From positions 1,800,001-1,864,000 of the forward strand of contig OZ249436.1 of the NCBI GenBank assembly GCA_965235115.1: a stretch of DNA of 64,000 nt, read 5' to 3'. How positions within the stretch are numbered: the first letter of the stretch is position 1; every line of letters begins with the position of its first letter. The notes below the pieces were generated by a model. It made no database searches. It was not told the origin of the DNA and was given only the letters and a program-made list of their open reading frames with translations. Below, one piece after another: positions 1 to 64,000 of this stretch. Origin of the DNA: Laetmonice hystrix (lineage: Eukaryota). The translations under genes and the position numbers were made by a program.

Positions 1-2025
1 ATAATTCAAGGTATATATGTCACAATGAATCAGGATATAATTCAAGGTTAGATATATAGATATATTCTGACACATTGAATTTTGACGCTATAGGACATGT
101 ACTGTGAGTCATATACCGTTACTCTAAGTTGCTATTTATACCGTTAATCTAAGTTGCTATATTTGTATATACGTATAAACATCAAAGGTATAGAATCAGT
201 TTTAGTGTATGGTGTCTCATTATTTAATCATGAGTCTCCAGGTCTATAGACATAGTCAGCTATATGTCAGCAGCAATGACGGTATAAGTATACCTGAGTA
301 TAATGTATGGCATTGAAACGCCCGTGCCTGTCACTATGTTATAGATATATAGATATATCTCACCGGATAAGTCACAAATGGAAGTCATTTATATAAATAA
401 AGAAAGGAACGGGGTTTTTTTCTAGAGTGTAGCTCTTATATATGATCGCTAATATTTCAGCGAGGGTCAACAAGAAGATTTGTCATTTTTTTCTCCTTGT
501 GGTGGGAACTGAGCAGTGTTGTCAGCGCTGCTGACAACCGTTCGCTCTCTTCCCCATTCTTTATGGGTCATTCTTGCACCTGCATGGGAACCCCCGCTGA
601 TCCAAAAGCTTCAGCCTAAATCTGTCCTTTCAAGCGGCGGTACGGTAGGCGGACCGTTGTGAAAGAGTTGGCGCTGTCCGCTTGCCCGAGCTCACACGGC
701 CCGCTGCCGGGGGCTGACATCCGACCAAGCTGGGCCGAGTCTGGGGGTGCGTTACGCTATTAAAGTCACCACATAATGTGATGGCTTTCGATGGTGTCAC
801 CAACAGCATGAAGACACTCTTCATCGCCAGCGAGTTCCTGCAGCAGCAGCACTACACGGACACAATCTGTGTTGATCTGGCTGTACCTCGTCAACATGAA
901 CCCTGCTTCACCTCGCCTGTCATGGTGAGCTCCTCACATTCTCAATCGTCCCCCACTCACTGGTCGTTAGGTCGAGCTGTTGCCGTAATTGCAGGTATTG
1001 AATCCACCGCATCCGTCGAACCAGCAGGCCAATCAAATGACGAGAGGGTTGGCAGCATTGGGCGCATAGCGATGGTATACAGCGACTGTATACAGGAATC
1101 CGCACCGAAATGATGAATGATGATGCCTAAGTAAGGTGCTTGCATAGCAGGGGTTTACCTTGTATATACATGGAATTTACACAAGCCCTGTCCTCAGGGG
1201 GCATTACCAGGGAGCTATTATCACGGCCGGGGGGGGGTAGGGGGGACACTCTCGCCTCAATTGTGGCCCGTATAATTGCGAAAATGATTTTAGGCGCGTG
1301 AAGAACACCCGATCTGGTGTTATCATTGTGGTGATGGTGTGTATCAGCCCTAATCGAGTTGTCTCCTTGACGCCGACACTCCAGAGGTTGACCACCTGAT
1401 CAGGGATATCGAGTGGACTGGGCTGTCGGCCTCCCGGTCTCCGACCAGCAGGAGGGGGTAGTCCGGAGTGTAACGAATACGTTAGGTCTCGGGAGGAGGA
1501 ATACAAGGAAACTCACCCACAACGGGCCTAATGATACACTCCGCGGCTCTGGCTTCAGGCGATCATAAATCAAACCAGAACAGGTGTGAAGCCAGTCCGT
1601 TGCTATAGTGACCAGCATGGAAGCTGTGTTTGTGGATGGGTGTCGTCTATGCAAACATTGGTGCACCCCGTCTGTCGACAATAAACCTTTGCTACTTCCT
1701 CTTCCAAATACAGGGGGGAATCAAAACATTTCATTTCGTGTATTCCCAATAGGTCATTCTGCGCGCAGAACATCTGCGCATAATTAGGAGCACATTTAGC
1801 TGATTGCTTCAAATCTAATCAGTGTAAAGAGGGTGAGTTCAATATCAGACCCGGTTTCTGTAATGGCAGGAATAGGTTTTCAAGAAAAGAGTCCCGTGCC
1901 ACATCCTCTAACAGGAAGTGAACGAGGCGGGTTGTAATGACAGGTTCGGGTACGTCACTGCCGTATCTACGGAGACTCGTCATCAGGTGAAGCAGGTTGT
2001 CTTCACAGGGTTTTTTAATTATATC

Positions 2026-2118
2026 CTCTCTCTCTGTCTCTCTGTGTGTCTCTCTCTGTCTCTCTCTCTCCTTCCCCTTTCTCTCTCCACGCTCTCTCTG
2101 TCCCTCTCTCCCTCCCTC
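2026..2118. repeat. (CT)n/(CTGT)n low-complexity microsatellite
   Basis: Imperfect CT-rich run; similar tract at 4898-4970. Confidence 0.85.
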
Positions 2119-5100
2119 CACCAGTTCGGTTTGTTGGAGCCAGGTCTGATGTGGCTGGTTCATGATGAATTTCTGCTGGTCGATGATTTGTGACATCGGT
2201 GACTGTGACCATCAGATTCCGTCCTGATCGCCCATTGATAAGCTTATCGAGATCACCATCGCTAAGACGTTGGTTCAATGTTTGTTACTTGAAAACCAAC
2301 AACAAATTATTTAATTAATCAGAGGCCAATTGGCCCTGTCAGGCAATAGATGTCACAGTCCTCGCCTTCAACAGCTCCAATTACGATAAGTCGTCCTAGA
2401 AGGCTCTAATCGTCTTCTTTGTGCACATCTGTCCTCCAGATCTGCCGATCTGCGCGCTGGAAAACCTCAAACTCAACACTGACAGACTCAGCAACACCTA
2501 ACCACTGTGCTGGCGTGTCGTTGTCAGTCAAATTCACGATAAAAAATGTACATTTCGAGCACAGAATCGGGTTACTGAGAAAACAAACAGCGTAACGCTC
2601 CAACGCCTCCCGCCGTGACAACAGGGCAAAGTAGTGACGAGCGGGGGGCGATCTGCGCATGACAAACCCCACGCCACCACCACGTGGTGGTGGACGCCGG
2701 GGCCCGAATGACACGGACAATGCCTTAGTAAACACGGGGTTAGCACCGCGCCTTGCGGCACTCCCGACTTTTACACCTATACAACCAGTTCAAAGCGCCG
2801 ACACTGAGCTGTTTTTCCTCCTCATACCTATCGATGTTGGCCCCATATTGTGATGAAAAAAACATGCACAATATCAACACATGTTTGCATTTTAATAGAC
2901 CTTGTGCCATTATTACAAACGCAATCAATTCTCATGGCAATTTTGTCATCCCTAACCAAACATATGGGAAAACCCCCAATCAACGAAAAATCTGACAGCG
3001 AATTGTAATTCATTACTGGGCGTCGATTCGAATATTGTGAAAGCTTTACATGGAAGCATGTCTATACATTTCCCTTGCGAGAGATGATAAATTTGTCGTC
3101 AATTTGAAATGCAAAGGTAAAAACGAATTGAACCCGCTGAAGCTATGGAGAGACTTGGCCTGTGTCAATTACCACTGAAGGGTAGTGTGGCAAAACGCCT
3201 GTAAATGGGTCCCGTGGTAGCCGCTGGTTTGGGCCCACAACAAGCATACATCAACGGTTGCAGCTATTCTACTCTTTGATTTCCAAAAGGTAGTTTCCGC
3301 CAAGCGCAGGTTCCCTCAACGGCCATTTTAATACAAACCTCAGTTGCCATTTCAGTCACGCTTTCCACGGTTATCCATTACATTAGCATTTGCTATCGTG
3401 ATCCAGGCAACAAAGCTGCCAGCTCCGGATCGAGAGGGCGACATGGCGGTGTGTGAAAGGCACACCGTTTGTATGCACACGTGAAGTGAGTAAGATCAGT
3501 ACACAGGCCCAGAGTCGGTCGACTTGTGGGCCCCTGTGGCCTAAGCCCTGGGCTCCGGGCAACCCGGCAAATATAGAAGGTTGCCGACAGTGCCGAGATC
3601 AGCCAAGAGGTGAGACATAAGTACCGGATTTGCTTGCTGTTGATTAATGCGTCCAGCGGTCTTAAGTCTGTCGAATGTAAGGAAAATGTATGACGGCCGC
3701 AGTAAGGAAGGCGGCGGCGTGCGGCGGGTGTCGGGCCGAGGGTCGGCGAGGCCAAGCCGGGTGGGACCCTAACAGCCGACCGAGGGCTGGGACACTGACC
3801 GGACCGGGATTTCCACCTTGACCACCGCCAATCTCCCTCGGCTACCAGAGGTCGTGATCCGCATGCCACACGATCAAGAGAAGCCCGATTCGTATTCCAA
3901 ATACGACCTGCCGGTCGCTGGTTATTGATAATCATTAATATTATTATCTATTAGTGCTTGGATGATGCATGGGTGTTGACCTGCATGTCGGCAAGGACGC
4001 AACTCTTCTTGTAGGCTACTTGTATCAGATGCCGTAAATTGTGCCACAATTAGGGTGAGTTTTCTCTTGAAACGAATAGTTCTAAAACTTTAATTAAACA
4101 CAATGTGATCATGTCATCCCCTGTCGGGTCTACAACACATAAAATGACGTAATGTTAGTAAACATTCCAAGACAAATACATCGTACCGGAAATATGCCCA
4201 TATCCCATGATAGTCTACAGTCAGTATATTATAGATTACTAGACTAGACTAGTGACCCCCCCCCCCCCCCCCCCCGATCACCCTCGTGGCTCAACCCCCT
4301 ATAGATATTCAACGTGTAGTCACATAGGCCGAAAGGAATTGTACGGTGTAGATCTACAACACGGCGTAGCAGACGACGTCAAAGCGTGCCTACGTCACAG
4401 GGATACAGACGACAACCCGTTAACGACGCGCGGAGCTGTGTGTGTGAAATGTAGCGAGTGGTAGCCGCCTCAACACAGCTAAGTGACGAGTGGGGGTCGC
4501 CTGTAAATATTAACATTCAACAGCTCTGGGGGCCCGTCCTGTTTGTTTTAAAGAGCATCAAACGCCAGCCCAAGCAGCCAGGTCCTCTCGGCGACCGTCG
4601 TCACACACATCATCGGTCCGACATTCAACCACTGTGCACTCTGGGATGCCAAGATCACTTCGAATAGAGCCTTTAATCATAGCCACGTTTTGGGGATTTT
4701 TTAATGTAATTAATTCTTTTATCATTTCAGAGAGTGTCGGTGTCGTGAAAACGTCAATATTGTGATAGAGAAGCCGTCTAGGACGCAATGTTTGCGCTTC
4801 CCTCCCGACGGACGCACGTCGTGGGGAGCGTCTATTCACGTCATTATTGACGCACAAACCCACGCTCTATTACTACGACATGGATCCCAGCGGCTGATCT
4901 CTCTCTGTCTCTGTCTCTGTCTCTGTCTGTCTCTCCCTCTCTCTGTCACTCTGTGTCTCTCTCTCTTTCTCAGCCTCCCCCACCAGACGTGTCAGCCGTG
5001 TACGGTGAAGCCACCCGGCGGTCTGTTTGATGACTTGACAAGACAATCAGATCGTCAGCTCATGGACGTGTCAATGTCACGTGTCACCGCCACGTGCCGC

Positions 5101-5342
5101 GAGCTACGGCACTGCTGAACTAATATGTCAACTAGTCGGTTTGGTTTTTTTTCATATACAATGTGTGCATAAAATGTTACTGGCATGGTATAGACCAATA
5201 CAGTAATATAGGCCTAATTATATGTAGGGTCTACATTCCGACTATTATCTAAAAGTATCCCGACAGGAGACCTTTGCATAATGTTTCAAATGTCTCGTTC
5301 TTCAAAACAAGGTTTGCAGGTCAATAAGTATTACATGCAGAA

Positions 5343-5524
5343 CTGGATAAAGTTCCTGCTAAATACAACCAGAATCCGATGGTTTGAACATGATGGGAGA
5401 AGTTATAGAAGCAAGTCAAGCCTCAATGCTCAGACTGGATAAAGATCCCGCTATTACAACCAGAATGCGATGGTTTGAACATGATGGGAGAAGTTATAGA
5501 AGCAAGTCAAGCCTCAATGTTCAG
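5343..5524. repeat. Two-copy tandem duplication, ~92 bp
   Basis: ctggataaag...gcaagtcaagcctcaatg occurs at 5343 and 5435 with a few substitutions. Confidence 0.9.
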
Positions 5525-6047
5525 TTTCCGCGGTAACCTTGACATCCAGTTTTACATCTCCCAGAAGTATTTAGCAGAGGGCGTTATAATTCTTCTTTTG
5601 TTTTTCCCCAAGGTTTTATATATCGACGAGTGCCTCACTCAGATGTATCTGTTAATGTTGCTATAGAGGAACAGTATACGCTATGTGTCTATATCCCCCG
5701 GGACAACTGCAATGAAATTGTAATCAAGATAAAACCGAATATGTTCAGTTGTTATTGATAAATTAGGTCATGATCTACATATGGTGAGCATCTGCTTGTA
5801 TTACACGAGGCCAATCTAAAGTCTCTGATTGCACTTCCGGTTGTTGACCAAAGTACCAAAATTTATTCCAAATTATATTGTTAATTTGGCTTGTCATATT
5901 TACCTTCAATGATTATAAAGATATACTATGTGAGTAAGGAAAGGTGTATGATGTATGGGAAAATAAAAGTTTTTCTTTAATCCGTCGTTTCATTCCAGTG
6001 GGAATATGTGTCGATCAAATGTGGAGTTCATGCGGGAGTTTTGGATA

Positions 6048-6696
6048 CAAGGATCCAATTTTCCCCGAACCTGACGTAGAATCCGCTTACATGAAAAATA
6101 GTCTCATTTCATGCAAATCGGCCAAGCGAATCAAAAGTTATGCCATTTTTGGTGCAGCAAAGTCATACCCTAGTTCATGACCCAGATCTGATTATCTGAG
6201 AACAAGAACTGGCCGTCAAGTTTAGGATTAGTCAATAGGCAGTCACTGGCCGTAGTCAATCAGTCTGCCTATTGAGATGGAGAACTTCTTTGATATCATT
6301 TTGTCCAAATGTACATGCATGGCCAAGATGGTTAGCCAACATTATCTGAGCAGCGTGTCTTTATGGTCCAAACAGGATGGGCAGGTTGTAATCGAAATGT
6401 CATTAAAAATAACAAAAAGAGACAAAGAAAATTATTTGTAGGCCTAAATGATAATCGTAATTGCAAATAAAGTAAAAAGGGAAACGAATAAATAAAGAAT
6501 AATGGAAAAAATAAAGAAAGGGCAGAAAATGCAACGGGAAAAAATCACACATTCAGTCACTCCATGCCAGGGTTGACCTTGCTGCGCTGAAACTGACATA
6601 ACTTTTGATTCGCTTGACCGTTTTTGATGAAATCACTATTTATCATGTAAGAAGATTCGCCACCAGTTTCTGGTTCTGAAGTTTTGGGACACCCTG
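6048..6696. mobile_element. Degenerate Tc1/mariner-like non-autonomous element (MITE) with ~135-bp imperfect TIRs
   Basis: 6048-6180 is the imperfect reverse complement of 6560-6696 (shared core caagcgaatcaaaagttatg). The right end reads ttttgggacaccctg|TA and the left end TA|caaggatccaa, consistent with TA duplication and CAG-type ends. Confidence 0.65.
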
Positions 6697-7365
6697 TATA
6701 TAGGTCTAATACAAAATAGGTGACTCCATTTACTGTCTTTCTCGCACTCCTTAGCTCTGCCTCCACCTCTCCTCTTTCCTTCTCTCCTTTTCTCGCCCCT
6801 TCCTCTCCCTGTTTCTGTTATAACGGGTAACGATTCACACCTTTATCCAAACTTGTCACACCACAACAATGCTTTACCTTTGATCCTGACACATCGTGTG
6901 TTTGCATGCAAGAAGTGTACGTGTATACCCGAACCTTTGTTTGAAAAGGCCACCAGTAAATAACCCGCGTGTTACTGAATAAATTTTGACATAAATTTCA
7001 AAATGATTATTGACACCTGTAAATTACATTTCGAACAAAGTGTTCCTGGTCTATAGCTCTGTATTCGAGAGAGTATAATGAAAATTCACTTGCATGATGT
7101 ATAAAAAAATACTGCAAAGGAATCAAAACCCCCACAAAAATTAACATGTACCTGTACATACACCAATATATGTAATAGGTTCCATGTAATAGAGCCCCGA
7201 CCCGACGCCACGACCTCGCTCCTGGACTCAACACCTGCTGTCAGTAGAACCCAGAACCTATTGTCTGTCCAGTAACAATTCACGCTCCAAGTGTATACGG
7301 GTTGTTTGGGAGTCCGCCAAAAACGGTCGATACCGTTTGGTCCTTTCTCAAGGTAACCCAAATCT

Positions 7366-7951
7366 GTTCTCTGTCTGTGTAATCGGCATGGTTCTCTGTC
7401 TGTGTAACGGGCATGGTTCTCTGTCTGTGTAACGGGCATGGTTCTCTGTCTGTGTAACGGGCATGGTTCTCTGTCTGTGTAACGGGCATGGTTCTCTGTC
7501 TGTGTAACGGGCATGGTTCTCTGTCTGTGTAACGGGCATGCTTCTCTGTCTGTGTAACGGGCATGGTTCTCTGTCTGTGTGTCTGTGTAACGGGCATGGT
7601 TCTCTGTCTGTGTAACGGGCATGGTTCTCTGTCTGTGTAACGGGCATGCTTCTCTGTCTGTGTAACGGGCATGCTTCTCTGTCTGTGTAACGGGCATGGT
7701 TCTCTGTCTGTGTAACGGGCATGCTTCTCTGTCTGTGTAACGGGCATGCTTCTCTGTCTGTGTAACGGGCATGGTTCTCTGTCTGTGTAACGGGCATGGT
7801 TCTCTGTCTGTGTAACGGGCATGGCTCTCTGTCTGTGTAACGGGCATGGTTCTCTGTCTGTGTAACGGGCATGGCTCTGTCTGTGTAACGGGCGTGGTTC
7901 TCTGTCTGTGTAACGGGCATGGTTCTCTGTCTGTGTAACGGGCATGGTTCT
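7366..7951. repeat. Minisatellite, 25-bp unit, ~23 copies
   Basis: Unit gttctctgtctgtgtaacgggcatg. Confidence 0.97.
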
Positions 7952-8084
7952 TGGTGTGGATAACCGTGTAACACTTACCTCAACCTGTAATTAGGTGTGT
8001 ACGTATTATAATGACACGCTGCTGTGGCCGACAGGTTCCACATGTCGCATGAAAGTTAGGGTAGAATTCAAAATCTGTAAGTTT

Positions 8085-9559
8085 TCCTAGCCTCAGACCT
8101 GACCCTAACTCCTAACCTAAGTCATCCTGGCCTCAGACCTCACCCTAACTTCTAACCTAAGTCATCCTGGCCTCAGACCTGATCCTAACTCCTAACCTAA
8201 GTCATCCTGGTCTCAGACCTCACCCTAACTCCTAACCTAAGTCATCCTGGTCTCAGACCTGACCCTAACTCCTAACCTAAGTCATCCTGGTCTCAGACCT
8301 CACCCTAACTCCTAACCTAAGTCATCCTGGTCTCAGACCTGACCCTAACTCCTAACCTAAGTCATCCTAGCCTCAGACCTCACCCTAACTCATAACCTAA
8401 GTCATCCTAGCCTCAGACCTCACCCTAACTCCTAACCTAAGTCATCCTAGTCATAGACCTCACCCTAACTCCTAACTGAAGTCATCCTGGCCTCAGACCT
8501 CACCCTAACTCCTAACCTAAGTCATCCTAGCCTCAGACCTCACCCTAACTCCTAACCTAAGTTATCCTGGCCCCAGACCAGATCCTAACTCCTAACCTAA
8601 GTCATCCTAGCCCCAGACCTGATCCTAACTCCTAACCTAAGTCATCCTAGCCCCAGACCTGATCCTAACTCCTAACCTAAGCTATCCTAGCCTCAGACCT
8701 CACCCTAACTCCTAACCTAAGTCATCCTGGCCTCAGACCTCACCCTAACTCCTAACCTAAGTCATCCTAGCCTCAGACCTCACCCTAACTCCTAACCTAA
8801 GTTATCCTAGCCTCAGACCTCACCCTAACTCCTAACCTAAGTCATCCTAGCCTCAGACCTGACCCTAACTCCTAACCTAAGTCATCCTGGTCTCAGACCT
8901 GACCCTAACTCCTAACCTAAGTCATCCTGGTCTCAGACCTGACCCTAACTCCTAACCTAAGTCATCCTAGCCTCAGACCTGACCCTAACTCCTAACCTAA
9001 GTCATCCTAGCCTCAGACCTGACCCTAACTCCTAACCTAAGTCATTCTATCCTCAGACCTGACCCTAACTCCTAACCTAAGTCATTCTATCCTCAGACCT
9101 GACCCTAACTCCTAACCTAAGCCATCCTAGCCTCAGACCTGACCCTAACTCCTTAACTAAGTCATCCTAGCCTTAGACCTGACCCTAACTCCTAACCTAA
9201 GTCCTCCTGGCATCAGACCTGACCCTAACTCCTAACCTAAGTCATCCTAGCCTCAGACCTAACCCTAACTCCTAACCTAAGTCATCCTGGCATCAGACCT
9301 GACCCTAACTCCTAACCTAAGTCATCCTAGCCTCAGACCTGACCCTAACTCCTAACCTAAGTCATCCTAGCCTCAGACCTCACCCTAACTCCTAACCTAA
9401 GTCATCCTAGTCTCAGACCTGACCCTAAATCTTAACCTAAGTCATCCTATCCTCAGACCTGACCCTAACTCCAAGCCTAAGTCATCCAGTTTTCCTAGCC
9501 TCATACCTCACCCTAATTCCTAACCTAAGTCATCGTAGCCTCAGACCTGATCCTAACTC
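8085..9559. repeat. Minisatellite, 40-bp unit, ~37 copies, containing CCCTAA/CCTAA
   Basis: Unit cctcagacctgaccctaactcctaacctaagtcatcctag. Confidence 0.97.
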
Positions 9560-9760
9560 GAACACCAAAGTTCTATGGGAGCCGTACCACGAGGGACTAA
9601 CTTTTTAGTCTGCCCCATGTGTACGACATTTTGCCCCCATGTATCACCCTGGGTTGTTCGGGGTCGATCGACTGGCTATAACGGGTTGCAATATTGACCA
9701 ACCAGCGCCAAGATTTTCCTTATACGAGAAAGTTTTGGACCCCATGTTTCCATTGTGTGT

Positions 9761-12750
9761 CACCAATAGTGTACACAGATCTCGCCCCTTACATACGGAC
9801 AGACGCCCGTCACAGTGAACACCCACCAATAGTGTACACAGATCTCGACCCTTACATACGGACAGACGCCCGTCACAGTGAACACCCACCAATAGTGTAA
9901 ACAGATCTCGCCCCTTACATACGGACAGACGCCCGTCACAGTGAACACCCACCAATAGTGTACACAGATCTCGACCCTTACATACGGACAGACGCCCGTC
10001 ACAGTGAACACCCACCAATAGTGTACACAGATCTCGACCCTTACATACGGTCAGACGCCCGTCACAGTGAACACCCACCAATAGTGTACACAGATCTCGA
10101 CCCATACATACGGACAGACGCCCGTCACAGTGAACACCCACCAATAGTGTACACAGATCTCGACCCATACATACGGACAGACGCCCGTCACAGTGAACAC
10201 CCACCAATAGTGTACACAGATCTCGACCCTTACATACGGACAGACGCCCGTCACAGTGAACACCCACCAATAGTGTACACAGATCTCGACCCTTACATAC
10301 GGACAGACGCCCGTCACAGTGAACACCCACCAATAGTGTACACAGATCTCGACCCTTACATACGGACAGACGCCCGTCACAGTGAACACCCACCAATAGT
10401 GTACATGTACACAGATCTCGCCCCTTACATACGGACAGACGCCCGTCACAGTGAACACCCACCAATAGTGTACACAGATCTCGACCCTTACATACAGACA
10501 GACGCCCGTCACAGTGAACACCCACCAATAGTGTACATAGATCTCGCCCCTTACATACAGACAGACGCCCGTCACAGTGAACACCCACCAATAGTGTACA
10601 CAGATCTCGCCCCTTACATACAGACAGACGCCCGTCACAGTGAACACCCACCAATAGTGTACACAGATCTCGACCCTTACATACAGACAGACGCCCGTCA
10701 CAGTGAACACCCACCAATAGTGTACACAGATCTCGACCCTTACATACGGACAGACGCCCGTCACAGTGAACACCCACCAATAGTGTACACAGATCTCGAC
10801 CCTTACATACAGACAGACGCCCGTCACAGTGAACACCCACCAATAGTGTACACAGATCTCGACCCTTACATACAGACAGACGCCCGTCACAGTGAACACC
10901 CACCAATAGTGTACACAGATCTCGACCCTTACATACGGACAGACGCCCGTCACAGTGAACACCCACCAATAGTGTACACAGATCTCGACCCTTACATACG
11001 GACAGACGCCCGTCACAGTGAACACCCACCAATAGTGTACACAGATCTCGACCCTTACATACGGACAGACGCCCGTCACAGTGAACACCCACCAATAGTG
11101 TACACAGATCTCGACCCTTACATACGGACAGACGCCCGTCACAGTGAACACCCACCAATAGTGTACACAGATCTCGACCCTTACATACGGACAGACGCCC
11201 GTCACAGTGAACACCCACCAATAGTGTACACAGATCTCGACCCTTACATACGGACAGACGCCCGTCACAGTGAACACCCACCAATAGTGTACACAGATCT
11301 CGACCCTTACATACGGACAGACGCCCGTCACAGTGAACACCCACCAATAGTGTACACAGATCTCGACCCTTACATACGGACAGACGCCCGTCACAGTGAA
11401 CACCCACCAATAGTGTACACAGATCTCGCCCCTTACATACGGACAGACGCCCGTCACAGTGAACACCCACCAATAGTGTACACAGATCTCGACCCTTACA
11501 TACGGACAGACGCCCATAAAGTCACAGTGAACACCCACCAATAGTGTACACAGATCTCGACCCTTACATACGGACCGACGCCCGTCACAGTGAACACCCA
11601 CCAATAGTGTACACAGATCTCGACCCTTACATACGGACAGACGCCCGTCACAGTGAACACCCACCAATAGTGTACACAGATCTCGCCCCTTACATACGGA
11701 CAGACGCCCGTCACAGTGAACACCCACCAATAGTGTACACAGATCTCGACCCTTACATACAGACAGACGCCCGTCACAGTGAACACCCACCAATAGTGTA
11801 CACAGATCTCGACCCTTACATACGGACAGACGCCCGTCACAGTGAACACCCACCAATAGTGTACACAGATCTCGACCCTTACATACGGACAGACGCCCGT
11901 CACAGTGAACACCCACCAATAGTGTACACAGATCTCGACCCTTACATACGGACAGACGCCCGTCACAGTGAACACCCACCAATAGTGTACACAGATCTCG
12001 ACCCTTACATACGGACAGACGCCCGTCACAGTGAACACCCACCAATAGTGTACACAGATCTCGACCCTTACATACGGACAGACGCCCGTCACAGTGAACA
12101 CCCACCAATAGTGTACACAGATCTCGCCCCTTACATACGGACAGACGCCCGTCACAGTGAACACCCACCAATAGTGTACACAGATCTCGACCCTTACATA
12201 CGGACAGACGCCCATAAAGTCACAGTGAACACCCACCAATAGTGTACACAGATCTCGACCCTTACATACGGACCGACGCCCGTCACAGTGAACACCCACC
12301 AATAGTGTACACAGATCTCGACCCTTACATACGGACAGACGCCCGTCACAGTGAACACCCACCAATAGTGTACACAGATCTCGCCCCTTACATACGGACA
12401 GACGCCCGTCACAGTGAACACCCACCAATAGTGTACACAGATCTCGCCCCTTACATACGGACAGACGCCCGTCACAGTGAACACCCACCAATAGTGTACA
12501 CAGATCTCGCCCCTTACATACGGACAGACGCCCGTCACAGTGAACACCCACCAATAGTGTACACAGATCTCGCCCCTTACATACGGACAGACGCCCGTCA
12601 CAGTGAACACCCACCAATAGTGTACACAGATCTCGCCCCTTACATACGGACAGACGCCCGTCACAGTGAACACCCACCAATAGTGTACATGTACACAGAT
12701 CTCGCCCCTTTACCTACCAACAGACGCCCATAAAGTCACAGTGAAACCCA
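9761..12750. repeat. Minisatellite, 63-bp unit, ~47 copies, with higher-order structure
   Basis: Unit caccaatagtgtacacagatctcgacccttacatacggacagacgcccgtcacagtgaacacc; explains the 21-aa periodic ORFs on both strands. Confidence 0.98.
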
Positions 12751-13060
12751 TGAACCTGAGTCCCAAGGTGGAGATCAACTCACCGGCGATCATTACACAT
12801 TGTTACTGATCCTCAATGAAATATGTCCCAACATCAATCAGAATTAGTCAAAGTTAGATGTCCTCGAACGACTGGCCTGATCGCGTGCCCCACGTGATAG
12901 ATACCATTAACACCACACATATCGGTAAATATTTAAAGAAGTCACAGACATCTCAGATGTAGTATTGATGGTGATGGCCAGGGAACACACACCAAGCTCG
13001 AGATGACCAACTCTTGACACAATACTTGTGGGACCCTGAAGGAGGAAACAAGGCAAGCTG

Positions 13061-13202
13061 TGGTCGGTGGCGGTCGGAGGTGGTCGGTGGCGGTCGGTGG
13101 CGGTCGGTGGCAGTCGGTGGCGGTCGGTGGCAGTCGGTGGCGGTCTGTCGGTGGCAATCGGTGGCAGTCAGTGACGGTCGGTGGCGGTCGGTGGCGGTCG
13201 GT
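13061..13202. repeat. 9-bp tandem repeat (gtcggtggc)n
   Basis: About 15 imperfect copies. Confidence 0.9.
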
Positions 13203-13277
13203 ACAAACATTGATTTCAGATCTGTGCTGGGCCTCCCCAGAAACCATGACGTCCGTAAACACCCCTCCACTCTCACC

Positions 13278-13458
13278 CCACACCACTGCGGTCCGGGTTA
13301 GATCCCGGGCCTGGGCTAAGTAAGTAACTAAGTAAGTGAGTAAGTAAGTTTTTCAGTTAGTTCCTTCCCGAATGTCATTGGTTTCCTCCGGGTACTCCGG
13401 TTTCCTCCACCATGAAAAACTGACTTTCATCATCATCTTCACCGCCGTGATATGACCG
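13278..13458 (+). mobile_element. Truncated tRNA-derived SINE with V-domain-like core
   Basis: Degenerate B-box context (tgcggtccgggttagatcccgg), then ggtttcctccgggtactccggtttcctccacc, which I recognise as V-SINE core-like, then aaaactgac...cgccgtgatatgac. An internal (TAAG)n expansion lies at 13317-13348. Confidence 0.7.
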
Positions 13459-13465
13459 TAAAACC

Positions 13466-13556
13466 CATGGGCGTCGAAAGGAGGGGGGACAGGGGGGACG
13501 TGTCCCCTCCACTTTTTATACTAGGGGGGCAGTATATCGATTGCCCCCCACTTTTC
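13466..13556 (+). mobile_element. Probable solo left end of a non-autonomous DNA transposon (hAT-like)
   Basis: Begins CATGGGCGTCG followed by GC hairpins (ggggacaggggggacgtgtcccc; ggggggca...tgcccccc) typical of such ends; no matching right end seen. Confidence 0.4.
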
Positions 13557-13802
13557 TACCTGCTGTAGGGTCCGTCCGAAATGTCACCGTCAGTTTCAAA
13601 CTTCCGTGACGTCATAATTAGAGGGCCTTAGTTGCCGACCATGGAAGGTATTGACAGTAATCTTTAAAAATCTGATCTTTTCAATTGAGGGGTAACTAAA
13701 AATTGATTTTAAAAAAGCTAAATAGAAGAACTGGTCTTAGTAGTGGAGTCCTACTGTTGGAAGATGTGGCGTCTAGAACTGATTTGGAACCTTGCTGACA
13801 AA

Positions 13803-14752
13803 CCCCGTCCCCCGGCCTCTGGATCCTACAGTAAGTTACCCCGTCCCCCGGCCTCTGGATCCTACAGTAAGTTACCCCGTCCCCCGGCCTCTGGATCCTG
13901 CAGTAAGTTACCCCGTCCCCCGGCCTCTGGATCCTACAGTAAGTTACCCCGTCCCCCGGCCTCTGTATCCTACAGTAAGTTACCCCGTCCCCCGGCCTCT
14001 GTATCCTACGTAAGTAACCCCGTCCCCCGGCCTCTGGATCCTGCAGTAAGTCCCGTCCACCGGCCTCTGGATCCTACAGTAAGTTACCCCGTCCCCCGGC
14101 CTCTGGATCCTACAGTAAGTTACCCCGTCCCCCGGCCTCTGTATCCTACAGTAAGTTACCCCGTCCCCGGCCTCTGTATCCTACAGTAAGTTACCCCGTC
14201 CCCCGGTCTCTGGATCCTACAGTAAGTTACCCCGTCCCCCGGCCTTTGTATTCTAAAGTAAGTTACCCCGTCCCCCGGCCTCTGTATCCTACAGTAAGTT
14301 ACCCCGTCCCCCGGTCTCTGGATCCTACAGTAAGTTACCCCGTCCCCCGGCCTCTGGATCCTACAGTAAGTTACCCCGTCCCCCGGCCTCTGGATCCTAC
14401 AGTAAGTTACCCCGTCCCCCGGCCTCTGTATCCTACAGTAAGTTACCCCGTCCCCCGGCCTCTGGATCCTACAGTAAGTTACCCCGTCCCCCGGCCTCTG
14501 GATCCTACAGTAAGTTACCCCGTCCCCCGGCCTCTGTATCCTACAGTAAGTTACCCCGTCCCCCGGCCTCTGGATCCTACAGTAAGTTACCCCCGGCCTC
14601 TGGATCCTACAGTAAGTTACCCCCGGCCTCTGGATCCTACAGTAAGTTACCCCGTCCCCCGGCCTCTGGATCCTACAGTAAGTTACCCCGTCCCCCGGCC
14701 TCTGGATCCTACAGTAAGTTACCCAGTCCCCCGGCCTCTGGATCCTGCAGTG
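13803..14752. repeat. Minisatellite, 36-bp unit, ~26 copies
   Basis: Unit agtaagttaccccgtcccccggcctctggatcctac. Confidence 0.97.
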
Positions 14753-14983
14753 TCTCCCTTCACGTTTTCTTTTCTTTTGTAGGCAGGCTACAATTGTACA
14801 TGCACAGACCGCCCACGACTTCACGGCCAGGCCTGAGATCCTACATAATAGCTGATTGCTGATTGGTCAGTTTCAGCAGAGCCAGGGTCTAGGCGGCCAG
14901 GCAGACAGACCCGCTGTGATTCCTTAATTCCCCGCCAGGGGGACGCTTGCTATGTTTTCAAGGTCAGACATCGCGGGATGGAA

Positions 14984-15032
14984 CACAGGAGCCTCGTCCG
15001 ACTATAGACTTCGAACGGGCGAGGCTCCTGTG
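14984..15032. repeat. 49-bp inverted repeat (17-bp stem)
   Basis: cacaggagcctcgtccg-N15-cgggcgaggctcctgtg, one mismatch. Confidence 0.85.
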
Positions 15033-16312
15033 GATGGATTGAGGAGGAACATTGTCTTCAACTCTCTCAGGTCAACAAAGATGGCAATTAAACATCGATA
15101 ATTCTATACCACGTAGGTCTATAGATCTATAGTCACGAAGACAATTAATGCAGTGGATGTAAGGTGTAGCCATAAAAATAATTTTCCAATTGGAAAGTTT
15201 AAAATAGATCCATCACATTCGTCATTTATTACATCGAGACGACTGACCGGTGCCAGGCAACATGTCGTAACGGCTATGTCATAACAAATGGTACAAGCCT
15301 CGTCCTATATAGTTTCACCTATAAAATATTAGGCCTATTCCTAAAAAACGTCGTCTTGTATATCTTGACTTATGTCTACGACTCAGCTACGGCTGAAAGA
15401 TAATCAACCAAAATGAATAAATTGAAATGTGTTAATTAAGTTAGTGATATAGAAGAAGACGATAGGAAATTACTGTTTTTTGTCGACACTTTGTCAATTT
15501 ACTGAACGTTTTGGCCGGGAATGAACTCTGCTGTTAGCGTTGTAACGGGTTAGTGTCGGCCGCATGTTTTAATGGGTTATTTTCATGAAGATTGATCACC
15601 CACAGACCTGTCAGCGGTATGATCAATAGCTGGACCACCAGTCGACCTCTTTCTCAGCATGTCGGGTAAAAAACTACAATATGTTGCTCATCCCAGTCAT
15701 GTTGTAGGGTAGAGATTCTACCCTCAAGGGTTGGAAACTAACCCTGGAGGAGCCAAAACACGGGATCCTCTCTCGCTTAACTTCCAACGTCGTCTTGGCG
15801 CATGCCCAAGTAGCCTATGAACTTAGTTCACTTTGTGTAATAAATTTATAAATAGATTGCGGTTGATAGTGAATCACAACGATTGGTCAGTAGTTGTGTT
15901 ATAGAGGCTGTCCGATATGTTCTCCGTTAAACTTACCAACTGCATGCCATAAACATTCTACGTGTAGAGTTTGAACTTACCTGTGACCTTGGACTAGTTA
16001 TTAGGCCTAACCAAACCAAAGTATATCCTGCGACCTGTGATTTATAACCATAATTATTTCATAATTATTAGTTATCTCCGCCAGTCTCCGCATGCAGATA
16101 CCAAAACCCCAATATTTATGTTCACACAAAAGTAAATGTATATAGGCTATATTATGTCCGCATACTATATCTATGATAATATATATGCACGTAGGCCTAC
16201 ATTAGATTATGTGTCACATACAACGCCTTGCAATGGGATGACCTTTGACCCCGATGATGGACGTGGACACATACTGAAGGATGGACAGCAGAGAGGTGAT
16301 TGATAGCTGTCA

Positions 16313-17249
16313 GTGTCAAGGCTGTCCCCTTGACGACAGACTCACTGTCAAGGTTGTCCCCTTGACGACAGACTCACTGTCAAGGTTGTCCCCTTGACGA
16401 CAGACCCACCGTCAAGGCTGTCTCCCTTGACGACAGACCCACCGTCAAGGCTGTCTCCCTTGACGACAGACCCACCGTCAAGGTTGTCCCCTTGACGACA
16501 GACCAATGTCAAGGTTGTCTCCCTTGACGACAGACCCACCGTCAAGGTTGCCCCCTTGACGACAGACCCACCGTCAAGGTTGTCCCCTTGACGACAGACC
16601 AATGTCAAGGTTGTCTCCCTTGACGACAGACCCACCGTCAAGGTTGCCCCCTTGACGACAGACCCACCGTCAAGGTTGTCCCCTTGACGACAGACCAATG
16701 TCAAGGTTGCCCCCTTGACGACAGACCCACCGTCAAGGTTGTCCCCTTGACGACAGACCAATGTCAAGGTTGCCCCCTTGACGACAGACCCACCGTCAAG
16801 GTTGCCCCCTTGACGACAGACCCACTATCAAGGTTGTCTCCCTTGACGACAGACCAAATGTCAAGGTTGTCTCCCTTGACGACAGACCCACTATCAAGGT
16901 TGTCTCCCTTGACGACAGACCCAATGTCAAGGTTGTCCCCTTGGCGACAGACCCACTATCAAGGTTGTCTCCTTGACGACAGACCCACCGTCAAGGCTGT
17001 CTCCCTTGACGACAGACCCACTGTCAAGGTTGTCCCCTTGACGACAGACCCACTATCAAGGTTGTCTCCTTGACGACAGACCCACCGTCAAGGCTGTCTC
17101 CCTTGACGACAGACCCACTGTCAAGGTTGTCCCCTTGACGACAGACCCAATGTCAAGGCTGCCCCCTTGACGACAGACCCAATGTCAAGGCTGTGCCCTT
17201 GACGACAGACCCAATGTCAAGGCTGCTCCCTTGACGACAGACCCAATGT
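16313..17249. repeat. Minisatellite, 30-33-bp hairpin unit, ~29 copies
   Basis: Unit gtcaaggttgtccccttgacgacagacccacc with internal gtcaagg/ccttgac inverted repeat. Confidence 0.96.
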
Positions 17250-17252
17250 TTA

Positions 17253-17503
17253 GATTTTGTTATCTAAACCTAGAGTCTAAACATTGATTTTGTTATCTAA
17301 ACCTAGAGTCTAAACATGGATTTTGTTGTATCTAAACCTAGAGTCTAAACATGGATTTTTGGTGTCTAACCCTAGAGCCTAAACATTGATTTTTGGTGTC
17401 TAAACCTTGGGTCTAAACATTGATTTTGTGATCTAAACCTAGAGTCTAAACATGGATTTCGTTGTATCTAAACCTATATATTTATATTTTGTTATCTAAA
17501 CCT
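17253..17503. repeat. Diverged minisatellite, ~33-bp unit, ~7 copies
   Basis: Unit gattttgttatctaaacctagagtctaaacatt; directly abuts the previous array. Confidence 0.9.
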
Positions 17504-18463
17504 CGGGCTTGTAATAATTTATTATAAGCGCAGGGCCGATGATAATTTATTATTTAAGTTGAGATAAACGCATGTAAGGCCAACACATATAATAAATCGA
17601 AAGTTACTTAAAAGTAAAGTCTGGGCATCTATTTTCGACGATTCCGTTTCGAGTGATTTCATTATATTTTATCCTATTTCATCCCTTGCCCACCGTTACA
17701 GAACCCTATGTACGTGTACCATGCATTTTGTCGCTATATAAGAAACTAGAACCTCGGAAATAGGTCAGAAGCGCCGCCCCCGACCCCCCACATTACTGTG
17801 ATCGAGCCCTGGCCGGCACACTGGTATTGGCCTTCTACATAAATTATGTGGCGCTCGAGTACCTTCACAGGGACGGACAATATTTACTCTATTGTTATAC
17901 CAATAACCTTTCTGGCGTATCCATCAGGAGGACTTTCTCAAACAGAAACAATGTCTACCTATGGCAGAGAGCCATGCTCGGAATGGGTGACGGATTTATT
18001 TAGCGAGGACCTACCCCAATGCTTTACCCCATGTCTTGTCGAGTTTGAGGGTATCTTTTAAGAACATGAAATATTTAGTGATTGGGAATCTCCAAGGGTT
18101 TGTTCTGACATGCGAACCGTAAACGGCAACGCTGTGGGTGGTATGAGTCTGCCTGCTGGATCATCCCGCCTCGATAATAACAACACTGGTTATAGATCTA
18201 TCGGCAAACCGGGGAGTATCCAGGCGCAGATTTAGGGCGATTTTTTTGTTGGGGGGTTCTTTTGTTTTGTTTTATAACCCGGCCATGCTGGCACATTAAA
18301 ACAGTTTTATTGTAACTCTTTAATAAAGAAATTAAAATTCGTGTTCAATTACAAATCACTTTGGGGGACTCCACAAGAGTCTTTAATGGTGCTACCACCC
18401 ACCCACCCCCTCCATACCTCCTTGATGGTGCAAGAAGACGCCAGAGCCCCTTGATGGTGCAAT

Positions 18464-18524
18464 AAGAAGAAGAAGCAGAAGAAGAAGAAGCAGAAGAAGA
18501 AGCAGAAGAGGAAGAAGAAGAAGA
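18464..18524. repeat. (GAA)n microsatellite
   Basis: Imperfect GAA/GCA run. Confidence 0.9.
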
Positions 18525-18840
18525 ATTCATACTCCTTACAGAATACGACAATGAAGATTAAGAGAACATAAACAATCCCCCAAGTTCTTTTTCGGTACAA
18601 TACCTTTCATATTATCTAGCACGCTTTTTTTTTCGCGGATAATTCAAACAGAATAGCCATAGCTCAAGGATTACGTTACTTGTCGAACAGTAAAAGAATA
18701 CCGTAAGTGAAAAGAGACGCGTATACAGCCGCAGCGCGGTTCGTGGTGTTTCCACAACCAGTATCGCCACCTGGTAGCATTTATCAGAACTACGCGATAT
18801 TACCGTGCGAGTGTGCCGATGAGAATCTCCTACAGATAAT

Positions 18841-20067
18841 CGAGGTCTGACTGTAACCGAGGTCTGACTGTAACCTAGGTCTAACTCTAACAGAGGTCTG
18901 ACTCTAACCGAGGTCTGACTGTCACCAAGGTCTGACTCTAACTCTAACCGTGGTCGGACTCTAACCGAGGTCAGACTCCAACCGAGGTCTGACTGTAACC
19001 GAGGTCTGACTCTAACCGAGGTCAGACTGTAACCAAGGTCTGACTCTAACCGTGGTCGGACTCTAACCGAGGTCAGACTCCAACCGAGGTCTGACTGTAA
19101 CCGAGGTCTGACTCTAACCGAGGTCAGACTCCAACCGAGGTCTGACTGTAACCGAGGTCTGACTCTAACCGAGGTCAGACTGTAACCAAGGTCTGACTCT
19201 AACCGTGGTCGGACTCTAACCGAGGTCAGACTCCAACCGAGGTCTGACTGTAACCGAGGTCTGACTCTAACCGAGGTCAGACTCCAACCGAGGTCTGACT
19301 GTAACCGAGGTCTGACTCTAACCGAGGTCAGACTGTAACCAAGGTCTGACTCTAACCGTGGTCGGACTCTAACCGAGGTCAGACTCCAACCGAGGTCTGA
19401 CTGTAACCGAGGTCTGACTCTAACCGAGGTCAGACTCCAACCGAGGTCTGACTGTAACCGAGGTCTGACTCTAACCGAGGTCAGACTGTAACCAAGGTCT
19501 GACTCTAACCGAGGTCTGACTCTAACGGAGGTCTGACTCTAACTCTAACCGTGGTCTGCCTGTAACCGAGGTCGGACTCTAACCGAGGTCGGACTCTAAC
19601 CGAGGTCTGACTCTAACCAAGGTCTGACTCTAACCGAGGTCTGACTGTAACCTAGGTCTGACTCTAACCGAGGTCTGACTGTAACCTAGGTCTGACTCTA
19701 ACCGTGGTCTGCCTGTAACCGAGGTCTGACTGTAACCGAGGTCTGACTCTAACTCTAACCGTGGTCTGCATGTAACCGAGGTCTGACTGTAACCGAGGTC
19801 TGACTCTAACTCTAACCGTGGTCTGACTCTAACCGAGGTCTGACTGTAACCGAGATCTGACTGTAACCGAGGTCTGACTGTAACCGAGGTCTGACTGTAA
19901 CCTAGGTCTGACTCTAACTCTAACCGTGGTCTGCATGTAACCGAGGTCTGACTCTAACCGAGGTCGGACTCTAACTCTAACCGAGGTCTGACTCTAACCG
20001 AGGTCGGACTCTAACCAAGGTCTGACTCTAACCAATGTCAGACTCTAACTCTAACCAAGGTCTGACT
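18841..20067. repeat. Minisatellite, 17-bp unit, ~70 copies, with 153-bp higher-order repeat
   Basis: Unit taaccgaggtctgactc; variant cgtggtcgga recurs at ~18949, 19051, 19204 and 19357. Confidence 0.96.
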
Positions 20068-20402
20068 GACTGCCAGTCTTTATTTACCGTCTGTACATCT
20101 CGTCCTGGGTTTCCGTCCGACTAATGATGACCTTTAGGGAGGTCCTCCTCGCCTTGGGTCAAATATCTGTCTGGCTGCGGAGTGGAGCGATGTAGACACT
20201 AAGAACGATTACAGGCGTGGTTCAGTCCACGGTGAGGTCAGTCCAGAAACTATGAATCATTGAACACACAAAACAACTGACCACTCTCCGGACATTGAAC
20301 ACACAAACCAACTGACCACTCTGCGGACACGGGAGAAAACAACTTCAGCAAAGTGTAGCCGCCGCCAAAACAAAGAAAGTCAAAGTTCCCGAGGCGCGGT
20401 AA

Positions 20403-21464
20403 TGACTGCAGGCCTGATGTGTGATGGCTTGGTTATGTACATTCGGTGTAAGATTTGACTGCAGGCTTGATGTGTGATGGCTTGGTTATGTACATTCGGT
20501 GTAAGATTTGACTGAAGGCCTGATGTGTGATGGCTTGGTTATGTACATTCGGTGTAAGATTTGACTGCAGGCTTGATGTGTGATGGCTTGATGATGTCTA
20601 CATTCGGTGTAAGATTTGACTGCAGGCCTGATGTGTGATGGCTTGGTTATGTACATTCGGTGTAAGATTTGACTGCAGGCCTGATGTGTGATGGCTTGGT
20701 TATGTATACATTCGGTGTAAGATTTGACTGCAGGCCTGATGTGTGATGGCTTGATGATGTATACATTCGGTGTAAGATTTGACTGCAGGCCTGATGTGTG
20801 ATGGCTTGGTTATGTCTACATTCGGTGTAAGATTTGACTGCAGGCTTGATGTGTGATGGCTTGATGATGTCTACATTCGGTGTAAGATTTGACTGCAGGC
20901 CTGATGTGTGATGGCTTGGTTATGTATACATTCGGTGTAAGATTTGACTGCAGGCTTGATGTGTGATGGCTTGATGATGTCTACATTCGGTGTAAGATTT
21001 GACTGCAGGCCTGATGTGTGATGGCTTGGTTATGTATACATTCGGTGTAAGATTTGACTGCAGGCTTGATGTGTGATGGCTTGGTTATGTACATTCGGTG
21101 TAAGATTTAACTGCAGGCTTGATGTGTGATGGCTTGGTTATGTACATTCGGTGTAAGATTTGACTGAAGGCCTGATGTGTGATGGCTTGGTTATGTACAT
21201 TCGGTGTAAGATTTGACTGCAGGCTTGATGTGTGATGGCTTGATGATGTCTACATTCGGTGAAAGATTTGACTGCAGGCCTGATGTGTGATGGCTTGGTT
21301 ATGTACATTCGGTGTAAGATTTGACTGAAGGCCTGATGTGTGATGGCTTGGTTATGTATACATTCGGTGTAAGATTTGACTGAAGGCCTGATGTGTGATG
21401 GCTTGGTCACCTTATTGACATCATGGGTCGACAGTGGTCATGTCTACATTCGGTGTAAGATTTG
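20403..21464. repeat. Minisatellite, 53/55-bp unit, ~19 copies
   Basis: Unit tgactgcaggcctgatgtgtgatggcttggttatgtacattcggtgtaagatt; a partial copy follows a short interruption near 21410-21440. Confidence 0.96.
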
Positions 21465-21642
21465 ATGGCCTTTCCCCGCATCATACCTTTCCAGGCTCGT
21501 ATACTGTTATATAGAACTACACTAATTGGTACTTTCTACACGGCTGGAGCAGATCTAAGGCATACTCTGCCTTATCATTTTAAAAACGTTTCTATCGAGT
21601 AACGTTCCGAACACATTTATAACACAAACTAATATGCCATTC

Positions 21643-22333
21643 AAAACGTTTCACTAGGATACTCCACACTACGTTATCTGGGATACTCCACAAAACGTTA
21701 GCTAGGATACTCCACAAAACGTTAGCTAGGATACTCCAAAAAACCTTAGCTAGGATATACTCCACAAAACGTTAGCTAGGATATACTCCACAAAACGTTA
21801 ACTAGGATATACTTCACACTGCGTTAGTTAGGATATATACTCCACAAAACGTTGGCTAGGATATACTCCACAAAACGTTAGCTAGGGTACTGCACGAAAC
21901 GTTCGCAAGGATATACTACGCAAAATGTTAGCTAAGATACTCCACAAAACGTTAGCTAGGATATACTCCACACTACGTTAGCTAGGATATACTCCACAAA
22001 ACGTTATCTAGGATGTATACTCCCCAAACGTTAGCTAGGATACTGCACGAAACGTTAGCTATAGGATATACTACACAAAACGTTAGTTAGGATATACTCC
22101 ACAAAACGTTAGCTAGGATATACTCCACAAAACTTTAGCTAGGATATACTACACAAAACGTTAGCTAGGATGCTCCACAAAACGTTAGCTAGGATATACT
22201 ACACAAAACGTTAGCTAGGATATACTACACAAAACGTTAGCTAGCACACTCCACAAAACGTTAGCTACTTTACACAACGTTAGCTAGGATACTCCACAAA
22301 ACGTTAGCTAGGATACTGTACCAAACGTTAGCC
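21643..22333. repeat. Diverged minisatellite, 24-26-bp unit, ~27 copies
   Basis: Unit ggatatactccacaaaacgttagcta. Confidence 0.94.
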
Positions 22334-22737
22334 AGCTCACGAAGCACCTCTCATGAACGAGCTGCAGTAATATATTATATATAATAATCGTCACTGCCGG
22401 TAATGACCACGGTCTTCCTAACAATGTTATCTTAGATCCCAGCAGTTCTCCAGCCTTGAAGCGACACGTCGGCTGAGTTGTAGGAGTGCCCCTCATCAGT
22501 ACTCTGTCGCTCCGGGTCGTCCAGAAAGGACCGGGGTTTTATGGTTATAGGTATAGCTTGAGGGGCTCATCCATAAACCCTCAGGGGTGTGGTGTGGAAA
22601 GACAAGTGGCATACAGAAGCTCAGTTATATATAGTATGAACAATGTTACATACGTTCAGCCTTTGCTTGGCGTCATTTTCTACGTCTCCTTGTCTGTGTG
22701 TCCTTTTCTTCATTTATCCCAGTTTTACTCAATATGT

Positions 22738-23304
22738 TGCTCAATCCGTGCGCATTCAGTAGGTGACCTTGAGTCTCTGTCCTTCTTCACGCTCAATCCG
22801 CGCGCATTCAGTAGGTGGCCTTGAGTCTCTGTCCTTCTCCATGTCAATCCGCGCGCATTCAGTAGGTGACCTTGAGTCTCTGTCCTTCTCCATGCTCAAT
22901 CCGCGCGCATTTAGTAGGTGACCTTGAGTCTCTGTCCTTCTCCATGCTCAGTCCGCGCGCATTCAGTAGGTGACCTTGAGTCTCTGTCCTTCTCCATGCT
23001 CAATCCGCGCGCATTCAGTAGGTGACCTTGAGTCTCTGTCCTTCTCCATGCTCAATCCGCGCGCATTCAGTAGGTGACCTTGAGTCTCTGTCCTTCTCCA
23101 TGCTCAATCCGCGCGCATTCAGTAGGTGACCTTGAGTCTCTGTCCTTCTCCATGCTCAATCCGCGCGCATTCAGTAGGTGACCTTGAGTCTCTGTCCTTC
23201 TCCATGCTCAATCCGCGCGCATTCAGTAGGTGACCTTGAGTCTCTGTCCTTCTCCATGCTCAATCCGCGCGCATTCAGTAGGTGACCTTGAGTCTCTGTC
23301 CTTC
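22738..23304. repeat. Minisatellite, 52-bp unit, ~11 copies
   Basis: Unit tgctcaatccgcgcgcattcagtaggtgaccttgagtctctgtccttctcca. Confidence 0.97.
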
Positions 23305-23904
23305 ATCCGCAGCCCAGATCCCAGTCACACGTGACCGAATATGATCATAATTATTCTCTGATTATATTATTTCTGCGTATTTTTTTTTCTCTCTCTTGAC
23401 ATCATTTATCCATTCTTTCCTCTCCTTTTCTCTGCTCTCTATTCTCTCCTCCCCTCACAATATTACCGTGCGATTATACAGATCGACTTGCTCGGAGACA
23501 CAGGTGACCCCCCTCTCTTTTTCTATCACTATCTCTATCTCTCCCTCTCTGTCTCTCTATATGTCTCTTCTCTGTCTCACCTTTCTACCCCCCATAATAT
23601 GTGTCTCTCTCTCCTCTCCCCCTCTCGTCTCAATGACACAACCCTCTACTCTCCATACGAACATGTTTAGTTGACCATACCGGCAAACATCACTTTTCTT
23701 ACAGAACGTTGGTTCCCCACCACTACGTATATCCCAGCATCATTTTGTTCATATCTGACCCCAAGTCTGACCACCGTGTTCTACAGCATAAAACGTGCCA
23801 GAAAATGTTTGAGGGTGGTGTTTGAAGAGGGTAAACCGAGGGCAACGTCCATGGAAGCTCTATTCAATGTTATATTTATAACATGATTCCACATAGACGT
23901 ACTA

Positions 23905-24125
23905 CAGCATGTCCCCAAAAAATGATAGTCTGTGTTCCACTGTCAAAAAGAGATACTGGTTGTGATCAGTAATGCGTGACCCTGTCAACACCAAACTTGC
24001 TGAGAGTTATCTAGGGGGATCAAACATTATGATCAACTTCAAAATTCAAAATTCGATAATCCTCTAAAATATCTAAGTGTATTGCACACCTAAAGTTAGA
24101 CTATCATTTTTGGGGGGACATACTG
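23905..24125. mobile_element. Tc1/mariner-like MITE, ~221 bp
   Basis: TA|cagcatgtccccaaaaaatgatagtct ... agactatcatttttggggggacatactg|TA: ~28-bp TIRs, CAG ends, TA on both sides. Confidence 0.8.
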
Positions 24126-24861
24126 TATATCAACGACACATCATGTTAATAGTTACCCCTGACCGACACCAATCCTGGAGAAAAAACGAAAAATGTACCC
24201 AGGTTTTACCTGTATACTTTACCTGTTAGTTCTCTATCAACACATCGTTTGTCCGACACAGTGTTAGCGGCTCTATGGAGCAAATTGTAAATGTTCGTAA
24301 ATTACACCTTTAAATAGTAACTACATGTACCTCCAATGCCGTGGTAAAGACCTGTTTATATGAGGCTTCGCATTGTCACAACATCTAATATGTACAAACA
24401 GATTGTCAAATCAAGATTAAATCTCACAGACTCACAGACATTATACTTCATTACGGAATCAATATAGATTTAGATGTACATTTTTGTTTTTATACTTTTC
24501 AGATGAGGCAATGAAAACAATCCTGACGTTCCCAGATTGTGAAGTTCGTAACGAATTTGCTGATTGAACTGCTCAGAAATATCCCCAAAATGTACTCTAA
24601 ACTGTCCACAACAGATTACCACTGTAATTAGGGGAGTACGATGATAATGAAGAAGCGTACACTAGACCGGAAGTTTAACGGCCAGGCCCTTGACGTAATT
24701 GATGGAAGTTTATTTGGTTTTTTTTATGACTTATGTATAATAACATGCCTATATATTAACTGGTGTTTTGTATCCTCGCAAAAATCGAGTTCATGGCCTC
24801 TATGAATCGGGGGGGGGGGGGGTATTTACCTTCTCTTCCATTCCCTCCTTATCCTTCATAT

Positions 24862-24938
24862 TCTCCTCCTCCTCCTCCTCCTCCTCCTCCACCACCACCT
24901 CCCCCTCCTCCTCCTCCCCCTCCTCCTCCTCCTCCTTC
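24862..24938. repeat. (CCT)n microsatellite
   Basis: Imperfect CCT/CCA run; source of the poly-Pro and poly-Ser ORFs. Confidence 0.9.
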
Positions 24939-25586
24939 TCGAAATATTAAAACTTCCGATTATTTCTCCAATTTAAGAGGACAATTTAAAGAATTGCGTC
25001 ACCATATTCTCCGAGTTCTATCGCTGTGAGAAATTAAAACAGTTTTCATTACGCATTGATTCATAGGCAGTGCCGCCCAAACATCGCTATCTCATAAAAC
25101 TGTTGGCAAATGTAGCTTCCTCATAAATTTGTATCTTCCTACGTGAAGACCCGGCACAAACCGAACGAATTATTAACGTCCTATCACTGCGTGCGACCGG
25201 TTCACTGGGGAATATTAATACGCCGGCACAGACCAACAGCGGAATATTCAGTTAAAGATTTAATGTGGTGTACAGCCAAACTATTAATGTGTTCCCGGTC
25301 GATGCAGCCTTGTGTTGGGTTTATTCCACACCATAGTATGAGAGACATCGAGATGTCACATACTTGGCAAGACATTTGTGACACATCTTCTGTGTGACCT
25401 TGGGTTGAGTAACTGCCCAGTTGCAGATACCAGAAATGGTTCTGAAAACTGGCTGGCCCCATTATTGATAGATTACATATGTCTTCACGCGACGTCCTGT
25501 AACATTAGTAGGTTCGCATGATGGATCACCGATTCGTGCCATTCCTCGCCACCACGTTAACCGAAAAACGGCGCGCTCACACGCTA

Positions 25587-25605
25587 CGCCGCTAGGGGGC
25601 GCTGC
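25587..25605 (+). promoter_or_regulatory. CTCF-like motif
   Basis: cgccgctagggggcgctgc closely matches the CTCF core CCASYAGRKGGCRS; motif match only. Confidence 0.55.
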
Positions 25606-25937
25606 AGTCCACTACAGACGGCCTAACGTCAGGGTTAGTCCTGTAGGAGGGAGACAACAGCCGACATTTGTGCGTGGGTGAATGTTCTCTCGTGCATTGG
25701 ATTACGTCGGCTTCAGTCAGACATAGGCAGTAAAAAAATATCTAAAAACGTTATTTAGATATGTTAATTCCCTATAACTCAAATAGTTGAAAGGTATAGA
25801 ATGAAATATGGGGGAATCAGAATAGAGTATCTACTTGTGTTTTCGCCCCTTGCATCTAAATGAGATATTGTTACAGTACTTTTATGAAGGAGACAAAATC
25901 AACTGGCGTTGTTATTTTATATTCACTTTATAAACCG

Positions 25938-26200
25938 ACACTCAACACCAAATACTCAAAACCCAACACTCAACACCCATCACTCAAAATTCAACACTCA
26001 ACATTCAACACCCAACACTCAACACCCATCGCTCAACACTCAACATTCAACACTCAACATCCAACACTCAACATTCAACACTCAACATCCAACACTCAAC
26101 CCTCAACACCCAACACTCAATATTAAACACCCAACACTCAACACTCAACACCCATCACCCATCACCCAACACTCAACACTCAACACCCAACACTCAACAC
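25938..26200. repeat. 7-bp tandem repeat (caacact)n
   Basis: Imperfect heptamer array. Confidence 0.9.
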
Positions 26201-26346
26201 AAACACCTGCCGGGTAATACTTCTATAAACCCACAACAGTCGACCTGACAGATACTGTGTGGAGTCCATGCCCTGAGATTGTATAAATGTGTACTGAAGA
26301 TTTACCATGGTTGTCAGAGTAGCAATTCATACTTGTGTCAATATAC

Positions 26347-28163
26347 ACTCACTCCCGTCTCCCCGCTTTCCTGCCACACTTACAGCCTCCCGTCTCCCCG
26401 CCTTCCTGCCACACTTACAGCAGCCCCCCGTCTCCCCGCCTACACTTACAGCAGCCTCCCGTCTCCCCGCCTTCCTGTCACACTTACAGCAGCCCCCCGT
26501 CTCCCCGCCTACACTTACAGCAGTCTCCCGTCTCCCCGCCTACACTTACAGCAGCCTCCCGTCTCCCCGCCTTCCTGTCACACTTACAGCAGCCTCCCGT
26601 CTCCCCGCCTTCCTGTCACACTTACAGCAGCCCCCCGTCTCCCCGCCTACACTTACAGCAGTCTCCCGTCTCCCCGCCTACACTTACAGCAGCCTCCCGT
26701 CTCCCCGCCTTCCTGTCACACTTACAGCAGCCTCCCGTCTCCCCGCCTTCCTGTCACACTTACAGCAGCCTCCCGTCTCCCCGCCTTCCTGTCACACTTA
26801 CAGCAGCCTCCCGTCTCCCCGCCTTCCTGTCACACTTACAGCAGCCTCCCGTCTCCCCGCCTTCCTGTCACACTTACAGCAGCCTCCCGTCTCCCCGCTT
26901 TCCTGTCACACTTACAGCAGCCTCCCGTCTCCCCGCCTTCCTGTCACACTTACAGCAGCCTCCCGTCTCCCCGCCTTCCTGTCACACTTACAGCAGCCTC
27001 CCGTCTCCCCGCCTTCCTGTCACACTTACAGCAGCCTCCCGTCTCCCCGCCTTCCTGTCACACTTACAGCAGCCTCCCGTCTCCCCGCCTACACTTACAG
27101 CAGCCTCCCGTCTCCCCGCCTTCCTGTCACACTTACAGCAGCCTCCCGTCTCCCCGCCTTCCTGTCACACTTACAGCAGCCTCCCGTCTCCCCGCCTTCC
27201 TGTCACACTTACAGCAGTCTCCCGTCTCCCCGCCTCCCTGTCACACCCACAGCAACCTCCCGTCTCCCCGCCTTCCTGTCACACTTACAGCAGCCTTCCG
27301 TCTCCCCGCCTTCCTGTCACACTTACAGCAGCCTCCCGTCTCCCCGCCTTCCTGTCACACTTACAGCAGCCTCCCGTCTCCCCGCCTTCCTGTCACACTT
27401 ACAGCAGCCTCCCGTCTCCCCGCCTTCCTGTCACACTTACAGCAGCCTCCCGTCTCCCCGCCTTCCTGTCACACTTACAGCAGCCTCCCGTCTCCCCGCC
27501 TACACTTACAGCAGCCTCCCGTCTCCCCGCCTTCCTGTCACACTTACAGCAGCCTCCCGTCTCCCCGCCTACACTTACAGCAGCCTCCCGTCTCCCCTCC
27601 TTCCTGTCACACTTACAGCAGCCTCCCGTCTCCCCGCCTTCCTGTCACACTTACAGCAGCCTCCCGTCTCCCCGCCTTCCTGTCACACTTACAGCAGCCT
27701 CCCGTCTCCCCGCCTTCCTGTCACACTTACAGCAGCCTCCCGTCTCCCCGCTTACACTTACAGCAGCCTCCCGTCTCCCCGCCTTCCTGTCACACTTACA
27801 GCAGCCTCCCGTCTCCCCGCTTACACTTACAGCAGCCTCCCGTCTCCCCGCCTACACTTACAGCAGCCTCCCGTCTCCCCGCCTACACTTACAGCAGCCT
27901 CCCGTCTCCCCGCCTTCCTGTCACACTTACAGCAGCCTCCCGTCTCCCCGCCTTCCTGTCACACTTACAGCAGCCTCCCGTCTCCCCGCCTTCCTGTCAC
28001 ACTTACAGAAGCCTCCCGTCTCCCCTCCTTCCTGTCACACTTACAGCAGCCTCCCGTCTCCCCGCCTTCCTGACACACTCACAGCAGCCTCCCGTCTCCC
28101 CGCCTACACTTACAGCAGCCTCCCGTCTCCCCGCCTTCCTGTCACACTTACAGCAGCCTCCCA
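26347..28163. repeat. Minisatellite, 38-bp unit with interspersed 31-bp deletion variant, ~50 copies
   Basis: Units cacttacagcagcctcccgtctccccgccttcctgtca and cacttacagcagcctcccgtctccccgccta. Confidence 0.97.
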
Positions 28164-28645
28164 TCCATCCCGCCACCCATCTACCCTTCCACCCCTGCTG
28201 CCCTCCACCCCTCCACCCACCCCTCCACCCCTCCACCCTCCACCACTCCACCCTCCACCCCTCCACCCTCCACCCCTCCACCCACCCCTCCACCCCTCCA
28301 CCCTCCACCCATCCACCCTCCCCTTCACCCCTCCACCCACCCATCCACCCACCCCTCCACCCCTCCACCCACCCCCACCCCCACCCCCACCCCCACCCCC
28401 ACCCCCACCCCCACCCCTCCACCCCTCCACCCCTCCACCACTCCACCCACCCCTCCACCCCTCCACCCCTCCACCACTCCACCCACCCCTTCACCCCTCC
28501 ACCCCTCCACCCCTCCACCACTCCACAACCCCTCCACCCCTCCACCCACCCCTCCACCCCTCCACCCCTCCACCCCCCCACCCACCCCTCCACCCCTCCA
28601 CCCTTCCACCCTCCACCCCTCCACCCCTCCACCCCTCCACCCCTC
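28164..28645. repeat. C-rich low-complexity tract (ccacccct-like)
   Basis: Almost G-free on the + strand; dense G-runs on the - strand. Confidence 0.92.
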
Positions 28646-29085
28646 TATGTTCGTACCCTCCAGCCCACCATCATGTTGATGCACTCAGGATCTAATGTTA
28701 CGACGGTTCAATGACAGTAACACTAGAAGCTATGCCGTAACCTCGACAACAGTTACAAAACCATCACGCGCTCACTGTACTGGTCATTTTATTAGATCCG
28801 CCCGGTACAGGTCAGTAAGAGCCGTGTGTTGCGGACGAAAACGTCTGCAGGACCAAAACGTCCGCGGACGTTTTGGTCCTGCGGACGTTTTGGTCTCAGC
28901 ATATGCGGCCAAAACGTCCGCGGGGACCAAAACGTCTGCGGACGCTTTGGGCCAGCGGACGTTTTTGTTTACCATAGGCGGACCAAAACGTCCGCGGGGA
29001 CCAAAACGTCCGCGGACGGTTTGGGGCTACCGTAGATGCACCAAAACGTCCACATGGCCCAAAACGTCCGCGGATCATCCTCTCC

Positions 29086-30916
29086 ACACTCTCTCCTGAC
29101 CATCAGTCTTCCTCCTACTCCCACTCTCTCCTGACCAGTCTTCCTCCTACCCCCACTCTCTCCTGACCAGTCTTCCTCCTACTCCCACTCTCTCCTGACC
29201 AGTCTTCCTCCTACCCCCACTCTCTCCTGACCAGTCTTCCTCCAACCCCCACTCTCTCCTGACCAGTCTTCCTCCTACCCCCACTCTCTCCTGACCAGTC
29301 TTCCTCCAACCCCCACTCTCTCCTGACCAGTCTTCCTCCAACCCCCACTCTCTCCTGACCAGTCTTCCTCCTACTCCCACTCTCTCCTGACCAGTCTTCC
29401 TCCTACTCCCACTCTCTCCTGACCATCAGTCTTCCTCCTACTCCCACTCTCTCCTGACCAGTCTTCCTCCTACCCCCACTCTCTCCTGACCAGTCTTCCT
29501 CCTACTCCCACTCTCTCCTGACCAGTCTTCCTCCTACTCCCACTCTCTCCTGACCAGTCTTCCTCCTACTCCCACTCCCTCCTGACAAGTCTTCCTCCTA
29601 CCCCCACTCTCTCCTGACCAGTCTTCCTCCAACCCCCACTCTTTCCTGACCAGTCTTTCTCCTACCTCACTCTCTCCTGACCAGTCTTCCTCCAACCACC
29701 ACTCTCTCCTGACCAGTCTTCCTCCTACCCCACTCTCTCCTGACAAGTCTTCCTCCAACCTCACTGACTCTCTCCTGACCAGTCTTCCTCCTACCCCACT
29801 CCCTCCTGACAAGTCTTCCTCCTACTCCCACTCTCTCCTGACCAGTCTTCCTCCAACTCCCACTCTCTCCTGACCAGTCTTCCTCCTACACCCACTCTCT
29901 CCTAACCAGTCTTCCTCCTACTCCCACTCTCTCCTAACCAGTCTTCCTCCTACCCCACTCTCTCCTGACCAGTCTTCCTCCTACACCCACTCTCTCCTAA
30001 CCAGTCTTCCTCCTACTCCCACTCTTTCCTGACCAGTCTTCCTCCTACCCCCACTCCCTCCTGACAAGTCTTCCTCCTACTCCCACTCTCTCCTGACCAG
30101 CCTTCCTCCTACCCCCACTCTCTCCTGACCAGCCTTCCTCCTACCCCCACTCCCTCCTGACCAGCCTTCCTCCTACCCCCACTCTCTCCTGACCAGTCTT
30201 CCTCCAACCCCCACTCTCTCCTGACCAGTCTTCCTCCAACCCCCACTCTCTCCTGACCAGTCTTCCTCCAACCCCCACTCTCTCCTGACCAGTCTTCCTC
30301 CTACCCCCACTCTCTCCTGACCAGTCTTCCTCCAACCCCCACTCTCTCCTGACCAGTCTTCCTCCTACTCCCACTCTCTCCTGACAAGTCTTCCTCCTAC
30401 TCCCACTCTCTCCTGACCAGTCTTCCTCCTACCCCACTCTCTCCTGACAAGTCTTCCTCCTACTCCCACTCTCTCCTGACCAGTCTTCCTCCTACCCCAC
30501 TCTCTCCTGACAAGTCTTCCTCCTACTCCCACTCTCTCCTGACAAGTCTTCCTCCTACCCCACTCTCTCCTGACCAGTCTTCCTCCAACCCCCACTCTCT
30601 CCTGACCAGTCTTCCTCCTACCCCCACTCTCTCCTGACAAGTCTTCCTCCTACCCCACTCTCTCCTGACCAGTCTTCCTCCTACTCCCACTCTCTCCTGA
30701 CCAGTCTTCCTCCTACCCCCACTCTCTCCTGACCAGTCTTCCTCCTACCCCACTCCCTCCTGACAAGTCTTCCTCCTACACCCACTCTCTCCTGACAAGT
30801 CTTCCTCCTACACCCACTCTCTCCTGACCAGTCTTCCTCCAACCCCCACTCTCTCCTGACAAGTCTTCCTCCTACTCCCACTCTCTCCTGACCAGTCTTC
30901 CTCCTACTCCCACTCT
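29086..30916 (+). repeat. Left-arm minisatellite of the foldback element, 30-31-bp unit, ~59 copies
   Basis: Unit cccactctctcctgaccagtcttcctcctact-like, pyrimidine-rich. Confidence 0.97.
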
Positions 30917-31561
30917 GGAAATAGTTATGTTACCATGTTAACTGCTGATATCAATTGTAGATCTAGGGGTGTTTTCTTTTGTTTTCTTTTAGATATGGGA
31001 CCGCGGTTGCTGAGCATTACACTGTTGCTAGACAACATGTCCAGGGTGCCCATAATATATAATCATTAAACCCGTTTCTAAAATGATAATTTTTACACAG
31101 TTATGTAAAGTTCAAAAATATTCGGTAAAAAGGTCCCAAAACTTTGACCTTGCAAGGTTTAAGTGCATGTCGCACAAAATTTCTCGCGATGACATATACC
31201 AAAACAAACTCCAAATGAGTCCTTAATTAATAGGGTTTTCATAGATGTCATTCGTTTCATGAAGTTCTAAGTAGTTTTCAGCACAGCGAAGTTTGTTTGC
31301 AAATTTAATAAGTCTGAAAGCTTCGAAAAACGGACGTTATAATACTAACTGTAATGCTAACATCTGAGCGAGAATAGGGAGTTTAGTAGCATGACTAAAA
31401 ATAACGTAATTTCAAACAAGGAAATAAGTGCTGGTGTAAGAAAATGTTGCCTAGCAACAGTGTAATGCTCAGCAACCGGTCCCATATCTAAAAAGACAAA
31501 AGAAAACACCCCTAGATCTACAATTGATATCAGCAGTTAACATGGTAACATAACTATTTCC

Positions 31562-33103
31562 AGAGTGGGTGTAGGAGGAAGACTGGTCAGGAGAGAGTGG
31601 GGTAGGAGGAAGACTGGTCAGGAGAGAGTGGGGTAGGAGGAAGACTGGTCAGGAGAGAGTGGGGTAGGAGGAAGACTGGTCAGGAGAGAGTGGGGGTAGG
31701 AGGAAGACTGGTCAGGAGAGAGTGGGGTAGGAGGAAGACTGGTCAGGAGAGAGTCAGTGAGGTTGGAGGAAGACTTGTCAGGAGAGAGTGGGGGTAGGAG
31801 GAAGACTGGTCAGGAGAGAGTGGGGGTAGGAAGAAGACTGGTCAGGAGAGAGTGGGAGTAGGAGGAAGACTGGTCAGGAGAGAGTGGGAGTAGGAGGAAG
31901 ACTGGTCAGGAGAGAGTGGGGGTAGGAGGAAGACTGGTCAGGAGAGAGTGGGAGTAGGAGGAAGACTGGTCAGGAGAGAGTGGGGGTAGGAGGAAGACTG
32001 GTCAGGAGAGAGTGGGAGTAGGAGGAAGACTGGTCAGGAGAGAGTGGGAGTAGGAGGAAGACTGGTCAGGAGAGAGTGGGGTAGGAGGAAGACTGGTCAG
32101 GAGAGAGTGGGGGTAGGAGGAAGACTGGTCAGGAGAGAGTGGGGTAGGAGGAAGACTGGTCAGGAGAGAGTCAGTGAGGTTGGAGGAAGACTTGTCAGGA
32201 GAGAGTGGGGGTAGGAGGAAGACTGGTCAGGAGAGAGTCAGTGAGGTTGGAGGAAGACTTGTCAGGAGAGAGTGGGGTAGGAGGAAGACTGGTCAGGACA
32301 GAGTGGGGATAGAAGGAAGACTGGTCAGGACAGAGTGGGGTAGGAGGAAGACTGGTCAGGACAGAGTGGGGTAGGAGGAAGACTGGTCAGGAGAGAGTGG
32401 GGGTAGGAGGAAGACTGGTCAGGAGAGAGTGGGGTAGGAGGAAGACTGGTCAGGAGAGAGTGGGGGTAGGAGGAAGACTGGTCAGGAGAGAGTGGGGTAG
32501 GAGGAAGACTGGTCAGGAGAGAGTGGGAGTAGGAGGAAGACTGGTCAAGAGAGAGTGGGGTAGGAGGAAGACTGGTCAGGAGAGAGTGGGGGTAGGAGGA
32601 AGACTGGTCAGGAGAGAGTGGGGTAGGAGGAAGACTGGTCAGGAGAGAGTGGGAGTAGGAGGAAGACTGGTCAGGAGAGAGTGGGAGTAGGAGGAAGACT
32701 GGTCAGGAGAGAGTGGGAGTAGGAGGAAGACTGGTCAGGAGAGAGTGGGAGTAGGAGGAAGACTGGTCAGGAGAGAGTGGGGGTAGGAAGAAGACTGGTC
32801 AGGAGAGAGTGGGAGTAGGAGGAAGACTGGTCAGGAGAGAGTGGGGGTAGGAGGGAGACTGGTCAGGAGAGAGTGGGAGTAGGAGGAAGACTGGTCAGGA
32901 GAGAGTGGGGGTAGGAGGGAGACTGGTCAGGAGAGAGTGGGAGTAGGAGGAAGACTGGTCAGGAGAGAGTGGGAGTAGGAGGAAGACTGGTCAGGAGAGA
33001 GTGGGGGTTGGAGGAAGACTGGTCAGGAGAGAGTGGGGGTAGGAGGAAGACTGGTCAGGAGAGAGTGGGAGTAGGAGGAAGACTGGTGGTCAGAAGAGAG
33101 TGT
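31562..33103 (-). repeat. Right-arm minisatellite of the foldback element, reverse complement, ~50 copies
   Basis: Unit gtaggaggaagactggtcaggagagagtggg. Confidence 0.97.
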
Positions 33104-33679
33104 GGAGAGGATGATCCGCGGACGTTTTGGGCCATGTGGACGTTTTGGTGCATCTACGGTAGCCCCAAACCGTCCGCGGACGTTTTGGTCTCCGCGGACG
33201 TTTTGGTCCGCCTATGGTAAACAAAAACGTCCGCTGGCCCAAAGCGTCCGCAGACGTTTTGGTCCCCGCGGACGTTTTGGCCGCATATGCTGAGACCAAA
33301 ACGTCCGCAGGACCAAAACGTCCGCGGACGTTTTGGGCCAGCGGACGTTTCCGTCCGCAACAGCCGTGCATACACAAGGATCAATAGATTATTTTTAACG
33401 GAGAGAGAACTGCGTATACAAGTCAAAATTACTACCCTTGTTATAAGAAGATTATTGATATGGGCACTTTATGCAAGCCCCTATGGATTCTTGTAATATA
33501 CATTTCAGCATTATTTCCATAAAGAATAACAATTGAGTTGTACTGAAGAGCTTTCTTGTATAAAATGTGTTTAATATTCGATATGATATGACTTGGTAAT
33601 TCCCTATACAATCCCATATGTTTCTAATTATATAAATCAAATAGAACTCGGTCTATCGTTAACATCATATTTCCTATAC

Positions 33680-33782
33680 TCTTTACCTGTCCATTCATTG
33701 CTAACATAATTATCTTTACCTCTTCTTTCATTGCTAACATAATTATCTTTACCTTTTCATTCCTTGCTAACATAATTATCTT
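33680..33782. repeat. 33-bp unit, 3 copies
   Basis: ctttacc...ttgctaacataattat repeated three times. Confidence 0.85.
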
Positions 33783-36700
33783 GTGATACGGGCATGTAGG
33801 TAATTCAAGTTTTTGTCATCATGTTATCAGGTTCGGTTATTTTAATCTACCTCAACTATAAAACATTTCTATCGTTTATTTTTTCATGCCATTCGTTCTA
33901 CTGTCCGACCCACATCGCGTCGTCAGAGACGAACACCAGCTGTTGCTATGTTCTTACTTCATGCACAATGTACACTGACAGCACATCGAAATGTTCACAA
34001 TTAGTCAATTAATGTCCGTACCTCTGGCTGAAAACGAAATCCTAACTGGGTTATCAACACTTATGTCTGGTACAAGATGACTTAATCACAATGCAGTTTG
34101 ACCACAGCAAGTGGCAGATTTTGAAAACAGATACCAAACGGCAAAAAGGGACTCTGCAACTCAAGGGGTGGCTTGGCCCGAGGTGCCCATAGGGTAGGTG
34201 GTAAGTATGCCACCGCTACAAAGCTCGCCACAAAAGACGTTATAACGAGTTCATTTTGTCATGATTAATGAGGTTGTCTTGACAACGGTGGGTGAAGGCC
34301 CCTAATTGACGGCTGTAGGAGACACATCCTAGTGACGACTAGTATATTGGGGAGCGTCCTTGTAGGTTTCCATAGTCACCACAGGCCCTACCAGACCCAT
34401 GCTGGGACAAACTACAAACCATTGAAAAGGTGTTAAAAAATGTTCGATAGTAACCATCCGTTATTGGCGAGATGTGTTTTCGCCTTGGGCTGTGGCAGGC
34501 GTGGAGGTTGTGAAGGACCGACCGTACCGGTGTCAACTCCCGGTGTTAGGTCTACGGCCCGCCGCTCAGGTTTCTCAGCCGAATTTATCACCCTCTTTGC
34601 AATTGGTCGGTCGGTGAAAAGAGCAAGCCCGGGATCGGTGGAGATGTAAACCGGTAATGATTTGAAATTAGTTGAAAGGAGCACAATATGTGGATAGGCA
34701 GGTAGCAGGCGGTTAGGGTGATTCATCACGAGGTAAGCGACAAGCGTGCCGAATGGGTACGAGTTGTGCCGGGGGTCCGGGGGGCCTCACGCCGGGACAC
34801 CCGCCCAGGCCTCCCGCCAGCCGGTCGGCCTGACACCACCGCCTGCACCAATACCTTCCCACACATACAGGTAGAGTAAGGACTAAACAAACGCTCAACC
34901 GATCCTCCTTATGCTAACCTTCGCTCCCGCCCGGCCATGCGTTCATTTGACATTGTGAAACCCGATACCATATGGTCATAATAAATGAGAAAACGATTGG
35001 AGTTTTGAATTGCTGCCTGTAGTTGAGGCTGTCCGGCTGCCCGTGCGCCCGGCGGTCCGTTCACGGACCGTACCGAGGACGACAGGTGTGTCAGGTAGGT
35101 GATGACATCAAACAGACCTACCCACTCCTCATGACCACATTGATACTCCGACAAAATATATCATCATATAGGTAAGGTTTGAGTTGAGAGTTCGTAACGG
35201 GAGCGTGGTGTGCGCAGAGGATTCACACAGAGACATAAATAAAACATAGAAGGTAAGTCTATCTAAGACCAACATAACGCACAGTTTGCCGGCAGTGTCT
35301 GCAAGATCTATAGTCTGAGAGAACAAGTATGACTTCAGAGTATATAAAACATGAACAATGCGTTATGATATGACATGTTATAGTATACAGCATGCCAATA
35401 TTCGTTTATCTGTAATAAAACTGATGTGGTTTAACCATACACACGGAGGCTTTGGTCAGCTGTGTGCGACACTTTGTAATCATGATGGTGTATAGACTAG
35501 ATCTGTACCTCATCTTCCTCAGTTTTACCGAGGTGTTACAACATTATAATACTAAACAAAACAAACCTGGAATGTTTCTACTATATAGTGTACATTGTGT
35601 CCGTGTACCTGGTGTTATATGCCCACGCGTACTCTATAAGTAACCAATATCGGTATCTGACTTCATAGACCTATACGACTGAGCAATATACCAGTATCAT
35701 TTTTTCTTCTTCTGATTTCTTTTCTCTTTTTTTGCGGAGGGGGTGGGGGTCACCAAACAGACGAACATGTGTATGGATGTGCGAAATATTTTAATAGAAA
35801 TATCTGTGCCTCACGCCATGTCGGCCTCGAGTTAGACAAAATAAAGAACGGAGACAGGAATATGGCGGGGTAACCTGCAGTCCATCCAAATTTATCATGA
35901 TGTTGGCATTCGTCAGCTGTGATATAGTATAGCTATAAAATATCCCGGTATGTAGTCAAGGCCAGCTCTCCCTGTAAGTGCCAGCGATCGCATAAATACA
36001 CGTGAATACTACGTAAACGACGAACGCGCAGTCATGGCCGCCATATTGGCCAAATCAGCGTGATCACCGTATCGTCTGGTACATGGTGAGAATGGTGATT
36101 TACTAGCCGTGTGACATTAACATGGGGAGCGAGGTGGAAGGTCTGGGCTGCACCATGGCTTCCATAGCTCACAACATCACGGTTCTATCTGTATACTAGA
36201 GACAACCAAACGTCTGTGGTCGGTATACAATTGAACCTTTCGAAGAGACAATACCATATATAGTTCCATTTTTGAGCTGAGCACAAAGAAAGAGAGAAAT
36301 TATGCAGGTGTCCCAGCCCCTCATGGTATATCGGCTTCCAACATCTACATCACCGACTATTTCCCACAGATGTGCGGTTTTACCGATGATACATGGGATA
36401 AACCCGTACACCTATTCGCGATCAAATCCATTTTGTATACTGGAAGATATACCTTTCTAAAGAATTTCTGTTATGCCGGTGAGTAGGCATGCAGTTTTAG
36501 ATTTTTGTATAATTTAGACCAAGTTTCAAGGTCATATTATGGAGATGATATTAATATTATTATTTTTTGTTTCCGCTGATTGTTCTCTTATTGGCCTCGT
36601 TTTACTTACCCAATGGATAGTCTATTCGTACATAAAACAAGTTTTTTCTCAATCCAATGTCTGCCAACTCTGCGTGCGATTAGGTCGAATATAAATGTCA

Positions 36701-37345
36701 ATATGTGCATACAGATGTGCGGGTGATATCAGGAATGTGCACACGTATATATCAGTGCATGAAATGGGAACGAGAGCCCGAATAGACATGTATTCAGATC
36801 ATGTATACATCAGCTACAATACGATCAGAGGTTGGTAATATTCCCGCATGTCTGTGCCGCTACGACCACCAACAATAGTTGTTATCTATCGGCCAAGGCC
36901 GTGCGGGTTCACCCAGGCGCTCTGTTTGCACCCCACTAACACTCCACCCATCCAAAAAGTGGCGTTCCTCGCTAATAATTATAAATACAAAGTCTTTTGA
37001 TCAGTCTCTGCACCAGCTTGTGGAATATTGACCGATCGACGGAGATTGGACTCAGTTTTTGTTTGGGATAACATTTCGCCAAGAGCAACAAAAGGCCCTG
37101 GACTTGTAGAGAATATCAATATGTACCGCATGCACCATTGTGACCAAATAAATTTAACTTTATAAACTTGCATGGCAACCACACATTTATAAAGCCTTAT
37201 CGAGTGATTCTCTATAGTCTTTTTGGTGCGCAATGGTTAAATAAATTACATATATCCAATAGGTTATCTAATATAATCTGAGATAAAAAGATCCAAAATT
37301 AAAGAAATCCAATAAAGCTGGTCTCAGATAAAAAGGTCAACGAGA

Positions 37346-38423
37346 GCTGTGTGTTCATTACATGCGTCTACAGCTTGGACCGGGAGGGGGCGGGTGTGGA
37401 CCGGGAGGGGGCCGGGAGGGGGCCGGGTGTGGACCGGGAGGGGGCCGGGTGTATACCGGCAGGGGGCCGGGTGTGGACTGCATGGGCCCGGGCTGTGAGC
37501 CGGCTGTGTGTTCAGAGTATACATGCATGACTGTGTCTCCAGGTTGGACCGGGAGGGGGCCGAGTGTGGACCGGGATGGGCCGGGTGTATACCGGGAGGG
37601 GGCCGGGTGTGGACCGGGAGGGGCCGGGTGTATACCGGGAGGGGGCCGGGAGTGAACCGGGATGGGCCGGGTGTATACCGGGAGGGGGCCGGGTGTGGAC
37701 CGGGAGGGGCCGGGTGTATACCGGGAGGGGCCGGGAGTGAACCGGGATGGGCCGGGTGTATACCGGGAGGGGGCCGGGTGTGGACCGGGAGGGGGCCGGG
37801 TGTATACCGGGAGGGGGCCGGGAGTGAACCGGGATGGGCCGGGTGTATACCGGGAGGGGGCCGGGTGTGGACCGGGAGGGGGCCGGGTGTATACCGGGAG
37901 GGGGCCGGGTGTGGACCGGGAGGGGCCGGGTGTATACCGGGAGGGGGCCGGGTGTGGACCGGGAAGGGGCCGGGTGTATACCGGGAGGGGGCCGGGTGTG
38001 GACCGGGAGGGGGCCGGGTGTGGACTGGGAGGGGGCCGGGTGTGGACTGGGCCCGGGCTGTGAGCCGGCTGTGTGTTCAGAGTACATCATGACTGTCTAC
38101 AGCTTGGACCGGGAGGGGGCCGGGAGTGAACCGGGATGGGCCGGGTGTATACCGGGAGGGGGCCGGGTGTGGACCGGGAGGGGGCCGGGTGTATACCGGG
38201 AGGGGGCCGGGTGTGGACCGGGAGGGGCCGGGTGTATACCGGGAGGGGGCCGGGTGTGGACCGGGAGGGGGCCGGGTGTGGACCGGGAGGGGGCCGGGTG
38301 TGGACCGGGAGGGGGCCGGGTGTATACCGGGAGGGGGCCGGGTGTGGACCGGGAGGGGGCCGGGTGTGGACCGGGAGGGGCCGGGTGTATACCTGCAGGG
38401 GGCCGGGTGTGGACTGGGCCCGG
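37346..38423. repeat. Nested repeat: three macro-units each containing a G-rich ~22-bp minisatellite
   Basis: Head gctgtgtgttca at 37346, 37503 and 38068; inner unit ggaccgggagggggccgggtgt / ataccgggagggggccgggtgt. Confidence 0.93.
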
Positions 38424-38612
38424 TTTTTTGTTTACTTTTCCACCGTGAGCAAGGGTGAGCTGAGCTGCGCAAGGGTGAGCATAAGCTCATGCTCACCGTT
38501 TTCTTGTTTCTTTGGGTTACTTTTTTCACGGATCTAGGTGTGCGCCAACCGGGGATTGTGGGGTGCCAAGAGGGGGTTGTACGGTTGTGTATGTCTGGTT
38601 TGAACCTTTTAA

Positions 38613-41328
38613 GCAGAAAAAAGAGCAAATGCTTCGTAACAGGAGTGTTGCAACCCCCGTACCCCCCCCCCCCCCCCCATGGGTGACTTAAACAGCCAAT
38701 GATTGGCTGTTCAAATCAATGCCATGTCAACAACCAGCCATGAGACGATCGCTTCATGGCGACAACAGGCAGCTGGAATGTTCGCTTTCATTAGATTCCT
38801 CCATTTCTGTGTGTTTAAACATTTATTGATTTATGTAGTCTAAGGCTTTTGGAGTCATTGAAATACGAGATAGTCGGTGTTTGCCTTAAATGTATATACA
38901 TGTATATTATAAGTTGGCGCTCGATCGAGTGCAGCAGGCTGTGTATTAGTGTTTAATTATATAAGTTGGCGCTCGATGGAGTGCAGCAAGCTGTGTATTA
39001 GTGTTTAATATTATAAGTTGGCGCTCGATCGACTGCAGCAAGCTGTGTATTAGTGTTTAATATTATAAGTTGGCGCTCGATGGAGTGCAGCAAGCTGTGT
39101 ATTAGTGTTTAATATTATAAGTTGGCGCTCGATCGACTGCAGCAAGCTGTGTATTAGTGTTTAATATTATAAGTTGGCGCTCGATGGAGTGCAGCAAGCT
39201 GTGGATTAGTGTTTAATATTATAAGTTGGCGCTCGATCGAGTGCAGCAAGCTGTGTATTAGTGTTTAATATTACGTTTCATGTGTCACACCTCCACTAGA
39301 TCTGATGACGATTTGATTCATGAATTCAGTAGACGCCGTGTACAGTTTGGATGAAAGCCCGTAAGTCAGTCAGATAGGACAGGAGATTTATGAGACAGTT
39401 TCGTAAGTCAGTCAGATAGGACAGAAGATTTATGAGACAGTTTCTAGAAAAGATCAATGACATTAACGAGTACAGTCTGCCAGGTCGGTCAGAGCTTAGC
39501 AGTCTTTATATTTCGTTTACTGTGAAAAGTACTAATATAATATTACGACAGTGTAATGTCCTATTATGAATTGGTTGCTCTCTAGAAACCTGCCCCGCTG
39601 GCCACCGTTTATATCGGTCAGCTTGTTCAAATGAGAGCCCCAAACCATGAAGTACGAAAAGGTTTATTCATTCTCGTTTCTTGTCTCCGGCTATAATTGA
39701 GAAATAAAATAAGATTTTAAATGCAGCGATGTGTGTGCATCTAATAAAGAGGGATAAAAACTACATAGAAAGATACATGTCATTATAATGAAATGTGGAA
39801 AAGAAAAAAAAAGGAATCGCATGGGTCTAGAACATGATGCACATGTATTATGTACATGTAGTTATCTAGGGTCAATCATGTTTGCCTCTCAACACATATT
39901 CGCCCAGACAGATCATAGCTCATAGCTCTGTGTTCAAATGTTCAAATGCAGAAAAAAGAGCAAATGCTTCGTAACAGGAGTGTTGCAACCCCCGTACCCC
40001 CCCCCCCCCCCCATGGGTGACTTGAACAGCCAATGATTGGCTGTTCAAATCAATGCCATGTCAACAACCAGCCATGAGACGATCGCTTCATGGCGACAAC
40101 AGGCAGCTGGAATGTTCGCTTTCATTAGATTCCTCCATTTCTGTGTGTTTAAACATTTATTGATTTATGTAGTCTAAGGCTTTTGGAGTCATTGAAATAC
40201 GAGATAGTCGGTGTTTGCCTTAAATGTATATACATGTATATTATAAGTTGGCGCTCGATCGAGTGCAGCAGGCTGTGTATTAGTGTTTAATTATATAAGT
40301 TGGCGCTCGATGGAGTGCAGCAAGCTGTGTATTAGTGTTTAATATTATAAGTTGGCGCTCGATCGACTGCGGCAAGCTGTGTATTAGTGTTTAATATTAT
40401 AAGTTGGCGCTCGATGGAGTGCAGCAAGCTGTGTATTAGTGTTTAATATTATAAGTTGGCGCTCGATCGACTGCAGCAAGCTGTGTATTAGTGTTTAATA
40501 TTATAAGTTGGCGCTCGATGAAGTGCAGCAAGCTGTGGATTAGTGTTTAATATTATAAGTTGGCGCTCGATGGAGTGCAGCAAGCTGTGTATTAGTGTTT
40601 AATATTATAAGTTGGCGCTCGATCGAGTGCAGCAAGCTGTGTATTAGTGTTTAATATTACGATTCATGTGTCACACATCCACTAGATCTGATGACGATTT
40701 GATTCATGAATTCAGTAGACGCCGTGTACAGTTTGGATGAAAGCCCGTAAGTCAGTCAGATAGGACAGGAGATTTATGAGACAGTTTCGTAAGTCAGTCA
40801 GATAGGACAGAAGATTTATGAGACAGTTTCTAGAAAAGATCAATGACATTAACGAGTACAGTCTGCCAGGTCGGTCAGAGCTTAGCAGTCTTTATATTTC
40901 GTTTACTGTGAAAAGTACTAATATAATATTACGACAGTGTAATGTCCTATTATGAATTGGTTGCTCTCTAGAAACCTGCCCCGCTGGCCACCGTTTATAT
41001 CGGTCAGCTTGTTCAAATGAGAGCCCCAAACCATGAAGTACGAAAAGGTTTATTCCTTCTCGTTTCTTGTCTCCGGCTATAATTGAGAAATAAAATAAGA
41101 TTTTAAATGCAGCGATGTGTGTGCATCTAATAAAGAGGGATAAAAACTACATAGAAAGATACATGTCATTATAATGAAATGTGGAAAAGAAAAAAAAAGG
41201 AATCGCATGGGTCTAGAACATGATGCACATGTATTATGTACATGTAGTTATCTAGGGTCAATCATGTTTGCCTCTCAACACATATTCGCCCAGACAGATC
41301 ATAGCTCATAGCTCTGTGTTCAAATGTT
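38613..41328. repeat. Tandem segmental duplication (1,330 bp and 1,381 bp)
   Basis: Copies at 38613-39942 and 39948-41328 are near-identical; they carry 7 versus 8 copies of a 52-bp unit (tattataagttggcgctcgatggagtgcagcaagctgtgtattagtgtttaa) and C17 versus C16. Confidence 0.95.
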
Positions 41329-43343
41329 TTAATTTATCATGCTACTATACGAACATAATCGACCACGTATATATATTTCTTTATGGACATATTTCACCTT
41401 TATTTAAGAGCAGTCTACGTGCCGTTTACAAGTTTACTATGACCGGGACAACAGCTGGTAAAGACGAACAGGTAAAACTGTTGTATTTAAACCCATGTGA
41501 ACGGCAGATGCTCTGAGACCTGGGTTCAATTTAAACCCATGTGAACGGCAGATGCTCCCAGACCTGCTTTCAACTGATGTTCAGAGGAAGCTGAGTTGAG
41601 TTTGTTCATTAAATCTGTTCGCTAATATGTGTATTTACATCCGGGTAACTATGATTTATAGGTGGGCAAACAAAGGCCTGAGTGTACCAAGTGTATAGTG
41701 CTAGTGTTAGCTAGTGAACCTATAGATCTCCTGAGGACGAGGTTGTGTGGAGTGTAGACCAAGGTCCACCATATTCTCACGAGACCATTGTTGCCCGGGG
41801 TAACCGCCGGACCTGTTGGCATAGAGGTCTGTTTCTTGTCTTCGACGAAGCAGGGCTAGACACATAAATAATCTTTCCTCTAAATATTAACACTGGTATA
41901 GATCCACAATCGGGCTTGGATGTCACCGCTGGGAACGGGAGCCAAGGGAGGCCGGTTATGGGAGGATAGCATGCGATTGGTCCACAATTACCGCGAACTC
42001 TACGTGATTCTCCGCCAACTGATGGAGATGTGAGGGTCTGGGGTCTCTGTGGGGGTGGGTAGGGGGCACCATTGATATATCACCCCGCCGGCTGTAGTTG
42101 ACCCCCAGCCTCTACCCTAGCCCTACAGTCTGCCACACATAGGAAACACAAGCATCTTTTTTTAACCACATGGAGGGAAATGCAACAGTAGTGACATCTG
42201 GCGAGAATAAATAATATCTATTGGGGATATAGGTTGTCGTAATGCCATGACACTTACTTGATTGGAGAATTTGTCCCAGACTTCAGGCAGATCTAAACGT
42301 AATGGACATTTGAAATTACTTTTAAGAAGCTATCACGTGCCTTAATTAAGATTTCATGAAAATATTTCAAGACTTTAACAATCGTTGAGTAAATGGGGTC
42401 TTGTTTGATTCGAGTTTCAACAGTTTTACATAATTATATATAGGGGATTCCATGCCATACCTGTATACATTCATAGATATCTTCAACGAGTTCACCACAT
42501 GAATCTTGGATCCGCCCCTGCTGTATGTAGAGAAGCAGATAAGCCCCCCCCCCCCCCCCCCCCGTACAATGAAAAGATAATATTTCCCACCATGTCTCAT
42601 GTGGTTTAATTTTTAATAAAGACGAATCTGCACATTTTACAAAGTAATACTGTTAGGTGAACGAAATCAATTACCCCCTTTCTTTAATTTTTGTTGTTGT
42701 TGAGATGAAAGGTTTTCTATAAATAAAGGGTTTCTAAACTGAATACCTTGTACACAACGTATATCAATCACTTTTTACCATTATCTCTGATACAATGCTT
42801 TCTTACGAGAACGAAATGAACTCCCGGGATTTAATTGACTTTATTTGTCTAAATAAGGGTGTTTCTATAGACTTGTATAATCTACATCAATCATCGTCTA
42901 CAGAATATTTTTCTGGTACAATGGTGCATCTGTAGCGCGAAACAAGAATGTGAAAAATTCTCACATAAATTTTTTCTCAGAATTGGTGTTTCAAGCGGGT
43001 AGGCATATAACGAGAAAAAAATACTATACCCTTTATTCTTCACGGGTTATCCCTTTAATTGTGTAGAAACACAGTTGAAGTGTAGATCTATATTATTGTG
43101 GTTGTGAATACTATTATAGTATAAACATATTACTCTGACTAAATCAAGCACCAAGCCATTCTTTACCCTATCAAAGCTATGTACCCTGTTCAACCTACGC
43201 ACCATGTACAATCTTTACCCGTCCACTCCGCCAGACTTACACCGTGTGAGCGTTTATGTTACCGTTATGAAACATACATCTTCAAGGTCAACTCTTACCT
43301 GATAGACTTACTTTTATGGTGATATGAAACAAATCAATTTTAT

Positions 43344-44361
43344 TTTACCATATATGGTAAGAAATTATTATAATTTACCGTATATGGTGAGAGATGATTA
43401 TAGTTTAGCATATATGGTGAGAAATGATTATAGTTTACTATATATGGCGAGAAATGAATAAAGTTTACTATAATATATTATATGTCGAGAAATGATTACA
43501 GTTGACCATATATGGTGAGAAATGATTACAGTTTACCATATATGGTAAAATGATTACAGTTTACCATATATGGTGAGAGATGATTATAGTTTACCATATA
43601 TGGTGAGAGATGATTATAGTTTACCATATATGGTGACAAATGATTACAGTTTACCATATATGGCGAGAAATGATTACAGTTTACCATATATGGCGAGAAA
43701 TGATTACAGTTTACCATATATGGTGAGAAATGATTATAGTTTACCATATATGGCGAGAAATGATTATAGTTTACCATATATGGCGAGAAATGATTATAGT
43801 TTACCATATATGCTGAGAAATGATTATAGTTTACCATATATGGCGAGAAATGATTACAGTTTACCATATATGGCGAGAAATGATTACAGTTTACCATATA
43901 TGGTGAGAAATGATTATAGTTTACCATATATGGCGAGAAATGATTACAGTTTACCATATATGGTGAGAAATGATTATAGTTTACCATATATGGTGAGAAA
44001 TGATTATAGTTTACCATATATGGCGAGAAATGATTATAGTTTACCATATATGGTGAGAAATGATTATAGTTTACCATATATGCTGAGAAATGATTATATA
44101 TATAGTTTACCATATATGACGAGAAATGATTATAGTTTACCATATATGGTGAGAAATGATTATAGTTTACCATATACTATGCTGAGAAATGATTATATAT
44201 ATAGTTTACCATATATGGTGAGAAATGATTACAGTTTACCATATATGGTGAGAAATGATTATAGTTTGCCATATATGGTGAGAAATGATTATAGTTTACC
44301 ATATATGGTGAGAAATGATTACAGTTTACCATATATGGCGAGAAATGATTATAGTTTACCA
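43344..44361. repeat. Minisatellite, 30-bp unit, ~33 copies
   Basis: Unit tttaccatatatggtgagaaatgattatag with the 12-bp palindrome accatatatggt. Confidence 0.97.
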
Positions 44362-45144
44362 GACCTGAGAATATTTACACATTTTGTCCTCCGCAGAATC
44401 TCAGCGATACATGTTATAACAGGTGGTGAATTGACCCGTGCTAAGTACGTCATCCTGCAGAATCGGTGGTAGATTGTAAAATAAAGCGTCTAATTGCGTG
44501 AGTATCCCATGGGAGACTTGGCATCTAAAATATATTCCGACATTCATCAATTTAGGCCTATAATATACGGCTGCAGGAATTTTACCATATTACGTGTATC
44601 GTGGTAATTGAATTAACGATAGAAAACACCAGTATAAACCAGGCTGAAAACTAATTTATGTGAAGACTTCAGGACCAATGTATTCGTTGAATTTGGCGTT
44701 CTCCCAAATACAATTATTCAATTTAGATGTGCAAATGATAGGAAAGGAATGTAACAACAGACCGCCCAACATTTCACATCAAATATACAGAATCAATGCG
44801 CGATACACATGAGCAAATAATGTAGTTCCACAAAGAGTGCCCCAATATTTGTGTGGATTAGTGTCAACCCTGCAGGAACCCTCGATTCAGGTGCGTTACT
44901 TTAAGTTTCCGTTTGAATTTGAAAACTGAACAATGCGCGTGTAGGCGCAGGTGGAGATCCAGGCACGGCCAGCCGCTGTGTCGTTGTCATGGTGACCTCA
45001 GCGGAAGCCTTCATTGATTGCTAACCTATTACATCAGGTAGAAAGCCACGCTGTGTTCACTACGCATGCGCAGGCATACCCGCGATCGATGCATGCTGGG
45101 TAATTGAACAAATCTGCATGATACATACTCAATGTTTGTCACGT

Positions 45145-45622
45145 GACTGTGGGCTTTGATGCCAGAGACTGCTCTCAGTCCAAGCCGTGTGAGGCTGCAC
45201 GGCTGAGCTGGAGACTGTGGACTTTGACGACAGAGACTGTTCTCAGTCCAGGCCGTGTGGGGCTGCACGGCTGAGCTGGAGACTGTGGACTTTGATGACA
45301 GAGACTGCTCTCAGTCCAGGCCGTGTGGGGCTGCACGGCTGAGCTGGAGACTGTGGACTTTGATGACAGAGACTGCTCTCAGTCCAAGCCGTGGGGGGCT
45401 GCACGGCTGAGCTGGAGACTGTGGACTTTGATGACAGAGACTGCTCTCAGTCCAAGCCGTGTGGGGCTGCACGGCTGAGCTGGAGACTGTGGACTTTGAT
45501 GACAGAGACTGTTCTCAGTCCAGGCCGTGTGGGGCTGCACGGCTGAGCTGGAGACTGTGGACTTTGATGACAGAGACTGCTCTCAGTCCAAGCCGTGTGG
45601 GGCTGAACGGCTGAGCTGGAGA
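45145..45622. repeat. Minisatellite, 68-bp unit, 7 copies
   Basis: Unit gactgtggactttgatgacagagactgctctcagtccaagccgtgtggggctgcacggctgagctgga. Confidence 0.96.
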
Positions 45623-46129
45623 TTATAAGTCTTGGCTGAATGCGCGTGGGTATGTGTCTCGGGTCATCAGCCGTATACAGCGTACTATAGGACTAACTTA
45701 ATCGTATCACAGCTATCCCCACCCCACCCCTACGTCCAGCGGATGTCTTGCACCCAGTAAATTCACCCAGTTCATCAAACGCTTAATGTATGAGTAATTT
45801 ATGACGTGTTAGAATGTTATTATATGACCCAGAAACAGATATACATGTACACAAAGTTTGGTCAGTTCATTTTGTTAATTTCCCGTGGCATAATGACTCC
45901 AAAGTCCGCATGTTATGAATCCTGAATCGATGCAACCTTTGAGGGGGATTCTCCATTATACACTCACTAGTCATGCCTTACAAATATTGCAACAATGAAC
46001 TGCGCATCAACGTTCAGTTTGGAGAACTGCGTTACAATCATTTATTCAATTTTCTTTACACTAATTAAGACGTCGTGAAAGTATCTGTGTTCTGAAGTCA
46101 ATGTTTACCGTTTACTGTAGGAAATATGG

Positions 46130-46698
46130 CGTCCCAGGTCATGGCACCAACTGCCTGCCAGAATCCCCGTCCCAGGTCATGGCACCAACTGCCTGCCACA
46201 ATCCCCGTCCCAGGTCATGGCACCAACTGCCTGCCATAATCCCCGTCCCAGGTCATGGCACCAACTGCCTGCCAGAATCCCCGTCCCAGGTCATGGCACC
46301 AACTGCCTGCCATAATCCCCGTCCCAGGTCATGGCACCAACTGCCTGCCACAATCCCCGTCCCAGGTCATGGCACCAACTGCCTGCCAGAATCCCCGTCC
46401 CAGGTCATGGCACCAACTGCCTGCCAGAATCCCCGTCCCAGGTCATGGCACCAACTGCCTGCCAGAATCCCCGTCCCAGGTCATGGCACCAACTGCCTGC
46501 CAGAATCCCCGTCCCAGGTCATGGCACCAACTGCCTGCCAGAATCCCCGTCCCAGGTCATGGCACCAACTGCCTGCCAGAATCCCCGTCCCAGGTCATGG
46601 CACCAACTGCCTGCCAGAATCCCCGTCCCAGGTCATGGCACCAACTGCCTGCCAGAATCCCCGTCCCAGGTCATGGCACCAACTGCCTGCCAGAATCC
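46130..46698. repeat. Minisatellite, 38-bp unit, 15 copies
   Basis: Unit cgtcccaggtcatggcaccaactgcctgccagaatccc. Confidence 0.97.
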
Positions 46699-47217
46699 TG
46701 ACTTGGCTGAAGCGTAACAATATGACAGTCCACAGGAGACGCCGGTCTTCTCTCGGTGTGGTTTTTTTGGACGATCACTTTTTGTCATGGTCACCAGTTT
46801 GTTGGTACTACCCATACTCTGTACACTGTTTGACAGCAGCAGGCTGGACTTGCCTCCTTCTGTCATGTGACTGATAGCTTCATAGAAGGATGTTTAGCAG
46901 AAATACACCCATTGATAGATAGGACTTAATTCCCTGAATCTAAATTTACACTTAAGTCGATTTTGATGAAAGTTGTACTTGCTTCCTTTTGTCATTGCAC
47001 GGCAGTATAGATTTATATACGATCGATAAAATCGAAATGAAAGATCCTCTCTCCTGTTACTGTGAAGTGCTATTTGGAGCATGCTGCAATACTTTTGGCC
47101 AGTGAGAGTATACCATTATATTATATGAACCATTATTTATATAAGCATATTGAGATTGATTGATTTGGCAAGTTTCAGGTTCGATCTATACATTCTATCC
47201 CGATACCTTACGTCAAC

Positions 47218-47236
47218 TACCGCCCCCTAGCGGCAC
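47218..47236 (-). promoter_or_regulatory. CTCF-like motif
   Basis: Reverse complement reads gtgccgctagggggcggta, the same 13-bp core as at 25588; motif match only. Confidence 0.5.
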
Positions 47237-47715
47237 TTCTGCCTGGGCGGGGCATCGTAGCTTGGGTCAGATTATCCAATCAGGGGAGACCTTAATCCTT
47301 CTTTGTTCAATCTGCCAGCAACAAGTCCTTCCCCGCCTCCTCCCCAGGCTCCACCAGAGTTTTATCTCGGTGTCCATCTTGGGGATATTAAAGTTATTAT
47401 TAGGGGATCTGAAGGGATACAATGTTGTTATTAAAATAACCTAACCATACCTAACCAAAAGGGGGTGTCCTATAACCTATAGTCTCTTGTACCTATTCTA
47501 TTTAACACTAATCGGGGGCAACCACCTTATTAAATTCTTTAACAACCCCCACCATCCACTCACCCCCACCCTACCCCACCCCAACTCTGCAATATACCTT
47601 ATTCAGTCATTATTAAAATGACTTTTTCCAGGCCCTATACACATCGATGTGTATGAGTCTCTAAGTCTCATAGAAGCGGTGCCGCGGCCTATTTCAAAGT
47701 GTGGAGGGGGGCAAC

Positions 47716-47849
47716 CCAGGGCCCGGTTCACAAGCAAAGTCAAGTCAATTTTAATTAACTTGAAGTCCCTTTTACTTGAATCTGATTGGTTAAAATGGAT
47801 TTCAATTTAATCAAAATGAACTTGACTTTGCTTGTGAACCCGGCCCTGG
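47716..47849. mobile_element. Palindromic MITE, ~134 bp (possibly PIF/Harbinger-like)
   Basis: ccagggcccggttcacaagcaaagtcaagt ... acttgactttgcttgtgaacccggccctgg, with weaker inverted symmetry continuing inward; superfamily assignment is tentative. Confidence 0.75.
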
Positions 47850-48203
47850 TGTAGGCATAATGTAGGTATATAGGCTCTATCAGAAAGCAAATATAGACTT
47901 ACACGTATACAGTGTCAATGTAGGCATAATGTAGGTATATAGGCTCTATCAGAAAGCAAATATAGACTTACACGTATACAGTGTCAATGTAGGCATAATG
48001 TAGGTATATAGGCTCTATCAGAAAGCAAATATAGACTTACACGTATACAGTGTCAATGTAGGCATAATGTAGGTATATAGGCTCTATCAGAAAGCAAATA
48101 TAGACCTACACGTATACAGTGTCAATGTAGGCATAATGTAGGTATAGGCTCTATCAGAAAGCAAATATAGACCTACACGTATACAGTGTCAATGTAGGCA
48201 TAA
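47850..48203. repeat. Minisatellite, 69-bp unit, 5 copies
   Basis: Unit tgtaggcataatgtaggtatataggctctatcagaaagcaaatatagacttacacgtatacagtgtcaa. Confidence 0.96.
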
Positions 48204-50090
48204 GCCTTGGAAGTATTGTTCAGTTATTGGGTTTAGATCTGTAGGGCCAGATTTGAGTAAGTATTATGATCCCTGCATACCTCCATGACAAAGATATATG
48301 ACCTTTGAAGTAGAACTTTTCATTAAGTCCAGGACCGAGCCTGTTTTTATCTCTTTTTTTGTTCCCAAACAACACCGTTGCTTAAAGACTGTAAAACAGG
48401 TACTTATTTATGTGGGGTTGGTAATAAAGATGTGAGGGGAGGCTATGTGTCTCACAGATTGAAACCGCGGGGCCATCCTTTGGGTATGGATCGTCTTAAA
48501 GCAGCGATTGGCCACCTCCCCGCCGGTAATGTCACCGATCTCATCAAGCAGTCGCTGTAAGGAACAGACAGGACGAGTGCGGAGAGTGTTGGGGGCGCTG
48601 TAGGCCGACAGATAGGTACGGTCATGGCGCCAATACTGTTCACCCCCTGCTGGTTCCGACTTCAACCCTCCCCGCTACAACCTCCGTCACACTATGGAGT
48701 CACCATCGATAGCCTCTTGCTGCAGTCATAATTATGTTAAGTCGAGTTAAACGCCCTCCACGGTACTCAAATTGATTCTGATATCAGGAAACACGAGCAG
48801 GTTGAGGGGCTGGGGGCGAGTCCCCCCTCAGGTCTGCTCTGAAAAGTTCTCCTGTTCTCGGTGACGGTGTGAGTTTGGCGAGAATCTCGTGTGGTTAGCG
48901 GGTGCTGTCATGGTAACCGGACACCAGGCCCGACACGGCAAACGTCCGTCCTAGAGTCTATGCGTCACCGTACAACAATAGAACGCTTGTCTGTTGAAAA
49001 GTGAAGATAAGTTACTTTAATCGTTTGACAAATTGACTGGGTGGAATTACCAATGGCCAGGCCAGGGCAATATGTTACTGTTAACAAGTTGGCGCCAACA
49101 GTTGCAGCCACGCCGATGAAGTTGTCTACAACTTCTGGGGCGATTATAAAACATATCTGGGAAACACCGAGGCTGAGGCAGGACTAGGTCAGAAAAAGTT
49201 TATGTGGGTGGCCACGTGTACATAATAATGTATGCTTAAGGCTGTAGAAGCTCGTAACATATTTAAAAAGTTAATAAGTTTGGTAACAATGATGCGTAAA
49301 GAGCAGGTCTCAGTTTATATGTAACTCTACTGTAACTGTATATGTGGGTGCCATGGGATATATTAAATTCCCACTATATAATCTTACCTATTCTTAATTA
49401 GAAGTTTCAATATTATTTTTGTTTCCATTGGTCACCATAATGTATATCAATATAGTAAATCGTATTATGTATGGCTTACAATTGGATTAGTAGAACTAAT
49501 GGCAACCTGAGAGTTCCCCACCGCTAACGTTGGTATAGGGCCTATATCGTGTAACCTACAACACGTAGCGGAGTTTGTTTGGGGGTTATTATAGCCGGCC
49601 ACAGTGGTTGTTATTTTTATCTTTATCCTTTTCTTTATACTTATCAAAATTGATCTGTTAATGAGAACAAAGTTTTATTATTAAAGTTAATATTTACTCT
49701 TCCCCAGGACGTGTCTGGCCTGGGTTGGTTGATACAAACTCCGCGTGGTGGCGCTGTGGTGTACGGGCTCACGGCCGACGACACTAGCACACTGTCGGCC
49801 TGCTGAGACTCCCCCATACAGTATACCGACAGTCACCTGGTTACAAAATCCTCCATTACGTGAGTGCGGACAGGTCGAGACTAGAGGACCGACCAGCTCT
49901 GAGGAGAAATCCAATTACAGAACGAGATCTCGTGTTTTCTCACGTGGGCCGTGGATAATGAGGTTGATATTAATGTTCTAGATGTGATTCAGAGTCATAA
50001 TTTCGATTGGCTACTTTTTCTCGTGCTGCATCATAGCATTCAGACCTGTGCTTTAATTGGGCTGAACGATTTGGCTTGATTTCTCGATAG

Positions 50091-50239
50091 GAGAAGAAGA
50101 AGAAGAAGAAGAAGAAGAAGAAGAAGAAGAAGAAGAAGAAGAAGAAGAAGAAGAAGAAGAAGAAGAAAAAGAAGAAAAAGAAGAAGAAGAAGAGAGAGAA
50201 AGAGAGGAGAGAGAGAGTAAGAGAGAGTGAGAGAGAGAG
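50091..50239. repeat. (GAA)n then (GA)n polypurine tract
   Basis: About 25 perfect GAA repeats grading into GA repeats. Confidence 0.95.
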
Positions 50240-50759
50240 TGATTATCTCCGTTAATACCAAGTACATTTTGAAGTACAATTTCCCGTATTGAAAATAAAA
50301 ATGTTTTATTGTTGTGCCAGTCGAATTCATATTTAATATTTTCCCTTTTAAGTCATGATGTACAAACCCTAAATGTCTGATTGCATAAGTTCTGTGTAAG
50401 AGGACAATAAACTAAGAGGACATAAACGGATGGTTTATATACTGAAGACTAAGTCTTGTTATAGACGGTCCTGGTGGTATAAACACCAGGTCAACCATAA
50501 TTAACGTTGTTAACAGGAGTCTATGTTAATTATAATTAATGGTGTGACCGCCACGGCCGTTTTGTGTCCTTACTCATGGTCGGAATGATTCCCTGGTCTC
50601 TCTGCAACAAAACGAAAATTTTCCTGACAAAATGCATTGATTCAAAACCTCCGTACGTGCGAATATTTCTCAGGGTAAAAACCCGAATAATATTTCAGAA
50701 GTACTGTTACAGTTATACGCTTAGAAAGTTCGAGGGGAGGCGGTTTCCGTCAATATGGA

Positions 50760-51072
50760 TCTGGTATAATATTGAAGATGGGAAGTTTGGATATAGACTG
50801 CCAAGACAATTAATATCGCAGTAGATCTATGTAATGGTTCTGGTATAATAATTGAAGATGGGACGTTTGGATATAGACTGCCAAGACAATTAATAACGCA
50901 GTAGATCTATGGAATGGTTCTGGTATAATATTGAAGATGGCAAGTTTGGATATAGACTGCCAAGACAATTAATAACGCAGTAGATCTATGGAATGGTTCT
51001 GGTATAATATTGAAGATGGCAAGTTTGGATATAGACTGCCAAGACAATAAATAACGCAGTATAGATCTATGG
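50760..51072. repeat. Minisatellite, 79-bp unit, 4 copies
   Basis: tctggtataatattgaagatgg...gcagtagatctatggaatggt repeated. Confidence 0.94.
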
Positions 51073-51931
51073 CAATCTATCGGGTTGAGATGGAGCAAGT
51101 GTTTCAGACACGTTTATTTCACATGGATATATCTATTTTGTTTGTGATAGTGGGAGTGAGCGATGATGGGCCAGGTTTAGTATTATACCAGAGGTCCGCG
51201 AGGGGAGCCAGGCAGGGACACACGGCCCCATGCACCCTGCCACCGGCCTCCGGCCCCACGACACCCGGCCGCCCACGGAGTATCTCACCCGGCCACCGGT
51301 CCGGGCCCTGTGGTAGCGTGTCATATGGCCATCTATAACCCGTTCCACCGATGAGAAAACACCCTACTCCACAGTGCCGCCATGACATTATTCACACCTT
51401 TGGTAAAACCCCTCAAAGTCAATCAGGGTTGCGAGTATAGGCTGGCACTGAGCCGGGCTTGTCGTCCCCGCCTGTCTATAACTCAACCCGGCTGTCACCT
51501 CCCTGCCTCTCTCAGCCCGGCCGCCCGGCCGCCCGGTACACAGACACCGCCACAACAGTACGCCGTATTCAGGCACGTGTTGGCCCGACATGTGGTAGAT
51601 TCACGGGCCAAGGCGCCCCCTGGCTCTAACACCTGGCCGGCGAGGAGGCGGGGTTGCCGCGGGGTGAGCAAGGGGTGCCACGGTCCAAGTTATAGGGGTT
51701 AGCATGGTCAGAGGAAGCGACTGGGCAGGGGTCAGGCAGGGGGACATCACTAAAGGTGATCTGTCATCGGTAATCGGCGGTAATTGTTGGCCGTACCATG
51801 GTCTACCTCTCCCGACAGGTAACACAGCCCGAGCAGCAGGTAACAATATTGTACGAACCTTACCGTGTCCGATACCTACAGCTGTGTGTGTCTCCATCAA
51901 CAACGAAAGTAAGTCAAACCGAGCACGTCGA

Positions 51932-52837
51932 GTTTACAGGGCGATGGTATTGAAATATTCTACCTTCCCGATCAGGTAAACCAGCAATACGGAATCTCTG
52001 ATTTACTGGTGACAAACACTGCTTTCAGTTTGTCAGATTTTACAGGGCGGTGGTATTGAAATATTCTACCTTCCCGATCAGGTAAACCAGCAATACTATA
52101 CCCGGAATCTCTGATTTACTGGTGACAAACACTGCTGTCAGTTTGTCAGGAGATTTTACAGGGCGGTGGTATTGAAATATTCTACCTTCCCTATCAGGTA
52201 AACCAGCAATACTACCCGGAATCTCTGATTTACTGGTGACAAACACTGCTGTCAGTTTGTCAGGAGATTTTACAGGGCGGTGGTATTGAAATATTCTACC
52301 TTCCCGATCAGGTAAACCAGCAATACTACCCGGAATCTCTGATTTACTGGTGACAAACACTGCTGTCAGTTTGTCAGGAGATTGTACAGGGCGGTGGTAT
52401 TGAAATATTCTACCTTCCCGATCAGGTAAACCAGCAATACTACCTGGTATCTCTGATTTACTGGTGACAAACACTGCTGTCAGTTTGTCAGGAGATTTTA
52501 CAGGGCGGTGGTATTGAAATATTCTACCTTCCCAATCAGGTAAACCAGCAATACTATACCCGGAATCTCTGATTTACTGGTGACAAACACTGCTTTCAGT
52601 TTGTCAGATTTTACAGGGCGGTGGTATTGAAATATTCTACCTTCCCTATCAGGTAAACCAGCAATACTACCCGGAATCTCTGATTTACTGGTGACAAACA
52701 CTGCTTTCAGTTTGTCAGATTTTACAGGGCGGTGGTATTGAAATATTCTACCTTCCCTATCAGGTAAACCAGCAATACTATACCCGGAATCTCTGATTTA
52801 CTGGTGACAAACACTGCTGTCAGTTTGTCAGGAGATA
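51932..52837. repeat. Minisatellite, ~114-bp unit, 8 copies
   Basis: tttacagggcggtggtattgaaatattctacc...tgacaaacactgctgtcagtttgtcaggagat repeated. Confidence 0.96.
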
Positions 52838-53083
52838 TATTTCATTTCGACTTGTATTGCCACTATAATACAGGAGGACTTGACGTTTTTATGTTGGCCT
52901 ATATCTATATATTTACCATGCAGACACTCAATGGTACAGTTCGCCTTCAATAATATTTTCTAATATAAGATTGTGACAACGCCTATCCTTTATTCCTGTA
53001 CCGCCCCTGTCATTATGATCCCAACAAAGGTATAACACTGCGGTCTGAATGAATGTTGGACTTGCACTCTACAATTCGTGTAG

Positions 53084-53257
53084 CAGTGGAGGATCCAGGA
53101 TTTTGATAAGGTGGCACCTAAAAAAATGCTAAGCCTCGCTACGCTCGGCATGGTTTTAATATTTTACTTTATTCAAATATAGTCATAACATCTTCATCCA
53201 AAAAAAAGAAGGAAAATCTAAGGGCCAGGCGGCCTGCCCAACCCCTGGATAGTATTG
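53084..53257. mobile_element. Possible degenerate hAT-like MITE
   Basis: Starts cagtggaggatccagga and ends cccctggat...ttg; right end is decayed and there is no clear TSD. A related right end (tggatccgcccctg) lies at 42507-42520. Confidence 0.35.
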
Positions 53258-54458
53258 TAGACATATCTATACATATCCAGGTATTTGGATCCTTTTTATA
53301 CACTGTATACACGATGGTCGGGGCCACCATCATATTCTGCTAAACACAATATACGTATACCCCTCACTCTACAACTATACATAGACACATATTGGCAATC
53401 CTATATATCAAACACACGCGATCGATCCATTATAGCCTCATAATATTCATTGGTGGACAACGCTGTGTTCTTTTCATCAATGTAACCATGAACATGCAAT
53501 GTATAGCTGAAAGTTGAACCTGTCATTGTAAATTACATGTGTATGTTTTAATATTATTCCATTTCCTACCTTATACCCGTCTGTGCGATACATTAAGCTA
53601 TACAGGATTCAACCCTTTTGTATATATTTTTTGGATGCCCAGGCATCAGGCGTAGCCCAGTTATACTTTCACAATGTCAGGGCCCAGAGAAAAGTTGTAT
53701 AGTCTACTGAAATTGAACCCCGCCCACGAGATTACTGCAACCATTCGCATAGCATAATTCACTGCCACTTCAATTAAAAGGAATCTTTTGTGGTCGAGCA
53801 GGACAATGGACCCCCCCCCCCACACACACACACACACACACACATCTTCCGACATGAGACGGAATCCATGCTTTCCTATAGATAGAGCTACACGTGATTT
53901 TTATGGAACATTCCATCGTTAAAGTCATCCTGGCTCCTGATTTTGGATGCACGGGCATCAGGCGTAGCCCAGTTACTTTGAGAATGTCCGGAAAGAGAAA
54001 GGTTGTTGTCGTTTGTCGCGATCGGTCGTTGACAAGTTTGTACCAGACAGACGTCCGATGGAAACGTTTCGAGGATACTCCACCCATGTCCCAAACTGAA
54101 GCGGCATGTTTTCAACGATACAATCAATGAATGAATAATAAATAAATAAATAAAATGCATCAGTATACATCAATATGTACATCTATAAAGAAATGATTAA
54201 TAAATGAATTATAAATAAGTAAATAATTGATAAATAAATAATTAATTAATATCTGTGAAATCTGTGGAAGGAGATGTGGAACACAAAAATTGGTTTGTTA
54301 AAATATAGGACGTTGAACGCAATTTTATTTATTGTATTGACGCATAATAGGCCTATATAAAAATAATATGATTTCAACATAACTTGGTGTGTAATGGATA
54401 TATATGTACGCCCATGCATGTTTGTCATAAACGGCTGAAGTCGTAAATATAATCCAAA

Positions 54459-55678
54459 TACTGAGGAAATATCTACCACCCTGCATGCTCCAAGCGTTCT
54501 GTGTACCACTGATACTGAGGAAATATCTACCACCCTGCATGCTCCAAGCGTTCTGTGTACCACTGAGGAAATATCTACCACCCTGCATGCTCCAAGCGTT
54601 CTGTGTACCACTGAGGAAATATCTACCACCCTGCATGCTCCAAGCGTTCTGTGTACCACTGATACTGAGGAAATATCTACCACCCTGCATGCTCCAAGCG
54701 TTCTGTGTACCACTGATACTGAGGAAATATCTACCACCCTGCATGCTCCAAGCGTTCTGTGTACCACTGATACTGAGGAAATATCTACCACCCTGCATGC
54801 TCCAAGCGTTCTGTGTACCACTGAGGAAATATCTACCACCCTGCATGCTCCAAGCGTTCTGTGTACCACTGATACTAAGGAAATATCTACCACCCTGCAT
54901 GCTCCAAGTGTTCTGTGTACCACGAATACTGAGGAAATATCTACCACCCTGCATGCTCCAAGTGTTCTGTGTACCACTGATACTGAGGAAATATCTACCA
55001 CCCTGCATGCTCCAAGCGTTCTGTGTACCACTGATACTGAGGAAATATCTACCACCCTGCATGCTCCAAGCGTTCTGTGTACCACTGATACTGAGGAAAT
55101 ATCTACCACCCTGCATGCTCCAAGCGTTCTGTGTACCAGGAATACTGAGGAAATATCTACCACCCTGCATGCTCCAAGCGTTCTGTGTACCACGAATACT
55201 GAGGAAATATCTACCACCCTGCATGCTCCAAGCGTTCTGTGTACCACTGATACTGAGGAAATATCTACCATCCTGCATGCTCCAAGCGTTCTGTGTACCA
55301 CTGATACTGAGGAAATATCTACCACCCTGCATGCTCCAAGCGTTCTGTGTACCACTGATACTGAGGAAATATCTACCACCCTGCATGCTCCAAGCGTTCT
55401 GTGTACCACTGATACTGAGGAAATATCTACCACCCTGGATGCTCCAAGCGTTCTGTGTACCACTGATACTGAGGAAATATCTACCACCCTGCATGCTCCA
55501 AGCGTTCTGTGTACCACTGATACTGAGGAAATATCTACCACCCTGCATGCTCCAAGCGTTCTGTGTACCACTGATACTGAGGAAATATCTACCACCCTGC
55601 ATGCTCCAAGCGTTCTGTGTACCACTGATACTGAGGAAATATCTACCACCCTGCATGCTCCAAGCGTTCTGTGTACCA
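54459..55678. repeat. Minisatellite, 54-bp unit (48-bp variant), ~23 copies
   Basis: Unit gatactgaggaaatatctaccaccctgcatgctccaagcgttctgtgtaccact. Confidence 0.97.
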
Positions 55679-56965
55679 CGCAGCCAACCCCAACTCACGG
55701 ACAAACTCATAGTAGCCTATAGACTTGAATAATATTCAAGTTATATAGTGAATCCAGTAAAAGGCAATCCTTGCGGCATCCATGCAATTCTGACATCACC
55801 CTTTTATTTTACTGTGATTTTCAGATTTAAGGATGGAACCAGAAACAGGGAAGGCCAGGCAAGAAAAATTTAAATTCCACCATTAAATAAAAATCGTACA
55901 TGGCTGTCGTAAGGAAAATCGCCTATGAGTAGATTCGCCCTCAGATCGCCCTTGGAACCCGTAAATGTCCGTCTTCCTCGTGGTAGATCTGGTACCCCGG
56001 ACCCCCACCTTTCCCATCCCACCCACCATACTTACTTCCTAAATTCCCCGGCCCTCCATCTGCTATAAAAGTCGTGGTTATATTCGCATATATAGACTGA
56101 TGTTCGACCATCTGGCACGGTCCCGTACTTATGGTGCTGCACCCTGGTGTCAAAATGCTAAAACTACGTGCTCGCGTTGTTCTGGCTACCACAAATAAAA
56201 ACGGTGAAAGAGAGGCTACGAAATTCTCATTATCTGCACGTTACCACGTATCGCCATTTCCCTAATATACCCACGGTATATCAGAAACACTTTATATTGA
56301 CACAATACTTAAGAAAACTGCCAAACTCCTCTAATGGCAACAATTCTTATCAACATTTGCACGCAAAATTGTACCTATGACAAACAGTGTTGAATATTTA
56401 ATGTTTGGAGGGACTGTGTGCGTTCTTTGTGTAGACCTATGGGAAGGGTTGTGTGGGCGGGGCAGGCAGATCCATGGCCACCTCAGCCCCGTGTACACAC
56501 TGAATGCCCCCTACTCGCTCTCCGCTCGGCACTTCACAAATTAACCAGGCCGATTCACGCACAATAATAAGTTTTTCGCGTGTTTCCTCACAGCAAATCG
56601 GGTCGATTGATCACTGGTGTGGCTGGCCACGACCGGTCGGGCAGGTCGGGCAGTTATCCAGGGTTGTGGCGAGTAAAACTACGACAAGCCTGCGATGGTC
56701 AGGGCCAGACCAGGTTTCCATCTAAAGACTTTCTGTAGTGAGGATGCTGTTAATTTACAAATATAGGTGGATGTATACGTCAGTAAACGCTATAGGCTAC
56801 TTGCAGTTCACATTAATTTTGTCACAGAGCAATCGTAATTATGTAGGCCTACATCCCCTTCTTACACGAGCTAGGCCTAGTCTATAGGCCTAGGCCTATA
56901 CATCAAATTTGTCCTTTATATTTCTATGAATAAGACGTGAAAACGTGTCCACACAGCCTTTCGAG

Positions 56966-57505
56966 TTACACGTTACACGAAGTTTAGAGGCCTAGTTGTC
57001 TATATCTTCGCGCATGCAGGAGCTCAGTTCATACATGCCTAGATCTAACTGTGTGAATTACACGTTACACGAAGTTTAGAGGCCTAGTTGTCTATATCTT
57101 CACGCATGCAGGAGCTCAGTTCATACATGCCTAGATCTAACTGTGTGAATTACACGTTACACGAAGTTTCGAGGCCTTGTTGTCTATATCTTCACGCATG
57201 CAGGAGCTCAGTTCATACATGCCTAGATCTATAACTGTGTGAATTACACGTTACACGAAGTTTAGAGGCCTAGTTGTCTATATCTTCGCGCATGCAGGAG
57301 CTCAGTTCATACATGCCTAGATCTAACTGTGTGAATTACACGTTGCACGAAGTTTAGAGGCCTAGTTGTCTATATCTTCCCGCATGCAGGAGCTCAGTTC
57401 ATACATGCCTAGATCTAACTGTGTGAATTACACGTTACACGAAGTTTAGAGGCCTAGTTGTCTATATCTTCGCGCATGCAGGAGCTCAGTTCATACATGC
57501 CTAGA
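56966..57505. repeat. Minisatellite, 92-bp unit, ~6 copies
   Basis: ttacacgttacacgaagtttagaggcctag...agatctaactgtgtgaa repeated. Confidence 0.96.
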
Positions 57506-58016
57506 CGGTGTAACAGGTGCGGCCTGGAGTCTAACTAATTGTCATGACAATCAATAATAATTACTTTCGACATCATGCGCTTACATTGAGTATGTTCTAT
57601 GATAGAGGGCGCCTACACAGCCATATCGGGGCCTATAAGCACCTATTGACAAGTAGGCCTATTATTGTTCAATAACTTTTGTGTTCACCCGTTATTGGTA
57701 TATTCCCATTACTGGCACTTTACTTAACAGTATCTATTGTCATAAAAGACCTATAGAAATATACACATATTAACATACAACAGAGACGACCAACAGAAAT
57801 TAGGTAGAACGGGTATATTTGCCATGTAACGTGTACAATATTAACTGTCAATTTCCGTTCTACGGAGGCGGCTGCAGAGTGGTTGATAGGGCGTCCCCAT
57901 CCAGGCCCACAATGGGCCAGCCCACCCGACAATCGTGTCATGTAGACAAAGTGGGCGTGGCCTAACGTGGTGACAGGAGCTCGGAGTGGTCACGTGACTG
58001 TGACAGTGACGTCCCA

Positions 58017-58429
58017 AACTTTCCAAGTCTCCGTGACTGTCCTCTATACCTGAGGATCGTGATATAACTCACTATATGATGTATAGTTACAGAATACTTC
58101 AAACATAACTAAAAACTGCAAGCTGAAACAAAAGTCATTACAATCAACAAACTTTCTAAGTCTCCGTGACTGCGGTACTGTCCTCTATACCTGAGGGTCG
58201 TGATATAACTCACTATATGATGTATAGTTACAGAATACTTCAAACATCACCAAAAACTGCAAGCTGAAACAGAAGTCATTATAATCAACAAACTTAAGTC
58301 TCCGTGACTGCGGTACTGTCCTCTACACCTGAGGGTCGTGATATAACTCACAATGATGTATAGTTACAGAACACTTCAAACATCACCAAAAACTGCAAGC
58401 TGAAACAGAAACCATTATAATCAACAAAC
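58017..58429. repeat. Tandem repeat, ~135-bp unit, 3 copies
   Basis: aagtctccgtgactg recurs at 58025, 58158 and 58296. Confidence 0.94.
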
Positions 58430-59354
58430 CTTTTATTTCATTAATGCGTGCCGGTTATAGTATTATTACAGATTAAATAGGTTTTGTTTTTAAGGTAGTT
58501 TGTAGTCGTACACCAGAGAGTGGAATCTGACGCCAGTCCCCTGGAAGTTAAGGAGGTATATAATTTAACTGACACCGAGCCATACATGTGATACTTGTAT
58601 ATAATCCGACTTGGTGATATACCAACACATGATCGTGGGATTGTCATAATATAGTTTAACCAAAATTATCATGGTCTAGTAAATTAGACAAATTATGGAC
58701 AGAGAGAAAACAGTCATCAAATCCAGTTAAAATGTGGGCCCTACAACAGTTTTGTTCAGTTATATCTAGCTATAGTTATATAATTTGGACAAGAAATAAT
58801 GTTATAATAGCGAGTGAATGCGGTCTCAGTGCGCTCCCTCTGCGTAATAATCTATAATTATATTTATAATGTAGTTATTATCATCTATTTATCATCTGTA
58901 GTCGCCTTGTAGTAGTTCATGAATCGTTCGGCAAAGGCTTCCAGCCCCCACGCAGCCTACACTAACCACAAAATCCGAAAAGAAAAAGAAGTTGTAAGTC
59001 ATTATAATATCGTTCCAATAAATCAGCTTATACCAGTTATTGTTAAGTGTAGTCTATACGTTTCATTCACAAAGAGCCTCGGCATGAAAAAACAGAACTT
59101 TTCCTCCGACCATAAAAGTATAGGCTACACAAAATGTACTTAGTTCACGCAAACTATACATGTCATGGACTGACGTGATCTTTACCGAGTGACTGCGTTT
59201 ATCCACGCTGAAACGTCGAACCCTTTCCGATATACGTTTGTGAAAAATGTCCCTTTTGGGGTCTGAACGTTAAGCTGTCTCCGGTCCAGATAATAGCTAA
59301 GAGGCTTTACACAATGGTAGCGTAATCTGGCGGAGACAATCAGGACATTGTGGA

Positions 59355-59530
59355 GCGGTCGGGCGGTCGGTGGGCGGTCGGGCGGGCGGTCGGGCGGTCG
59401 GTGGCGGGCAGTCGCTCGGCCAGTGGCGGGCGGGCGGGCGGGCCGCCGCCGTCGGTCGGGCCGGGAAGAAGCGGGCGCGGCCCCGCCTGTCTGCCATCCA
59501 TCACCGTACCGGCCTACCCTCCGGGCCACC
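59355..59530. other. GC/CpG-rich patch with (gcgg/tcgg)n repeats
   Basis: Dense CpG and GGGCGG boxes; a YY1-like cggccatttt lies near 59718. Promoter or enhancer role unproven. Confidence 0.45.
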
Positions 59531-60693
59531 ATTCGGAGTTACGCTTGTCTAGCTGGAATTGCCAAAATACGGCGCTGTAAGATTCATGTTCGTTATTTCC
59601 GCATGGAAACATTTTGCTGGGCCAGTTTCTAGGAGCCTTGAGGGACTTTGTGTCGGTTACAACCATAGAATTAGGAGGGAAGTGGACGGAATCGAGCGGT
59701 CCCCGGTCGGCCTGGGGCGGCCATTTTGGATTCGACTGTTGTTTGGGCAAGGAAATGGACGCACTACCGAAAATGGGCAGTAGTATGATGGATCGAATAC
59801 ATAGTGATGGTTGGTACATTGTGGGACGTTATGTGATTTATAGTTACGTTATTGACCATAGATTTCTTCTACACCGTGTCTGACTGTGAGTACAACACAC
59901 GGAATGTCCTGGGAACTCTTTACACAGCGACTGTATGACCACAGTTACCGTGGAAACATAGGTATACTTTCTCTCTCTCTCTGCTTACTTTACACTTACT
60001 TTCATATTAGCTCGACTAAGAACTGATAACCATTAGGTGTCCTAATAAAGTTATACCGCTTCAAGAAATCAAGTCACAATTTACCTTTTACCGTTAGCGT
60101 ATAGATCTAGGCCTAAGTTAAATTTGCTCACACTTATCCCATCTCGGCAGGGGGTGAACTTGTTAGACTCGTTTATGACCACCGATAACAACATGTGAGT
60201 TGGTCCCTAGTCAGTGTCATATACCTCGACATCAGAAGCCCAGTAAACGTTTCGAATAAAAACAATTGTCAAGACTTGCCAACCCTGCATGGTTCCCCCA
60301 CTCTATACGCATCAATGCACATGGTATCGCGATTCGATTTCTTCCCGGAGAATTGGTATACAATGCTGCTGCCACTCTAGCCATGTGAAGGGTCTTAACT
60401 ACTTTGAGAACTCTAGGGGGCCAATCACACCCCCACCACCGATACCAAAACACCCCTATACATGCAGTCCTTGTTCTTTCACACGGCAGATTGAGGTCAC
60501 TTTGTCCGACCGAGGTCCGACCTACCATCTGTACATTTTCCCCTGACATGGGGGCATGGAGAACGGGTAGGGAGTGTGATATTATGGGATGTTTCGATTG
60601 GCTGCGGTTTGGGGGTTGTTTGTATGTACATTTCAGCAGGCGACCTTCTACAAGCGGCGGTTCCGGTCGACTACCGGAGCGTGACCGCGACAA

Positions 60694-62096
60694 GAGGACT
60701 ACATTATATACACTACCCATGATATATGTGTATACTCTCGTGTCTCGGGTAGGAAGGACTACAATTACATGTATACACTACACATGATATATGTGTATAC
60801 TCTCGTGTCCCGGGTAGGAAGGACTACAATGTATACACTACACATGATATATGTGTATACTCTCGTGTCTCGGGTATGAAGGACTACAATTACATGTATA
60901 CACCACACATGATATATGTGTATACTCTCGTGTCTCGGGTAGGAAGGACTACAATTACATGTATACACCACACATGATATATGTGTATACTCTCGTGTCT
61001 CGGGTATGAAGGACTACAATTACATGTATACATCACACATGATATATGTGTATACTCTCGTGTCTCGGGTAGGAAGGACAATTACATGTATACACCACAC
61101 ATGATATATGTGTATACTCTCGTGTCTCGGGTATGAAGGACTACAATTACATGTATACACCACACATGATATATGTGTATACTCTCGTGTCTCGGGTAGG
61201 AAGGACTACAATTACATGTATACACCACACATGATATATGTGTATACTCTCGTGTCTCGGGTAGGAAGGACTACAATTACATGTATACACCACACATGAT
61301 ATATGTGTACACTCTCGTGTCCCGGGTAGGAAGGACTACAATTACATGTACCACACATGACATATGTGTATACTCTCGTGTCCCGGGTAGAAAGGACTAC
61401 AATTACATGTACCACACATGATATATGTGTATACTCTCGTGTCTCGGGTAGGAAGGACTACAATTACATGTATACACCACACATGATATATGTGTATACT
61501 CTCGTGTCTCGGGTAGGAAGGACTACAATAATTATTACATGTATACACCACACATGATATATGTGTATACTCTTGTGTCTCGGGTAGGAAGGACTACAAT
61601 TACATGTATACACCACACATGATATATGTGTATACTCTCGTGTCTCGGGTAGGAAGGACTACAATTACATGTATACACCACACATGATATATGTGTATAC
61701 TCTCGTGTCTCGGGTAGGAAGGACTACAATTACATGTATACACCACACATGATATATGTGTATACTCTCGTGTCTCGGGTAGGAAGGACTACAATGTATA
61801 CACCACACATGATATATATGTATACTCTCGTGTCTCTGGTAGGAAGGACTACAATTACATGTATACATCACACATGATATATGTGTATACTCTCGTGTCT
61901 CGGGTAGGAAGGACTACAATTACATGTATACACCACACATGATATATGTGTATACTCTCGTGTCTCGGGTAGGAAGGACTACAATTACATGTATACACCA
62001 CACATGATATATGTGTATACTCTCGTGTCTCGGGTATGAAGGACTACAATTACATGTATACATCACACATGATGCTCTCGTGTCTCGGGTATGAAG
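60694..62096. repeat. Minisatellite, 65-bp unit, ~22 copies
   Basis: Unit cacatgatatatgtgtatactctcgtgtctcgggtaggaaggactacaattacatgtatacacca. Confidence 0.97.
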
Positions 62097-62308
62097 ACCA
62101 GGGAAGAGCTGGCCTGGAAGGGTTCCAATCACCCGAGGACCGGTGGAAAGACCAGGGAAGAGCTGGCCGGGAAAGGTTCCAATCACACAGGACTGGTGGG
62201 AAGACCAGGGAAGAGCTGGCCAGGAAGGGTTCCAATCACCCGAGGACCGGTGGGAAGACCAGGGAAGAGCTGGCCGGGAAAGGTTCCCATCACCCAGGAC
62301 CGGTGGGA
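62093..62308. repeat. Minisatellite, ~54-bp unit, 4 copies
   Basis: gaagaccagggaagagctggccgggaaaggttccaatcacccgaggaccggtgg repeated; fused to the preceding array. Confidence 0.92.
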
Positions 62309-63305
62309 CAAGTATAAAAGAAGACCTCATACCACTTCTACAATCTCGGGGGGTGTCGTGAGGCGAGGTTTGGAGCAGATCGATATAAATATTTCAAGAC
62401 TCTGCACGATATGACTTAAAATATTGCACGCACCCCTCCGCCATGCCAAACTCATATTTCATTAGTTCCCACCCGATTCTTTCGTCATTCCTCCCGATAT
62501 GAATGAGCCAATCCCAGGCGTTCTCATTTCGCGAAATGGACTTTTTAAAATGGGGCATGTGTGGGCAGCGAGGGAGTGGCTTTGTAACACGCTTAGGTCC
62601 ACTAATTCCTGCCTGGAGTGGTAATTCCTGCCTGGAGAAGGTAAAGTGAAACTGCAGGATGATTGATGGCGTTATTGGGCAGGCGGCGGGCGGTTAATGT
62701 AACATTTATCTGCCGTCCATATCCTAGAAACGATCTTATTGAATTCACTAAATGGTTTGAAATGAGGTAATATCTCAGACTCTGTCGTTCCATGAAAAAT
62801 TCAAGCTTCTATTTTTATCGAATTGATCCTCTTCGTTTGTCTCAATCAGGCTCAGTGGAGACTCATTAAGTCAGCGGCCATAAATCAAACCGTCCCCCGA
62901 CCCTGGATGCTACACTTGGCTGACTGTAAAGAATCAAGTAGTATTTTCTCAGCCTTAATCAACATTTGAGCATGCACGAGGGCTATGTTTGTGTACGCTA
63001 CCCCTTCCCAACGTAAACGTTAGTTTCTTTCGTCGCCCGGCTGCCCACACCCCAATTATAGAAGGCAGCTGGCTGAGGCGTCAAAAACCTTCAATCGGAA
63101 CCATGCACTCAAAAACAATCATGCACCTTTCTTTCTTTGTCGTTGGTGTTGTTGTTGTTGTTGTTGTTGTCCTTCTTCTTCTTAATACTTGTTGTTCTTC
63201 TTCTACACGCCAAGGCTGAACTCTTTCCAATGTAGACGAACAAAGTACATGTTGTATATGGCGGACGTAAAGTATTTCAAATGAAAACTCTATCTATATG
63301 TATGT

Positions 63306-63722
63306 CATGGTCGAGTGGAGAATCTGGTTAGATTCTGAATCTACTGGGATGAAAATACAGAATCCCGATTACAGCTGGCGGAAATTAGAATCGGTAAAAT
63401 TGTTCTGAGAGAAATTAGAATCGGTAAAATTGTTCTGAGAGAAATTAGAATCGGTAAAATTGTTCTGGGAGAAATTAGAATCGGTAAAATTGTTCTGAGA
63501 GAGATTGACAATCTTATTTCAACCAGTTTAGTTTTGTAAGTCTGTTGTCGTGCAAGGCTCGCGCCGGTTACAAGAATCCTGACGATTATAGCCGGGTAGA
63601 TTTGGAATCAAGGAAAATTTACTGAAAATTCCCATCTATAAAATCTGGATCCTAGCCGCTCAGAATTAGAATCCTGATTTCATCCGGATAGATTCAAAAT
63701 CCAGATTCTCATTTCGACCATG
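63306..63722. mobile_element. MITE, ~417 bp, with CATGGTCGA TIRs and an internal 30-bp x4 repeat
   Basis: catggtcgagtggagaatctgg ... ccagattctcatttcgaccatg, with weaker symmetry extending inward ~70 bp; gaaattagaatcggtaaaattgttctgaga x4 at ~63381-63503. No clean TSD. Confidence 0.75.
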
Positions 63723-63816
63723 CATGCAGTAGCCTATCTGTTTCCTATTTGGACGTGCCATTTTTACATATCCCACTGTGTGCATTCTTTCCATGTTAAT
63801 ATTATTGCGATTCGTT

Positions 63817-63917
63817 TGGTATAAAGTTGTGGTGTATTGAACATACCCGCCGTTTTATTGCGATACTGCACATGTGGTATAAAGTTGTGGTGTATTGAAC
63901 ATACCCCCGTTTTATTA
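63817..63917. repeat. Two-copy duplication, ~58-bp period
   Basis: tggtataaagttgtggtgtattgaacatacc occurs twice. Confidence 0.85.
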
Positions 63918-64000
63918 ACATGTTGTTAGGACTGGACGCGTTGTTGTGTAAAAAGAAGAACGCAATCACCCGTTGACAGTTGCAGACGACATTTGGCAGA

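Follow-up and report, generated by a model that had tools for sequence, protein, structure and literature searches.

A foldback transposon with TG...CA ends in Laetmonice hystrix and a candidate Ginger2-type partner enzyme

The window, a stretch of 64,000 nucleotides from Laetmonice hystrix, contains a real transposable element that has mirror-image arms and no genes. We consider it likely (probability about 0.75) that this is a non-autonomous foldback transposon, moved in trans by a DD34E enzyme of a Ginger2 sublineage that has an OTU protease domain and lacks the HHCC finger. The best candidate is encoded by a larger foldback element on C6 of the same genome. The exact partner is probably a relative of this C6 enzyme, rather than the C6 enzyme itself.

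Structure and copies of the element

The element proper occupies positions 28827-33362 (4536 bp). It lies between two exact copies of the target-site duplication (TSD) GCCGTG, at 28821..28826 and 33363..33368, with the CpG at positions 3-4. Both ends begin TGTTGCGGACG and the termini are TGTTG...CAACA. Note that an exact 6-bp duplication is expected by chance with p ~2.5e-4 per copy. The foldback element with TGT...ACA ends and perfect GCCGTG on both sides, described in an earlier note on this DNA, is confirmed.

On the forward strand, the left arm comprises an outer domain (28827..29086), where the TGTTG terminus is followed by ~2.7 units of 74 bp, a 32-bp minisatellite array of 57.2 units (29087..30916) and an inner domain (30917..31038). 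A non-coding loop of 405 bp follows (31039..31443). The right arm, on the reverse strand, has an inner domain (31444..31561), a 32-bp array of 47.8 units in which the unit variants follow an order of their own (31562..33087) and an outer domain ending in CAACA (33088..33362). The two arrays are inverted relative to each other. This three-part plan around a non-coding loop had been proposed before, and the inner coordinates given then were right to within 1-2 bases. Between arms, the outer 274 bases align without gaps (268/274 identical), and the inner domains share 116 identities in 122 columns. The longest stop-free frame in the inner domains and loop is only 59 amino acids. None of 53 frames in the 14-50 kb part of the window exceeded Pfam cut-offs, and Rfam gave 0 matches in the 27-36 kb region.

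The 74-bp units of the outer domain are built from one AAAACGTCCGC-like motif in both orientations, found eight times forward and five times reverse in the left arm. Short relatives elsewhere in the genome share this domain, and we infer that it is the putative transposase-binding region. The inner domain resembles, at 72-76%, the subterminal repeat of a TAG...CTA element that is unrelated and has a 3-bp duplication; we take this element to be Academ-like. The loop resembles the central part of a different repeated element (81%). By these likenesses, inner domain and loop look like pieces borrowed from other transposons.

A second copy, at G000:C13:14063475-14068080, is flanked by a different exact 6-bp duplication, CACGCC. 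All four ends of the two copies carry TGTTG. Array lengths differ (57/48 units in the window, 30/14 in the C13 copy), as do the middles (405 bp versus ~2.45 kb), and the window loop is 91% like part of the C13 middle. Both copies have the long modular inverted arms, with variable numbers of internal tandem repeats, by which foldbacks are recognized. They also have a variable non-coding middle and duplications at independent loci (GCCGTG and CACGCC). A 22-base piece of the satellite matches the genome at 86 places, all within these two copies, which bears out the claim that the element carries its own satellite. The window element is a relic present in two copies, and no effect of it on a gene is known.

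The arms of each copy have been homogenized. At six of 16 variable sites in the outer domain, the two arms within a copy agree with each other and differ from those of the other copy, and none of the 16 follows arm ancestry. The suggestion that the insertion is recent fares less well. The duplication is perfect, but the outer domains of the window and C13 copies have diverged by 4-5%. In addition, three runs of one sample showed no empty allele, and two alleles occur at a base inside the right end, each of them adjoining the same flank.

Two other accounts of the structure can be weighed against these data. That it is a fold-back chimera or misassembly is barely credible. The middle and the arrays are not spanned by short-read contigs, but the contigs do contain both junctions: the right one in 3/3 runs and the left one, as a loose end, in 1/3 (all from one sample, possibly the source of the assembly). 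Furthermore, the arms differ at 6/274 outer bases, their arrays are unlike in length and in the order of variants, and the independent C13 copy has a different TSD. It is also very improbable that each arm is a small TGTTG...CAACA element, two inverted copies of which carry the loop in the manner of bacterial composite transposons. The inner domain does read TGTTG outward from the loop, which gives every arm a TGTTG at one boundary and a CAACA at the other. Conversely, this inner TGTTG belongs to a GTTGCCTAGCAAC motif that an unrelated element carries in 10 copies within its ends, and it is missing from one C13 arm. No solo arm with its own TSD was found, every satellite match being inside the two full copies. 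We dropped this reading, which is already largely refuted.

Target sites and the search for an enzyme

Older, short relatives of the window element show the same 6-bp footprint. Among the paired sites of the family, CG is central on at least one side in 7/8 (p 1e-7 against a local CG frequency of 3.8%). CG or its decay products CA, TG and TA are central on both sides in 8/8 (p 1.3e-5). Unpaired or blurred ends fit this pattern in only 5/8. Two decayed relatives have one TAT end each.

No coding copy with the family's own ends was found in the genome. Copies enclosing a DDE or integrase reading frame, which the earlier note proposed to look for, were not found: the 22 matches to the family ends are all distant from the seven top-scoring transposase matches. 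Pfam searches of 111 frames around family loci returned no fitting transposase, only an unrelated weak DDE_1 match and a His-Me domain. The genome search with Pfam rve, in which 150 of 1181 candidates were scored, was swamped by retrotransposons. The family end pattern had 0 matches in viral contigs and one chance bacterial match in metagenomes. Two candidates were rejected. A 2.3-kb family matching the 11-base end motif is unrelated; its ends differ and the motif is subterminal. At C5:6599350, an identical end belongs to a remnant of 60 bp next to EGF exons, rather than to a coding copy.

The same genome holds a sister family, TGTTACAACC, with TGTTRC ends and 233 end matches. Of 16 end pairs fetched, 14 have exact 6-bp TSDs, one has a single mismatch and one has none. 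The target centre is CG in 1/16, compared with 7/8 in the window family (Fisher p 1.8e-4). One sister copy, C6:15008847-15021431, is a 12.6-kb foldback with TSD GACGTG, and its arms contain 311/510-bp tandem arrays of unequal length. It encodes an intact, stop-free frame of 903 amino acids with Pfam rve and OTU domains and no match to the zinc finger PF17921. The best structural matches of the protein are foamy-virus and Ty3 integrases. The C6 element agrees with the window element in its six outermost bases (TGTTRC) and in having a 6-bp TSD. A profile of the C6 protein's clade, run on the retrieved loci and the window, matched the C6 element alone; on viral contigs it found distant integrases only (9 loci). 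Six further related transposase loci occur in the genome, the best (C3:3895586) being 44% identical; the others are C5:33599691, C3:3385824, C12:29606890, C8:29678512 and C8:31735791. Separately, an Atlas feature search returned generic integrase clusters.

The C6 clade forms one side of a branch with support 100/99 (20 rows) and comprises no fewer than 150 clusters when grouped at 50% identity. Its members have an HHCC finger in 0/84 cases, GPY/F in 0/64, YPYY in one loose match among 84, the OTU motif in 52/64 and a D..E spacing of 34 residues in 70/84. In a tree without Ginger1 or named Polinton rows, the branch joining the clade to classical Ginger2-like proteins is supported at only 88/80. 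By eye count, clade member P0084 differs from Repbase Ginger2-3_CGi at 17/113 core positions (~85% identical), and five more Repbase Ginger2 cores carry the same signature as the clade core by eye comparison.

Assignment among transposase groups

The window element itself encodes nothing. By eye, the clade of the sister family's enzyme contains mollusc Ginger2 entries of Repbase, with the 88/80 link to the classical proteins. The entries sharing the core signature are Ginger2-1/-2/-3_CGi, Ginger2-1/-2_CySi and Ginger2-2_TeGr, as far as PMC10045372 presents them. Ends are also compatible: Ginger ends follow TGTNR (PMC2836005, in the part describing them), and the window element matches this form, which is that of Ginger2/TDD. 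Other features differ from published Ginger2. As a general published pattern, the Ginger2 TSD is 4 bp (TDD 5 bp), compared with 6 bp here and in 14/16 sister pairs. Note that one sentence of PMC6839031 assigns Ginger2 a 6-bp TSD, but the paper it cites says 4 bp. Published targets are AT-rich RTATAY, rather than having a CpG or G/C centre. Published terminal inverted repeats are 50-300 bp, not kilobase foldback arms. Finally, published Ginger2 has an H2C2 finger before the core, found in 0/84 candidate-clade proteins. The C6 element is not a formal match either. The Repbase rule for non-coding elements asks for the same TSD length and at most one mismatch in the first 11 bases; the window element agrees with C6 in TSD length and differs at 4 of the 11. 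Relative L055 differs from C6 at 2 of 11.

Ginger1, as portrayed in sections of PMC2836005, also has TGTNR ends, CpG-centred GC-rich targets (CCGG, CCGT/ACGG) and, in several families, a C-terminal OTU domain, all of which recur here or in the candidate enzyme. The C-terminal domain of the group is either OTU or Ulp1. However, the Ginger1 TSD is 4 bp (CCGG/CCGT) rather than 6 bp, and the YPYY, H2C2 and GPY/F motifs of Ginger1 are absent from the candidate clade, apart from the loose YPYY-like match. Published Ginger1 cores also look unlike that of the candidate.

An IS3EU/GingerRoot transposase, from a superfamily where a 6-bp TSD is the published norm, is an unlikely mover of the window element. 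Passages of PMC6839031 give GingerRoot a 6-bp, GC-rich TSD and TG...CA ends in 5/77 copies. Together with PMC10045372, as far as its account goes, they describe a group without HHCC, as here, but with mostly TA...TA ends, a motif-less TSD and an rva_4 core, unlike here. The genome contains 15 rva_4 matches, one an intact 433-aa frame, and an IS3EU-like family with 6-bp GC-rich TSDs (of 5 end pairs, 2 are exact and 1 has a single mismatch). Its ends, though, are TATGCCGTGCC in 40/54 matches and TG in one, and lie 6/11 bases away from those of the window element; these TATG ends contrast with TG...CA in both copies of the latter. None of the 15 rva_4 matches is near any of the matches to window-type ends. 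At C3, the rva_4 loci are broken and form part of a longer duplicated block. It is quite unlikely that the mover belonged to some other or unrecognized group, such as hAT6 or a Polinton-derived integrase, now extinct in this genome. Since hAT ends begin YA, a hAT origin is disfavoured. Families of hAT with 6-bp TSDs do exist, as an excerpt of PMC12730594 records, and Polintons make 6-bp TSDs but have AG...TC ends rather than TG...CA, according to statements in PMC6839031. The failure to find a partner with matching ends, and the lack of strict CpG centring in either coding family examined, favour such a group. The co-occurrence of TGTTRC ends, 6-bp TSD and foldback arms in the C6 element argues against it.

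We favour the Ginger2-sublineage enzyme as the likely mover. The earlier description of the element as non-autonomous, foldback and mobilized in trans is supported. A Ginger-like, integrase-type enzyme, also suggested there, is the best candidate. The idea of a possibly undescribed family holds for the DNA family, as far as we searched, and not for the likely enzyme clade. Because Repbase already lists that clade under Ginger2, no new superfamily is called for on present evidence.

Proposed mechanism and wider meaning

In the mechanism we propose, the enzyme would bind the repeated motif of the outer domain and excise the element. Its 3' CA ends would be joined to the target across a 6-base stagger with CpG at its centre, and host repair would then produce the 6-bp duplication. 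Historically, a small terminal-repeat element may have enclosed foreign DNA: a seed of 32 bp, part of the end of another transposon and the central portion of a third element. Through copying from arm to arm, the seed and the transposon-end piece would have come to lie in both arms. The arrays would subsequently have expanded and contracted independently, and most of the middle would have been lost from the window copy.

Drosophila FB and sea-urchin TU elements have the same foldback domain architecture. Kinship with them is one of architecture only; most foldbacks are placed in the Mutator superfamily, with 8-10-bp duplications, in the relevant part of PMC4079207. The architecture itself is already known. 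In the portions of PMC4079207 and PMC4168063 that treat them, Tetris and Galileo have flanking, tandem-repeat and inner domains with a variable non-coding middle, as here. Their arms grow by repeat expansion and by recruitment of internal sequence or pieces of other transposons, as appears to be so here. TSDs differ: 8-10 bp in Tetris (Mutator; PMC4079207, same portion) and 7-8 bp in Galileo (P superfamily; PMC4168063), compared with 6 bp here.

The literature searched yielded no report of a foldback build in any integrase-type superfamily. Our assignment would add integrase-type transposons to the Mutator and P elements in which this build is already known. The element also provides a case of a minisatellite existing solely as cargo of transposon arms. 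Non-coding transposons are classified mainly by their TSD length and terminal bases. Elements with TG...CA ends and a 6-bp TSD are now left unclassified or put in IS3EU/GingerRoot; here, such an element houses an enzyme filed as Ginger2. An intact single-frame enzyme, with ~100 short sister copies, offers a test of integrase-like excision and of a 4- versus 6-base stagger. The excision step is called unknown for Ginger1 and Polintons in a passage of PMC2836005. It is possible, though doubtful, that the HHCC-less OTU clade filed as Ginger2 is a separate, widespread integrase-type group of marine invertebrates, with a 6-bp TSD, G/C-centred targets and a foldback tendency, in which the window element's sub-branch targets CpG, perhaps methylated. 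If so, the C6 element would be a ready system for understanding how an insertion-type integrase also cuts itself out.

Structure and second copy of the foldback element

The element lies at 28827-33362, in a eukaryotic assembly (G000) of 627 Mb and 35 contigs (C numbers; extracted loci have L numbers). The surrounding 64-kb window is rich in minisatellites (93 tandem-repeat rows); a block with a 52-bp array next to a 42-bp doublet occurs twice, at 38904-39444 and 40238-40830, ~1.35 kb apart. An exact GCCGTG is present at either side of the element. Arm against arm, 268 of the outer 274 bases are identical, the inverted 32-bp arrays contain 57.2 and 47.8 units, and the inner domains agree at 116 of 122 columns. 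The 405 bp loop between them has no long frame. The outer domain consists of 74-bp units from a single motif, in both orientations (eight forward and five reverse in the left arm). The foldback architecture and 6-bp target-site duplication (TSD) described in the earlier note are thus borne out. When tested, the features of foldback transposons were all found, and the element works like one. Tetris has the same layout of flanking, tandem, inner and middle parts but a TSD of 8-10 bp rather than 6 bp (PMC4079207).

The right junction was present in short-read contigs of three runs, and the left was a loose end in one. Note that the runs are from one sample, possibly the assembly's own source. A base inside the right end has two alleles in two runs, both joined to the same flank. 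No empty allele was seen among the contigs of these three runs, though such contigs show presence, not absence. Hence, the suggestion of a recent insertion is weakened, but only weakened. The element itself is real.

It has also moved. A second copy (C13:14063475-14068080, 4606 bp) has its own exact TSD, CACGCC. The outer domains are 95-96% identical between copies. The C13 arrays have about 30 and 14 units, and the middle, of ~2.45 kb, includes the window element's loop at 91% identity in reverse orientation. Genome-wide, 86 sites match a 22-base stretch of the satellite, 71 of them in the window element and 15 in the C13 copy. Since no occurrence falls elsewhere, the satellite is confined to the element, as had been proposed. 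The first 262 bases contain 16 variable sites; six of them are common to both arms of one copy against both arms of the other, and none follows arm ancestry. Hence, the arms were copied onto each other after the lineages split. Within a copy the arms differ by 5 bases, compared with 10-13 between copies, and the arrays of any two arms have 2-5 unit variants in common. This pattern indicates that the 32-bp arrays changed separately while the arms were homogenised.

The inner domain shows 72-76% similarity to a repeat in the 880-bp ends of an abundant but unrelated TAG...CTA element with an AAT TSD, probably Academ-like; for the loop, the similarity is 81%, to the middle of a further repeated element. 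The TAG...CTA element (L052:197-5482, G000:C2) is 5.3 kb, non-coding, and present as dozens of copies or half-copies genome-wide. Its ends carry 10 GTTGCCTAGCAAC-type palindromes, which resemble the RFX X-box. Arms that recruit internal sequence and pieces of other transposons are described for Galileo (PMC4168063).

Target sites of the wider family

With the outer domain as query, short, older relatives were recovered. The end motif has 22 matches in the genome and one in the control. Eight sites could be paired: GCCGTG/GCCGTG (window element), CACGCC/CACGCC (C13 copy) and, in relatives, GACGTG/GACGTG, CACATC/CACGTC, AACGTC/AATGTC, GTCATT/GTTGTT, CACGTC/GATGTC and AGCGCC/TGTACC. CG occupies TSD positions 3-4 on one or both sides in 7/8 (p 1e-7), and in 8/8 each side has either CG or a product of CpG decay there (p 1.3e-5); these counts leave out eight unpaired or blurred ends, of which five fit and three do not.

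Several other sequences were also seen. Short relatives at L031:4883-5474, L033 and L037 have telomere-like (TTAGGG)n/(CCCTAA)n tracts in the middle. At L035:5499-6005, ~500 bp away from a 57-bp family-motif array, lies a frame resembling His-Me finger endonucleases (PF05551, E 2e-13) and possibly KolobokP-related (cf. PMC9587614). Further small inverted-repeat families at L058:405-1335, with related motifs GAACGTCCA and AAAACGTCCC, suggest that AACGTCC-motif elements form a broader group. Another family, 2.3 kb or more in length, has GGGGCATTCC ends and contains the motif GTTGCGGACGGGAC repeatedly. It occurs at L043 (G000:C1:28988080-28990520), at four or more further loci and, arranged in tandem, at C1:3.80 Mb and at C19:4.20 Mb. 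L054:1006-4823 (G000:C5) is a two-exon EGF module in ~5 tandem repeats, 92-98% identical including introns.

Coding families with 6-bp duplications

No coding copy with the window element's ends was found among the best-scoring candidates of genome searches. Two coding families with 6-bp TSDs were. One is IS3EU-like, with an intact 433-aa rva_4 frame within a 35-kb element with TATGCCGTGCC ends; elements of this kind lie at C4:36761258-36796547 and C5:37893201-37927792 (L059, L063-L068). Five end pairs gave two exact 6-bp TSDs, one with a mismatch and two unmatched. In these ~35-kb elements, which contain many nested insertions, the transposase faces an AAA-ATPase-like frame with no Pfam match. 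Frames of 666 and 473 aa inside the C4 element (L064:3067-6371), the second with an OTU-like motif, are probably another nested transposon. Non-coding derivatives of 1.6-1.9 kb also have 6-bp TSDs.

The other, a sister family with TGTTACAACC ends, has 233 end matches. We paired 16, all within the first 100 rows: 15 from C1, taken in list order, and one from C6, picked for length. Of these, 14 had exact 6-bp TSDs, one a mismatch and one none. With one nested copy added, all 15 exact TSDs have G/C at both central positions, and one has CG. The C6 copy (C6:15008847-15021431, 12.6 kb; L085, L086) is a foldback with TGTTAC ends, TSD GACGTG and 311/510-bp arrays of about 0.65 and 3.3 kb. Its 903-aa stop-free frame has rve and OTU domains, and within the same frame are an expanded 72-bp repeat and a stretch resembling an F-box (labelled by eye). 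Some ~110 short copies carry the same ends. Profile and predicted structure (mean pLDDT 70.8) best match foamy-virus and Ty3 integrases.

Among 69 matches to this protein, 29 had E below 1e-38, most with rve and OTU; named relatives are from sea urchin, corals, oyster and crinoid. E was below 1e-66 for every one of the best 150 representatives at 50% identity. HHCC was found in 0/84 clade proteins that span the N-terminal region and the core, and D-34-E spacing in 70/84. For the 64 reaching further, GPY/F was found in none and the OTU cysteine motif in 52. In a 60-row tree without Ginger1 or named Polinton rows, a branch with 100/99 support has the 20 clade rows on one side; they join nine Ginger2-like rows (labelled by motif) at only 88/80. 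By core signature, this clade appears already catalogued, since Repbase files six mollusc families with the same signature as Ginger2 (supplement of PMC10045372). Between one clade protein, P0084, and Ginger2-3_CGi, 17 of 113 positions differ (counted by eye).

Assignment of the window element

We consider it likely (a probability of roughly 0.75) that the window element was moved by an enzyme of this Ginger2 sublineage, because TGTTRC ends, 6-bp G/C-centred TSDs and foldback arms all point to the sister-family clade. The earlier note had linked TG...CA ends to integrase-like transposases such as Ginger. Three observations count against the assignment to this sublineage. The first 11 bases differ from those of the C6 element at four positions (two for relative L055), too many for the Repbase rule on end mismatches (PMC4455052). 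TSD centres also differ between the families (p 1.8e-4). Thirdly, the IS3EU-like elements make 6-bp TSDs too; their enzyme is a conceivable, if unlikely, mover. Another or unknown transposase group is somewhat less probable again, a composite origin is improbable, and an artefact scarcely credible.

The element is not textbook Ginger2: TSD length and target do not conform, nor does the zinc finger, and its membership rests on the sister family. Published Ginger2 has TSDs of 4 or 4-5 bp, an AT-rich target and H2C2 (PMC2836005, PMC10045372, PMC3845634), which does not fit the clade. PMC6839031 states a 6-bp TSD for Ginger2 once, citing the paper that gives 4 bp. Ginger1 has published CpG-centred targets and OTU, but a 4-bp TSD (PMC2836005). 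In the full-text literature searched, no paper describes a Ginger2 lineage with 6-bp TSDs, G/C targeting, an OTU domain or a foldback build. That literature was mostly without subscription journals and Repbase Reports, so the six mollusc entries may already state these features. What makes the system interesting is mainly the C6 sister element, which is coding, and the insertion footprint, not the two-copy relic in the window.
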